A stretch of DNA of 62,416 nt, filler included, from Platydemus manokwari (GCA_037951405.1; 5 parts of 5 records of this genome joined end to end with filler, not necessarily neighbours in it), one strand, 5' to 3'. Positions 1 through 62,416 are shown, numbered from the whole stretch's first letter. Notes: generated by a model from the sequence alone, not told the origin. Numbers and translations are program-made.

Positions 1-816
1 CAGAATTATATTGACTGCTAACTCTGTGTCTAAGGTAGAGTGTAAACTCTGTAAGGGAAAGAAAACCTTTGCTCTACCCTCTAATTCAAATATTATGCAG
101 ATCAAAAAACACTTTTCGTCCTTGCATAATTTGGTAGATCATACAGATTCCCGTGAGATCCCGTTTTCTAACCTGATTGAATATCCTACTATTATATCTG
201 ATGAGGAATACATAGATGATACTATCCTTTCTTCTGGTGAACTTGATATCTCCATGCTTACCAATGGTTCTAATCTGACTCATATCAATTTAGATTCTGA
301 CGAAGAAGAAGAAGAGTCTTCATTCAACTCACCTCCATCTATTGTCAACTCTCAGGATATCAACGTGAATATCATTGATTATAAACTCTTTGGAGTATCT
401 AGTGGTGTAGATTTGGATGAGTGTCCCATTATCTCATCCAACAATTGCATTGGGGAGGAACCTGAAGAGTATCGAATTATTTTGATTGCAAACTCTGTGT
501 CTAAGGTAGAATGTAAACTTTGTACGGGAAAGAAGAAAACCTTTGCTCGAATATTACGCAGATCAAAAAGCACTTTTCGTCCTTGCATAATTTGGGTGAT
601 GTCTCTAATGATAGAATTATTTGTTATTGTGGTTTTTCAAGTAACTTTCAGAACTTTAAGTCCAATTATATGGCACACTCTTCTGATAGGATCATTACAC
701 CATCTAACAATAGTCTTTTATCTGAGAATGTTCTCATTAACTTGCAAGTAGGAAATGATAACTTGGTCAGTGATTGACTAAGTGAGCCGGCAATTGAGGG
801 TTATGTTCGAACTCAA

Positions 817-1656
817 TTGTCGGGTAAGAGTGTAATTGTATTTATTCCTCCTTTACCTGCTCTTGCCATTGCCCGTTCTAATCCGAACGTTTTTTATGAA
901 TCTTTTCCGTTTCGAGAGATTTGCAATTCCAACATAATACTTTGGCTTATACACTGGAATGATAGTCATTGGCTCTGTTATATTCTTAATGTAATGGAGC
1001 AAAAGTCTTACTTTCTTGACCCCGCAAAACGCGAGCTGTCTTTTGATATGGTTTGTTTTTGGGAAAAATTGAATTGGTTAATGGAACACCTTATTGTTCC
1101 AAAACTGACTTTAAATATCTCAAAGTCTTATCTTGTCAATGTTCCTATTCAGCTTGCTCCTTTTGACTGTGGCCTCTTTGTCAAAAGGTATATGATCGAT
1201 TATGCTTTAGGTAAAGAATTGCAATCTTCCCATCCTGAACTCCGATCGGAAGTTAATGCTTGTGTAAAGAATCTCATTAATAGGAGACTTGCTCTTGAGA
1301 GGGATAGGCTTCTTGCTGATGGTCTACATCCTTTTTTAAAGGAAGCGTTAATCTGGTGTGATGATATTAACCCGGATTTGACCCGTATTTTGGATTGTGG
1401 TCGTAGAGCAGTCTCTGCTTTACATCCTACTAGATTTAAAGTCAATATTGTTTATCCGTCCGATCATATAAGAGAAAAGAAGGATAAATCTATCTTTGAA
1501 CTCCGTAAAGAGTATGAAATGATGCCTAAGAACGTGTTTAGGAGTATCATCCCGTCTTCCACTCCAACATCTTTCCCTACGGTTGAGGATATAACTAGGC
1601 ACTTTACTTATGCACCCCCTCCTGACTTACCTGATTTAGATCTTGAGTTTCCTTAA
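817..1656 (+). pseudogene. Ulp1/C48-like cysteine protease domain of the retrotransposon polyprotein
   Basis: IHWNDSHWLCY...YFLDP...PIQLAPFDCGLFV matches the His/Asp/Gln/Cys arrangement of Ulp1/SENP proteases, placed N-terminal to RT as in NeSL-clade elements. Confidence 0.8.
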
Positions 1657-1699
1657 TGTGAAGATAACTTCTCTTCTGCTTCATTACAGTAGAAGAGAT

Positions 1700-3070
1700 T
1701 GACTCTGCCTTTAAGAACGCTTCTGACTCTGCACCTGGTAACGATGGTTTGTTATATAAGGATTGGAAGGAGATTGACCCCAAATATGTATTTTTATATA
1801 AATATTATAATCTTATTATATCTTCGAGAAGGGTGCCCAATCAATGCCGTAAGTTTAAGACTAGTCTTATTCTGAAACCAATGAAGGATGGTTAGACTCA
1901 TCTGGTCTCTTCATGGCGTCCTATCGCCTTGATGGATACCTCTTATCGAATATTCACTACTATACTGAATAATCGTATGCTCAATTGGATTATAGCGGGA
2001 AATCTCATCTCCAAGAATCAAAAAGCACTTCTATCGCAAGATGGTTGTGCTGAACACAATGGTTACCTTTCATCAATTGGTGAATCTTGTCGAATGAAGA
2101 GAGCGAACTGTCATTTTCTTTGGCTTGACTTGAGGGAAGCTTTCCCGAGTATACCTCATGAATTGATTTGGGTAACTTTGAGTAAAATGGGTTGCTCTGT
2201 TAACACTATTGAATTACTTAAGAATTCGTATCTTGATGTTTCCACATACTATACCTGTGAATCGTTGACGACTCCAGAGGTTAAGTTGGTAAAGGGAGTT
2301 AAACAAGGTTGTCCTCTTTCTATGACATTGTTTTGTTTGTCGGTTGACTTTATTGTTAAATGTTGCGATAGGTTTCCGGATCCTGTCAGTTTGTCAGGTG
2401 TAGAATTTTCTAAGCTTGCCTATGCTGATAATCTTGTTGTTATTTCGGCAGATGCAGCAGGGTTGGCTGATAGGCTTAATAAGATAGTAGAATTGAGTGA
2501 CAAAGTTTTCCTTAAGTTTAACCCGAGTAAGTGTGGGTATTATAATAATAAGGTCGAGTTATTGGGTAATTTGTGTATATATGGTGAACCAGTTCCCATA
2601 GTCAATGAAGGCAATCAATATAAATATCTTGGAGTTCCATTGATTTAATTCTCTCTAAGGCTGTCTTGGACTTTGAGTTGGTGTGTGATTCTGATCTCCA
2701 TCCCTATCAGAAGTTGGATTGTTATAGGACTTTTTTACATTCTCGTTTACCTTTCCATCTTCGAAGTAGGGATGTTAGTGTCTTGTCATTGTCTTTCCCA
2801 CATAAGAGACAACCGATAGGGAAATTGCCGGACTATGGTTTTGATGAGAAGGTTAGGAAACTGGTGAAGAAAGTTGTGAGCGCTGACTTCTTTCAAGCTA
2901 CAAATAATGATTTCATCTACACTTCCCGAGATCTTGGTGGTTTAGGAATAATGTCTGCTGAGGTAGACTACTACATTCAGAGTTTTGTAGGTGCCTTTCG
3001 TTTCCTTGTAAGTTCTGACTCTGTCTTTGGTAATTTCATCAAGGATAGATTGGTTGGATTGGTTGAATAG
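1700..3070 (+). pseudogene. Non-LTR reverse transcriptase domain (disrupted)
   Basis: RT motifs from SAPGNDG to YKYLG plus the thumb GGLGI motif; catalytic YADD reads YADN; stops and frameshifts. Confidence 0.92.
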
Positions 3071-3758
3071 TGAGATTACTGATGCTCACCCGGGCCCAGG
3101 TTCCTGGTGAACCAAGGTCAGGGTTGGTATTCGTAATCTCAGAAATAGGAAGATAGATGTTAAGTTTGTGTTGATGGGATCTGACTTGTATGTTAAGATT
3201 GAATGTCTGGGTAAGAATTTTTTGCTAGGAAAGAAGGAGAAAGATAATATGTGTTCTGTTCTTCATGACTGTGTAGGAGTGGTGTGTTTCGATAGTTGGA
3301 AGGGTAAAAAATGCCAAGGAAGTCTTGTATCCACTGTAAGCTTGTCTCCGGTATCGTTCAAAGTTATGAATAGTATCTTGTTGAGTCCCCAAGTTTGGCA
3401 TTTTTTGGTTTTGGCTAGGAATAATCTTTTGCCTTTGAATTATCGTGCGTTCAGAGTTGTAAAAGGTAGAGATTTGAATTGCCGTCGTTGTGGTACTGCA
3501 GTGGAGTCGATGGCCCACGTTAATTTATTTATGTTTTGTTTTATATATCCCATATTTAGATTGTTTACGATTCTGCCGTTGGAGAGATGATTGTTAGCGA
3601 AGCTGTATTTGGAAAATTTGAGCATCAAGAGCAAACTAGTTGTTGATATATCTGCGTTTGACTTACACCAATTTTGACTACAAATAACCATTATCGATAG
3701 TTTTACGAGACAAAACCGAGATTTGTTTGATTTTTCCAATAAAGTTTACATTTATGAA

Positions 3759-3797
3759 CTGTTCTTCTCAATTTATTCTCTGGGACAAAGCTAATTG
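3759..3797 (+). ncRNA. U2 snRNA fragment (3' of branch-point recognition sequence, stem IIa region), at 3' junction of element 1
   Basis: CTGTTCTTCTCAATTTATTCTCTGGGACAAAGCTAATTG, 36/39 identical to the copy at 8804-8766, and similar to conserved U2 CTGTTCTTATCAGTTTAATATCTGATAC. Confidence 0.75.
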
Positions 3798-3844
3798 GTA
3801 ACCGTACTAGTCTTAGTGAGCTCTTTGTACTTTGTAATAGGTCG

Positions 3845-4735
3845 AAAACACTACTGGTTCTGTTCCTGTTCGATCCGCTATTAATATTGATCAAAAATCT
3901 ATAAACAATAGTAAATCTGGTAACCGTAGTAACTAAGTGAGCTCTTTGTACTTTGTAATAGTTGGTCGTGCTACTGTGGTATTTGTAAGATTAGTGTGGA
4001 GAAGTTAGTCAGCAAGTATCATCCTAATAACCAAGTTATTAGTGATTGTTGTAGCTTAGTGTATAGGAAATATAGGAGTAAGGTTAAATTGATGGCTAAC
4101 TGCCTCAATTACAAGTGTAAAGAATGCTTGGTGAAGTATTCTAAGGTGTTCTCCACACGGTTGAGTTGAAGGCGCGGGTTGCGAAGTCTGCTCCCTCCCA
4201 CAGTAGCCAGTATTGCTGTGAGTGTAGTGCAGATTCTATGCACTCTGACTTGTCTTTAGAGGAAAGGTAAGCGTATAATATGTTAGAGGCGAGAGCGTGC
4301 GGTTGTTTAATTTGCTTCGACTGGTTGGCTCTGTGTTGTAGGGCTATGTATGGTATAGAACTTAATGTTAACTCCTTTAAAAGATTTAATATTGATTTCA
4401 TTTTGAAGCACGTCTCTCTTGAAGGTGTTAAGTTCAGGGAGGAGAGTAGAAATACGATGGAGATTTGCGATGAGAGTAATTTTAGCAAGTTAAGATCTAT
4501 TTTTGTGCTCTTGTTCTGTGGTTGTAGGAGGTGTTGTTAGTCTGGTTGGGAGATCTCGTATAATCTTGAGGATGAGTATAGTAAAAATAGATTGATTGAC
4601 GAAGTTGCTGATAAATCACTAGATAAGTTATAGGAATCTATTATTAGCACTTATGATAATAGTTGTCACAACTCTATGATAATTATCAAATCTACTTATG
4701 AAAAAGCCATGGAATTTGGTAGTAAACTCATATAG
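3845..4735 (+). pseudogene. Disrupted Cys-rich ORF of unknown function (repeated CxCxxC motifs), longest copy
   Basis: Manual translation across two frameshifts and three stops: ...INIDQKSINN...WSCYCGICK...NYKCKECL...QYCCECSADS...ACGCLICFDW...LFCGCRRCC...; includes ORF 4280-4540. Confidence 0.6.
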
Positions 4736-5018
4736 TAAATTCATATACTGTCAACCCTGCATTAAAATCTAAAACACCTATAGTTAATGAAGGGGACTCA
4801 AAATCAATTTCAAATAAAAACAGTTTGATAAAAAAGCAGTGGTCGTATACATTTAATTAATGATAATACAATAAGAAAAGTATTATTAATAATAATCCAG
4901 ACCACCGTGCAAATCAACTGCGCCTATTTTACATGGTAAAGATAAACTTATAGGACAGCCCACTACAGTTAATGACAAGGAAAATGTTAATAAGGTTTTA
5001 ATTAAATCCTATAAAAAG

Positions 5019-5530
5019 TTGAGAGTTTGTAGTGGTCGATCTGTTAATAATAACCTGATTTTGAAACGAAAGCGAAGACACAATGCTCAATTGACCGGCC
5101 GGACAAATCTAATACAGACAGGAAGGTTTGGCGAAAAATCTCGTGTCACGGAGGAAGTGGGTTCTGTGGGAGGCCGTAATGGCCCTCACTCCAAGGATCT
5201 GCTGGTGCCAATCGATCAGAAGTCTTGCCAACAGACTCAAGTAACTCTCTCAAGTTCTCATAGAATAGGGAGAGCGAAAATAAATAATGGCAAAACCACC
5301 ACAGCCTCTGCGCCTTACGATGCATAGAATCTAATTAATATTGACCAAAATCATATTAACCATAGATTAAATAGTGGGCTTGTCAGTCTTATTAAGATTC
5401 TTGACCTTGTTTCCTTTTGGAGCTACTACTGCGGTAATTGTAGGACCAAGGCAACCTGTTACATTGCCGAGGATATCTTCCTCTTTATTCTAATAAATTT
5501 TAGAGATTTAAAAGAAACAGTTCTTCTAAG
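5019..5530 (+). pseudogene. N-terminal copy of the same Cys-rich ORF family
   Basis: ORF 5019-5327 continues past a stop into NLINIDQNHINHRL...LDLVSFWSYYCGNCRTK, which aligns with INIDQKSINN...NSWSCYCGICKIS at 3880-3990. 5222-5310 also matches 7185-7265. Confidence 0.55.
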
Positions 5531-5929
5531 CTAACAGTGCGGAAGTTCCCTCAGCGGACAAGGGGTTGATCGGCGGTCAATTGTTAAATTGAAAGCAAAG
5601 GCTAGTACGGATGTTAAATCTTCCGGAATTCCCGAGCAAACAGGGCCTGGTCCGACCATCAGCGCAGAAACGAAAACCATTTGGTTGGGTTGCATAAAGT
5701 TAATCAAAAAGTTCTGGATGTTTGGCGGGAACCATGAGTACTGAAACCCCTGATACCACCAGAAAGGGTTGAATATTCCGCAGAAAACTGCAAAATTTGG
5801 GAAAAATTGGACTTAGGAAATAATGGAACTAAAAATCTAACTACTACTACTGACAAAAAAATAGGTTAGACTAGGAGGCTTAATGGAAAATAGGACGAAT
5901 GAAACTGGATAGAAACTTTGAAATCAATA

Positions 5930-6300
5930 ACTAAGTGGGCCGGCAATTGAAGGGTATGTTCCCCTTAAGTTGTCCGGTAAGAGTAGGATAGTTTTCATAC
6001 CTCCACTGCCCGCTCTTGCTATTGCGCGCTTAAAAACTTTTTTATGATAACTTCCCGTTACGGAATATAGAACTTCAAACATATTCCTTTGGCATATCCA
6101 CTGGAAAAGGTTGCCAAGTTGGCATCCAACCACAGTAGCGAGTCGCTTGATTGCTGTGCAGATTTTGCAGAGAAAATACATAGTTTTGATGAAAGACATG
6201 TATATAACCTTTTAGAAGCTCGGTATGCTCGTTTAAGAAGCCAATATTGCTTTGAATGATGTGCAGATTCCCTGAACTCTAACTTCTCTTTAGTGGATAC
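5930..6300 (+). mobile_element. Chimeric fragment: diverged copy of the pre-Ulp1 region (5930-6105) fused to a Cys-rich ORF piece (6120-6300)
   Basis: 5931-6105 aligns with 778-958 (PAIEGYV...LSGKS...FIPPLPALAIAR); 6240-6298 aligns with 4206-4264 (SQYC.E..ADS). Confidence 0.7.
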
Positions 6301-7011
6301 AAATACACAATAGATACAAATAAACAATTACAAAAATTGCAAGAAGAAAAACTAGCTCTACAAGGTCCAATAAAATTTTAAAAAATGGCTAAACCAGTGG
6401 GTTGCATAAATTACCACCGAAGGCTGGAGACTCCAATCTCCTGGGGGAAAAAGAGGTATTTATTAATTAATTAATTTTTAATTTCGCGAAAAGCAATTTT
6501 AGAAAAGTCATTTTTAATAAAATGTTATTTGATTTTAAAAAAAATATACTAGTCAGCAATTTTAATTCACCAAAGGAAACCGAATTGGTAGAAAGTAAAA
6601 GTGACGGATTGAAAGCATCTACTAGTCACGAAGACGAAACTGAAATAATAGTTTTATCCAATGAAATAGATACAAATATACAATTACAAAAATTGCACGA
6701 AGAAAAACTCATAGGAATTCAAAATGTTTTATTGGAAAGTAAAGTCAAAAAGAGAATCTTGTTAGAAAATGTTCAAACGAATTCCATGAGAGAATGTATA
6801 ATTTCTATAAAGACCATTGGAAATAAATCTCTTCAACTTTAGAGATAATTTTAAAAATGATGAATATATTGGAAATTAATCTCATAAATTACAAAGCCAG
6901 CTACATCAAATCGATATTGAGATGCACAAAGTTAGGCCATCAACATTGTACAATTCTAAGCTTTTCGGTTATTTTTAATTTTACACACAAAAACTTTAAA
7001 TATGTTAAGGA

Positions 7012-7380
7012 GGAGATAACCTGAACAAGCTTTGATCTGTCCTGATATATTTGTTGTGCAATTGCGAAGATTGCTGCAAATATGGTTTGGAGATGATTAT
7101 CTCATTTGAGTTTATTACTGATAAAGATAGTGACCAAATAGTTGACGCTGTTATTGAGAGTTTATTGGTATTCTTAAAAAAGGATGTCTTGCCAACAGAC
7201 TCAAGTATTTTCAAGTTTTGATGGAATAGGAAGAGTGAATATAAACAATGGCAGAACCACTATAGACTATAGACCAATTTGGTGATAATTAACTCAATCT
7301 TGAAAAACAATAGTTAAATTAGTGGACATGTCAATCATAGTGCAATATTAGATCTTGTCTCCTTCTGGAAGTGCTACATC
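7012..7380 (+). pseudogene. Two further fragments of the Cys-rich ORF
   Basis: DNLNKL*SVLIYLLCNCEDCCKYGLE aligns with SNFSKLRSIFVLLFCGCRRCC*SGWE; 7185-7380 aligns with 5222-5430. Confidence 0.55.
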
Positions 7381-8754
7381 CACATAACTAACAGGTTAAA
7401 TCTTATTTATATATAGGTCTATAAAATGTAGTAGGAAGATTTCGATATTGGATTTTCTTTGCGTTAAGTATTTGTTTAAATATAAGGATAATTTCTCTGC
7501 CAGGGTTGATAGAGTTAAATTGCTGGAAAATACCAATAAAAACCATAATGATAATTTAATTTATATTTCTAGTTTCTAATTTTATAATTACTCTCATAGT
7601 AATTTAAATGAAAATATAAATTTTTACTAATCTAAATTGTAGTCACTAACAGCTATATCGAATACCGAATATTTGCCATGATAATTAACATATTAAATGT
7701 TAATGCTAAAATAATTTGATTAAAGAATTCATACGAAAAAGTGATAATTTCGGTAAACATAATATCAATGAATCTTATAAAAAATTTCAATATAAAGGGA
7801 ATAAAATATTAATGCGAAGATTCGCAAAAAAAATTTTAACTCAATAGTTATCAACTATTATAATAGACCTCTCTAAGGAATAATTTTATAAAACATAATA
7901 ATAGCTTGAATATTTTTCATACCATGATGAGTGATATTGTATTGATTGAGCAACTAAATATCAAAAAAACTTATGGAATGGAACAACTTCCTAAAACTGG
8001 AACTATTTTAATCTTTGCTGTACATCAAAATCAAAACAAAAGATAAATTTCAGCTAGGCTAAAATGATGAGAGCTTGTAACTTCGAAACAACCTACAACA
8101 TAGTTCTACTTACTCAATTCTCTCAACACAAACATAAAATCGTCAAAATTCTAAAATTTTAAATGGCTAAAATGAAGACAATATTATGCCAATGATGATC
8201 GATAACCTGTAGACAAAGATGTCTGAGTAGTTTTAAGAGCTTTATTGGAATGAATGCAAATTAAACAAAGAGATTTTAACAGTATTTGCAGGAACACATA
8301 CTGGAACTTTTTGTCATCAGCGAATACAAATATCCACAATAGAGAAATATCTATTTACCAATATCTTACAAATCATCTAAGAATGATAGGGAGTTTCAGT
8401 GCATATGATTTGTATTAATACGTAATTTGACTTTGTCATATAATATAATTTAAATGCAATAGCCGAAAATAACAATGTATCATTATGTCATCATTATAAT
8501 TATATTACACGAAGTGTGATAATGATTTACATATTGATGTCAGAAATTCTCCTCTTAGAACCCTGTTTGTTGATATATTGGATTTTTACCACAACTTTGC
8601 TAATAAGGCGATAATAATAGAAAAAACAATGACTATGGAATTATCAATAATAATATGTATAATACATAAAATTTTTTAACAAATATATAGGTATCTTGTT
8701 AGGTTTGTTTTTATTTTTGCTTTATCGATTTATTATTTATTAATGTAGGCTCAT

Positions 8755-8804
8755 ATATTTCAGCTCAATAAGCTTTGTCCCAGAGATTAAACTGAGAAGA
8801 ACAG
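8755..8804 (-). ncRNA. U2 snRNA fragment (stem IIa plus putative IIb) at 3' junction of element 2
   Basis: Minus strand CTGTTCTTCTCAGTTTAATCTCTGGGACAAAGCTTATTGAGCTG: 24/28 match to vertebrate U2 as recalled. Stem IIa is kept (A-U to C-G, U-A to U-G). No Sm site follows. Confidence 0.8.
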
Positions 8805-10006
8805 TACATGGTTACAAGATTTATTACAAAACAAAATTTTCTCGTTTTTCACTCAAAGTCAAAATCTCGAATAAAAGTTGTAGTATAAAATTTTTAGAAT
8901 TCTGTCAGATTTTCAAACAAGTCCGAGCTCATCTGATCCAAGTATAAAGCACATCTAGGTCTTCAGAATCTCATCCCGCAGAGTAAAATATCTAAATATA
9001 GGAATATATATAACAAGACAAAAGTTAAACCTTCCCGAATTGGCCGATTTTCTGTGATCTAAAACAAATATATAAAGCATTTAACCTATATCCTATATAA
9101 GATTTTTTACAGGTGGTCGACTCCACCACGAGAATTGATCTTTGTAACCAAGATAGACGCTTGCCAAGCCACACAACACATAACCATAAAAAATAAAAAG
9201 GTGGAGAAGACTATACTGTCTCTCAATAAAAAACTATATAAACAATAATGAATAAAAAGGTAGAGAGGCGGAAGACCCTCTCGATAACAACCTTATAAGC
9301 AAACAAACACATAAATAAATAAACAAGTAGATAATAACCATATATACATGTAGAAAGTAGTCTATTTTTTGGTCTTATCGTCTCTATTGTGTCAGATTAT
9401 TAAACATACTATTGTGGTTAATTGGGGGCCTAAGTTCCTCGGCCATGTGTGTTCTATAAAGTTTATAACTCTCTTTAATTGAAGAACTGATAAGTAAAGA
9501 AGCCAAGTCAGATATCTCCTTATTATCAAGACCTATTCGTTTAAAGACACTATCATTTTGAGGACCCCAAGATCCCAAACAACCGACATTTATAGTATGG
9601 ACACTAACAGAATGTTTCGATTGCCAGGCAATCGAGACAGCCAATTCGTCATACTTTCTATGATTACTCTCCAAGTTTTTCTTGAAGTTCTCAATGGAGT
9701 CAAACGGAACCTTCAAGTCAACAAGGAAAGTATGCTTAATCTTATTCGCTTTATTCCTAATTATCAAACAGGTCTCAACAATGTTTTCATTTCAGTTGGC
9801 GGACAGTCAGTGTCTACATTGTAACCTAACGAGATAAGTCTTTTCGAAAGAACTTCCAATACTCCATTATGCTTATTCGTTGCACCATACGGGTTGCCAA
9901 CGCAATGATTAAGAACGTGTGCCATAGATTCAACCGACACACCACATCTCCTACAGTTCAATTCCCTACCCTTAACAACACGGAATGCCCTATAATTGAG
10001 TGGAAG
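8805..10006 (-). mobile_element. 3' part of a second NeSL/Utopia-like element: CCHC finger, restriction-like endonuclease, 3' UTR
   Basis: CRRCGVSVESMAHVLNHC...NKHNGVL...LRP(D)LII...LVDLKVPFD...RKY...VGCLGSW (PD..D.K RLE, frameshifted at RPD). Stop at 9384; AATAAA at 8825-8820; cut by the assembly gap. Confidence 0.9.
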
Positions 10007-10106
10007 NNNNNNNNNNNNNNNNNNNNNNNNNNNNNNNNNNNNNNNNNNNNTTAATTAATTAANNNNNNNNNNNNNNNNNNNNNNNNNNNNNNNNNNNNNN
10101 NNNNNN
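10007..10106. other. Assembly gap with TTAATTAATTAA linker
   Basis: 44 N + TTAATTAATTAA + 44 N, identical at four positions. Confidence 0.97.
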
Positions 10107-11392
10107 TTTCAGGAAAAAAAATCCAGTATTTAAGTATAGAAAGAGTGGGTCGCTAATGAGGTATCATAAATTTGGAAATATAACTAGATCAAGTATAAGA
10201 ATATGTTTGTTAATAAGAAGCAAATGGCCCCGATTAAATTGATTTGTCTATACAAATTACCTTTTTTAAAACCCTTGAATTTTTCAATGCAGCTTTTTCC
10301 AGGAACCTGCCTATGTTGTTATCTAGGACACATAATTATGTTTCTATAAATATATTTAAGCATGATCCTTTTCAATAATAATAATTTTTATAGTTCAAAA
10401 TAATGTTTTATAAGACGATAATAAATTATATATGTTTTAAAATTTATTAGCTCAGAATTATCAATCAGTTTTGCAATCTTTCTCCCCTATTCCCATGTGA
10501 AAATCACATTATTCATTTCATCCAATTAAAGCAAAATACAAAGAAAATATCTTTGCCATACTTAACTTATAATTGAAAACCTATTTGAAAATTAAAATCA
10601 CGAAATTTTGATGAGAAAAGTTGCAATATATATATATGATTGGAAACCGTTTTCAGATTCATATTTAAATTGCTTTGTTTTCTGTCATAATTAAACGAAT
10701 GACAATGTATATTGTTATTATTCTACGAAGAAATTTCAGTTATTTGATCATTCAAAGCACACGCACAAATTGTATGCGTATTTGTTGAACTGGTAACATA
10801 GTAAATTGAAAATCTTCTGCTTTATTACGCATCACCAAGATCCATAGATGCATTTCATTAAAAGACCAAACCAAAAACCAATTAAATTGCCTATTAATTT
10901 CACTAATTATGAATACAATTTATTTATGTTCCATAGAATTGAAATTATAACGCTGCGCATTGATTTATCACCCTAATCTACTTCTTTTCTGTTGTCCTAT
11001 TTTATTTAACTTGTCAGTATGTAAACAAATTTAAGCATATTTGCAGCACAGCTGATGAACAATGGATTTTTTTGGATTTGTTATTATTTTGACACACATG
11101 CACAAGCAAATAAAATGAAATTTTCAATGAAGCATCAAGTTCTTACTGAGTTGCTTTTGGTCGATTTGTTTGTATCTACTGAAAATATGTGTGTGTGCGC
11201 GTTTGTCAACTGTGTGTTTTAAAAGATGTGTGAGTTACTATTTTTAGATTTCGTAAACTATGAAAAATTAAAATCATCAAAATTGTATTGCTTTGAAAAC
11301 GTAAAGAATAATAATTTCGTTCAAATCCACTTCTTAATGTTTATATCTGTAGAATTTTGGAATTATCAATTACAAATTAATTGATTACCAGA

Positions 11393-14300
11393 ATGAATAA
11401 ACAAGTTCTGACTACAGTTTTACATACCAAACCTCCACTATCTCCGTTGGCTTGCAACTCCAACGGACTTTTGCGTAATAACAGATCGTTATTGATTTCT
11501 AGGAAAATCGAAAACGTTGCCACTGAAACCAATGTCAAATTTGCAGAATTGAATAATGGAAAAACTGAGGAATCGAATTCTGTCCCATCGCAAGAACAAT
11601 ATTTGGAAATTAATGAATATGATGATGAAATGGATTTAATTCCCAATCTTGATTCTGAAATAACAAATGACAATTCGAGTAAAATAACTGAAACTGAAAT
11701 TTCGCGTTCCGATTCTGTAAGTCATTTATCGACTGTATATTTTGTATAAAATCTTCTCTTGAATGTTGATGATAATGTAACAACAATCGAAAATATTAGT
11801 AAGCTTTACAATACAACTAAATGGTTTGAAGTATACCGATATTTCGACTTTATAGCTTCGCAAAACACTGTCTGAATTGATTCTGTTTTCAAATGAATTT
11901 TCTTTATTATTAATGTTATTTAATAACTCGTTTTTATATCTTTTTAAATGGATCATTTGGAGCGACTTAAATTTTTGAATTAAAAATATGATTGATAATT
12001 TGTCATTTATCTTTCGATTAAAAATACGTGAAAAACAATTTCACTAGCATTCCCTCGTTTGAATAATTTTAATAGTTATGAATAATAAAAAATTTTGTTA
12101 ATTTTATTTTTACCTCCTTTGAAAAATTTATTAGAATGAGAGATATTTATTAAAATTATTTTTATGTGATTTATTAAAATACAAATAACAGACAATCGAT
12201 AAATTTTCCGACTTAGTTTCAAAATATCAGTATCGAAATATAATGGTAGTGTTTTTGGGCATTGATATCATAACAATAATAATTATTATTGTAAACTGAG
12301 AAAATATGATCTATGAAGGGACCTAATCGTAAACCAGTCAATCAATCCTCAATTTAAGCGATACTTTTCCATTTGCATTTGGTATGAATAAATTTTATTA
12401 AAATACGTTTTTGATTATTATAAATGTACACCGGAATAGGAACTTTTTTTTATAAAACAGGGTGTGAAAACATTTCTTAAATACGAAATTGATGCATAAA
12501 CGGTCTATAAAATCATTAATGGAGAAATAAGCACTTGGTAAAATTGTGGAAAATTAATCTTGGAAAAATCAAGTTTATGCAATTTGAAATTAAATTTACA
12601 AAATATATTTGAATGAAGAATCTTTAAATCAAAAATTAAATGACAGTATTTTTTTTCAAATAAACTTAGCTCCAATGAAAAGTTGCATTTTTTATCAATG
12701 CAGACCGACTATAATGGGTAATTTTTCTTACTAGTAGTAATAATAGCAATTTGTAATCTCTTTTAACTTGTTTTCATTTCCATGTATATCATTCTATACA
12801 CCAGTCCCATTAATATTTTCAATGTTTCATAATCATTTGATATTTAAATAATTTATTGCAAGTACAATTATCCGAAGAACCAAATGATTTTAAAAAAATC
12901 TGCATTGTTTAAAATTAAATTTCTGATCATTTCTTGTACAAATTTATCCAATGAGAAGATTAATTCATATCATTTGTGGAGGAGATTTGAAAATTAAGAT
13001 AAACAAATTAAAATAATCTTAAAATGAATTATTTAAAAAAAAATTATTTTTAATTTAGAATTTCAATAAATTTTAATTTTAGTAAATTATTTCCAAACTT
13101 AATATAAAGTAATTTTTGAATAATTTTAATATTTTTAATTATATATTAATATTTTTATTCCTAATTACGATTGGCAATAATTGAAGCTCGCTTGAAAATA
13201 TTACGCAAAGCTTTTAAATGAATAATTCTAACGAATCTCAAAATTTAATTTATCTAGCTACCACTAGCATTAATAAAACTTGTTTTATCTAATTCACAAC
13301 GAAACGCTAAAAATACAATAGTTAGAAAATAATCCATTGCAGATCTATTTAAGCGGTCATTGATTGCCAGATAAAATTATATTTATTTCTTCCATTTAAC
13401 TCGATTGTAGCACTGACATCTCTAAATTAATCATTGGAGCTATATAGTCAGTCAAAGGTTTCTTGAACTTTCGCTTCTATTATTCCAATTATTTTATTGA
13501 AGAATGGTGCTTATTGATCAATTGATTTCCGATGTTTCGACAAATGTAGCCTAAGTAATAGAATGTTATTTTTAATCAATATACTATATTTTACTCAGTA
13601 CACTGATTTGAAAACTTCTTTGATGCCATAGAATTTTATAAATACCTCTTCTTCCTTTAAATCAGCTTTCTCGTAACTTTAATTTTAAATATCAATAAAC
13701 TTAGTCATTGTTAATTGATTTTTTAAATGTTAAAACAGTATTTGGGAAATTAAAAAATTATTTAGTCCATAAACATTATTTAATTTTATAAATCATGTGC
13801 CGAATGATTTCAATATTGATTATTAAAATTTTATGTAAAGGAATCGCCTACGGAGGATATGCTCAATGAGGTCCATAGATTTGTTAATTCCGAACTTACC
13901 CAAGCCAATTTATCCAATTTACCAAAATCACCTTTTATTCATTCAATTTTTTCCAACATTCCACCGGTTATTCGTTTCGTGAGGGAAGGAGAATCAAGTA
14001 GATAAATGTATATATGTCAGTTGAAATGATCGATCTGTTTAGTCTTGGAGTTACCTCGTCCATATAAATCACTGATGAAGTGGCGATATAGTGCATTGAC
14101 TCCAAATGTTGTCAAACGAGCCGTGAAACGCAGTGGATTCAAACTGACAAATAGTAGAGCCATTTAATTAATGATTTATGACATATTAATATTTTGTAAA
14201 ATATTTTATCTCAGAACCAGGACCGAAATGGGTCGGATATTTCGGTAGCCACATGAAATCAGCAGGGTTCAAAATGATATTGGAACATCAGAAGGTTATG

Positions 14301-15033
14301 AGTTAATGTAAATCTCTAATCATTATTGAAAAATGTAGATTAATCATATGCCTGGATCATTTCAAATTGGCAGAAAAGATCGATTGTGGCGAAACATTAC
14401 CATGTTGGCATCCAAGAAAAACATTTCAAAAGATTTTAATTTCTTACCCAAAACATATTGCTTGCCAGCTGATATTAAGAATTTGAAAGCAGTCTGGGAT
14501 GATGAAGAATCTAAAAAGAAAGCCAAGTGGATATTGAAACCAGTAAAATTAATCTTGATATTCATTAATATATCGCTATTTTCAATTATATATATTCGAT
14601 TAGAATCATTTTAACATTGTTAGAACTTTTTCATTCTTCATTTTTAGAGTTTATTTATCTTAACGTATAAATAATATCGCAGTCTATTTAGAATCAAAAG
14701 ACATTCTTCGCAGATTCATATCATGACAAAATTATTTTAATAGAATACTCTCAATCATTCAATTTAATTTACATTATATATAACGTACAGCATTTAATTA
14801 TTTTTACTTTATTTTTTCCAGCCAGCTTCTGCTCGAGGAATAGGCGTAAGAGTCATCAATAAATGGTCACAAATCCCAAAGAAAAGGCCTGTTTTAATAC
14901 AAAGCTATATTTCGCGCCCATTTTTAATAAACCACAGCAAATTCGATTTGAGAATTTACGTTGCGGTGACAAGTTGTGATCCTTTACGGATATACATATA
15001 TCGAGATGGCTTAGTTAGGTTTGCTTCCCACAA
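11393..15033 (+). CDS. TTLL4: Tubulin glutamylase TTLL4-like, 5' part. Exons 11393-11716, 13841-13997, 14043-14153, 14215-14294, 14339-14542, 14822-15033; 3' exons not found
   Basis: GT-AG exons in consistent phase give NHMPGSFQIGRKDRLWRN...WILKPPASARGIG...KFDLRIYVAVTSCDPLRIYIYRDGLVRFAS, characteristic of TTLL4. The first exon/start is less certain. Confidence 0.9.
13130..13270 (+). repeat. Dispersed AT-rich repeat (copy at ~19440-19620)
   Basis: Shared TATTCCTAATTA.GATTGGCAATAATTGAAG.TC.CTTGAAA core. Confidence 0.5.
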
Positions 15034-16811
15034 GTAAGCTGATTTTTAATAAGCTTATTTTATTAAAATATTTAAATTGATGAAAGGCTAAATAGTGTGG
15101 ATCTTGGTTAATATCACCTCATCCGTTTCAACCAATAATAATAATATTAGACGAGTTTTGTAAAAATATAATGATTAAAAATAATTAAAACTAATCAAAT
15201 TTATTAAAAACTTTAAACAAATCATTCAGCATCTTAGATTCACCTATAACTATAAGCAGATTTTTTGTCACCAATTTTTTTCGAAAATGGCAATCCTTCA
15301 CTAGCTGTTCATTGCATGGAGAATTTTTGTGAATTACCAAATTTAAGAAAATAGTTCTTCATTTTTTTTAATTTGCTCAGTGTTACTCAAAAACCTTTAT
15401 AATTTATTTAGTTATATTATTTAGAAGCATTTTGAATTTGATTTATTTGATTAGCATTTAGAATTGATTATTTGAAAAACGAGTCAGAGTAAGTCAGATT
15501 GAAATTTTTTGAAAATTACCCTGGTCCCCTTCTTTTAACATTAGACCAAATAATATTAGATTATTAAACATGCCAAATATTCAAAAAGTCGATTTATAAT
15601 TAAAAAAATTTAAATTTACAAAATCAAAGGATCATCGCTAGAAATGCTATAAATATAAGAGATGTTGTGATTATAATGGGAACTTGGTTCAATAATTATA
15701 TTTTATCCCTATTCGACACATTCAAAAGTTCGCTATCAAATAAACTCCGTGAATATATCGACAGTCACAAAATGGTAAAAGATATCAAAAATAAATCGAC
15801 AGATTTAAAATAACTTATCAAGATACAAAATTTCTAGATATCACGAATGCTTATTGTGAGGTTTATTTAAGAATACTTTAAATAATTCAAAAGTAGATAA
15901 GATTAAAATTAATAATTAAAAAAATATTTTAAAATGATTATTATATTAAAAATATTTAGTATTTGTATTTATAAAATGGTCTTGTCAAAACATTACTGTA
16001 TACTCTCAATTTTAAAAAAATATTATAAAAATAATTTTTTATAAAAAATAAAAATTTAAAAATAAAAATGCGAGCATTTTATTTTAAAGTAAAAATGTTG
16101 AAAAATGTCTTTTGAATAAAACATAACAATGAAGAAGTTTTAGCAACTAACACTGTATATAATATTAAATACCCGTCAAAAAACCAAAGAAAGTAACATA
16201 GAAAATCTAATTAAATATTTAAATGAATTTTTTAAATTTAATGTTTTAGAGACATTTGTCAGGGACGTTAACAATAAACTTTAAAAAACGATAAAAAATT
16301 GAAAATAAATATTCTTCGAAAAATTCTAAAAGAAAATCATTAATATTTTTTTAAAATCAAAATATAAAAATTAATAGAATATTTAAGAACAATTTGTTTA
16401 AATGAATCAGTCCTTAACAACAACTTTGTATCTGTCGTAATTTTCCATGTGATTATTCAGACTGCCAGTCTGTTAAGATCGGTAATTTCTGTCGTAGTTT
16501 TTATCTTTTGGGTGTTGAGCCCCTTATGATTTTACATCTAACTCTTGAAACATTTTGTTATTCTGAATAGCTTCCATATCAGCTTACATATAATTTTCTA
16601 TTCTAAAAAATTAAAATAGATATATGAGATATTTTTTGTTTTTTTATAACTGCGCAATTTCTACCATTATTCTAAAAATAAAATAAGAAATCCAGTACAT
16701 TACAATGTTGAATCTGCATAAATTGTAATGGGTTTTTGTCATCTCTCTTTAGACTAACTATAATTTGTCATAATGTAAACTCATTTTATTAATAATTATA
16801 AAAATAGAATA

Positions 16812-17514
16812 AACTACAATTTCTCAAACTGGACATCCTGAAACTGGAACATACTTGTAGCTTATGTTCTTACTATAATTTTAAGAGAACGGATAATTGT
16901 GTTAAGTTTAAATAATTTTTCATTTGAAAATAAATCAGAGGATTCTTGTTCAAATGTTCAAAATCAAAATTGTGAACAGATATCATTGGATGATGCAGAG
17001 AAGTCGATGGAGACTGTGCTCAAATTCATAGAGAATAATCATTATTTTACAGAAGACTGCCAAATGCAAGTATGTGCGTTGCATAGAGAAATAGCTAGCA
17101 GAATTTTCAAAGCCGTCAAAATTCCGACCTTTGTAATCTAGTTAAAGGCACTTTAGAGGCAGCCGAGTATCCCACAAATGGGTTAGTCATTGATGGACTG
17201 GAAGGAGAAGAAGCGAGCACAACAGATCAATACAGATTTTATTTAGTTATAACAACAATCACCTGTAAAATTAAATATTAATGGAATTTGGTCAAGCAGT
17301 CAATACTTAAAAGCGTATAAAATCACTAGTTATTCAGTCTAGAGAATACGCTTCTTTATTTAAGTGTATGGAATGCATTGATTGTCTAATTTTCAGTAAG
17401 CATCTGTGCATGTGCAAATCTTTTATTTTAACTAAAATTAACCTTTTTCAGAAACAGGAACAACACTTCCAAAACTTGAACATTGAGTGTGTTCCAGTTT
17501 TGGAATTTGTAGTG
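16812..17514 (+). mobile_element. Non-autonomous Tigger/pogo-like DNA transposon (~700 bp)
   Basis: Imperfect ~25-bp TIRs (AACTACAATTTCTCAAACTGGACA vs revcomp CACTACAAATTCCAAAACTGGAACA) flanked by TA. Internal ORF 16899-17141 resembles a Tigger/CENP-B transposase C-terminal tail. Confidence 0.65.
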
Positions 17515-20500
17515 TATATCAATGAAAACGAAACCAATCTACAATGAAATGATTTATTTTTTATATATCTCGTAAATGATTATTTTACTTGAGAAAACCG
17601 ACAAACAAAAATATAGAAAAAATACGAGCTAAATTAACTCGGTTAAGATCGATAGGAAATGATTGTCAATTTAGGTTTAGGACATGAATTTTTATTTGTG
17701 CCAAAAAGATATAACAATTTGTTTGACTTGTTAGAATGATTATTTAAATGCTTATCATTAAAGATTATCAAAGTATTGTGAAATTATAAATGAATTACTT
17801 ATTGATTAAAAGAAACGGAACTACCTTAAAAATGCTTTTAAATATAATAAAGTAATTGTGTCTTTGGAATTAAAATATATGGAGAAAATTTAAAGAAAAT
17901 TTAAAAATAAAAGCAATTAGAATGAAGATTCAAGAGATCCATTATTATTGTTGGAGAGCAGAAATAGTGTCTCAGAAACTCACACAAGCAACACAGGTGG
18001 TATGATTTTTGGTTCCATTTCATTAGAATTAGAAAATTTTATAAATCTCATATGGCATTGCCCATAAGAGCCCTCAGATGATTTTATCGGTAGTTAGGAG
18101 TAACGACACCGTAACCACTACTACAGAATTGTTTGGATTTTAAATATTTATAATTAAGTTTGAATTTTAGATGAACGAAATTCAGGATAAAATTTTAGCA
18201 GAAGTATGTTAAACAAGAATTTTATGATGATTCAAACGTTTAGAAATTGTTTTATCAAAATAAAATATACTTACGGGGTCGCAAGAATTTTCTATAATCC
18301 TAAGGAATAATTAATGATTGTACTTAAGTACAAAGTCGAGCTTCTAATGCTGAATTAAATGGCTTTTTCAATTGAAGAATGCAAATTTTAGTCACTTGTT
18401 CGGGATTTTCGATTAGTTGTTTTATCTTAATTCACAGATTTTATATTCTAAATGTTTTTAGCTGAATTACTTGCTAGATTTCAGTTCCAATTTTAACTGT
18501 TTGGATGATAATGTTTAGATTAGACAATGTCGGTTTAGATTTGAATGATCAATTAGATAAAGTTTAGTCGTCGAGATGATATAGATTTGACTAAATAATT
18601 CGACTGGTTGAATGACGTCAGAGTCAACGTTTGTAGAATAATTTTCGGTCGGCCCTTATGAAGTGTTTCTCTTATTTATATCAGTGGTTTTTCTTTATAA
18701 TATTTTGATTATATTTTGGACATCAATTACACTATTTTTATACATTTTTTCTTGCTAGTACTATAATTAGATAATAATCTGTCTTTTCTATTTATGTTAT
18801 TATTTTATTCTATTTTAGTTTTTAATTTATTATGCTTCTATTTTATGCAAAAGCAATAGTTTCAGTGCAAGATTTTGATGTTTTTGAAATTTTTTATTTT
18901 TTATTTATTCTCATTATTTATTACACAGTTGGACTTATGAAGCATAAAACCAACGAATTTTCAAGAATTTAGAAGTAGAAAAATAAGCAAAGTTAAAATT
19001 TAAAGATAAGGAAGTTTTAGGAAAATTTGAAAGTTGTAAAAAACGGACTCAACACTATTTGGAGTAATAGGAAAACGAATTAATAAAAAGTCTAGATGAG
19101 CTAAAATTGTTTCTGGAAGAATGCTAAAAATTGTCGAAGACAACCAGAGTTATTGAGCATTAAATAAAAATAATAGGTTCATTTAAAAAGATAAGAGAGT
19201 GAACAGCCAGAAGAAAATGGGAAGATGAGGTATCGTGAAGTCAAAAGAAGTCGCAAAGCAAAGATATTCTGTCGATATAAAAATAAAATATTGTTAATCA
19301 GAAAGAAATAAAAATAACAAGTGCCAAAATGAAAAATAGTTTTAAAAATAAATTATTTAAAATTTTTTCTAATTTCGAATGTTTAAAAAATTTGAACTTT
19401 GATGGATTATTTATAATTTCTATGAAATAATTTTTAAATAATTTAAGTATTTTTATTTCAATATTTCAATATATATATTCCTAATTAAGATTGGCAATAA
19501 TTGAAGTTCTCTTGAAATTTTTCAAAATTTGTTTATAGGACATATTTTTAATAATAAAAAATATTTCAAAAAACTTATCAATGACTAATTGTAACGAAGT
19601 TTAAAATTTAAATAGCATATACTGTGATACCAATAGAAGAAATCACAATACAGATTCTTACTATTACTAAACAGTATGATTGACTACTTCCAAGTACTCT
19701 GCTAAATTTTTACAACTAAATCTGAAGTTGAAATCTAAAAACGCGATAAATGATACTATTCGACGAGAAAGGAAGCATTATAGTGAAATAAAATTATCTC
19801 ACTAAAAGTAGTCACGAGAAATTTCTATAAAATCATGGGGTTACGATAGTAAAGCTTGAACTTGTAGGTATAACGTCTAGAGAATCGCTTGGTTATCCTC
19901 TATATTAATATACTGCATGTCTAGGCGTGTATGACCTAGTTTTATCGTAAAAGTAAAAATTTTAAATTCTATTTGAGCGCCATTAAATGCACTCTTTAAC
20001 TCAAAGAGTTAAATATTCAATTATTTCTGACTAACAATTCCAGAATTTCATTTTGTAATTAGGTGACAAAGTTAAACAGGTGAATTATCAAGCAGAATAA
20101 TCGAGAAAACTGTGTGACGAGACTATGGAAAATCAACAGCTCATGCTAACTTAATGAAAAGCATCTAAGACATTGAAATAGCGTGACATGATTATTTTGT
20201 GAAAATAACAAAAAAAAATTCGGAAATAATAACCTGATAACAAAGTATGGAAAATTGAAGAATCCAATAAATTTGTAAGACTTCAAACTATCGACAAGAA
20301 GAATAATAAATGCTGATCGCCCGATGTAAAATGCCACAAACGTATAGGATTTAGCTAACATTGACTATATAAAGCTCAAATATAGAAACCTTTCAAAATA
20401 AGTGCAACTCGAAATAGTATTAGCTACATATATATGGCTACAACATTGAAGAGAGCAGTAGTGAATACAAATATCTAAAATCTAGATGGTATCAGGAAGA

Positions 20501-20543
20501 AAGTATATGAATACGAACTGTCCAAAAATGAATAATAAGACTT

Positions 20544-20643
20544 NNNNNNNNNNNNNNNNNNNNNNNNNNNNNNNNNNNNNNNNNNNNTTAATTAATTAAN
20601 NNNNNNNNNNNNNNNNNNNNNNNNNNNNNNNNNNNNNNNNNNN
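20544..20643. other. Assembly gap with linker
   Basis: N44-TTAATTAATTAA-N44. Confidence 0.97.
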
Positions 20644-20699
20644 AATTTATATAGAAAAAAGAATAATAAAAAATCTATAATGAAATTACAATCGGGTTA

Positions 20700-21190
20700 A
20701 ATATCTTGTCGACCAGTATAAATAAATGCTCTTCCGAGACTCAAACAAGAAGAGAGACAGAAAAAATTTGCGAATCTGCACCTAAAACTTCAGGGGTTAG
20801 TGAATCCCCAAAGTCGTTGTTCAAAGATGCTGAAAAATGGTTCCAGACAAACAAGGATTTTGCCACATTTTATCAAATGGAACTATTATTTGCATTTGAC
20901 ATGCTGTTGAGATATGGCGCCAAACAACTGTGGCAAGAATTCAGCAATTTCAAAGAAGCTGTTTCCAAATAAGAGATTGAGTAATGGTTTTTTGAAATCT
21001 TCCTTACTTGCCTAAACAGTGTACGACAAGGTCAAAGATTTGGAAGCAAAGTGGCAAAAACCAGATGAAAAGTACCGCAGTTATAATCTTCAGACGAAGA
21101 CATTAGTGACAAAGGTGTTTGAGAAGAAGAGATTTCAAGACTATTTATTCTGCAAGATCTAAATGGCAAGTAATTGAAAGAGTCTTTTAC
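20700..21190 (+). mobile_element. Gypsy gag remnant (same family as 59673-60190)
   Basis: MELLFAFDMLLRYGAKQLWQEFSNFKEAVS matches 60020-59930; decayed PBS TGTCGACCA at ~20707. Confidence 0.75.
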
Positions 21191-23002
21191 AATATTGAAT
21201 ATTTTGCATTTTTACAATACATCTTTAATCTGACTAAGAGAATTTGCAATCGACAATTCTTATCACTAGGTTATCAGTAGATCAGTTTCATATTTATTTC
21301 TGGTAATCTCAATTCTGATTTCAACTCCACAACTTCTTTTTAACTTGCAACTTGACATATTAAATATATTATTTTGCAGTTTTCCATGAGGCTGCTAAAT
21401 AAATATAGAACCGATAAATATCTCGCAACAATTGTCAGTGAGCGATTATTTTCGCACATTGATTGATATACGTCATTAATATTTGAAACATGCTATCAAT
21501 ACGTCCCATTTCTACAGTGAATTAAACAAAGACAGATAACAGAAAATATTGGAGCCATTAAGACAAACAAAAACCTCAGACGACGAATCATCTGTTAATA
21601 TCAACTAGTATTACCAAATGATAAACGGATTTTATTTTTAATTTTTCTTTGATCTAAACGAATAAACTACCATCTCAATATAAAACATATATTTCTCTAA
21701 TGATATTGAAATTCGCGTTAGTCCTGGAGATTAATTTGTTATTAAACGAAATTACCCAAAACGTGTAACAGTCCTGGTTTTCATTTATACCGATCATTGA
21801 ATATTTTAATTAACATCGAATAGTAGTCAATTTATCATATTAACCAATATATCTTATGTACAGAAATTCTAAAGTGTTCCAGGAGTACAAATCCTGGTTA
21901 AACAAAATTCCTATTCATATTGATAAATATTCAGTGACTTATTTCGAATTTACCAGTTAACAATTCGATTACAAGTAGATTAAAATCCATCTGCTATTTC
22001 ACTCACACTAACTGTCACTTTCTACTTGCTCGTATGCACTTGCTATATAATTTTTGTCTGGCATAAGAACATCACACTATTGGGAAAGTAAAATAAAAAA
22101 CAAATCGATAATAGATTTAAGTTATTTTGAACAACATTAAGAATGGTTTAGCTCTGACATGTGACAAGGTACAGATATAAAACACCATCAAAATATTAAA
22201 ATTCTCTACAATTCTCGTTCATTGCTTCATATGATGTCTGATACATCTTCAAATATACCTATGAATTATTCCATATTTAATTATATTTCTATAGCAAATT
22301 TCCAAGGTAAAATGCATCAAATAATAAGAACTTATCAACCAATTAATATTCTCAAAGAAAAATGAAAAAAAGAAAAACCATGAAGTATTTCTCTAATCGG
22401 GAATGATACAAACCAGATTACACCGTATCCTTGTGAACTTAAACGTGATTTACAGAGAAATTCGGATTTACTAATTGATTGAGAAATTAAATAACGGATT
22501 TTTAAAATTTTTCAGTTCAATGAACAAAATCAATATTGTTCTATTATTGATTTCTTATCCACGTGAAATCTTCCAGGAAATGAAATATTTCGAGTAAAAC
22601 AAAATGCAACAAGCACGTTGAAATTATATAATATCAATCTCGCCTACTTGTGAGATGGTTGTATGAAAAGTGATATTTCTATTTTTATTTTAAAGTTTTT
22701 TGGGTCTGCAATAAATTTGAAACATTTTTTATGTTGACAAGATTCAATTTATTAGAAGTTGAAGTGCAAATGCAAACAAACAATGTATTATTTATAACAC
22801 AAAAACCAGAGACGACATTGAACTTTTGAATATTTTGAATGAAGCTATGCTGGAAGAAGGGTTATTTAATAAACAAACGGACAAAGAAAAGGACAAATTT
22901 CCATTCTGTATCAACATTTTATATTATTATTATTAATAATATTTCTAAAAATTGTAAATAAATAGTATCCCCATTATTGTGAATATCTTCAATCTTAAAA
23001 TA

Positions 23003-23580
23003 GCTTAAGTTGAGAAGTGGGTCCTTTAATCTCCTTTCGTAATAATGAATTGTTAGCGCATGAGATACTTTAATAATATAATCTTATAAAATCGCGTTGT
23101 TTGATTTTTTTTTCGTATAATTCAGTTAACATCTCACTTTTTAGGGACAAAATATTGTTTTAAAACTAAGTTCACATTCCAATCACAACCCCTTTATATG
23201 ATTATTTGAGTTTTTAAATTTAAATTTTTTTATTATAAATGGAGTTAGTTAATTACAGACATGTTTAATAATATCATTGGTTCTTTTTATAAAATAATTG
23301 TAGAAATTGAGAATATCTCTCAAATTTGCTTCTAATATTAGAAAAGGAGTCCTCGTTAATTTTCAATAAATCACAATCCGAAATACTTTGATCCCTTTTT
23401 CAAGTAATGAAAATTTAGGCGATTTTGAAGCTCCAGTGTATTTAATATTTGATTACAGACAACTAAAAGCCTTCTTAAGTACTCAAATAAAAAAATCAAA
23501 ATGCTTTTAAAAGAATATAATTAAATAAACTATATCGATTTTTGCAATACACTTAACAAATTTAAAATTATATTTTCTTA
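23003..23580 (+). repeat. Dispersed ~570-bp repeat, probably a non-autonomous DNA transposon (copies at 24745-24925 partial and 37557-38120)
   Basis: Long colinear similarity, e.g. GAGTTTTTAAATTTAAATTTTT...AATTACAGACATGTTTAATAATATCATTGG. The 37.5-kb copy has AAAAAGGGTCCT / AGGACCTTTTTT inverted ends. Confidence 0.7.
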
Positions 23581-26101
23581 CCTTTAGTCCCTAAAATTAG
23601 TAAAAATTCGCGAAAATACGAAAAATCAAAACAAAGTATTTTTATCGACTCATTACCACTATAAGGAGCGACTTCAAGGACTGATCTATCATACTACTTA
23701 CTTCTTCTCATTATTAGATAGAATCTAGAATCCATCATTTAATAATTCTTCAACGGGAATTTTCGAACCCATTCTTATTTCACTCACATACACACTTTTC
23801 AACGAGCTATAGAAACACAATCCTTGACATTCAATTAGAAGATTATTTTCTAAGACAATCCATTTTTTTGAATTGTGCCAATATTATTGTTTATTTTCAA
23901 ATTTTTCTTAAGATTATATCACTGCACATGACACCAGAATATTATATCAAAACTATTGAATAACAGACAATAAACATTTCAGTACCGACAAATTAAATCG
24001 TTAGACAAATGGTTTCAATGTAATATTATTTGGTGAGGGTGTCATCTAGATTACTCATAGAAGATTAAGAAAAACCAAAAGCACTCTCTTTTTCAAAATT
24101 AAAAGATCAAAGAACATTGCAAACAAAAACAAACATAGATTACTAATACAAGATAATCTGTGATTAATTTGCACTTTCAAATATAATATTTGATAGTTTA
24201 CAATATAATCGATACATATCAATAACAGGAACTGTTACACGTTAAATAGCATTGCTATATAATAAGTTTATTTGTTGTTAGCAATATTGATATTTACAAA
24301 GTACAAATCAATACAATAAAATCCATTAAATTATGTTCCACTAAAATGGAAGATTTCTAATTATCGTATTGGGTGTAAATCAATCAATATTTCGTTGATC
24401 ATTTGGAATACTGAAATGAAATAAAACGGGTGTCCGGTTGGTAATTCTTCTAATTTTTAATCTATATGGAAGACATGTCATTTTTCGTATTGATTTCAAC
24501 AATATCATCTATTAATTATTGGTCACCATTCATTCCTCAATCTATTCACAAAAGCATATCTTATCAAATCCAGTTGACAGCTTTTTGATTTATGCAAACA
24601 ATGATGGTTTATCCAAATATATGAATAATTGCTAAATTATTTTTCACTCCTACGTGCTTTGTGCCAACTATTTTTTTATATTATTATAATACTTACTGTT
24701 ATTAGTAATATCATCATTATTTATTCAATTATACAATTTTTGGTTTAAGTTAAGAAAAAGGTTCCTTTGACTTACTTTCGTTATAATGAATTTTCGTGCA
24801 TTTTGTAACTTAATATTATATATAACGGATATGTTTGATTTATTCATATAATTCAGTTAATGTCTCAGTTTTTAATATGTCTGATAGTGACAAAACAGTT
24901 TTAAAACCAAGTTCCCATTCTAATGTTGAGTGAAGACCAAATCTTGAAAAAGAAAAACGATTTCGTACCTTGAAACCCTTGTTTTAGCAATTTAAGCATT
25001 GACACACCTACATAATCATACAAGCTTGTCAACCAGCGAATCACAGATGACTTAAATAGAAAAATTATAATTTTACGAGAAACATAACTACACAAGCAGG
25101 CACGCATAGGGATTGACCAATCCCCACATCTTATGATCGATGGATCCAATGAACATACAATAAATAAGACAATCAATTAAAAGTGAAACACACAAAACAC
25201 GAATATAAATACTGAGACCGAGATGGTCAGATGCCAGTGTATTGGAGTCAGTAGAGAGCTGTTTAAGTGTTAGAGGTTATTGTGTTTATGTCGAACATTT
25301 TATTTGGTTGTTTCAAGGTAAACTTGTGTAATTGTGATAAATAGATTATTTATAATTGTTTGCCATTTTTTATATTCAACAGTTCTAAATATTTTCCGTC
25401 GCTTCTACTTGCATGATATGGACCACTGTCCGTCCTTAGTGGTGTTCATGAATTCTACATGTGCTGGGGTCAAATGTGGGATAATTGCTGTAATAAAAAA
25501 TCGAAAGTTGCAAGCTTCATTTCTATCACACGTACTAATCAAAACTCAATACAATATGTCAAAATCGCAACCAAAACTCGGCTAGTTGAATATGTTCATT
25601 GGATCTAGTTATGAAATATGGAGAGTTTGTTTTAGAAAGTATCACAAGTACAATTCAAAACATTAGCAATGACATTTTTGTTGTATTTATTATCATGAGA
25701 TGTGCTGGGTTTTTTACTCGAACATTTCCAGCTGTTAGTTTCATTAAATAAATAAATAAAGTAAATTTCATAATTTATTCAATTCATTATTTAGATAGAA
25801 ATGTTCGAGAGATTAATTTCAAGACAAATAGAAATTTATCAATGATAAATCGATATTTATAATTTTTCAATTATTTTCAATATTATTTCATCAATAATAT
25901 GTGCTGAACTCACAGATGAATAAAATAGCAGTTTCGAAATTCTGCAGCTCTTCTAATGTGAGCAGCAACCTTTTACAAATAATCAATATATTTGAAATTA
26001 CTAATGGAAACACTTGATAAAATATCTTAATGGTGAGCAAATCTACTAATTGCATTTGGCATGATTTGATTTCATATTCAATATTATGTTATTGATTTTA
26101 C

Positions 26102-26340
26102 TTGTCTAATTGCTTCGGTGATAGCACTGACAGCGAATTTCGTAGCTGAATGAAAATGAATAGGAGTAAATTTTGGAACTTCATGACCATATAAACTGTT
26201 GATATTGATTATATGGCCAGGTATTTTATGGGTGTCTTGATTCAAATTTTCATTTTCTCTCATCATTCTGTATGCTTGTCCTGTGCACACACAAAGTCCA
26301 AAAACATTTGTCCCGAGCATTATTTTTAAAATTTCTCCAC
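26102..26340 (-). pseudogene. Orphan exon-2 copy of DHRS11-like SDR
   Basis: TNVFGLCVCT...GHIININS...HFHSATKFAVSAITEAIRQ then GT, same donor position as the intact gene. Catalytic Tyr reads His; no exon 1 or 3 seen. Confidence 0.8.
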
Positions 26341-26859
26341 AATTCAGTTGTCTAGTCATCTATCAGTTTATTATTTATATTCATTGTTTAGGAAACAAAA
26401 ATTAATGTTTCAAATAGTCAGAGATACTCTGAATTACTTATTAAAAATTAAATTGTCATGTGTAGAGCAACGATTTATCCAACGATAAATAGATAACACA
26501 AATTTGAACATATATCAATAAAAGCATATTTTTCATCTGAAAACAGAATCTCCTTTTAATTATTTAAAGATCTTTTTCAACTTTAATTCAGATTAATTAA
26601 GCATGAGATCATGTTTTCGGAAGAAATTTGATTTTCGTAACTTACCGAACACAAACTACAAGTTATTTAATTATATTGTTTCATATTCGAATGCATTCAT
26701 ATGCCTTACGTTGTGTTTTCATTTAAATGGATTTTGGAGTAAAGGAATATCATGGTGCACTAATGAATCAAATGGAATCTTCAAACATCAATGAAGGCTA
26801 TTGCTTCCAAATTTTACAAAGATTGTAGATGAAAACCCACATCATATGGTGATTATTTA

Positions 26860-28445
26860 AAACCAGGGGCTTGCTTTTACTGTGGTGAGCTTGAACACCG
26901 AAAAGTTTGATCGTCCACTGTGGAATATATGTTCGATATGCGGAAAAGAAGGGCATGCGATCAGAAAATGTCATTTAGCCAGAAAGACGAAGCCGATATA
27001 CAAACAGAAAGCAAATGATTTGTTAGCTCACTCTCCATGGAGGAGAAACCCTGGCCTTAACTTCCTGTACCTATATCGTTAATGGTGCTGGATAAGAGAA
27101 CGCATGTCAGCTAGAGATAGAATAGATATAAAGAAAAAACAGCAAGAGGAAAGCGGATGGAAATGAAATTAATGAGGGCATTTGGAGGTGCATTGAAGAG
27201 CCGCTAATTACAAATTCTGATGTTCGATTTGTGTGAAGGAAAAATAAGAATCCCAATAGTTTGGAACAACGAAATTCTAGTTAAGGAGATTATTGTAGTA
27301 AAAGAAATTTCAACAGGATTTATTAGAAAAGTCAATATGATGAAGACTTGTGGAATATTCTTTGCAAGAACAGAATCAATTGTTGTCAAGGACGTGGGAA
27401 AGAAATACAGCAACCAAGACAGAATCAAAATATCAATGACGACTATTACTGATAAGTGTCATATTTCATTGAATAGATCTATAAAAGAAAATGGTTTAAA
27501 TATTATGGTGTCTAACATATTGGGTCAAACTAGAGATCCGAACAAAAGAGGAACTTATTACACAAGGCCCTAGAGAGCAGCCAATCAGTTTATAAATCAA
27601 AATTCAAGAGTTGATAGAAGTTCTTCCTGACAATAATGGTTTTAATTCTAAAAAAAGATAGATCGATTAGGATATGTTTAGATATTTGAAAATTAAACAA
27701 ACAGACCGAGAAGTTTTCTTTTCTAGTACCTGATATCCAAACGTAATTAGACTCGATGCATGGCGCGGGAGTTTTCTCCACGATAGATTTAGGCCAAGCA
27801 TATTATCAGGTCGAAATTAAGGAAGATTACCTTTTGAATTACATTCCGTGACGGCAAAGGTTCAGATTCTAATAAATACTCTATTCAAATATTTGATTTA
27901 CAGTGGCGTTCTTGTTTAACGGGACGATATTTGAGTGTATGTAACAGCCGTTGTGGAACACAATAAAACCCTAGTCAAGGATTATGCAATTATTACAGAC
28001 TTTTTATCAAAGACTACGTATTAATTGCTGCTTCGTTATACACGATGATGACCGGAAGTGACAAGAAATTGGAGTGGATTACAAAGTGTGATAAAAATTT
28101 CGAATATTTAAAGGAACAATTATGCACGAATCCGATTTTGGCCTTTCCAGATCAAAGCAAAGATATGATTCTAAGCCAGTTAATTGGCAATCCACGAGTT
28201 CACTATGCATTTTAAGCATTATCTACTGGGAAAGAAATTTATGACTCATACTTATCATAAGGCATTGGCACAGATGAAGAAAATTAACAAACCGATTAGC
28301 CTCAGTTTCAAATAATGTTTGCAAACTTATTCGGATTCAATTTCAAAATTCAATATCGGAAAGGATAAGATCATGGAAATTCGGATGGACTCTTACGGAT
28401 ACGTGAAGTTCTTTGTTCACAGTGCTTCACTTAGCATCAAAAGGC
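26860..28445 (+). mobile_element. Decayed Gypsy gag-pol fragment
   Basis: Zinc knuckles CFYCGELEH and CSICGKEGHAIRKC; RT FSTIDLGQAYYQ; RNase H HFKHYLLGKKF..HKAL; GNSDGL. Confidence 0.8.
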
Positions 28446-29251
28446 TACAGAATAGAGTTAAAATCAGATCAAAGTTACCAAACTGATTATTCTCCCAAAA
28501 TTACTAAAAAAATCTCTAAATTTCATAATAATAATGTATTATTTATTAATATTGTTTATTTCGGTTATAAATATAGAATTAATAAGAACAAAACACTTTA
28601 GACTTCAATCGTTGATTTATCTGAATACCAAAAGTAAAAAGATCATTTAAAATATCTGTGATTGCCAGTACAAACATCAATGGTGATAATCATATTTGTT
28701 GCATTTGCTTAGTTTGATAAGGATATTCGATTTATTCTCATGACCAGATTGTGATGACATGTTATCGATGTCTATTGGATCTAAGAGATGTTTGTGAATT
28801 CTGTATATGTGATGTTCATATATCTCAATGATCGATGAAATAGATTAATTTCTTCGTGTATGATTAGATCTTTTAGTTTCTGATTTTTCTGTTTATATGT
28901 TGGTAGGACTTTGAAAATGTGAAGACTCAATGTTATAACTCGATATAATTATCTCAAGGATGTGGATTTCTTAATTCAGTTCTTTTATTAATAGAATCAC
29001 AAGTTCGAATTTACAGAAATAGACTTACCACTTGAACATATTTTTGATTTGTTTTGTATGAGTTTTAAGAGGAACATACTTTAAATTGATTTATATTTAA
29101 CCAGTGAATATAAGAACAAATATCATACTGATCAATAAGTCTAATTCATAATATATTAATTAATAAGTAAAATCAATGACCATCAGTAAATATTGAATAG
29201 GTTATCACTAAATCCCAATAGTAAAATACAATATTAATCGATTTGTTTCAG

Positions 29252-31330
29252 CTAAAATAGAGAATCCGTTGGTCTCATAATTACGTCGTGAACTGCATTT
29301 CGAGAATCAGTGGACAGCGTATAAATTATTGCATCAGATATATCAGATGGTTTAAGCTTCTCTTTGATATGTTTTAGAGCTGGTTCCAGAATATGATTTC
29401 CTTTGGATTTTTTATTGAATTCTGTATCCACAATTCCAGGACTAATTTGGGTTACTCTAATATTTGATTTGGCTTCTCTCAATTCCTGGTGATAATAGAA
29501 ATATATTTAAATATTTGTAATCCATCGGGAAAATCATTTACAGTTATTCGAAATATATTGAAAATTAAATATAATTTTATATTGTTGGTAGTCGAATAAA
29601 TTTTATTCATTTCATAATGGAGAATACATTTTATTTCAAAATAAATTTAGAATATTCACAAAATATCTAAATAATATTTTATATTTTTATCATTGTCATT
29701 TAAAATAGTAATTTAACGTATAAGTCTAATTAATAAAGTTTTAAATTATTAATAAATTTATCGATTTTAAAGTTCAAAAATTTAAAGTATAGATCGTCAA
29801 TTAATGTGATCATTTGAAAGTTAGCAATCTTATCAAATAAAGAATTGTTCAAAGAGAAGTATATGCCAAGCCAATAACACTCATCTGAGTTGATTATGAT
29901 TTTAAAATATTCATTAATAAAGAAAAAATATCATGAGAAGATAATTCGAGATGAGAAACTATGATAAAAAAGATTCGTTTTTACGTCGATAAATCCTAGT
30001 CTACTTAAAATGCAAGATTAAAAATCTAAGCTATCATTATAACAATGAAGGTCTATAAAAACGGTGAGCAAAAATGAAATTCAACAAAGTCATTAATTTT
30101 TTTCAAGTCTAAGTAAGTTAATAAATAATGTGTATAAATTATCTTATGTTTTAAAAGTTAATAATACAAAATTATGAAAACTCGTATTATATAATTTTTC
30201 TCAAGACTCTAAAATTATTAAGGTTGTTCCATACAAATTAATGTTGACAGAAACATATTTACAATTTTCTTATCCTTCATTAATCAGTTGTTTACTTCTA
30301 TCTTAATTCTCAATGATTTATAACCAAATTTTTGTTAAAATAATATATTGCGTCCATATTTTTAATCTACATAGTTCTTATATAAAATAACAGAAATTAT
30401 ACACAACTGCAGGGGTAAATTAAATATCTTTTACAACGTTTTTACTTCATTTTTGAATCTAAATAATCCTTTAAAGTTATCCGAAATATGTTGAAAATTA
30501 AATAAAAATTTACATTTTATTTATTTCATCACTACGAATACATTTTATTCAAAATATATCTAGAACATAAAGAAATGTCTAAATAATATTTTCTATTCTA
30601 AAATTTCAAAGCTTTCGTTGAAAAATTCTCAGAGTTATTTCGATTTTGAACAAACCATTATTTACATTTTTATTAATAAAGATTTATGAAATATAACTCA
30701 ACAACTTTAGATAATAATTATCAATGTTAAAAATATAACCTGTCTTGTTGATTCTGTTATTGCACTGAGGCTGAATTTGGTAACCATATAGAAATGTAAA
30801 AATGTAACTGGTTCTATTTTATGTGCTAGAGTGCTGTTAATATTTATAATATGACCTGGAACTATGTGATTCATTGTGTTTGAATTCTCATTTTCTCTCA
30901 TCATCGAGAACGCTTCTCTCGTACACATACACACTCCTAAGACATTTGTTTCAAACATTGATTTCCAGTTTTCAGTTTTCCCATTAATAATTGATCCCGA
31001 ATAAATCACGTTAAAAGCCCAACAACATTACATCAATACCTCTAAACTGAAAGCGGCATTGTTAATTATGATGCTCAATTCATTGTTTTTCTTTTTCACA
31101 AAATCGAACATTTTCAAAACGTCTTCTTCATTTGAAACATCACATTGGAATGGAATGAATTCACCTTTGAAATCCTTCGGTATTTCCATTTTCACATTTA
31201 GTAAATTGCCTACATCTCTCCCACAACCTATCACTTTCAATCCGTGATTAACTAATGTAATGGCCACATCCTTTCCAATACCAACTGAAGCACCAGTGAC
31301 AATCGCAACTTTACCAAACCATTTATCCAT
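29252..31330 (-). CDS. DHRS11: Short-chain dehydrogenase/reductase, DHRS11-like, 260 aa. Exons 31330-31040, 30997-30740, 29485-29252
   Basis: MDKWFGKVAIVTGASVGIG (TGxxxGIG), CDVS, INNA, GHIININS, YMVTK (YxxxK), IRVTQISPGIVDTEF. Intron 1 lacks an AG acceptor (GT...CG). Confidence 0.8.
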
Positions 31331-32499
31331 TTTATTTGAAATTATAAAATATGAAATGGAATTGACTTTCGAAATTTTGTTTCAATGACTGGCTCTGAAT
31401 AATTTTTACTGTCTTTAAATATCGATGAAATCAATAAACAACACTGATTTGTTAAATGAAATTGTCTTATCTAACTGGTTTATTTTATAAACAAATTAAA
31501 TTACTAACCAACATTAACTTTTATCATTATCCTTTTGGTAGGAGAACGAATGTCACCAGAGCCGAAGGGTAGGTTACTTGTATTCATTAGTGTTGATATT
31601 TAAATAACAATGATGCGTAAAATCTTTATTTCAATGAGGTCAAACACAATGAAATTAATAAAACTTTTATAATTACAGTGTACTTTTTATTGTGACTTTG
31701 TAGTGCGCTAAGAAGTGAAAAAAATTATGTTGGAAACAAATTCCACTCAGCTCTGGTTTAAAAATTGGTTAGCGGTGTAGTAATTTAGAAAGAAGTCTAA
31801 TGTTCTTCGAGAAATTTGACTAGATTAATTGATAAATTATTCTCTTTCTGGTAATATTAACGTATTATTGCCAAACTAGTTAAACATTGTAGCTGAGGTG
31901 TTCGAACACAAATTATTTTTGTCTTTTCAAAATTTTCCACTGCTTTATACACTTTAAATATTTATTGTGTTACTTTTATTGGTGTTTTTCTCTGATTTTT
32001 ATTGTTGAACGTTTGTTTTACTTATCTAGTTACCATAATTACCAAGTTTTCATGGCAACTTGCGAATTGCAATGACTTTATTATTTATTATTTACATTAC
32101 TTATTTGTGTATATTTATTTATGAGACACGTATTTTTTATATTTTCATTTCTGTTCTATATTATTTTATCATTTTATTCGAAAGAGTTTATTATAAATTT
32201 TGTCATGTTGTGTAATATTATTTGATGGAACAAATTGATTTATAATTTGTGAAATATGTGGTATTTAGTTTAAATTATTATCACGTTAATACAAAATATT
32301 TTTCAAAAAACTTTTCTTATAATTATTATATCATTATTACGGACTAATTTTTATTAAAAACAATTTCCATATTTTATTACTCTCAATGAATCGATTAATT
32401 ATATTAGATTTAAGGTTCCTTGCTCCGATTTATATGATAATGAATGAATTGAACGTCTTATATTGGTTTTGATTTGCAAAGATTAAAATTCGAAACTAA

Positions 32500-33600
32500 A
32501 GAATAAAAAATGACACCATTCATAGTGATACAACACAGGATTTCCGGTATCATAACCTGTATAGAGTGTAAAAATCATTTGAAATAAAGCTATGATTATT
32601 TCACGGATTTAACAGAAAGAAATAAAAAAGAAAGAGAAAGATACAACTCTATTTTGAAATTACATCTAGTTTTGTAAAGAAAATAGACTATAAGGATATA
32701 TTCAAAGAAGCAAAACAGTGTCTGACAGTGAAAAGGGACATGCCTATGTGGAAATCATTAACGAATACGCCAACGTATTATAAGCAAACCATTGGGACAT
32801 CATATGTACAAATTAGATGACGAAAGAGCATGAATAAATACCAAATCAAGGAGGCAGTCGTAAATTAAGAGTGAAAAATGTATGAAGCAATCAACAATCT
32901 GGTAGCACAATAATATGATAAGAAAAAATGATTCTTCAAACAATATATCAGTTGTTTGTATATGGAAGAAAGAAATTAAAAATATTAGATTATGCTTTGA
33001 TTTTAGTGAGCTAAATATAAGATCTGTATGGTAAAAGTATATGAATGCTGAAAGTATTAAAGAGTTCAGAATACTTCACATAAAACAGACATGGGTAAAG
33101 CATATTGCCAGGAGGAGTTAGAGAGTAGAGATGGAGAGTAACAGAAAAGGTAGCCTTTCTCGAAGAAAGAATTTCAATATTGTTTTAGAAGAATTCCGCC
33201 ACCAATTTATTTCCAAGAAGTTATGAGAGAAGGTATGAGAGAAAAAAGAAGAATAATGAATTTAGATGGCATACTTATATTTTCAAAGACAATAGCAAAA
33301 ACACTGTAAGAGGTTAGAAAAGGTAATGCGATGAATATGAAAGGCCGAATTAAGTTCAAATCCAGAAAAATGCAATAATCTAAATAGACGAATAAAGTTC
33401 CTCGGACATTTTATAAATAAAAAAAGACCATGTGGACTGACTCAAGCAAAGTTTGAAAGTTCTTAGATATTTGCAGACAATACAGGAAATTCGGAAATGA
33501 ATTCTCAAAAAGAAATCAAGAGTATTGGAAGAATTTTGTGCAAAGAACAACAAAAAATTATTTGAAATTATAGGTGAAAACAGTGGTAAAAGTTATCATC
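32500..33600 (+). mobile_element. Heavily decayed Gypsy pol remnant
   Basis: Traces of LD(G)ILIFSKT, NPEKC and IKFLGH at 33260-33410. Confidence 0.55.
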
Positions 33601-34744
33601 TCAAAGAATAATAATAAACACAGTGATGGGAAAAAACATTGAGAAAATCAAAGATTTTAAAACAAAAGTATATGAAAATATTTAAAATTAAATTGTGTGG
33701 GTAGATTCTAGGAAGTATAAATTCCATTATCAAATTCAAAAAATAATTTCAAACTCATATAATCCAAATTTATTTGTAATTCAGAATCATGAACATGTCA
33801 GATCATAAACATGATTTCTTGACCGTAAATAAACTTTTGCAAATGCAAAAATTTCACAATCGGTTCTTTCGTTTCATTTTTTATAAGATGAAATATGAAT
33901 TTCTTTTTAAGATCAGTTTAAGTATTTTTCATAATTTAAAAGGTTGTCATTATTTTAAATAATAGTAAACGTTGTAAATATATCTGCATCAATTTCTCAA
34001 CTGGTTTTGGTTGATTATTATTAAATATTTCTGATAACAACAGAAACGATAAATAATTTATAATGTCATTAAAGTAGAATAAAATACTTTTTAATCAAGA
34101 CAAAATAAATTATTAATGTTCGCAATCAATGATAATCAAAGCCATAGGTAACGATTGTAATGTCTTAAATCCTATAACTGCCTCTTCTATTGTCTCAGTA
34201 ATTAAAATGATGCTTTTATCGGTGACTATTATTTTGTAATTGCACTGCAATATGACCACAAATAGTGGGTGACAAAGTCGATTATTTTAGCCAAATGAAT
34301 TTAAAACATATTAGAGACACTTTTTATCAATTAAACGATTGAACAAAAATACGAAAATAAATATATATCAACAACAACCAACAATAAATTCAACTTGTAA
34401 GGGTGGTTCGTAAATGGAAATGTGATTGCGGTATGTGTGATGTATGTATGTTGTTTGATTGCATGTTGATTAATGATTGCGCAATTGTCAGTTGCTACAA
34501 TCCAATAAACCTCCCAAGATGTTATTACATCACCAATAATAAAATGATATATATAACATCGTTATTGTATTAAATAAATTATTCAGTCTAAAACGTCTTA
34601 TTTGTAACAACACTGATTATAAATTATACTTTCATACACTTCAATGATGGAATCATCAATGTTGGGGAAGAATATTTATGAATATATCTGAGCGTAGCTC
34701 TATAAATAGTGTAGAATATGCGAAATATATGTTGCTTTATCAAA

Positions 34745-34960
34745 CAACAATTTGAATCTAAAAATCTTTATAAACTAAAATAATACACTCAAAATCTCAA
34801 TAATAACAATAACAAATCTTTACTCAATTCAGGAGGAAAATCATTCAAGACGGGATCAGAGCCAGAAAGTTAAAAACAGAATAGAAAGTAATCAAAAAGA
34901 CTGATTAATTAAAATTTGCATAAAGATAAGCTAAGTACTCAAGTTACCGACCAAAAAACA
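34745..34960. repeat. ~210-bp dispersed repeat (copy at 44720-44925), possibly LTR-derived
   Basis: Shared CAAG.CGGGATCAG...GAAAGT.AAAA...AAAGATAAGCTAAG.ACT.AAGTTA. Confidence 0.55.
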
Positions 34961-35989
34961 CTAGCAGTTGTTGTCAAAAATGGGCTTTTTTATAACATTC
35001 CTACACACACTATTACATTGATTAATTTAAACAAATTGTTTTGGAATATTCTACTAATTTTTATTTTTCGATTTAAGCAAATTATTAATTACTATCTTTT
35101 AGAATATTTCTCAGTATATTTATTTAGAATTTTTTAAATTATTTTTAAAAGTTAATTTTTTACCTGCTCGACAATAATAATTATTCGTATTTCTGTTAGA
35201 AATATCGATAAAGTAAATTATTATTCACAAATTTTAATTTATTAGTCTCCAGCTTACCGATCACTTAAACTGTTACCTTGTACGAAATAATCTTCAATTT
35301 TAAATAAAGTGAAAATCAACAACCTATCTTATTTGGAGAAAATAATAAACGAAAAAAATATTTATTGCGATTCAGCAAAGCTTATTTCTTTGTCTGGATT
35401 AGACATTTGTTTTTCATAATTGAATTCCCCGACTTTCTAAATCTGAACATTATCAGTCAAGTTTTCTTGTCTTGGCATCATAAAATAATTGATTTGATTT
35501 AATTGGTCGATTCGATATCTCAGTTTCAGGTTAAAGTGAAAGCGATCAGCATCTTAATTTACTCAATATTTCTGAAATACATTCATTTAATATTAAATGA
35601 TATATTAATAAAATTCATTTTAAATATAAAAATATGACTATACTTATAGCTTTTTATATTTTTAATATTTTTAATATTTTATATTTTTTATAATTTCTAA
35701 AATTTAAATCTTTTCATGTCGTTGCACATCGAACAATTAAAGCGCATTATTGATTTGAATTTAATGATTGTTAGCTGCTACCATTTCATTACATTTTTTG
35801 GTAGATTAAAAATCAACCAAAACGTTTACAAAAACCAAAGAAATAACCCCAGAAAGGGTCGACGCACACATGTATGAAAAGTACATGTGGTGTCAGACAA
35901 TTAGATTCGTTCTATTAGGCTGAGTCAAAAGTTATTCATGTTTTTTAGTTGTTTAAAGTTTTTGTTTTACCAAATCATTTAAACATAAC

Positions 35990-36089
35990 NNNNNNNNNNN
36001 NNNNNNNNNNNNNNNNNNNNNNNNNNNNNNNNNTTAATTAATTAANNNNNNNNNNNNNNNNNNNNNNNNNNNNNNNNNNNNNNNNNNNN
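35990..36089. other. Assembly gap with linker
   Basis: N44-TTAATTAATTAA-N44. Confidence 0.97.
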
Positions 36090-39000
36090 TATATATGTTA
36101 GATACACTGGGAACAATGTTCGTAATGACATATAAAACTGTATTTTAGACGAACTGAAAAGTCACATCACGAAATTAAGTTTAATTATGTATGCAAATTA
36201 AGATTTTATAAAAGTGTGATTTTAAAATCTTTCTAATAAAATTCATTTTATTATCCTCAGACCCCTCTTTCTTTAAAACCTTTGATTTTCTATGGATTTC
36301 TGATTATCTTTGTATCGAATTCTCTAAATATTTAATTAAATGAAAGTTTTTATTTCTTCTAACTCTTTTATATCTTCTTTATATTTTTTCTATATATTTT
36401 TTATATCTTCACTTTATCTTCTTCAGGGGGATAAGATTTATTTAATATAAACATAAATATCTTCACGATGCGGTGGCACAAGTCCTCACATCTATTCATA
36501 AAATTGATTAATCCTTTGATACGTCCGATAAGTTTGCTTGTATGAGATTCCTAGAGAATTGCTCGATTATCTAGTAGATAGGGTTACTATCAGTTATGGT
36601 TGTTGATATGAGCTTTGTAAGTGACGTAGACATCCTCCTCTCTGATTCTTTGATCTCATAGACATTCACAGAATTGATTCCAAATACATGGTCACCATGT
36701 AAGCCAGAACTGTTATATAAAGCACATATGAATCCAAATGATAAGTCACGAAATCATATTTGAGTTACATTTATTTAAACAAACTAATATTTTTTAAAAA
36801 ATATGATTTTCAAATCTTTCAAGTATAATTCATTTTAAAATTCTCATACTCCTTACGCAAAAATATTTTATTGGCTGTCTGGAGTATATTTATTCTAAAT
36901 TCGCAAAATACCGTATCTTTTTGAAATAATTTGTTTTAATGGGCATATGTTTCGATTAACAATTTATCAAAATCGATACGAAAATTGCATACAAATATCA
37001 AAAACAATAAAGTCGACATCTATTGATATGAATCTATTCATTGATCTTAAAATATAAATGATCCAATAATATTGGAGAATCGTGGCAAATATGGTATTTA
37101 TATGTCTAATATGACAACATTTTTTAAAATTCTCATCTAATTATAATATTAATAAATCACCAAAGAAAATTTAAAAATAATATTTTACAACACGTTTATC
37201 ATACTGCGGTTTTCTTTACTCTTGCCACACAATCACATGTTTTATCCAAGCTCCAGAGCTCCTTTTTACATAACTCAATTATCACACCACAAAAAGGATT
37301 GATTTCCAGAATTAGGTGGAAAATAATTTTCAACATTTTTTTCTGTTAATGTTGCTTTTTAATTCAATCAAATCGATAATAAAATCAATTAAAAAAATTT
37401 GTTTTAATTAAAATTACATTTATATTTGGAAATCATTTTATTTCATTGAATGAGAGTTAATAAAACAAAAACAACTTATTTGTTCACATAATTTATTTTC
37501 CGTTTTACTTAGATTGCTATTATTTATTTGTCGACATTTATGAATTGATTTTTTGACTTAAGTTAAGAAAAAGGGTCCTTTGACCTACTTTCGTAATAAT
37601 GAATTATCGCGCTTCAGATAATAATATAACTTAATTTTATATATAACTGCTAGGTTTGATTTATTCATATAATTCAGGTGATATCTCATTTTATTTCTCA
37701 TTCCCATTTCTAATCACAACACTTCTATATGATTATTTGAGTTTTTAAATTTAAATTTTTATAATTATAAGTTGAGTTAGTTAATTACAGACATGTTTAA
37801 TAATATCATTGGTTATTTTTATAAAATAATGATTAAAATTGAGAGTATGTCTCAATTTGCTTCTAATGTTAAAAAATGGGTCCTCGCTAATTTTCAATAA
37901 ATTGCAATTCGACCTACTATTTTCATTTTTTAAAATAATAAAATTTTAGGAGATTTTTAAGCTCTAATATATTTAATATTTGATTTCAAACAACTAAAAT
38001 TCTTCTTAAGCACTTAAATAAAAAATTCAAAATGTTTTTAAAGAATATAATCAAATAAACTATATAGATTTTTGCAATACACTCAACAAATGAGAAATTT
38101 CATTTTAGGACCTTTTTTAAGTTCAGCCTCTTTTTTTCTAATTCTAGATTTATGAGAAAATTCAAAGCGGAAGCGAAAAATAATTGAAATCATTGTGAAT
38201 TAAATTATTCAATTAATTCAAACAAAAAAGTGTAGGTTAATTTGATTATCAAATAAGATTTTTCCATGTTAATTTATTTTTTTGTTTTAATGAATAGAAA
38301 TTCCATTATTTGGTTTATAATTAAAAATGTTTAATCGGTAGAATTATTGTTCATAACATTTTCTATCACACACTTTTCATTTGTTTAGCGATAATATGAT
38401 TCGACAGTTGATTTCAATAATAATTCCTCCATACATCTGTGAAATCAGATACATAATATCTGATAAGATTATAAATGCCATTGATATTTAAGTTATTAAA
38501 TAGAGTATTTATAATTGATTATATGTGCTCTTATAGAAAATTTTAAAAATAGAAGATACTGATACCAATATTAATTATTTTTTCACTTGTAATCTAGTCA
38601 GATCAGTAATGCCCTCGTTTTTGAAAAATTTGTTCTGTAATGAACCTGAAGAGTATGTGTGTGTGGATAGACGGGGTAAATTACCTCTCTCTGGAAATTT
38701 TCTTTCTATTGTCCCATTAAATTAAGGAAATATGAATTATCTAATAATTTAGTAAAATCTATTAAGATATCTATAAAAAATAAAAATAATGAAAACTTAG
38801 ATTTTAAAAAATATAAATTATGAATAAATTTAGTAAAAATAAAAAAAATAAAAATAATTAAAAAATATGTTTTATTCGTTCTTTATATGAAAAATAGATG
38901 CGTGTACTTTTTTTAAATTCATATGACATTAATTCTAACAAACCTCAGTAAAAAGTATATTTTAAACAGAATGAAATGTCAAGTAAAAAAGGATTAGCAA

Positions 39001-39773
39001 AACAAAATATTTGAAATATTTACGGAGAATACTGATTAAAACAAGAAACTGACGATGTTGTTAGTTCTAAAATGATTGAAAAAATAAAGAGAAAAAATAC
39101 ACATACATGAAAGGAATAAAGAAACATCGATTTTGTAAAGAATTCGCAGAGAAATACTCAAATTCACAGAAGTACATCAAAATAAAATAATAGGAATATA
39201 CGACAAAAAGTAAGTAAATTCCATGAATTTAATTTACTTCTTCTATTAATTGGTATTTGTTTTTAAAGGAAAAAAGAATGAGAAACGTGAAAATAGATAG
39301 AAATTTATCCCAAATTTATAATTAAATTTTATAAAAATTTCAAAATTAATTTAAATTTATTAGCAATACAATCTAAATCTGATGTTTGTTTATCAGATAT
39401 TTTCAACTACTGCTTAATTTTTTGCTTTGTAACCTGATCTTCTTGGTTTTAATGGTGTTAATAAATGTTACGTCTCACCACCCCTTCGTGAATTGTTTCG
39501 GTTATTAAGGTTTGGCTATATAACTTTTATGGGTGCCTAAGTTAAATGGGCTTCGTTGCTTGCTTAATGAGTACTTGTTATTTGCTTTATTGTGAACTCT
39601 TGTGCAAGAGATATTTATATACACCGCCCTTGGACCAAACCGTATTATTTCTTATTAATTTATTATTGCTATTTATAGTAATGATATTTGATCCCTGATT
39701 TTTAATTGGGTTGATCAAAACTAAGATGTAGATCGCTAAGTTTTAACAAAAACAAAGCATCTATATTATAAAC

Positions 39774-39927
39774 AACTTTAAGCCATTGATCACTAGGCTC
39801 ACACATCGATGAAGAACGTAGCAAAAATATGTGAATTAATGTTTTCTGCAAAACGTTCTGATCATTGACAATTTGATAAGTCCATCGAAAGAAAAAGTTT
39901 ATGAGTTGTTTTTACCTTTCAGTGTCG
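39774..39927 (+). rRNA. 5.8S rRNA pseudogene (orphan rDNA fragment, possibly with upstream ITS1)
   Basis: AACTTTAAGCCATTGATCACTAGGCTCACACATCGATGAAGAACGTAGC...GAATTAATG...CTGCA...TGATCATTGACA...GTGTCG matches the 5.8S consensus with substitutions; no 18S or 28S seen. Confidence 0.85.
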
Positions 39928-40739
39928 AATAAGACTTCCAATGCTACAATTAAAAATTTATCCTCTACATTTCGTTTTTAATATCAGCTAATGAAAAGAA
40001 AACGTTATAAAAACTCAAACCAAATTTTCGACAAAAATTAACATAAAAATTTAGTTGGAAAGTCAAAAGCTAAACATGTAAAACATTTTTAAAAAAAATT
40101 TCGAAATTAAGATTTTACTAATTTATAAAAATAAATAATTGGTTGGAATCTGGTTTTCGGTTTGTAACTTTTCCAGGAGAATGGTAATTATTGAAATACA
40201 GCTTAAAAATTTTAAACATGATCGTTAATCAGAAACTTTTTTCGTTATTTCAATTTCTGTATTCATATAACTGGTTTAAAATAAATTTTTAACTTTTCTC
40301 ATTTTAATCAATCATTTGTAATAAATATTATCTTTCTTAATTTATAAATATTTTTATAAACTATCATTCTATGATAGAAAACTTCCTACTAAGAAATTAT
40401 AATTAATTACATTAAATAATTAAAAACAAAAATAAACATTTAATATTTTTGAAAACTTATAACGTGCACTGTAGAAAATAAAATACACAAACATATATAT
40501 AAACAAAAAATATTTTTAAATTGTTAAGTAACGCAAAAAACAAGCAGGAACAAAAATCCTCAATATAAAAAAATAAAAATTCTGTTTAATTAGCTCAAAA
40601 TGTTAATTATTTGAATCATAACAAAGTCAAAACATGAAAGTGTCTTTTTTCACAGAGAACATATTATACAAAAATAGAAACAGGTGTTGCTAAATATATT
40701 ACACATAGCAAAAATTAAAATTCTCTAGAAGAAGATTAA

Positions 40740-41070
40740 AGGACTTGCTAAATCTTCACCTCCTATTCTCTTTGGGCGGTATTGATTATAATCATATTTA
40801 ATCATGTTGGTTTGTACATATTTCAGTTATTATTCTGGACGGATCAGTTTAAGATCTATCAACGATTTGAGTGACCATATCCGCTGTTGAGTCCAAATGT
40901 CGGCCATAACAATGGTTGATTCCGGGGTGATCAGTGCTCAAACGTGTGAATAGTATCCCCCAGGACCTGAAGGACAAAACAGTGACTTCAAATGATCCTG
41001 CTACTCAACCAATCAAATTCTCATCAGTGTGACTTGTGTGCCTGCGGACATATAGTGCTAGCTAATCTAC
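40740..41070 (+). pseudogene. Possible LDL-receptor-family (YWTD-EGF) exon remnant
   Basis: ILFGR / ~48-nt GT-AG intron / YLFWTD (needs 1-nt indel), then NNG..G.QCSNV.IVSP...CDLCACG with stops. Confidence 0.3.
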
Positions 41071-44000
41071 CAATCAATGAGATAACTGCCTATTGAAAAA
41101 CATTTGTATAATTAGGAAAAAATTTGATCTTTTCTATTTTCTACAGACAAGCCTTTTTGACTGTATTTGTATCTATCCTATAACATCGTAACTATTACGG
41201 TATTGGGACACAATTCCGGATTTCTAAAAGTCACGACATGTACTATTTAGTGTGAGCGTCTTGCATGTAAATTTCAGCAATACCATGTTTAGATTACGTT
41301 CAGTCAAGAGAAATTTTGTTTTCAATTTATTAAATAATATGATTCTCCTGTGTATCTTTGTCATATCATTTATTGATTACCCATTGTTTTTCTTGTATTG
41401 ATATTTAAAAAATTATTTTTATTTTATATCTAATAATCAATAATAACCTATCAACTATTTGGAATCAGGCACTTAACGATTACATTTTAAAAAACTTATT
41501 GAAAAATGTTATTAATCAACTGTCAGACTCTATTTGGAGAGCATGTGATTGTCATTATAATTGCTTTGACCAGGTTACAATATATTCCGATGACGTATCT
41601 GTTTGCATATTGAGATACGCATAATGCGTTCTACCGACTTAAGTTTATCCGACAAAGGCAGAATTGTTAAAAACTCTAAAATATAGTGAATATTGCCAGT
41701 CTCGTTGTTAACGTTTAAGCAGAAATTTCACAAAAAATTCTTATGGCGTTCATTATATTATAATTTAATAGTAAGCTTTATACCGAAACATTAGATGATA
41801 AATAATACTAACAGGAAGCAGGAAGTTACTTTAATTAACTTTATATTGACTTATTTTGTTTGATCTGATCTTTGATTCGTAATGAGAATTATTATTCTAA
41901 TCTAGAACAAAGACAATGTTTTATTAAACTGACGACTATTGTTGTGTCGTAAGAGAATCAATTTTAAAGACAGACTGATAACATCGTGTCCTCGAATTTG
42001 AAATTTGAGATGGACATTATAATGTCATTGACCATAAAAACAGATAACAATATTAACATGAAATTAGTTTGTAATAATTTTAATTTTTTTTCAATGTCAG
42101 AAAAAAATTCTCTCTCATTTTGACAAATATATCGTTGTTCATCGTTGAAAATGAATCCATCCATTTTTCCTTCAACCAAAATTGGCACCACCATATTTTC
42201 AGATTACTCAAATTGCAATAACGGATTAGTTATTCTCATCTGGCACCATAATATGAGTTTTTCGGAATTATAAATAATTATTTCATGGATTAGCTTTTCT
42301 TTTAATTGTAATTTTTTTGAAAATTGTTAAATTTAAACAATTAATAAAACAGTATTGATTATTTGAAAGGTATAGCATTGATGGTGTTAAATACAATTGA
42401 GTCCAAAATTTTCAAAAACTATTGAACAGATTAAGATTTATTTTGAAATAATTTTAGGCTTTTTAATTTAAATAAGACTCTCGTGATGAATTTAACAGTT
42501 TGAAACACATCTCAACTTTAACTTCAACTCAGTATGTTATCCTGTGGTCACAACAGTAACTTTTATTTATTTGGCTTTCTGGAGTCCAAACTCTTTCACC
42601 ACTAAGTGAATTGATATTGCACACAAAATAAATTTTGCAGTCATTTTTTAGTTATCTTAATTATTTGATTAGTATTTTCAATAGTTGTAATATTGACGTG
42701 GATCATAGTTAAAATTTTTAAATTTCAATTTCAAAAATTATATTTCGAGTATAAAATATTATATAAACAAACGAAAGATTATCTTTTATTAAAGCTAATT
42801 ATATAGAAAGCAAATGTTATTAAATATTTATTTTACATTTTATAAATCTTTGGAAAACATTTGATAAAGTTTATAAGATAAATGTTTTTCTAGTTCAGCT
42901 TTTAGTGGCATTAGGAAAAAGAATCAAATAAAAAATTAAAATTAAATTAATCAAATAATTGGTGATAAAAATAGAAATAAGAAATTGGAAATACAAGCCT
43001 GAAAGTTACTATTTTATTTTAATTAATTAAATACTGTTTTAAAACATTATTTATTCAATTTTAATATAAAACTATTTTATAGCGAAAATAAATTAAACGA
43101 TTTCTAATTTATGATTTTGTATTTATCAGAGGTTTAACTTCGACCATGTTTTGATTAAAATCTTTATTTTACAGCAATTTTTTTAAAATTCGAACATTTT
43201 ATCTGAAATATTTTAATTAAATCCTCTATTAGAACAAATTCACCAATAATATGTTCCGATTGTATTAAGATTATTTTTAAAGGTTAATATTTAATGATTA
43301 AATCGACAATAATAGAGTCTTATAAAATAATTTGTAAATATATCATAATTTTGAAAACATGTGTTCGAAATTTTAGACTTTGATGTTTCAATGTTTTGTT
43401 GCTTCTGAATTCAAGTTCATTTTGAGCCGCCATTGTGAAGGTCTTCTCTTAGTTGAATCATAAACAAGCAATAAAATTATATTGAACATAATTTCCATAG
43501 CAATTGAGAACTTTCTAAAATTTTTATTGAAAAATAAAATCTCTAATATATCATTTGCACCGAAATTTGAACATTAATATGTCATTTGATTTTCCCTTTG
43601 ATTTACCGAGAGGTGAATAACATTCTAGTCATACTCAAGTCGACAGTATAATTCATTCTCTTCAATTAAAGGAAGGAAACGTTTATTATTTTTCTTAATA
43701 ATCCAAGAAATGTTAATCAAATTATTTCTGAACAATGATTTAACTGAACGCTTTTTCATTTATTCTCTAATTGTAATGTCAGCTACTGCTGCGATGTGAT
43801 CCTTTGCTTTGAGAACTACAAACGGGTTTATTTTTCTGGTTTATAATTGTTTTCAAATTTTGGAAAAAATATATAAAATTTCTTGAAAATAATAGTCAAA
43901 CAGTTACAACAGAGTTATGAATATTGAGCATTAGATTATCAACGTGATAGTAATGTAAGTTTTGATGACGTGCTTGAGAATCGTATTTCTTATATACAAG

Positions 44001-47000
44001 ATTGTTTCGCTGTTGTCAGGCTACACAATATACGGTTAAAAAATTATCTTGTCTTCCAATTTGTATTATAAAATCTATAGCTATAATTTCTAGGTCGAGT
44101 AAAAATAGCATAAGAATTTAATGAAGTAAAAACGTGAACTTATTTTCGATATTTTTATTCCATGTGAAAGTTTTGTGAAGACATCATTAATAAAAGTGTG
44201 ATTTTTATTAGCAATTCAGTATTTATTTGAATTATCCGGAAGAAATAATGAAATAACAGTAGATTAGAACAATATCTAATTTTCTCAATATTCATCGTTT
44301 TAAAACGTGTTAAGTTTTTCGGTCATAACTATATAATTTTTACTAGATATTTTTTCTCAGAAAGTTTTATAAGTATTGTCGAGTAGCTAATGTCATTCTA
44401 AAACAATTATTTATAATAGCAATGATTTATGTTAGAAAAATCATTAATAATCTAAATATAGATTAAATAAAACCTTAAAATAGATACAATAAATTATTAA
44501 ATCTGAAAATGGAAACGAATAATTAATAAACCTAAATATAGTATTTAAAAATACAAAAAATAGATTTTAAAAAATAGGAAATAGAAAAAGCCAAGATTCA
44601 AAAAATAATATGAATAGAAAAAATAAATTATTAAAATTCACATTAATATTATTCAAGATGAAACTCATTGAAACGTTTACAATTTAAAAGTGATGGTGTT
44701 GGGTTATCAATCAACAATTTCAATCTGAAAATTGTATTAACTAAAATATCGCAATTGAAGTCTAAACAATAATAACAACTCTTTTCACAATTCGCAAAGT
44801 ATGTCACTCAAGGCGGGATCAGCGTTTGAAAGTCAAAAATATAATGGAAAGTCATCGAAAATATTGATTACTAAAAATCTCTCAAAGATAAGCTAAGCAC
44901 TTAAGTTATTGACCTAAAATGACTGGCAAATATCCATGGAACTCAACCTCTTTTACAGACCTATCCGGCGTGTCTGCTTGATGACCAGAATCTTCGTTTT
45001 CCATTTGCTGAATTTGTTCGCAGATTGATTTACTTGATATTTTCCTTGCATCTCTCGCGTCATTGGCGGTTATTTGAGCTTGCTGCTGTTTGTAGGTATG
45101 CGCCTGTCGATTCTTAGCTTCTAAACATAAATTAACATTAGAACGAACCCGATTGGTTAACGGCACATGTGTTTACACACCCTCAAATACACAAAATATT
45201 ACTTAATCATATTATTGATGACAAAATTTATAAAACTCAATCCATTGAATATCTCGATGTTAAAATAGTTTGACTTGGATCAGTTAGAATTAGCAACTCA
45301 ATCACGATTACTGACAAGCTTGAACAGATAGGATATTCGTTTAAATTTTAACCAATAACAACTTACAGAAATATGATAATTCATAATAAAATGAACTTCA
45401 ACAATTCTTTAATTATTACCTTTTATCATTTAAAACTGGATTTGTTGGGTTCCGAAAGAATCGAAGGCTGGAGTTTGTATTTCACGAACACGTACTAATC
45501 AGTACAATACAACGCCTTTAAAATTTGACAAAACATTTCATTAAACAATCTAAAGCTTGACTTTCGACTGGCAGTCATGTTATCACATGTACCAACGAAA
45601 TGAAAAAAAAATTTCAACCAATTAAAATTCATCAACTTTCAATAATAATATAACAATGAAAATAATGTTGAATGCCCACAGAATTTGTAATATAATAAAA
45701 AATGTTTAAATAAAACAAATAATTAAATAATAAATAGTAATAATAAATAATGAGTGCATAAGTACAGATAATCATGGCAATTCATAAATCGCTATGACAA
45801 CTGGGTAAAGAAAATAAATAGACAGGAGTGGCCAATAAGAGGCGAAAATAAACAGAAAACAACATAAAATCAGAATAAAAAAGCAGAGCGAAATATACAA
45901 AAATCGCACAAAAATTTTTGTCCAAAAATTCCTGGAATTAACTTGAAGGAGCTTTGAGCAATTTTTTATTTTATTATATTAATGTGTTTCGGCAGAGTTG
46001 GGCGGCAATAGTTCAAAAAAATTGGTTTTTCACTATCTTCAGGGTAAACCAACATTAACATAAAATATATTTTAAAATTTAATAGAAAAACTTTTGTCAA
46101 TAAACAAGTTCTAACAAAGATTCTATTACTTAAAACTCACTAATCAGGTCATAATTCATTCTATGAATATCATTTTAAATTCAGCCTTCAATTCCCAACA
46201 GAGACTGGGATATATTGATATTAGATAATAATGCACTAAGGTTATTTTTAAGTGACCATTGAGGTTTTATTATTATTATCACAACTTCGTTTAAAAGTGG
46301 CTTCCATTATGATACGGTGACCAGGCTAAACAAAAGCAATAATGTGTACGAAATGAAAATGTCACCAGTAGCATCGGTTATTTTTGATATTTGCTTCAGT
46401 TATAATTGTAACAATAGCCAATAGAATATTTATTATCGATTAAAGAAAATCTAGCAAAACAAGAATTTAATATCTTAGTTGAAAATCAATGTTTATTTAT
46501 TCACTCTTGATATGATAAAGTATGAAATCCAACACTTTTATAGGCTTATCGTGTGTGTTCGCTTGATGTCGCTGGGCTTCACTTTTCATTCGATAGATAC
46601 TGTCAAATGTCAGTATATTCTCAAATTTTTTTGATTTCTCATCTTATTGGCAAATCTCGATTTATGTTGCATGTTGTTTGGAGTGGGTCAGTTGATTATT
46701 GAATTCTAAATATGCATTGATATATAGGAAAACTCTAGTTGGATATAAGCACATGCATTTGTTGAATTTGTTCCTATCGACCCTTTTGGGTTGTATTCGT
46801 GAATATTTTACTTGTTTTTTGACCTACCCAACAATTTATCCATTTAATATTTTCCTTTCTCTGATTTTACATTTTACATAAGCTTAAAAGATATTAGTAA
46901 TTGTTTATGAAGATACTTATTCATCATGCAAGTTGTTTACGTCAATCAATTTTTTCTTTAATTTTTGCATTATTTTTGTTACATTTCCACAGTAACCAAC

Positions 47001-47713
47001 TTACGAAAATATCGTGATTTTCTTTAAAGGTTATTGGTCAGTTTTGAAATGGCCAAGACCATTGTTTTTCTTGAGAATTTATAATAATTCTCGAATCCTA
47101 TCTATTGTGCGAACAAAAACTTATTTTTCCAAAAATGACTTAAAACAATTCATATTTTATTTTGTGCTTTTATTTATTTATGTATATATTTTTCGTTTTT
47201 ATAAGTATTCCTATTCCTGATAACCAGAATTTATTAGAATTTGTAAATTAATTATTTTTTGCCTTCGTCATCAGTCAGTATTTTATTTTCTCAAAACAGA
47301 CTTTGAAAGGAATTTTTCACGCGTTTAAAGATTTAGAAAATTTTCAGTTGTATTTCATCATTATTGTTGCGAGTCCTCCATCTATTTACTTTCACAAAGA
47401 AAATAGATTTCTTTGGATAAATATATTTCAGAACAGCATTTAAATATTTATATTTAACGCGATAATGTTATGTTTTCGTTAGTTGAGAGATAGATTATGA
47501 GCTCAAAATATCAATGTATAATTTGTAAAAATGTATAATTAATTAAATATTTCAATCCATTATCTATAAGTTAAAAGTATAAAAATATCATTTATAAAAT
47601 ATCCTTATAAAGCATAGAAATTTATTTATTGATCTGACTCCAATAGTTGTATTCAATGAAACTTATGGCAATTTATAAAGGAATAACTAAATGATAAATA
47701 AATAAAAAAGACA

Positions 47714-47813
47714 NNNNNNNNNNNNNNNNNNNNNNNNNNNNNNNNNNNNNNNNNNNNTTAATTAATTAANNNNNNNNNNNNNNNNNNNNNNNNNNNNNNN
47801 NNNNNNNNNNNNN
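47714..47813. other. Assembly gap with linker
   Basis: N44-TTAATTAATTAA-N44. Confidence 0.97.
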
Positions 47814-48129
47814 AGTTTAAAAGAATATTTTTTTGTATTGAGTGAAATTTTTAAAAAAAGAAGGAATATTTGTTTAAATAATATTTAATACGAAAATATA
47901 TTTTTGTATACTTAATTATGAGTTGTGAATATAATTTAAAAAGCGATGAAGTGTTAGCCACTAACAATTATTGTTAGTATTATTGTCCTGATTATTGTCT
48001 TTTTCATCTTCCTTAGTCACTCTATGACTCGATTTTGGCAGTGGGCTTAATCACTCGGCCAATGTAACAACATCCACTGCAAGGAAACGCATCCCACAGT
48101 GCGCATTTGTGGGGAGACCCATCCCACAA

Positions 48130-49020
48130 GTTACTTCAAGTCGACGCGCCTTTAATACCAAATCTTCTAACGTTAAACATTCCGCTATTGCAAGCGTACT
48201 CTTAGTTGAGCTATTTATATCTCATTTAAATTGATTCATTATTATTCTTTTTCCGTCCTTAGTAATTAATGTATCATCGTCTACTTTCTCAGCCAACTTG
48301 GTTAGTGCCATTGCATATTCCTGCGCCCCTTCACCTGAGTTCTAGTATCCAACTAAAAACAACCTAACGTAATATTCACAAAGATCGAAATCTAATACTA
48401 TACACTTTCTTAATGCTTTAATTATGTGCGTGAAGGTTACTCCTTCTTCTCGTAAGCTATTATACCTTTGCATCATTTGTTGATGTTCTTTTAGGGCATG
48501 TCCATTTAAATATAACCGAAACCGCATTTTATTTTTATTATTATTATTATTATTATTTTATCCTATCCGTGAGCTGTCGCAATGCGTTCAAACTCATCAA
48601 AAAAATCGACAAAAACAACTCTTCCCCACGCTCAAATGGGGTTATAGGCAAATGTATTAATTTTAGGAACTCATTGTTCGCCATATTATTATTATTATTA
48701 TTATTATAATTATTATTATTATTATTAATATTATCTTCGATATTCATGATTTCATTTTGCTTATCTAATCCCTTATTTTCTATGTCGCTGCCAATCGTGG
48801 TTTTTTCTAAATTTGGAATACTATCTTCTGATCGTATCGTTTGTTCGTTTGTTTCACTATCTATTTGTGTTTCGGTTTCATCAAAACTAGTTGTCGATTC
48901 ACTGCTTATATTTACTCTTGGTAAAGACTGGCTTCTTTATAAACTTCTTGTTATTATCTTTCTTGATACTCGCGCACTATTAATTATTTCTGCCTTTTTA
49001 TTTAAGGTTAACCTTTTTCT
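48130..49020 (-). mobile_element. Decayed Gypsy gag (capsid) with poly-Asn (AAT)n expansions
   Basis: FERIATAHG...RLYLNGHAL...GEGAQEYAMALTKLAEK...NQF...TLEDLVLKARRLE pattern. Confidence 0.6.
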
Positions 49021-49202
49021 AAACAGTTTGATTCATACTTTCAATACAAATAGCAAAAATATAGTGTATTATGTAATGCTATTAAAATATCAAATATTGA
49101 AGTTCAAATAATATTATAGTACAGTCAAGTTAATAAAAATTAATAATAGAATAAATAAATTACTTAGATTTAAACAACAATTGCATTGTCTCTGAAAATC
49201 AT

Positions 49203-49600
49203 TTGAAGAAGTGTGTCGATATACACGAAAGCTTCGAATATAAAATTTCACGTGGTTTTGGTAACATTTTATTGGATGAAGATTCAACAAATACATCAAA
49301 GTCAAATTCAGATACATCACTTTATATATCTATTAATTACAAAGATTTTAATCAAAATATAAATTCTGTTTCAGTGGTTCAATTGTCGACACCTACTATA
49401 TATAATAGACGATCACAAACACCCATTAAAGAGAATAAAATCATTCGTAAAACTTTAAACGAAGAAAAAAAGAACCACAAAGTTATAATTCGAAAACCAA
49501 ATATAGAAAGAAATTTCCTTTGCTAATTTTGTCCTGCTAAATTTTCAAGGCGTGATGAATTAAAACGACATGAAAAAATACAAAGTGGTGAAAATATTAA
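49203..49600 (+). pseudogene. EGR/KLF-type C2H2 zinc-finger gene fragment
   Basis: ERNFLC*FCPAKFSRRDELKRHEKIQSGE: stop inside CxxC and last His changed to Gln. Confidence 0.6.
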
Positions 49601-49799
49601 TACAATAGTAAATGATTAATAAATAGCAATGAATAATTGCGTTTCTTCATCTTTAAAGAAATATTTGCGGTACCACTTTTTAGGGGCTTCAGTGACGGAT
49701 ATGATGACCACGTTATCGGAAAACAATCACTATTGTTATCTAAAGGTTTTAATAAAGCTAAGATGATGAATACCTTAACCGAGTTAAATTTAATAGTGA

Positions 49800-50065
49800 T
49801 GAAAACTGGTTGATTATGCTGAAGTTTACGCATTAAATGCAGCTCCGTTATTCACAATGATGACCGGAAGTGACTAGAAATTGGTGTGGAGAACAGAGTG
49901 TGAAGAAAGTATTGGAAACACAAAGGAACTACAATTTGGGTCTTTCCGGATCCAAATAAAGAGATGATTTTAGCGAACGAAGCTAGTTTCGGTGCTATTG
50001 GGGAGTTTTAAGCCAGTTGGATTACAGTAGAAAAGAGAGAGTAGTAGCCTATTGTTGGGAAGACA
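49800..50065 (+). mobile_element. Gypsy RT/RNase H junction fragment
   Basis: AAPLFTMMTGSD.KLVW...FPDPNKEMIL..EASFGAIG; homologous to 28030-28180 and 58510-58700. Confidence 0.7.
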
Positions 50066-51339
50066 ATATGGAACGTCTGGTGCTCTACTCAGACAGTGAT
50101 CCCATACTCCATCAAATCATACAATGAATGGAGAAAAGAGCTACTCCAAAAACCACAACTGCCACAACCACCACCGAGTAACCACCATGTGTTCAAGAAA
50201 CCAAAAACACCCCACAGACAGAAACCCGAAAGACCCGGTACAACAATAGTAATTAAGCTCATAAAACCAACCCCAAAATGGGAAATATGAGCCACCAGGA
50301 GCGTGGATTTGGACGCCTGATGTCGGCGAGGATTCATCTGCAAACTGCGAATTCAAAGTATCCAGACAATCCAATAATCAATCCAGTTCCTTATAATAAA
50401 TTCAGTTTCCAATAATGAATCTATGATTTGATATTCTGATCTTAATATTGACTTGATATTTTAATGATTTAATTTTTATATTGACTTGATATTTCAATAA
50501 TTTATGAATTCTTGTAATTGTACATAATTAATTTTTTGTAATAATCGTTAATATGTAATTTAGATGAAATGTAAAGAATATGGAAAATGTAAATTAGTAT
50601 ATATTATTTATAAATTAGAGAGTGAAAAAGAAACAGAATATTTAATTTTTAATCTCAGTAATTTAATAATATTTGATTTGTAATGTCAATAATTTAATAG
50701 TAAAATTTCTAAGGTTAGATAAATTATTAAGAAAATTTAAAGTGTAGGACTTTTAAGATTATAAACATTAAGGATCCAAAGTAAAAATATTGTTTAAAAT
50801 TTACAAGAGTGATGGAAATTCCTAGGTACAAAGTACCGAATCTCAGCATCTATATAAGCTGTTGGATTTCCATCACAATTCACTCTCATAAAAATTTCGA
50901 TACAGTGATACAACGAATAGTTGAAATCAAACGTTGAGAAAAAATCTCAAAGTAAAGGATCGATAATTTTTCGCATTGACTTTTTAACCTAAACGAGTTA
51001 TAAGTACTCTCTAAAGGATCTCCCTTTATATATATTTATTAAAATTTATATCAAATTCTTAAGGTTTAAGTTTTGGGTTCTCACGGTCTCTGTGAGATAA
51101 CCTTACCAATTTGTTTTGAGATAAGTCTATTAGTGTGAGTTAACCGTTTAAATTGGATTTTGCTGTAAATTTGTTTTTTACAATAAAATTAAGTTTTAAT
51201 AAATTTGAGTGTTGTTTATTTCATAATCTTTTACTGTAAAAGAATAACAAAAGAACTCACGCTGTTGAGTTGGTTAAACAGCAACAAAACATCTATTACA
51301 ACCAAACACTCTGGTTCTAAATATCTTGACAGTCATAAA

Positions 51340-51620
51340 AAAGGTTGGAGAAGAAGTTTTAGTGAAGAACGAACCACACAAAATATAGAAGAACAAAGAT
51401 CGTTATGAAGGTCCTCGTCGAATTTTGAAATTTTTAAGCCCATATCAAGTCCTTCTTGATTTCCAAGAACAGCTAAAATCTCGAAGTGGTTAAAAAGGAT
51501 CTCAGAAACAAACGGAGGGAAGTTAGATAAAAAAATTTGATTTGTTTTAATATTGTAAGAAACGCGTGTAATTTTTAAATAAATAAATAAATATTGATGG
51601 AAACAAATGATGTTTTTACT
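51340..51620 (+). mobile_element. Gypsy integrase tail, PPT and 100-bp 3' LTR (51521-51620)
   Basis: YEGP motif; PPT GGAGGGA; LTR AGTTAGATAAAA...GTTTTTACT. Confidence 0.8.
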
Positions 51621-53949
51621 GATGGTTCACCACAATTTTAATAAAAGTTTTTGACAAAAAATTAATGTAATGATCTTGTTAATTATTTTAACCTGTCGAT
51701 AAATTCTCGTTAAAAAATAACTTCAAATATCTCGTTTAAAAACTTATTTCTCGAATTTAACTGTGTTAAGATCCGAATCCATAATGAGTCACACAATAAC
51801 ATATTACGTCCACAAACATAACCATATAATTAAAAATCCACAAATAAATGAAAATCCTATAAATAGAATTTAATAATTACAAAAATAGAATAGAAACTAA
51901 AAATGGAATTTATTAATTACAAAATAAATCAGAAAACAAAAATAGGATTTTAAAATTCCAGTACTCGAACTAGCAGAGACAGTTAGATACAGCAAGCAGT
52001 ATTAGTCAGCGACAAGACAAGCAAGGAAATCTCCTCTATAATCAACGAGGTACAGCCCGAATTATTGATTGTTATTTTCATATCGCGTCGATAGATTGAA
52101 ATTCTAACTTTATTAATTTTCTTTATAATTTTTGACATTTGAAATTATAAATTGTTTAAACTTTGTTAATTTATTTACTTTATATATATATATATATATA
52201 TAATTTTAATTATTTCTGTTGATTTTTAAAACTCATTGGCAATAACTTCATTTAAAGTTTAACATTTTTAACTTTACCTACTTAAGTCTTTTCTCTTAGT
52301 GGATAATCAACATAAGGAAGAGAGTCAAGTGACAAGATAACGCTAAAATTAGGTACTCTCTAGTAGCAGGGCAAAAATTATTATTAATATACAATTTTCA
52401 CAGATTTATAAACTTTGAATTTAATAAATTAAGTTAGATTATTGTTAATAAATTGTAAATTAATATTTAATTTAAAAGATAATCTGAGATATTTTTACAT
52501 AATTTAAATTTTTTCTAATCTTAATTATAATTTATTTCCGAATTGAAATTGATTTGTTTTAATCTTCATTTTTATAATTTATTTACATATTAATTAAATT
52601 AATTTTGAATTTTAGAAATTATGCTACCGTTGTTTGGCGATCTTCAAAGAAAGTTATATTTGTTACATTATTATTATTATTATTATTATTATCATCAGTT
52701 TTATTCAAAGTTATTATTATCTTCCCTTAACGATGATCGCCTAAATTAAAATCTCGAATGAAATCATGTGTATTTTATGCTTATGAAACATTTGAGATGA
52801 CATTTATATACATTTTTCCAACTGTTTAAGTAGTATATATAAAGATCTAAAATTGTAAACCATTAAGTTATTTATATATAGTAAATTTAGGATTGAAGCT
52901 AAAATTGTGCAACATGATGGATAGTGTCGTGTTCTAAATTTGAATTTTTATTATTTACAATAATTTAAATAAGCACATTTATGGGTCAGTATTTTGAAAG
53001 TATTGATTTTGAAATTATAATTACTAAAAGTTTATTCAATTGTCAAATAGTTCAAACTGGATTACATTATAGTTGATAACAGCGATTTGTAAGTTTCTAG
53101 TTTTACTTATTTCAAAATAACTTCATCTATTTTGAAATTTGATTATTTAATTGCATTTGTAATAAAAATATTAATACGAAATTAATGATTTTTAAATTTA
53201 ATGTAGTATATTATTTAGAATTTATGGACTACGATTTAATTTGACATTATTTTTAAAAAAACGATTTATCGAACAATCAGTATAGATGGATCTTAATTAT
53301 AAATATATTTAAACGAATTATTTTTAGTATTAATTGAACATACTTTTAATACGAATACGAAAGGCTGTCAATATTTCAATTGCATTAAGTATGTTTTGAA
53401 AAAATTTAATTATCAGCGATGTTTTACATACTCAATCAGGAACAATGATTGCTTTTTGATATCTTGTTAGACTGTATATATTCTTTAGTGTCAATAAAAT
53501 GTATTTTGTCTCAATTTAATATTTATATTTATCAAACTTAATGTTTTGTTTACCATTAATAATTTCACATGTTTGTCATCAAAATATTATCATTGCGTTG
53601 ACAAAACGTAACAAAAGACGATAGGAATTGACATATAGGTCAGACTTTGAAGCATTAAGTTCAATTATGTTTTATAATATTCACTCGCTCATTTATATAA
53701 AAGTAATTAAATATATAAAAAAGTAAATCATTATTTTTAAAAATAATATATCCTAGTTTTTAGAAATGAAAAATATTTTTTCATATTGAATTTTTATTAT
53801 AAAAGTGATTCAATAATGTCTACGTTATCAATCATGGTCTTGTTTAATAATTCATAAGCTTTTACATGAATATAATCTAGAAATCCTTATAGTTTTGTAT
53901 TTATTCATATAAGGTTTGGATTAACATTAGTACACTAATATTAACACTG

Positions 53950-54900
53950 AAGTACCTAACATCTAATTCTCAAATATTCCTTATTGTTCCACATGTTCTT
54001 GTAAGATGGTGTTTTTGATAAGTTTACGGCACTTAAGCTGAGAATTGCTTTAATCACTATATAAAGTTCTTCATATTTATTCTGATCTAAAAACTTGTCT
54101 TGTTCTACTCGACATAATGCTTTCTCATCTTTGTTACAATATACTTCGCTTTTATCACATTTCACTGTTATATTTTGTGGATTTTCATGCTTCATGGTGA
54201 ATTGTTCACAAAGAGGAAATCGTGATGCTGTATCTACGTTGATTGTTCTTTTCCTTTTCAATATTCTATTGTCATTTCATAGATTTCCAAGTCTGCTTGC
54301 CGTATAAAACGTTGTGGCGTTTTGGGAGAATCCTAATTCGCCAGCCATTTCAGAGTTACGTGATCAGTTCTGACAATAAACTTCTTACCATGTAGATGAT
54401 GCTTCAATTTTTAACAAAGATATAAATAGCTATCAACTCATTTTTTGTTATACAATATTTACGCCGAGATTTTGTCACTATTCTCGATGAGTAAGCGATC
54501 ACTTCACCGTTTTTTATTTGAGAAAGCCCGACTCCTATGGCACGTAAAGATGCGTCAGTATCAAAAGTGTACTTCCGTTCTTTGCTTGATAAACTTAGAA
54601 TTTGTGATGAAATTATTGACGCTTTCAATTTGTGAAAAGCCGCAGTTGCTAGATTGTTTCACTAAAATTTACCCTCATTCTTCAGCAACTGGTTCTTTTA
54701 TAACCTCCTATATTAACCACATAATCCCAGAAATTTCTGCCATGCCTTGATACATTGAATTTTTGAGAGATTTTTAATTACTTAATTTCTTTTTTTAGAG
54801 GAAACACTTGTTAGGTTTTATTTTAAACACAACCTCATTGATTCGCTTGGAAGCTCTTTCCAACCTTTTGTTGTGTTCTTTGACTGTTCCTTCAAATGTC
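53950..54900 (-). mobile_element. Decayed Gypsy RT/RNase H fragment (different family)
   Basis: TFDTDASLRAIGVGLSQ...IAYSSR...KYCITKNELIAI; NVDTASR. Confidence 0.75.
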
Positions 54901-54901
54901 A

Positions 54902-56255
54902 AGGAAAAACATAAGTTGTTTCCATCAATCTTTTATATTATTTAAAAATCACTCGCGTTTGTTTTTAAAATTAAAACCAATCTCATTTTTATCTAACTTC
55001 CCTCTCCCGTTGTTTATGAGATCCTTTTTAGCCACTCATTTCTTCGAGTTTTAGTCTGTCCCTGAAAATCTAGCTGGTTTTCAGTTTCTTTGATGATCTG
55101 GCCGTGATCAAACATCATTTCAAAAGGAGAATGTTGAATTGAACTTTGATATGTTGCATTAATGATGAATTCTATCTGAGGTATTAATTTATCCCAAGCC
55201 TATTTTTTGATGCCATCGTTGTTACCACAATGTCTCGCACCGTCCTAATTATCCTTTTGGCTAAGCCATTTGCCTGATGTTAGCATGAAGAGATAAATTC
55301 TTTTTAAATTCCAAAACGTATCGCTAATTCTTTCATTTCCCTTCCTTCGAAGACTCTACCCCGATCAGTGAGCATTGATTTTAAGGCACCATACCTATAG
55401 ATCCATTTATCGATGATAGCCTTCGAAATACTTGTTTCGTCTTGCCGAATAGGTGGCAACGAGCTTACTGAATTTATCGACAATAACCGAAAAATATCTG
55501 GTTTTAGTCATAAAGTGCGCATCATCAAGAACGATCTGTTCCAGAGGACCAAACTCTTCCCTGGTAATCATAATCTCTTTAGTGTATACCTTCAGTTTAG
55601 CACAGATATCACAATTCCGCACTTCGTGACATATTTGGCCAGAAGTAAGTTTTTTGAATGTAATCAACCAATTTCTTATTACCAATGTGGCACAACTCCT
55701 CATGAAGGTACTTGGCAAGTTTCTGCGAATAAACCTCTGGCACAACAATTGGTTTCTTTTCATTCTCATTATAAACCACCATATCTTCAAACAATTTATA
55801 CTTCTCTAAACTGTTTAAATATTTGCTTTTCTTGGCCGCTGAATTGTCCTCTGCTTCTGTTTTCCCTAACCATTTTCGAATGGAACCAACGACTGTATCT
55901 TCTTGTTGAATCTTTCTTAGTTCGTCATTATTTGCAATTGAATGCTCGACAACATTAATAAGCCGACTTTTTGGTTTACCTTCTTTAGCCCCTTGATGCT
56001 GATTTAAGCATTGTGAACAAAATGCTTCGCCTATCCTCGAGAGTCCATCTGCATTTCCATGATCTGATCCCTTCCGATATTGAATTTCGAAATCGAATCC
56101 GGATAAGTTTGCAAACCATGTTTGAAACTGAGGGCTCATCGGTTTGTTAGTTTTCTTCATGTATGTCAAGGCTTTGTGATCAGTGGGAGTCACAAATTTC
56201 TTTCTCAACAGATAATGTTTAAAATGCATAGTAAACCAATGGATTGCCAAAAGCC
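54902..56255 (-). mobile_element. Gypsy RNase H end, integrase, PPT and 97-bp 3' LTR (54998-54902)
   Basis: HFKHYL..TDHKAL..GNADGLSR; HHCC (HEELCHIG...CDIC); IVDKFSK; TDRG..F; PPT GGGAGAGGGA. Confidence 0.88.
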
Positions 56256-56289
56256 CTATCCTCGTGCCTCAATAACTTTTTTCATGATT

Positions 56290-57520
56290 GTTAAGGGTTC
56301 TAGAATCAACATCCTCTTTGAATCAACATTCGAGTTCAATTTTGACCCTTATAGTAATGAGCAGGATTAATTTTATTAAATAGATTTAAATTTTTTTAAT
56401 GAAATTGTCCAGGATGATAACCAGTATTAAATTCATTTAAAAACTTATTATTTGTCACTCCGGGTTGCCGCCTTCACTGAGTCACCAACAATAAATTTGA
56501 AACCTCTAAATTTCTTACTATTTATACTTTTTGTATGATTCTCATTCATACTATTCGTATTTTTATACATACCAATCATACTATTCATACTACTCGCACT
56601 CGTATTCGTGTTTTTCATATGAGATATGGTTTTTTCATGTTTTGCACTATTAGATTTAGAAATCTCTATTGCAAATCTGCCAAAAATAATTTTTATTCAT
56701 TTTTTAACCTAAAAAATGACTTTTGTTTGGAAAAGAAATAAAATAATCATCCAAATATTTCTTCATCTTTTAGAATTTTAATTATTGGGTGTCCAGAATG
56801 TGGTAAACTCAATTACTTTATGGAATGTTATTTTACACCAGGATTTTTACATTATGATAATTTAATAATATTTTCAAAAATTGTTTATCAATGCATTATC
56901 AAAAGAAATTACAATAAAAATAATTGAAGAACAAGATAGGTCTGATGAAGATAAAAGGAAAGATCTAGTTCTTGTGGATATGTTTACAATCTACGAAGAA
57001 GATTAAAAAAAAACCTAAATTTATAAATTAAAAATAGGGGGTTTTGTTATAAATAAAAGAATAGAAGAATTAAAAAGAATGTTTCCTTGAAAAATAAAAT
57101 AAATAATGAAGCTGAAGAAAAACAATATTCTAAAATTTTGTTTAATCAAGGTACTACTGAATTTGCTAAACCTTTGTTAGTAGATGTTGTACAAAATCAA
57201 GTAAAACAATAATTGGTAATTGAGGGAAATAAAAATTTAAAAGCTATAGAGGAAAGATAGAAAAAAATGAATGAAAAACTTTTAAATCAAATAATAAAAA
57301 ACGGTATTTAATTATGTTGAAAAAAATAAAGAAATTGTTAATGGTGGTATAAGCGATGGCATTTATTTAAATCCTTGTGAAGGAAAAGCTTTCAATGATT
57401 TATAAAAATGCTAGGTATGAAAAATTACCATATATTGCCAGAAGTATATAAGGGAGAATTAAAAGTAAAAGCGAAATTTAATGAGTTAATTAACGTTGTT
57501 TTTAAAAGCTCCTCACAGTG
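56290..57520. mobile_element. Polinton/Maverick remnant: packaging ATPase (+, ~56740-57010) and adjacent fragments
   Basis: NNHPNISSSFRILIIGCPECGK(T)QLLYGMLFTPGFLHYDNLIIFSKIVYQ (Walker A in Polinton ATPase context, frameshifted). Divergent FKFIVGDSVK integrase-tail-like piece at 56400-56520. Confidence 0.6.
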
Positions 57521-57599
57521 ATAAATACTAATAATAATTATTTTTAATATAATCATTTAAAAATATTTTTTAATTATTAATCTTAATCTTAAGCTTTAC

Positions 57600-58255
57600 A
57601 TTCCACCTTTATGAAATCTCTGATTTTTTAAATATTTCTTATTATTACTGCTCTTTTTCCATTTCGAAATGGGCCTTCATATCTTTCCTAATCCTTATTC
57701 TTTATCTCTCTTTTTATTTGTACCTTATCTCCTTCTTTGAATTTACGTTTAGTTGTTGCTTTACTAACGTTATTTTATTTTTTCTTCCATGTTCTTCTAT
57801 TGATCATCTCTGTCTTTTCTATTATTTTCTTTCCGCTGTAATCTGCTTATCTTTTTCCCAAATATGAATTCTCCTAGACTGACCTTAATGGTTTTTGTAC
57901 TGTTGCATTCAACATGTATTCGGTCTCTTTTAATATTGAAGCTCAATTTGCGTTTTGTCTTTCTTTTATCACGCAAAAGATAGTTCTTATCAAAATATTT
58001 ATTTAAATAAATTATTTTTGGAATTGCATCAGTGTACTTTTCACATTTGTTGAATTCTTCCATAATATTTTAAAATTCATCTTCATCTGGTTTATAATAA
58101 CAATATGTATATTCATTAGTAAATTTATTATTTGATTTAACATATCCTTTTCCCATTTTTGATGAAACTCCATCTCGAATTTGTTGTTCTATCGTTTCAT
58201 ATATTTCATGGTTGTAGTTTAAAATATTTTTATTATTAAGTTTTCTTGGCATAAT
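57600..58255 (-). mobile_element. Decayed integrase C-terminal fragment
   Basis: ...KRKFKEGDKVQIKRE...YEGP(F) GPY/F-like tail. Confidence 0.5.
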
Positions 58256-58259
58256 TACC

Positions 58260-60287
58260 CTTTACTTTTCTTGACCGCTGAATTGACTTCTGTTACTGTT
58301 TCATTTACTAGTTTCGAATGGAACCAACGACAGTATCTTCTTGTTGAATCTTTCTTAGTTCGTCATTAGTTGGAATTGAATGCTCGACAACATTAATAAA
58401 CAGACTTTTTGGTTTACCTTCTTTAGCCCCCTGCTGCTTCACCTATCCTAGAGAGTCTATCTGCATTTCTATGATCTGATTCATTCCGATATTGAAGTTC
58501 GAAACTGAACTGTCATCCAACTGGCTTAGAACACTGCAATCGCTCCGAAACTAGGATCGATATTAAAAATTATCTCTTTGTTTGCATCCGGAAAATCAAA
58601 GTAGTCCATATTTGTTCCTTTAAGTTTCCAAGACTTTCCTCAAACTCTGTTCTCCACTCCAATTTTTTGTCACTTCCAGTCATCTTCACATATAACGAAG
58701 CCCTAACCAATGCGTAGTCTTTGATAAATCTTATGTAATAATTACATAATCATAGGAACCACCTAAACTGAAGGATATAACAAGGTTTTATTGCTTACTT
58801 AAACGTCTTTACTTTGTGGTCATTAGTTTTTATATTTTTCATTGACCGTATGACTCAAAAATGTCAATGTTCTAGTGCCAAAAGTGCAATTCTTGGGATT
58901 GATTTTTAAATTTGATGAATTAATCAACCTGAATATCTTGTCCAGTTTCTCATTGTGTTCTTCTATTTTTTCCATATATTAAAATATCGTCCAGATAAAC
59001 AAGAACGCCTTTGTAAATCAAGTCCTCGAATATAGTATTCATTAGATACTGAAACGTTGCTGGCGCGGTACATAATCCAAACGATGGTTAGTTAAAACAA
59101 AGCTGGTGTGTTCTAGTGCTGAACCCCATTTTCAACTTAGAATCTTCCTCAAGTTCAATTTGATAATATGCTTGACCTAAATCTATCGTGGAGAACTGTC
59201 GCTCCATACACTGAGCCCAATAACGTTTGTATATCAGGTACCCTAAAAGAAAACGTCTCAGTCTGTTCATTTAGTTTTTTGCATTCAAACACATCTTGAT
59301 AGATCCATCTTTCTTTAGAAACACGATCAAAGGAGAGTTCCAAGAGCACTTACAAGATGTTATGACATTACTTTTGATAAGATTTTCTATCATTTCTTGA
59401 ATTTTAGTTTTAAATTTTTTAGCTACCTTCTGAGGTTTCCTTTTTTAGAGACCTTCATTAAATCAGTAAGTCCCAAATCAAACTGATGATATTCCTTTAG
59501 ACAAAATTCTCTTTTCTCCACGATTGGATTAAGCTCTTTGAACGAAGTCTGCTTCTAAAAGATATTTCTTGGATCATTTTGAAATACCAACTAAGAATAT
59601 ATCTTCGTTATGGCGTTTAGAGGCTTCGTCAGAGTTAACTTCTCAAAATTGATAGCCAGCTGTCTTCTTCTATCATCGGACATTGCAGGGTCTAGAGTAA
59701 GACTCTTTCAATTTATCACTATTTATACCATGCAGAATAAATAGTCTAGAAATTTCTTCAAGAGTTTTTTTCTTGTCAAATACTTCGGAAAATGGCTTCT
59801 TTACCCGAAGTTCATAATTGCGGAATTTTTCATCTGGTCTTTGTTGCGTTGCTGCCAAATCTTGAACCTTGTCGTACACTGATTTGGTATGTGAAAATGC
59901 TTCTAAAAACCATTTCTCAATCTCTTCATTCGAAACAGCTTCTCTGAAATTGCCGAATTCTTGCCACAGCTGTTTGGCGTCATCTCTCAAAAGCATGTCA
60001 AATGCAAATGATAGCTCCATTGATTAAAGGTCACGAAATCTTTGGTTGTTTTAGAATCTTAGATTGATGAATCGAAGAATGACGGTTTCAGAATTAATAA
60101 CACCTTAGTTTTTTGTGGCGGTTTCGCAAAAATTGTCTGCTTCTTTTCTCGTTTAGTTCTAGTCAGAGCGTTAATTTCTGCATGGTCGCCAGTAAAAACA
60201 TAAGTTGTTTTCATCAATCTTTTATTTTTATATAAAAATCACACACGTTTATTTTTAATATTAAAACAAATCTTTTTTTATTTATCT
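58260..60287 (-). mobile_element. Gypsy 5' part: 97-bp LTR (60287-60191), PBS TGGCGACCATG, gag, RT, deleted RNase H
   Basis: LTR homologous to 54902-54998 and 51521-51620; [33 protein letters not shown]; 58260-58510 duplicates 55830-56100. Confidence 0.88.
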
Positions 60288-61070
60288 CTTTTCTATCACA
60301 TATTCACTGATGATAAATAAAACTAATTTCTTTTACAAAGTACGAACAACAGTTAACACACATACTTAATTTCTGTGTTGATTTCCTTTTCCTTAAAGTC
60401 AAACTTACAAAATAAATAGTATAGTTGGATGTATCAATTCTTGATAAGATAATCTGCACCGAAACTATTATTTGAAAAATGGTTAATAACATTGAATAAT
60501 TGGCTAATAAAATTTGATTATCAAAATATTTTTCTAGAACAAATATTTACTGATTATTGTTATTTTAACTTGGAATATAATAACTTGTCAAATTTGCTGA
60601 TTTATGCCTTTGCTAGAAATTTACTTCGATAACTACAATTCGAAAATTTCTGATAAATATTTTTCGATTATATTACATCACAATATTTTACCAAAATAAT
60701 TGTCTTTATAAAACGAAAAGCTAATAGTATGCATCGATAAATGGAATTGCAAAAGAACATTTTCACTGTATATATTCTTTTAAACATATTGAACTAGTAG
60801 AAAGCTGTTGGTCTACCCAAGCTGACACGTATTATATGAAACACTACCTGGTACACCATGATACCATGATCAAAACAAATATTATCAAACACTATTCAGA
60901 TAAGACTACACATTTAATTTATTCAATCAGTACAACATCTATAATCCATCAATGTTGTAAGTCAGAATAATATCGCTTCTACATAAATGTTGCCACGAAC
61001 AGGTTCCAATCGAGTTATAAAAAGCAATAAATCATTAAGTAATGCGACGTTACTATTCGAGAAATCACAA

Positions 61071-61808
61071 ATTAGAACAGGTGTAACACAATCTCTTCAT
61101 AAAGAAAGATATTCATTATTTAGAGATTTATGTTTTTTTATTATTTTTATGATTCACAACGAGAAATTTTACTTGGTGTTAGCACACACCTTTTATGCTT
61201 CATATCCGAAAACAAATTGCTAAATTTGCGATCTAAATACTATTTTTGGCTTAAATCCAAAATAGATTAGACACAAATTTAAGAAGAATTAGAGATTTTT
61301 GTTATTTTTTTTATTTTTATGATTCACATCGAGAAATTTCACTTGGTGTTAGCACACACCTTTTATGCTTAATATCCGAAAACAAATTGCTAAATTTGCG
61401 ATCTAAATACTATTTTTGGCATCAATCCAAAATAGATTATATACACAAATTTCGAAGGAGTATTTCTAGCCATGAGAACTCATGCGCTTAGAAAACGTGC
61501 AACACAACCTCTTCATAAAGAAAGATATTCATTATTTAGAGATTTTTGTTTTTTTTATTTTTGATTCACATCGACAAATTTTACTTGGCGTCTGAACAAT
61601 CAAACTGTCAAGGTTTATAAATTTTCGATAACTCTATGTCCAAAGACAAAATGCTAAATTTGCGATCTAAATACTATTTTTGGCTTAAATCCAAAATAGA
61701 TTATAGACACAAATTTCGGAGGAGTGTTTCTAGCCATGAGAACTCATGCGCTTAGAAAACATGCAACACAACCTCTTCATAAAGAAAAATATTCATTATT
61801 TAGAGATA
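61071..61808 (+). repeat. Tandem repeat, ~3 units of ~210-265 bp
   Basis: Recurrent CTCTTCATAAAGAAA.ATATTCATTATTTAGAGAT and TGCTAAATTTGCGATCTAAATACTATTTTTGGC. Confidence 0.85.
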
Positions 61809-62416
61809 TGGCTGATTCTGGCTTGGTACCTAATTATTTCCCGAAATGTAACTTGATGTTGGTTAAATCAAGTGTTAATAAATCATTGAATATAAAACAC
61901 ATCCATATGACCAAATCCTAAAGATTTTTAGTCGCTTAGGATCGATTGACACTTGATTTACAAGCGTAATTCATCATCTATGCTCTTGTAACTCAATTCG
62001 GCAACAATCCAAAGTAGAAAGCGATTATCATTCTGCTTAATCTAATAACGTTTTTTCCTTCCTTCTTTCTACCATTGAAATGCTGTTATCCAATGGCAAA
62101 GAAGTCTTGACCAAATATTTTTCAAGACACTCCTTCATTTGTTTGCCATTCATTAACTCAAAGTTTATTTGATGTTCAGTTGTATTGTTTACGGATGGTT
62201 TAATATTTTCCATTTCTCGATGATGTTTGATTTACCCACAAAGTCGATGTTAACTTAAAAATATAAAAATGCAACTCAGGATATTTATAAAACCATAATT
62301 AATTTAATCATTAACAATAAAAATAATTATCATCTATTTTTACGAATAAAATAATCAATTTTCTTACTTGATCTCTAAATAATAAATAATCCATCAGAAC
62401 GAATAAACAAATGAAT

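What the first reader, a model, noticed from the sequence alone, without database searches (positions are those of the whole stretch)
3738..8825. Two independent Ulp1-family RLE retrotransposon copies both end at the same U2 snRNA site
Seen: element 1 (+) and element 2 (-) each end AATAAA + exactly 15 nt, then CTGTTCTTCTCAG/ATTTA..CTCTGGGACAAAGCT. The 39-nt tails are 36/39 identical while the adjacent 3' UTRs are clearly diverged. In the shared coding stretch the proteins differ at 3/31 residues but most synonymous sites differ, so these are separate subfamilies, not a recent duplication. Established: this is the U2 sequence just 3' of the branch-point recognition motif GUAGUA, stem IIa is preserved by compensatory change, and Utopia (NeSL clade, RLE) elements insert at about this U2 position. 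Inference: a U2-targeting lineage with a SUMO-protease-like domain in this host, possibly not catalogued.
Basis: partly seen in the sequence, partly recalled or inferred. Interest (0 to 1): 0.8.

Follow-up and report, generated by a model that had tools for sequence, protein, structure and literature searches.

The report
U2-targeting retrotransposons in a planarian
The window is a planarian U2 snRNA gene locus filled with dead copies of a site-specific jumping gene that always inserts at the same U2 base, a known behaviour (Utopia elements) seen here in a new host phylum and with an unusual gene layout.

Summary
Element 1 (+, 1-3758) and element 2 (-, 10006-8805) each end AATAAA + 15 nt and then run into U2 sequence starting at U2 nt 40. 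The tails are 36/39 identical, while the elements share only about 70% of their bases.

Other genomic copies abut 75 nt or more of the U2 3' part. All eleven distinct 5' ends are preceded by CTGTTCTTCT(CAG): four by the U2 5' part and seven by another copy's 3' end. So this is a U2-site-specific family that makes a 10-13 bp target duplication and often sits in head-to-tail tandems.

The host is a triclad planarian. A copy with open reading frames is about 9 kb: a giant zinc-finger ORF1, an in-frame UGA, then Ulp1 protease, RT, CCHC finger and an R2-type endonuclease (RLE). The in-frame UGA (mostly UGA-CUN or UGA-CGG) recurs in all 11 related lineages examined, which suggests programmed readthrough.

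The nearest named relatives (turtle, scorpion) are themselves U2-flanked Utopia elements. The planarian element, however, belongs to a separate Ulp1-bearing clade.

The target is a divergent, high-copy U2 paralogue (GUAAGA instead of GUAGUA) linked to 5S and U6 genes. The canonical U2 type appears only as halves beside an APE-type (Keno-like) LINE.

Verdict: a new variant of a known kind.

The parts
1..3758 (+). Element 1, a dead copy cut by the contig edge. 1-134 is a duplicated ORF1 piece. 135-774 is the C-terminal zinc-finger part of ORF1. 775-777 is the in-frame TGA, followed by CTA. 778-c.1400 is the Ulp1/C48 protease. 1929-2648 is the RT core. c.3480-3520 is the CCHC finger. The endonuclease is deleted at 3520/3522. 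3522-3758 is the 3' UTR, with AATAAA at 3738-3743.
   Evidence: BLAST map against reference copy L083, 85-87% identity. Pfam C48 6e-8 and RVT_1 4e-21. Many stops. In-frame TGA.
3759..3797 (+). U2 snRNA fragment (variant type, U2 nt 40-78) directly behind element 1.
   Evidence: 36/39 identical to the element 2 tail and 34/36 to the intact variant U2 L003. A Logan contig spans 3492-4099 with no differences.
3798..5517 (+). An ORF1-only copy or copies of the same family, 5'-truncated. 3796-3840 duplicates 3918-3962. 3841-4729 and 4779-5450 match ORF1. 5456-5517 is a short alternative 3' tail (AATAAA at 5492-5497) that recurs at other loci.
   Evidence: BLAST to L089 (82%) and L083 (81%). The same tail type occurs in L091 and L095.
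5518..5527 (+). A 10-nt U2 remnant CAGTTCTTCT (U2 nt 40-49), a spacer the size of the target-site duplication, between two tandem copies.
   Evidence: The same CTGTTCTTCT(CAG) precedes all 11 distinct 5' ends collected. A Logan contig spans 5228-5587.
5528..6106 (+). True 5' end of another copy (AAGCTAACAGTGCGGAAGTTCCC...), the start of ORF1, then an internal deletion to the ORF1/ORF2 boundary (5925-6106).
   Evidence: 88% identical to the 5' end that abuts U2 nt 1-49 in C1147216.
6107..8759 (+). Patchwork of ORF1 fragments and AT-rich sequence, collinear at about 80% identity with a second locus (C1147216). This points to an old duplicated composite and is not a coding copy.
8760..8804 (-). 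U2 snRNA fragment (variant type, U2 model positions 40-84) directly behind element 2.
   Evidence: Rfam RF00004, 28.1 bits. 34/34 identical to L003. A high-depth U2 contig diverges at 8757.
8805..10006 (-). Element 2, a dead 3' part of a diverged subfamily cut by the contig edge. The complement of AATAAA is at 8820-8825. The 3' UTR is 8805-c.9383. The endonuclease ORF is 9384-9767 and the CCHC finger ORF 9764-9961. The endonuclease motif RPDL reads RPV-stop here.
   Evidence: 70-72% identical to L083. ORFs. Alignment of the intact homologue to the R2 endonuclease.

Best explanation
The window is a locus of a divergent U2 snRNA gene family in a triclad planarian. [quoted passage not shown]

The copy with open reading frames is about 9 kb. 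It has a roughly 70-nt leader and an ORF1 of about 1,600 aa, rich in cysteine and zinc-finger motifs. An in-frame UGA follows, and then ORF2 encodes an Ulp1/C48 cysteine protease, reverse transcriptase, a CCHC finger and a PD-(D/E)xK restriction-like endonuclease. The 3' UTR ends AATAAA + about 15 nt, with no poly(A) tail or only a very short one.

Shown:
- The element sits in the same orientation as U2.
- Its 3' end is joined to U2 nt 40.
- Its 5' end is joined to U2 nt 49-52. That is a 10-13 bp target-site duplication, CTGTTCTTCT(CAG).
- New copies often land in the U2 remnant behind an older copy, giving head-to-tail tandems.

Inferred:
- The endonuclease nicks the bottom strand at U2 nt 39/40 and that end primes reverse transcription of the element RNA, as in R2 (target-primed reverse transcription).
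- The top strand is cut 10-13 bp downstream.
- Recognition depends mainly on U2 sequence downstream of the nick, because the upstream side can be another element.
- ORF2 is made as an ORF1-ORF2 fusion by UGA readthrough, and the Ulp1 protease sitting right after the stop then cuts the fusion, in the manner of retroviral Gag-Pro-Pol.

Elements 1 and 2 in the window are independent, old, inactivated insertions from two subfamilies.
For: 3' junctions. The window copies plus L083/L016 and L024/L017 run into 75 nt or more of U2. L085/L044, L030, L093, L096 and L043 run into the 5-13 nt remnant and then the next copy. In total 9 of 10 copies with this type of 3' terminus adjoin U2.

5' junctions. 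In C1147216 the U2 nt 1-49 are followed directly by the element's 5' end. All 11 distinct 5' ends are preceded by CTGTTCTTCT: 4 by U2 5' sequence and 7 by another element's 3' end.

Domains. Pfam; R2 structures at E 1.5e-39, including the CCHC finger and endonuclease stretch; SENP1/Ulp1 profile hit at 3.5e-9 with the catalytic residues conserved; YADD, the CCHC finger and the D..D.K residues are invariant or nearly so in 15 relatives.

Purifying selection between subfamilies: 3 non-synonymous against 17 synonymous codon differences.

In-frame UGA at the homologous boundary in 11 of 11 lineages, with conserved residues immediately after it and no nearby ATG.

Host. A mortalin gene is 90% identical to that of Dugesia japonica, against 81-84% for other animals.

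Nearest named relatives are U2-flanked. In Pelodiscus the 3' end abuts a 131-bit U2 from nt 39/40. In Centruroides tandem copies are separated by 11-19 nt U2 pieces.

Known biology of Utopia matches: the same site, tandem copies, and disrupted U2 genes outnumbering intact ones (PMC4640811).
Against: - No biochemical or expression data exist. Nick positions are read off from junctions.
- One copy with the U2-type terminus has a non-U2 flank (L026). About ten more distant relatives ending ...GAAACTNNN have unrelated AT-rich flanks. Specificity is therefore not a property of the whole superfamily.
- Some loci are old segmental duplicates of each other (the window against C1147216). The junction counts therefore overstate independent events.
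- The assembly is extremely fragmented, with 1.99 million contigs. The end of the U2 piece behind element 2 may be an assembly join.
- The RT tree does not place the element inside the U2-flanked arthropod/turtle group.
- Readthrough is inferred from comparative sequence only.
Confidence: 0.88

Rival explanations
1. The target is not a working U2 gene. It is a U2-derived pseudogene or satellite family that serves as a safe haven, comparable to YURE elements and U2-derived satellites. The elements are then specific for a U2-like repeat rather than for U2 genes proper.
For: All variant copies carry GUAAGA(A) where every canonical U2 has GUAGUA(U). Copies are quite divergent from each other. Sequencing depth over the variant U2 piece is about 400 times that of neighbouring sequence, as for a repeat array.
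Against: The variant scores 116 bits over the full Rfam U2 model, with stems I, IIa, III and IV kept by compensatory changes. It lies in small-RNA gene clusters: a 1,140-bp tandem unit with a full 5S rRNA gene, and next to U6 genes. The regions that pair with U6 are conserved.
Confidence: 0.3
2. The U2-like tail belongs to the element itself. On this reading a U2 fragment was captured or transduced at the 3' end and is carried along to arbitrary sites, so the shared tail says nothing about the target.
For: In the window both tails stop after 39-48 nt and are followed by non-U2 sequence. Several copies carry only 10-13 nt of U2.
Against: Other copies continue through at least 75 nt of U2 to the contig end. 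The U2 5' part (nt 1-49) precedes 5' ends. The 10-13 nt pieces are always followed by the exact 5' end of another copy, which makes them target duplications within tandems. Subfamilies that are only 70% identical carry tails that are 92-100% identical to host U2 genes, so the tail does not evolve with the element.
Confidence: 0.03
3. A single ancient insertion into one U2 gene was multiplied by segmental or tandem duplication of the locus. The many junctions would then reflect one event, not site-specific integration.
For: The window and C1147216 share about 2.2 kb of collinear composite sequence at about 80% identity. L044 and L096 look like copies of one tandem junction.
Against: Elements 1 and 2 are in opposite orientation, share about 70% of their bases, and show a purifying-selection pattern of divergence. 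At least four different 3'-terminus types (TGAA; CCCGAAAA; A8-9 tails; AAAGAAA) meet U2 at the same base. Both 10-nt and 13-nt duplications occur, with different 5' end variants.
Confidence: 0.05

Closest known systems
Utopia (U2 snRNA gene-targeting RLE non-LTR retrotransposons, NeSL clade; Kojima and Jurka 2015, PMC4640811)
   Same: Same endonuclease type (CCHC finger plus PD-(D/E)xK). Same orientation and same insertion point, with the U2 flank starting at nt 39/40. Tandem copies inside U2 genes. Disrupted U2 copies outnumber intact ones. Several subfamilies coexist. The nearest named protein relatives (Pelodiscus, Centruroides) proved here to be U2-flanked.
   Different: The host phylum, Platyhelminthes, is not in that paper's host list. 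This family has an Ulp1 protease, which that paper reports only for Utopia-1_TSP. It has two in-frame ORFs separated by UGA and a giant ORF1, about 9 kb in total, whereas 'generally one protein' is described there. Its target duplication is 10-13 bp, against none in arthropod families, 20 bp in reptile families and a 5' deletion in oomycete families. It falls in a separate clade in my trees. Its target is a divergent U2 paralogue.
NeSL-1 and Utopia-1_TSP (nematode elements with an N-terminal Ulp1-like protease)
   Same: An Ulp1-like cysteine protease lies upstream of RT, with the endonuclease at the C-terminus. The targets are small nuclear RNA genes involved in splicing.
   Different: NeSL-1 targets spliced-leader genes, and NeSL insertions are reported to delete target sequence (PMC3636483). 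The relationship could not be tested, because no nematode Ulp1-bearing protein came up in either search. The one nematode hit (Globodera) lacks Ulp1 and groups with arthropod Utopia.
R5 / LIN families of planarians (NeSL clade)
   Same: Same host group. The same general RT-RLE type. The paper describes target specificity as diversified within this lineage (28S, tRNA-Arg, tRNA-Glu).
   Different: No U2-specific LIN/R5 family is reported in that paper. Whether the present family belongs to this lineage, and whether R5/LIN encode Ulp1, could not be checked. Repbase was not available and Burke et al. 2003 is not held.
R2 (28S rDNA-specific RLE element; solved structures 9nl3, 9dou, 8gh6)
   Same: RT and CCHC-RLE are homologous (E 1.5e-39). 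R2 provides the presumed mechanism of target-primed reverse transcription at a multicopy RNA gene. Precise 3' junctions with variable 5' junctions.
   Different: This family has no Myb domain, a different target, and a protease and an ORF1 that R2 lacks.
Keno (APE-type, Tx1-group LINE targeting the same U2 site)
   Same: Same U2 position. A Keno-like element does exist in this genome, in the canonical U2 type.
   Different: The window's elements carry an RLE, not an APE endonuclease, and lack long poly(A) tails.

Membership tests
Utopia | Non-LTR retrotransposon with RT followed by a CCHC zinc finger and a PD-(D/E)xK restriction-like endonuclease | tested here: met
   Pfam RVT_1. Alignment to the R2 protein's CCHC and endonuclease stretch. 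C..C..H..C and D..D.K are invariant or nearly so in 15 relatives. In the window itself, element 1 has lost the endonuclease and element 2 has it disrupted.
Utopia | 3' end joined to a U2 snRNA gene at nt 39/40, in the same orientation as U2 | tested here: met
   9 of 10 copies with this terminus type meet the feature.
Utopia | RT groups with Utopia families within the NeSL clade | tested here: inconclusive
   The nearest named relatives are U2-flanked elements of turtle and scorpion. But the planarian element lies in a separate, well-supported Ulp1-bearing clade. No Repbase reference sequences were available.
NeSL (sensu stricto) | Ulp1-like cysteine protease domain upstream of RT | tested here: met
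   Pfam PF02902 at 6e-8. Profile against SENP1/Ulp1 at 3.5e-9, with His, Asp, Gln and Cys conserved.
NeSL (sensu stricto) | Insertion into spliced-leader RNA genes | tested here: not met
   All junctions are with U2.
R5/LIN | Platyhelminth host | tested here: met
   A host mortalin gene is 90% identical to that of Dugesia japonica.
R5/LIN | RT falls within the R5/LIN cluster; targets are 28S or tRNA genes | not testable with these tools
   No R5/LIN sequences were obtainable. The target here is U2, which is not among those listed for LIN families.
R2 | N-terminal Myb domain and insertion into the 28S rDNA R2 site | tested here: not met
   No Myb hit in ORF1 or ORF2. The target is U2.
Keno | Apurinic/apyrimidinic-like endonuclease at the N-terminus of ORF2 | tested here: not met
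   There is no Exo_endo_phos domain in the window's family. The domain is present in the separate element L086.

The most novel reading that the evidence does not exclude
The planarian keeps two U2 paralogue families, and each is parasitised at the same nucleotide by a different retrotransposon lineage. The canonical type is occupied by an APE (Keno-like) LINE. The divergent type is occupied by the Ulp1-RLE lineage. On this reading the divergent U2 is not a pseudogene. It would be a transcribed, high-copy snRNA with a changed branch-point-binding sequence (GUAAGA for GUAGUA), living in 5S- and U6-linked arrays. In addition, the whole Ulp1-bearing RLE clade would express its polymerase by programmed UGA readthrough followed by self-processing, a retrovirus-like Gag-Pro-Pol strategy in a non-LTR element.
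Probability: 0.25. Interest if true: 0.75.

Novelty: new variant of a known kind. Interest (0 to 1): 0.45.

Why it matters
- It extends U2-gene-specific RLE retrotransposons to flatworms. Here the lineage has a protease and a two-ORF, stop-codon-separated layout.
- It bears on how NeSL, Utopia and R5/LIN are related, and on how target specificity is kept or lost. Close relatives in the same genome have lost U2 specificity.
- The conserved UGA-CUN/CGG boundary gives a directly testable case of recoding in a non-LTR element.
- The high-copy, 5S-linked variant U2 array offers an answer to a puzzle raised for Utopia: how a specific element survives on a low-copy target.
- RLE elements with precise targets are also of practical interest as models for site-specific insertion tools.

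Tried and rejected
- Scan for known RNA families: an Rfam E-value scan of the whole window found no ribozyme or other family at the element's 5' end (5528 onward). It found only the U2 fragment and a chance snoRNA-like hit.
- Conserved structure in the 3' UTR: RNAalifold on the last 100 nt of eight copies predicted no pairs.
- Protease region against solved structures: phmmer found nothing. A profile was needed.
- U2 flanks in relatives: I looked in the contigs of twelve related proteins from other organisms. Only the turtle and scorpion loci reach a 3' junction. The ten Ulp1-clade contigs (3.7-7 kb) show no U2 flank and either end before a junction or cannot be judged, so the target of the wider Ulp1 clade is unknown.
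- Odd U2-like genes lacking nt 39-95 (L011, L012): I considered that they could be insertion-resistant U2 genes. I rejected this. They have A-rich tails, variable 5' truncation and unrelated flanks, like a U2-derived SINE or retropseudogene family.
- Absence of intact canonical U2 genes: I do not treat this as biological. In a short-read graph the intact path shares both halves with the interrupted copies and is likely to be lost.
Burke 2003 and Malik and Eickbush 2000 are not held.
- Literature search on stop-codon readthrough in non-LTR elements: nothing relevant by title or abstract.
- Organism name: it stays coded.
- N runs in L083 were left as they are.

Full report
**The observation.** Element 1 (plus strand) ends with AATAAA at 3738-3743 and 15 further bases. 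From 3759 the sequence reads CTGTTCTTCTCAATTTATTCTCTGGGACAAAGCTAATTG. Element 2 (minus strand) ends with AATAAA (complement of 8825-8820) and 15 further bases. From 8804 downward it reads CTGTTCTTCTCAGTTTAATCTCTGGGACAAAGCTTATTG. The tails are 36/39 identical. Rfam aligns 8804-8760 to U2 model positions 40-84, with stem IIa kept by compensatory changes. The 31-residue shared coding stretch differs at 3 residues. 17 of the 28 conserved codons differ synonymously. Against a reference copy, element 1 is 85-87% identical and element 2 is 70-72% identical.

**Is the tail host U2?** An Rfam search of the whole genome found U2 genes of two kinds. One kind, seen full-length in L003 at 116 bits, contains the exact 28-mer of the tails. 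It reads ...GUGUAAGAA|CUGUUCUUCUCAG.... The 28-mer occurs 7 times exactly in 911 Mb and 10 times with up to 3 mismatches. Of these, two are uninterrupted genes (L003, L006). All but one of the others are preceded at exactly this base by the 3' end of a retroelement; that one (L013) starts at its contig's edge.

**Other copies and both junctions.** Copies of the same family in C1578189 and C1680901 run into at least 75 nt of the U2 3' part, up to the contig end.
- Among copies whose 3' terminus is of the ...AATAAA-N(11-12)-TGAA type, 9 of 10 adjoin U2 nt 40.
- The 5' end was found by walking upstream from C1578189 into C1147216. There the U2 sequence ATCGCTTCTAGCTTCATAGCTATGATCAAAAGTGTAAGAACTGTTCTTCT is followed directly by AAGCTCACAGTGCGGAAGTTCCC.
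- A genome-wide pattern search for that 5' end gave 11 distinct copies. Every one is preceded by CTGTTCTTCT or CTGTTCTTCTCAG. Upstream of that lies either U2 5' sequence (4 copies) or the 3' end of another copy (7 copies).
- The family therefore duplicates 10-13 bp of target and frequently lands in the U2 remnant behind an older copy. The window itself contains such a tandem junction at 5518-5527.

**Anatomy.**
- C1578189 (L083), together with the 5' part from C1147216, gives an element of about 9.0 kb. Its ORF1 of about 1,600 aa has no Pfam match but many Cys-rich and C2H2-like motifs.
- A TGA follows, then an in-frame ORF2 of 1,162 codons.
- ORF2 has Peptidase_C48 and RVT_1.
- Its RT and its C-terminal CCHC-endonuclease stretch align to solved R2 proteins (E 1.5e-39).
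- A profile of the protease region hits SENP1 and Ulp1 structures (3.5e-9). The catalytic His, Asp and Cys and the oxyanion Gln are invariant or nearly so across ten relatives.
- In the window, element 1 has many stops and has lost the endonuclease through a deletion at 3520/3522. Element 2's endonuclease motif RPDL reads RPV-stop.
- The region between them (3798-8759) is a patchwork of ORF1-only, truncated and deleted copies. Part of it is collinear with C1147216 at about 80% identity, so old duplication of composite loci also occurred.

**The in-frame stop.** In three planarian copies the ORF1/ORF2 boundary reads ...D/Q-TGA-CTA-AGT..., encoding LS(E/G)PAIEGYVR straight after the stop. I examined the contigs of ten related proteins from other samples. 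Each has the upstream ORF and the protease-RT ORF in the same frame, separated at or near the homologous place by a UGA. That UGA is followed by CUA (4 contigs), CUU (2), CUG (1), CGG (2) or CAA (1). Conserved residues come immediately after it and no ATG is nearby. One of these contigs (L099) has a further in-frame UAA between two upstream ORFs. UGA-CUA and UGA-CGG are the classical leaky contexts; that statement rests on my own knowledge. I infer programmed readthrough giving an ORF1-protease-RT-endonuclease fusion that the protease then processes. This is an inference from comparative sequence, not a demonstration.

**Host and relatives.**
- A mortalin gene of the genome is 90% identical to that of Dugesia japonica and 81-84% identical to those of other animals. 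The host is therefore a triclad planarian, though not D. japonica itself.
- The closest proteins to ORF2 are unnamed Ulp1+RT proteins from other assemblies (33-49% identity).
- The closest named ones (28-29%) are from Centruroides, Pelodiscus and insects.
- I fetched two of those loci. The Pelodiscus element ends AATAAAGTCAAT and abuts a 131-bit U2 from nt 39/40. The Centruroides copies are in tandem, separated by 11- and 19-nt U2 pieces. Both are therefore Utopia elements in the sense of Kojima and Jurka (PMC4640811).
- In two quick maximum-likelihood trees the planarian element lies in a strongly supported Ulp1-bearing clade. That clade is separate from the arthropod/turtle/Globodera group and from the Myb-bearing sponge R2-like group.
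- Its position relative to NeSL-1, Utopia-1_TSP and planarian R5/LIN remains open.

**The target and its neighbours.**
- The variant U2 keeps the U6-pairing regions and all stems but has GUAAGA in place of GUAGUA.
- It sits in a 1,140-bp tandem unit with a 5S rRNA gene (L003, whose contig ends overlap) and next to U6 genes (L006, L009).
- Sequencing depth over the U2 piece is about 5,500, against about 14 nearby. This suggests hundreds of copies.
- The canonical U2 type (GUAGUAUCUGUUCUUAUCAGCUUAAUAUCUGAUACG) was found only as halves, four 3' halves and four 5' halves. These halves flank a poly(A)-tailed LINE with an APE endonuclease and a 12-bp duplication, TCTGTTCTTATC. That matches the description of Keno.
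- I treat the lack of intact canonical genes as a likely assembly effect.

**Verdict.** It is a U2-site-specific RLE retrotransposon family of the NeSL/Utopia kind, seen here in a planarian. It has an Ulp1 protease, a giant ORF1, a conserved in-frame UGA, a short target duplication and a preference for a divergent, high-copy U2 paralogue. The phenomenon itself is known. The host phylum, the architecture and the target paralogue are the new elements.

Noticed in passing
L086 = G000:C1773618:601-6128 (minus strand); also L002/L020, L004, L005, L010, L021: A second, unrelated U2-specific element. It is an APE-type LINE (ORF1 398 aa; ORF2 1,126 aa with Exo_endo_phos + RVT_1) with a poly(A) tail and a 12-bp duplication TCTGTTCTTATC. 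It is inserted at the same U2 position but only in the canonical U2 type, so it is Keno-like. All four canonical 3' halves and all four 5' halves in the assembly are interrupted this way.
   Followed up: partly
L003 (G000:C1872688:1-1219), L006, L009: The divergent U2 genes (GUAAGA instead of GUAGUA) are linked to other small-RNA genes. One sits in a 1,140-bp tandem unit holding a full 5S rRNA gene plus U2, and others lie about 330 nt from U6 genes. The L003 spacer also holds palindromic TTAGGG/CCCTAA runs. It further holds an isolated inverted copy of the 13-nt target CTGTTCTTCTCAG about 35 nt behind the U2 gene, which is unexplained.
   Followed up: partly
L011, L012, L108-L116 (for example G000:C1750733, C771036, C632957, C660359): At least 11 loci hold a U2-derived sequence. 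It has U2 nt 1-38, then a hairpin that is an inverted copy of the branch-point-binding region, then the Sm site and 3' stems. The loci end in A-runs, have variable 5' truncation and have unrelated flanks. They look like a U2-headed SINE or retropseudogene family. C850335:1-104 carries four or more tandem 23-mers, GGCTAAGATCAAAGTGTAGTTCT.
   Followed up: partly
L098, L099, L100, L104-L107, L117-L119 (contigs of related proteins from other samples): All relatives of the Ulp1-RT-RLE protein have an upstream zinc-finger ORF in the same frame. It is separated from the protease ORF by a single UGA followed by CUN, CGG or CAA. One of them (L099) has a further in-frame UAA between two upstream ORFs. 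This looks like a clade-wide candidate readthrough signal.
   Followed up: yes
L029, L031, L033, L035, L037, L052, L059, L077, L080: Relatives of the same superfamily (68-75% identical in the endonuclease and 3' UTR, ending ...AATAAATCTTTGAAACTNNN) have unrelated AT-rich 3' flanks. They are a sister group without U2 specificity, or with a target I did not recognise.
   Followed up: partly
window 5456-5517; L091, L095: A recurrent short 3' tail (ACATTGCNGAGGATAT...AATAAATTTTAGAGATT..AAAA) is joined directly to ORF1 sequence. This suggests a non-autonomous deletion derivative that is mobilised into the same U2 site.
   Followed up: no
G000 HSP70 search: The genome holds many intronless HSP70-family open frames, seven of them over 600 aa and several with in-frame stops. 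This fits the known expansion of HSP70 genes in planarians. I used them only to identify the host.
   Followed up: no
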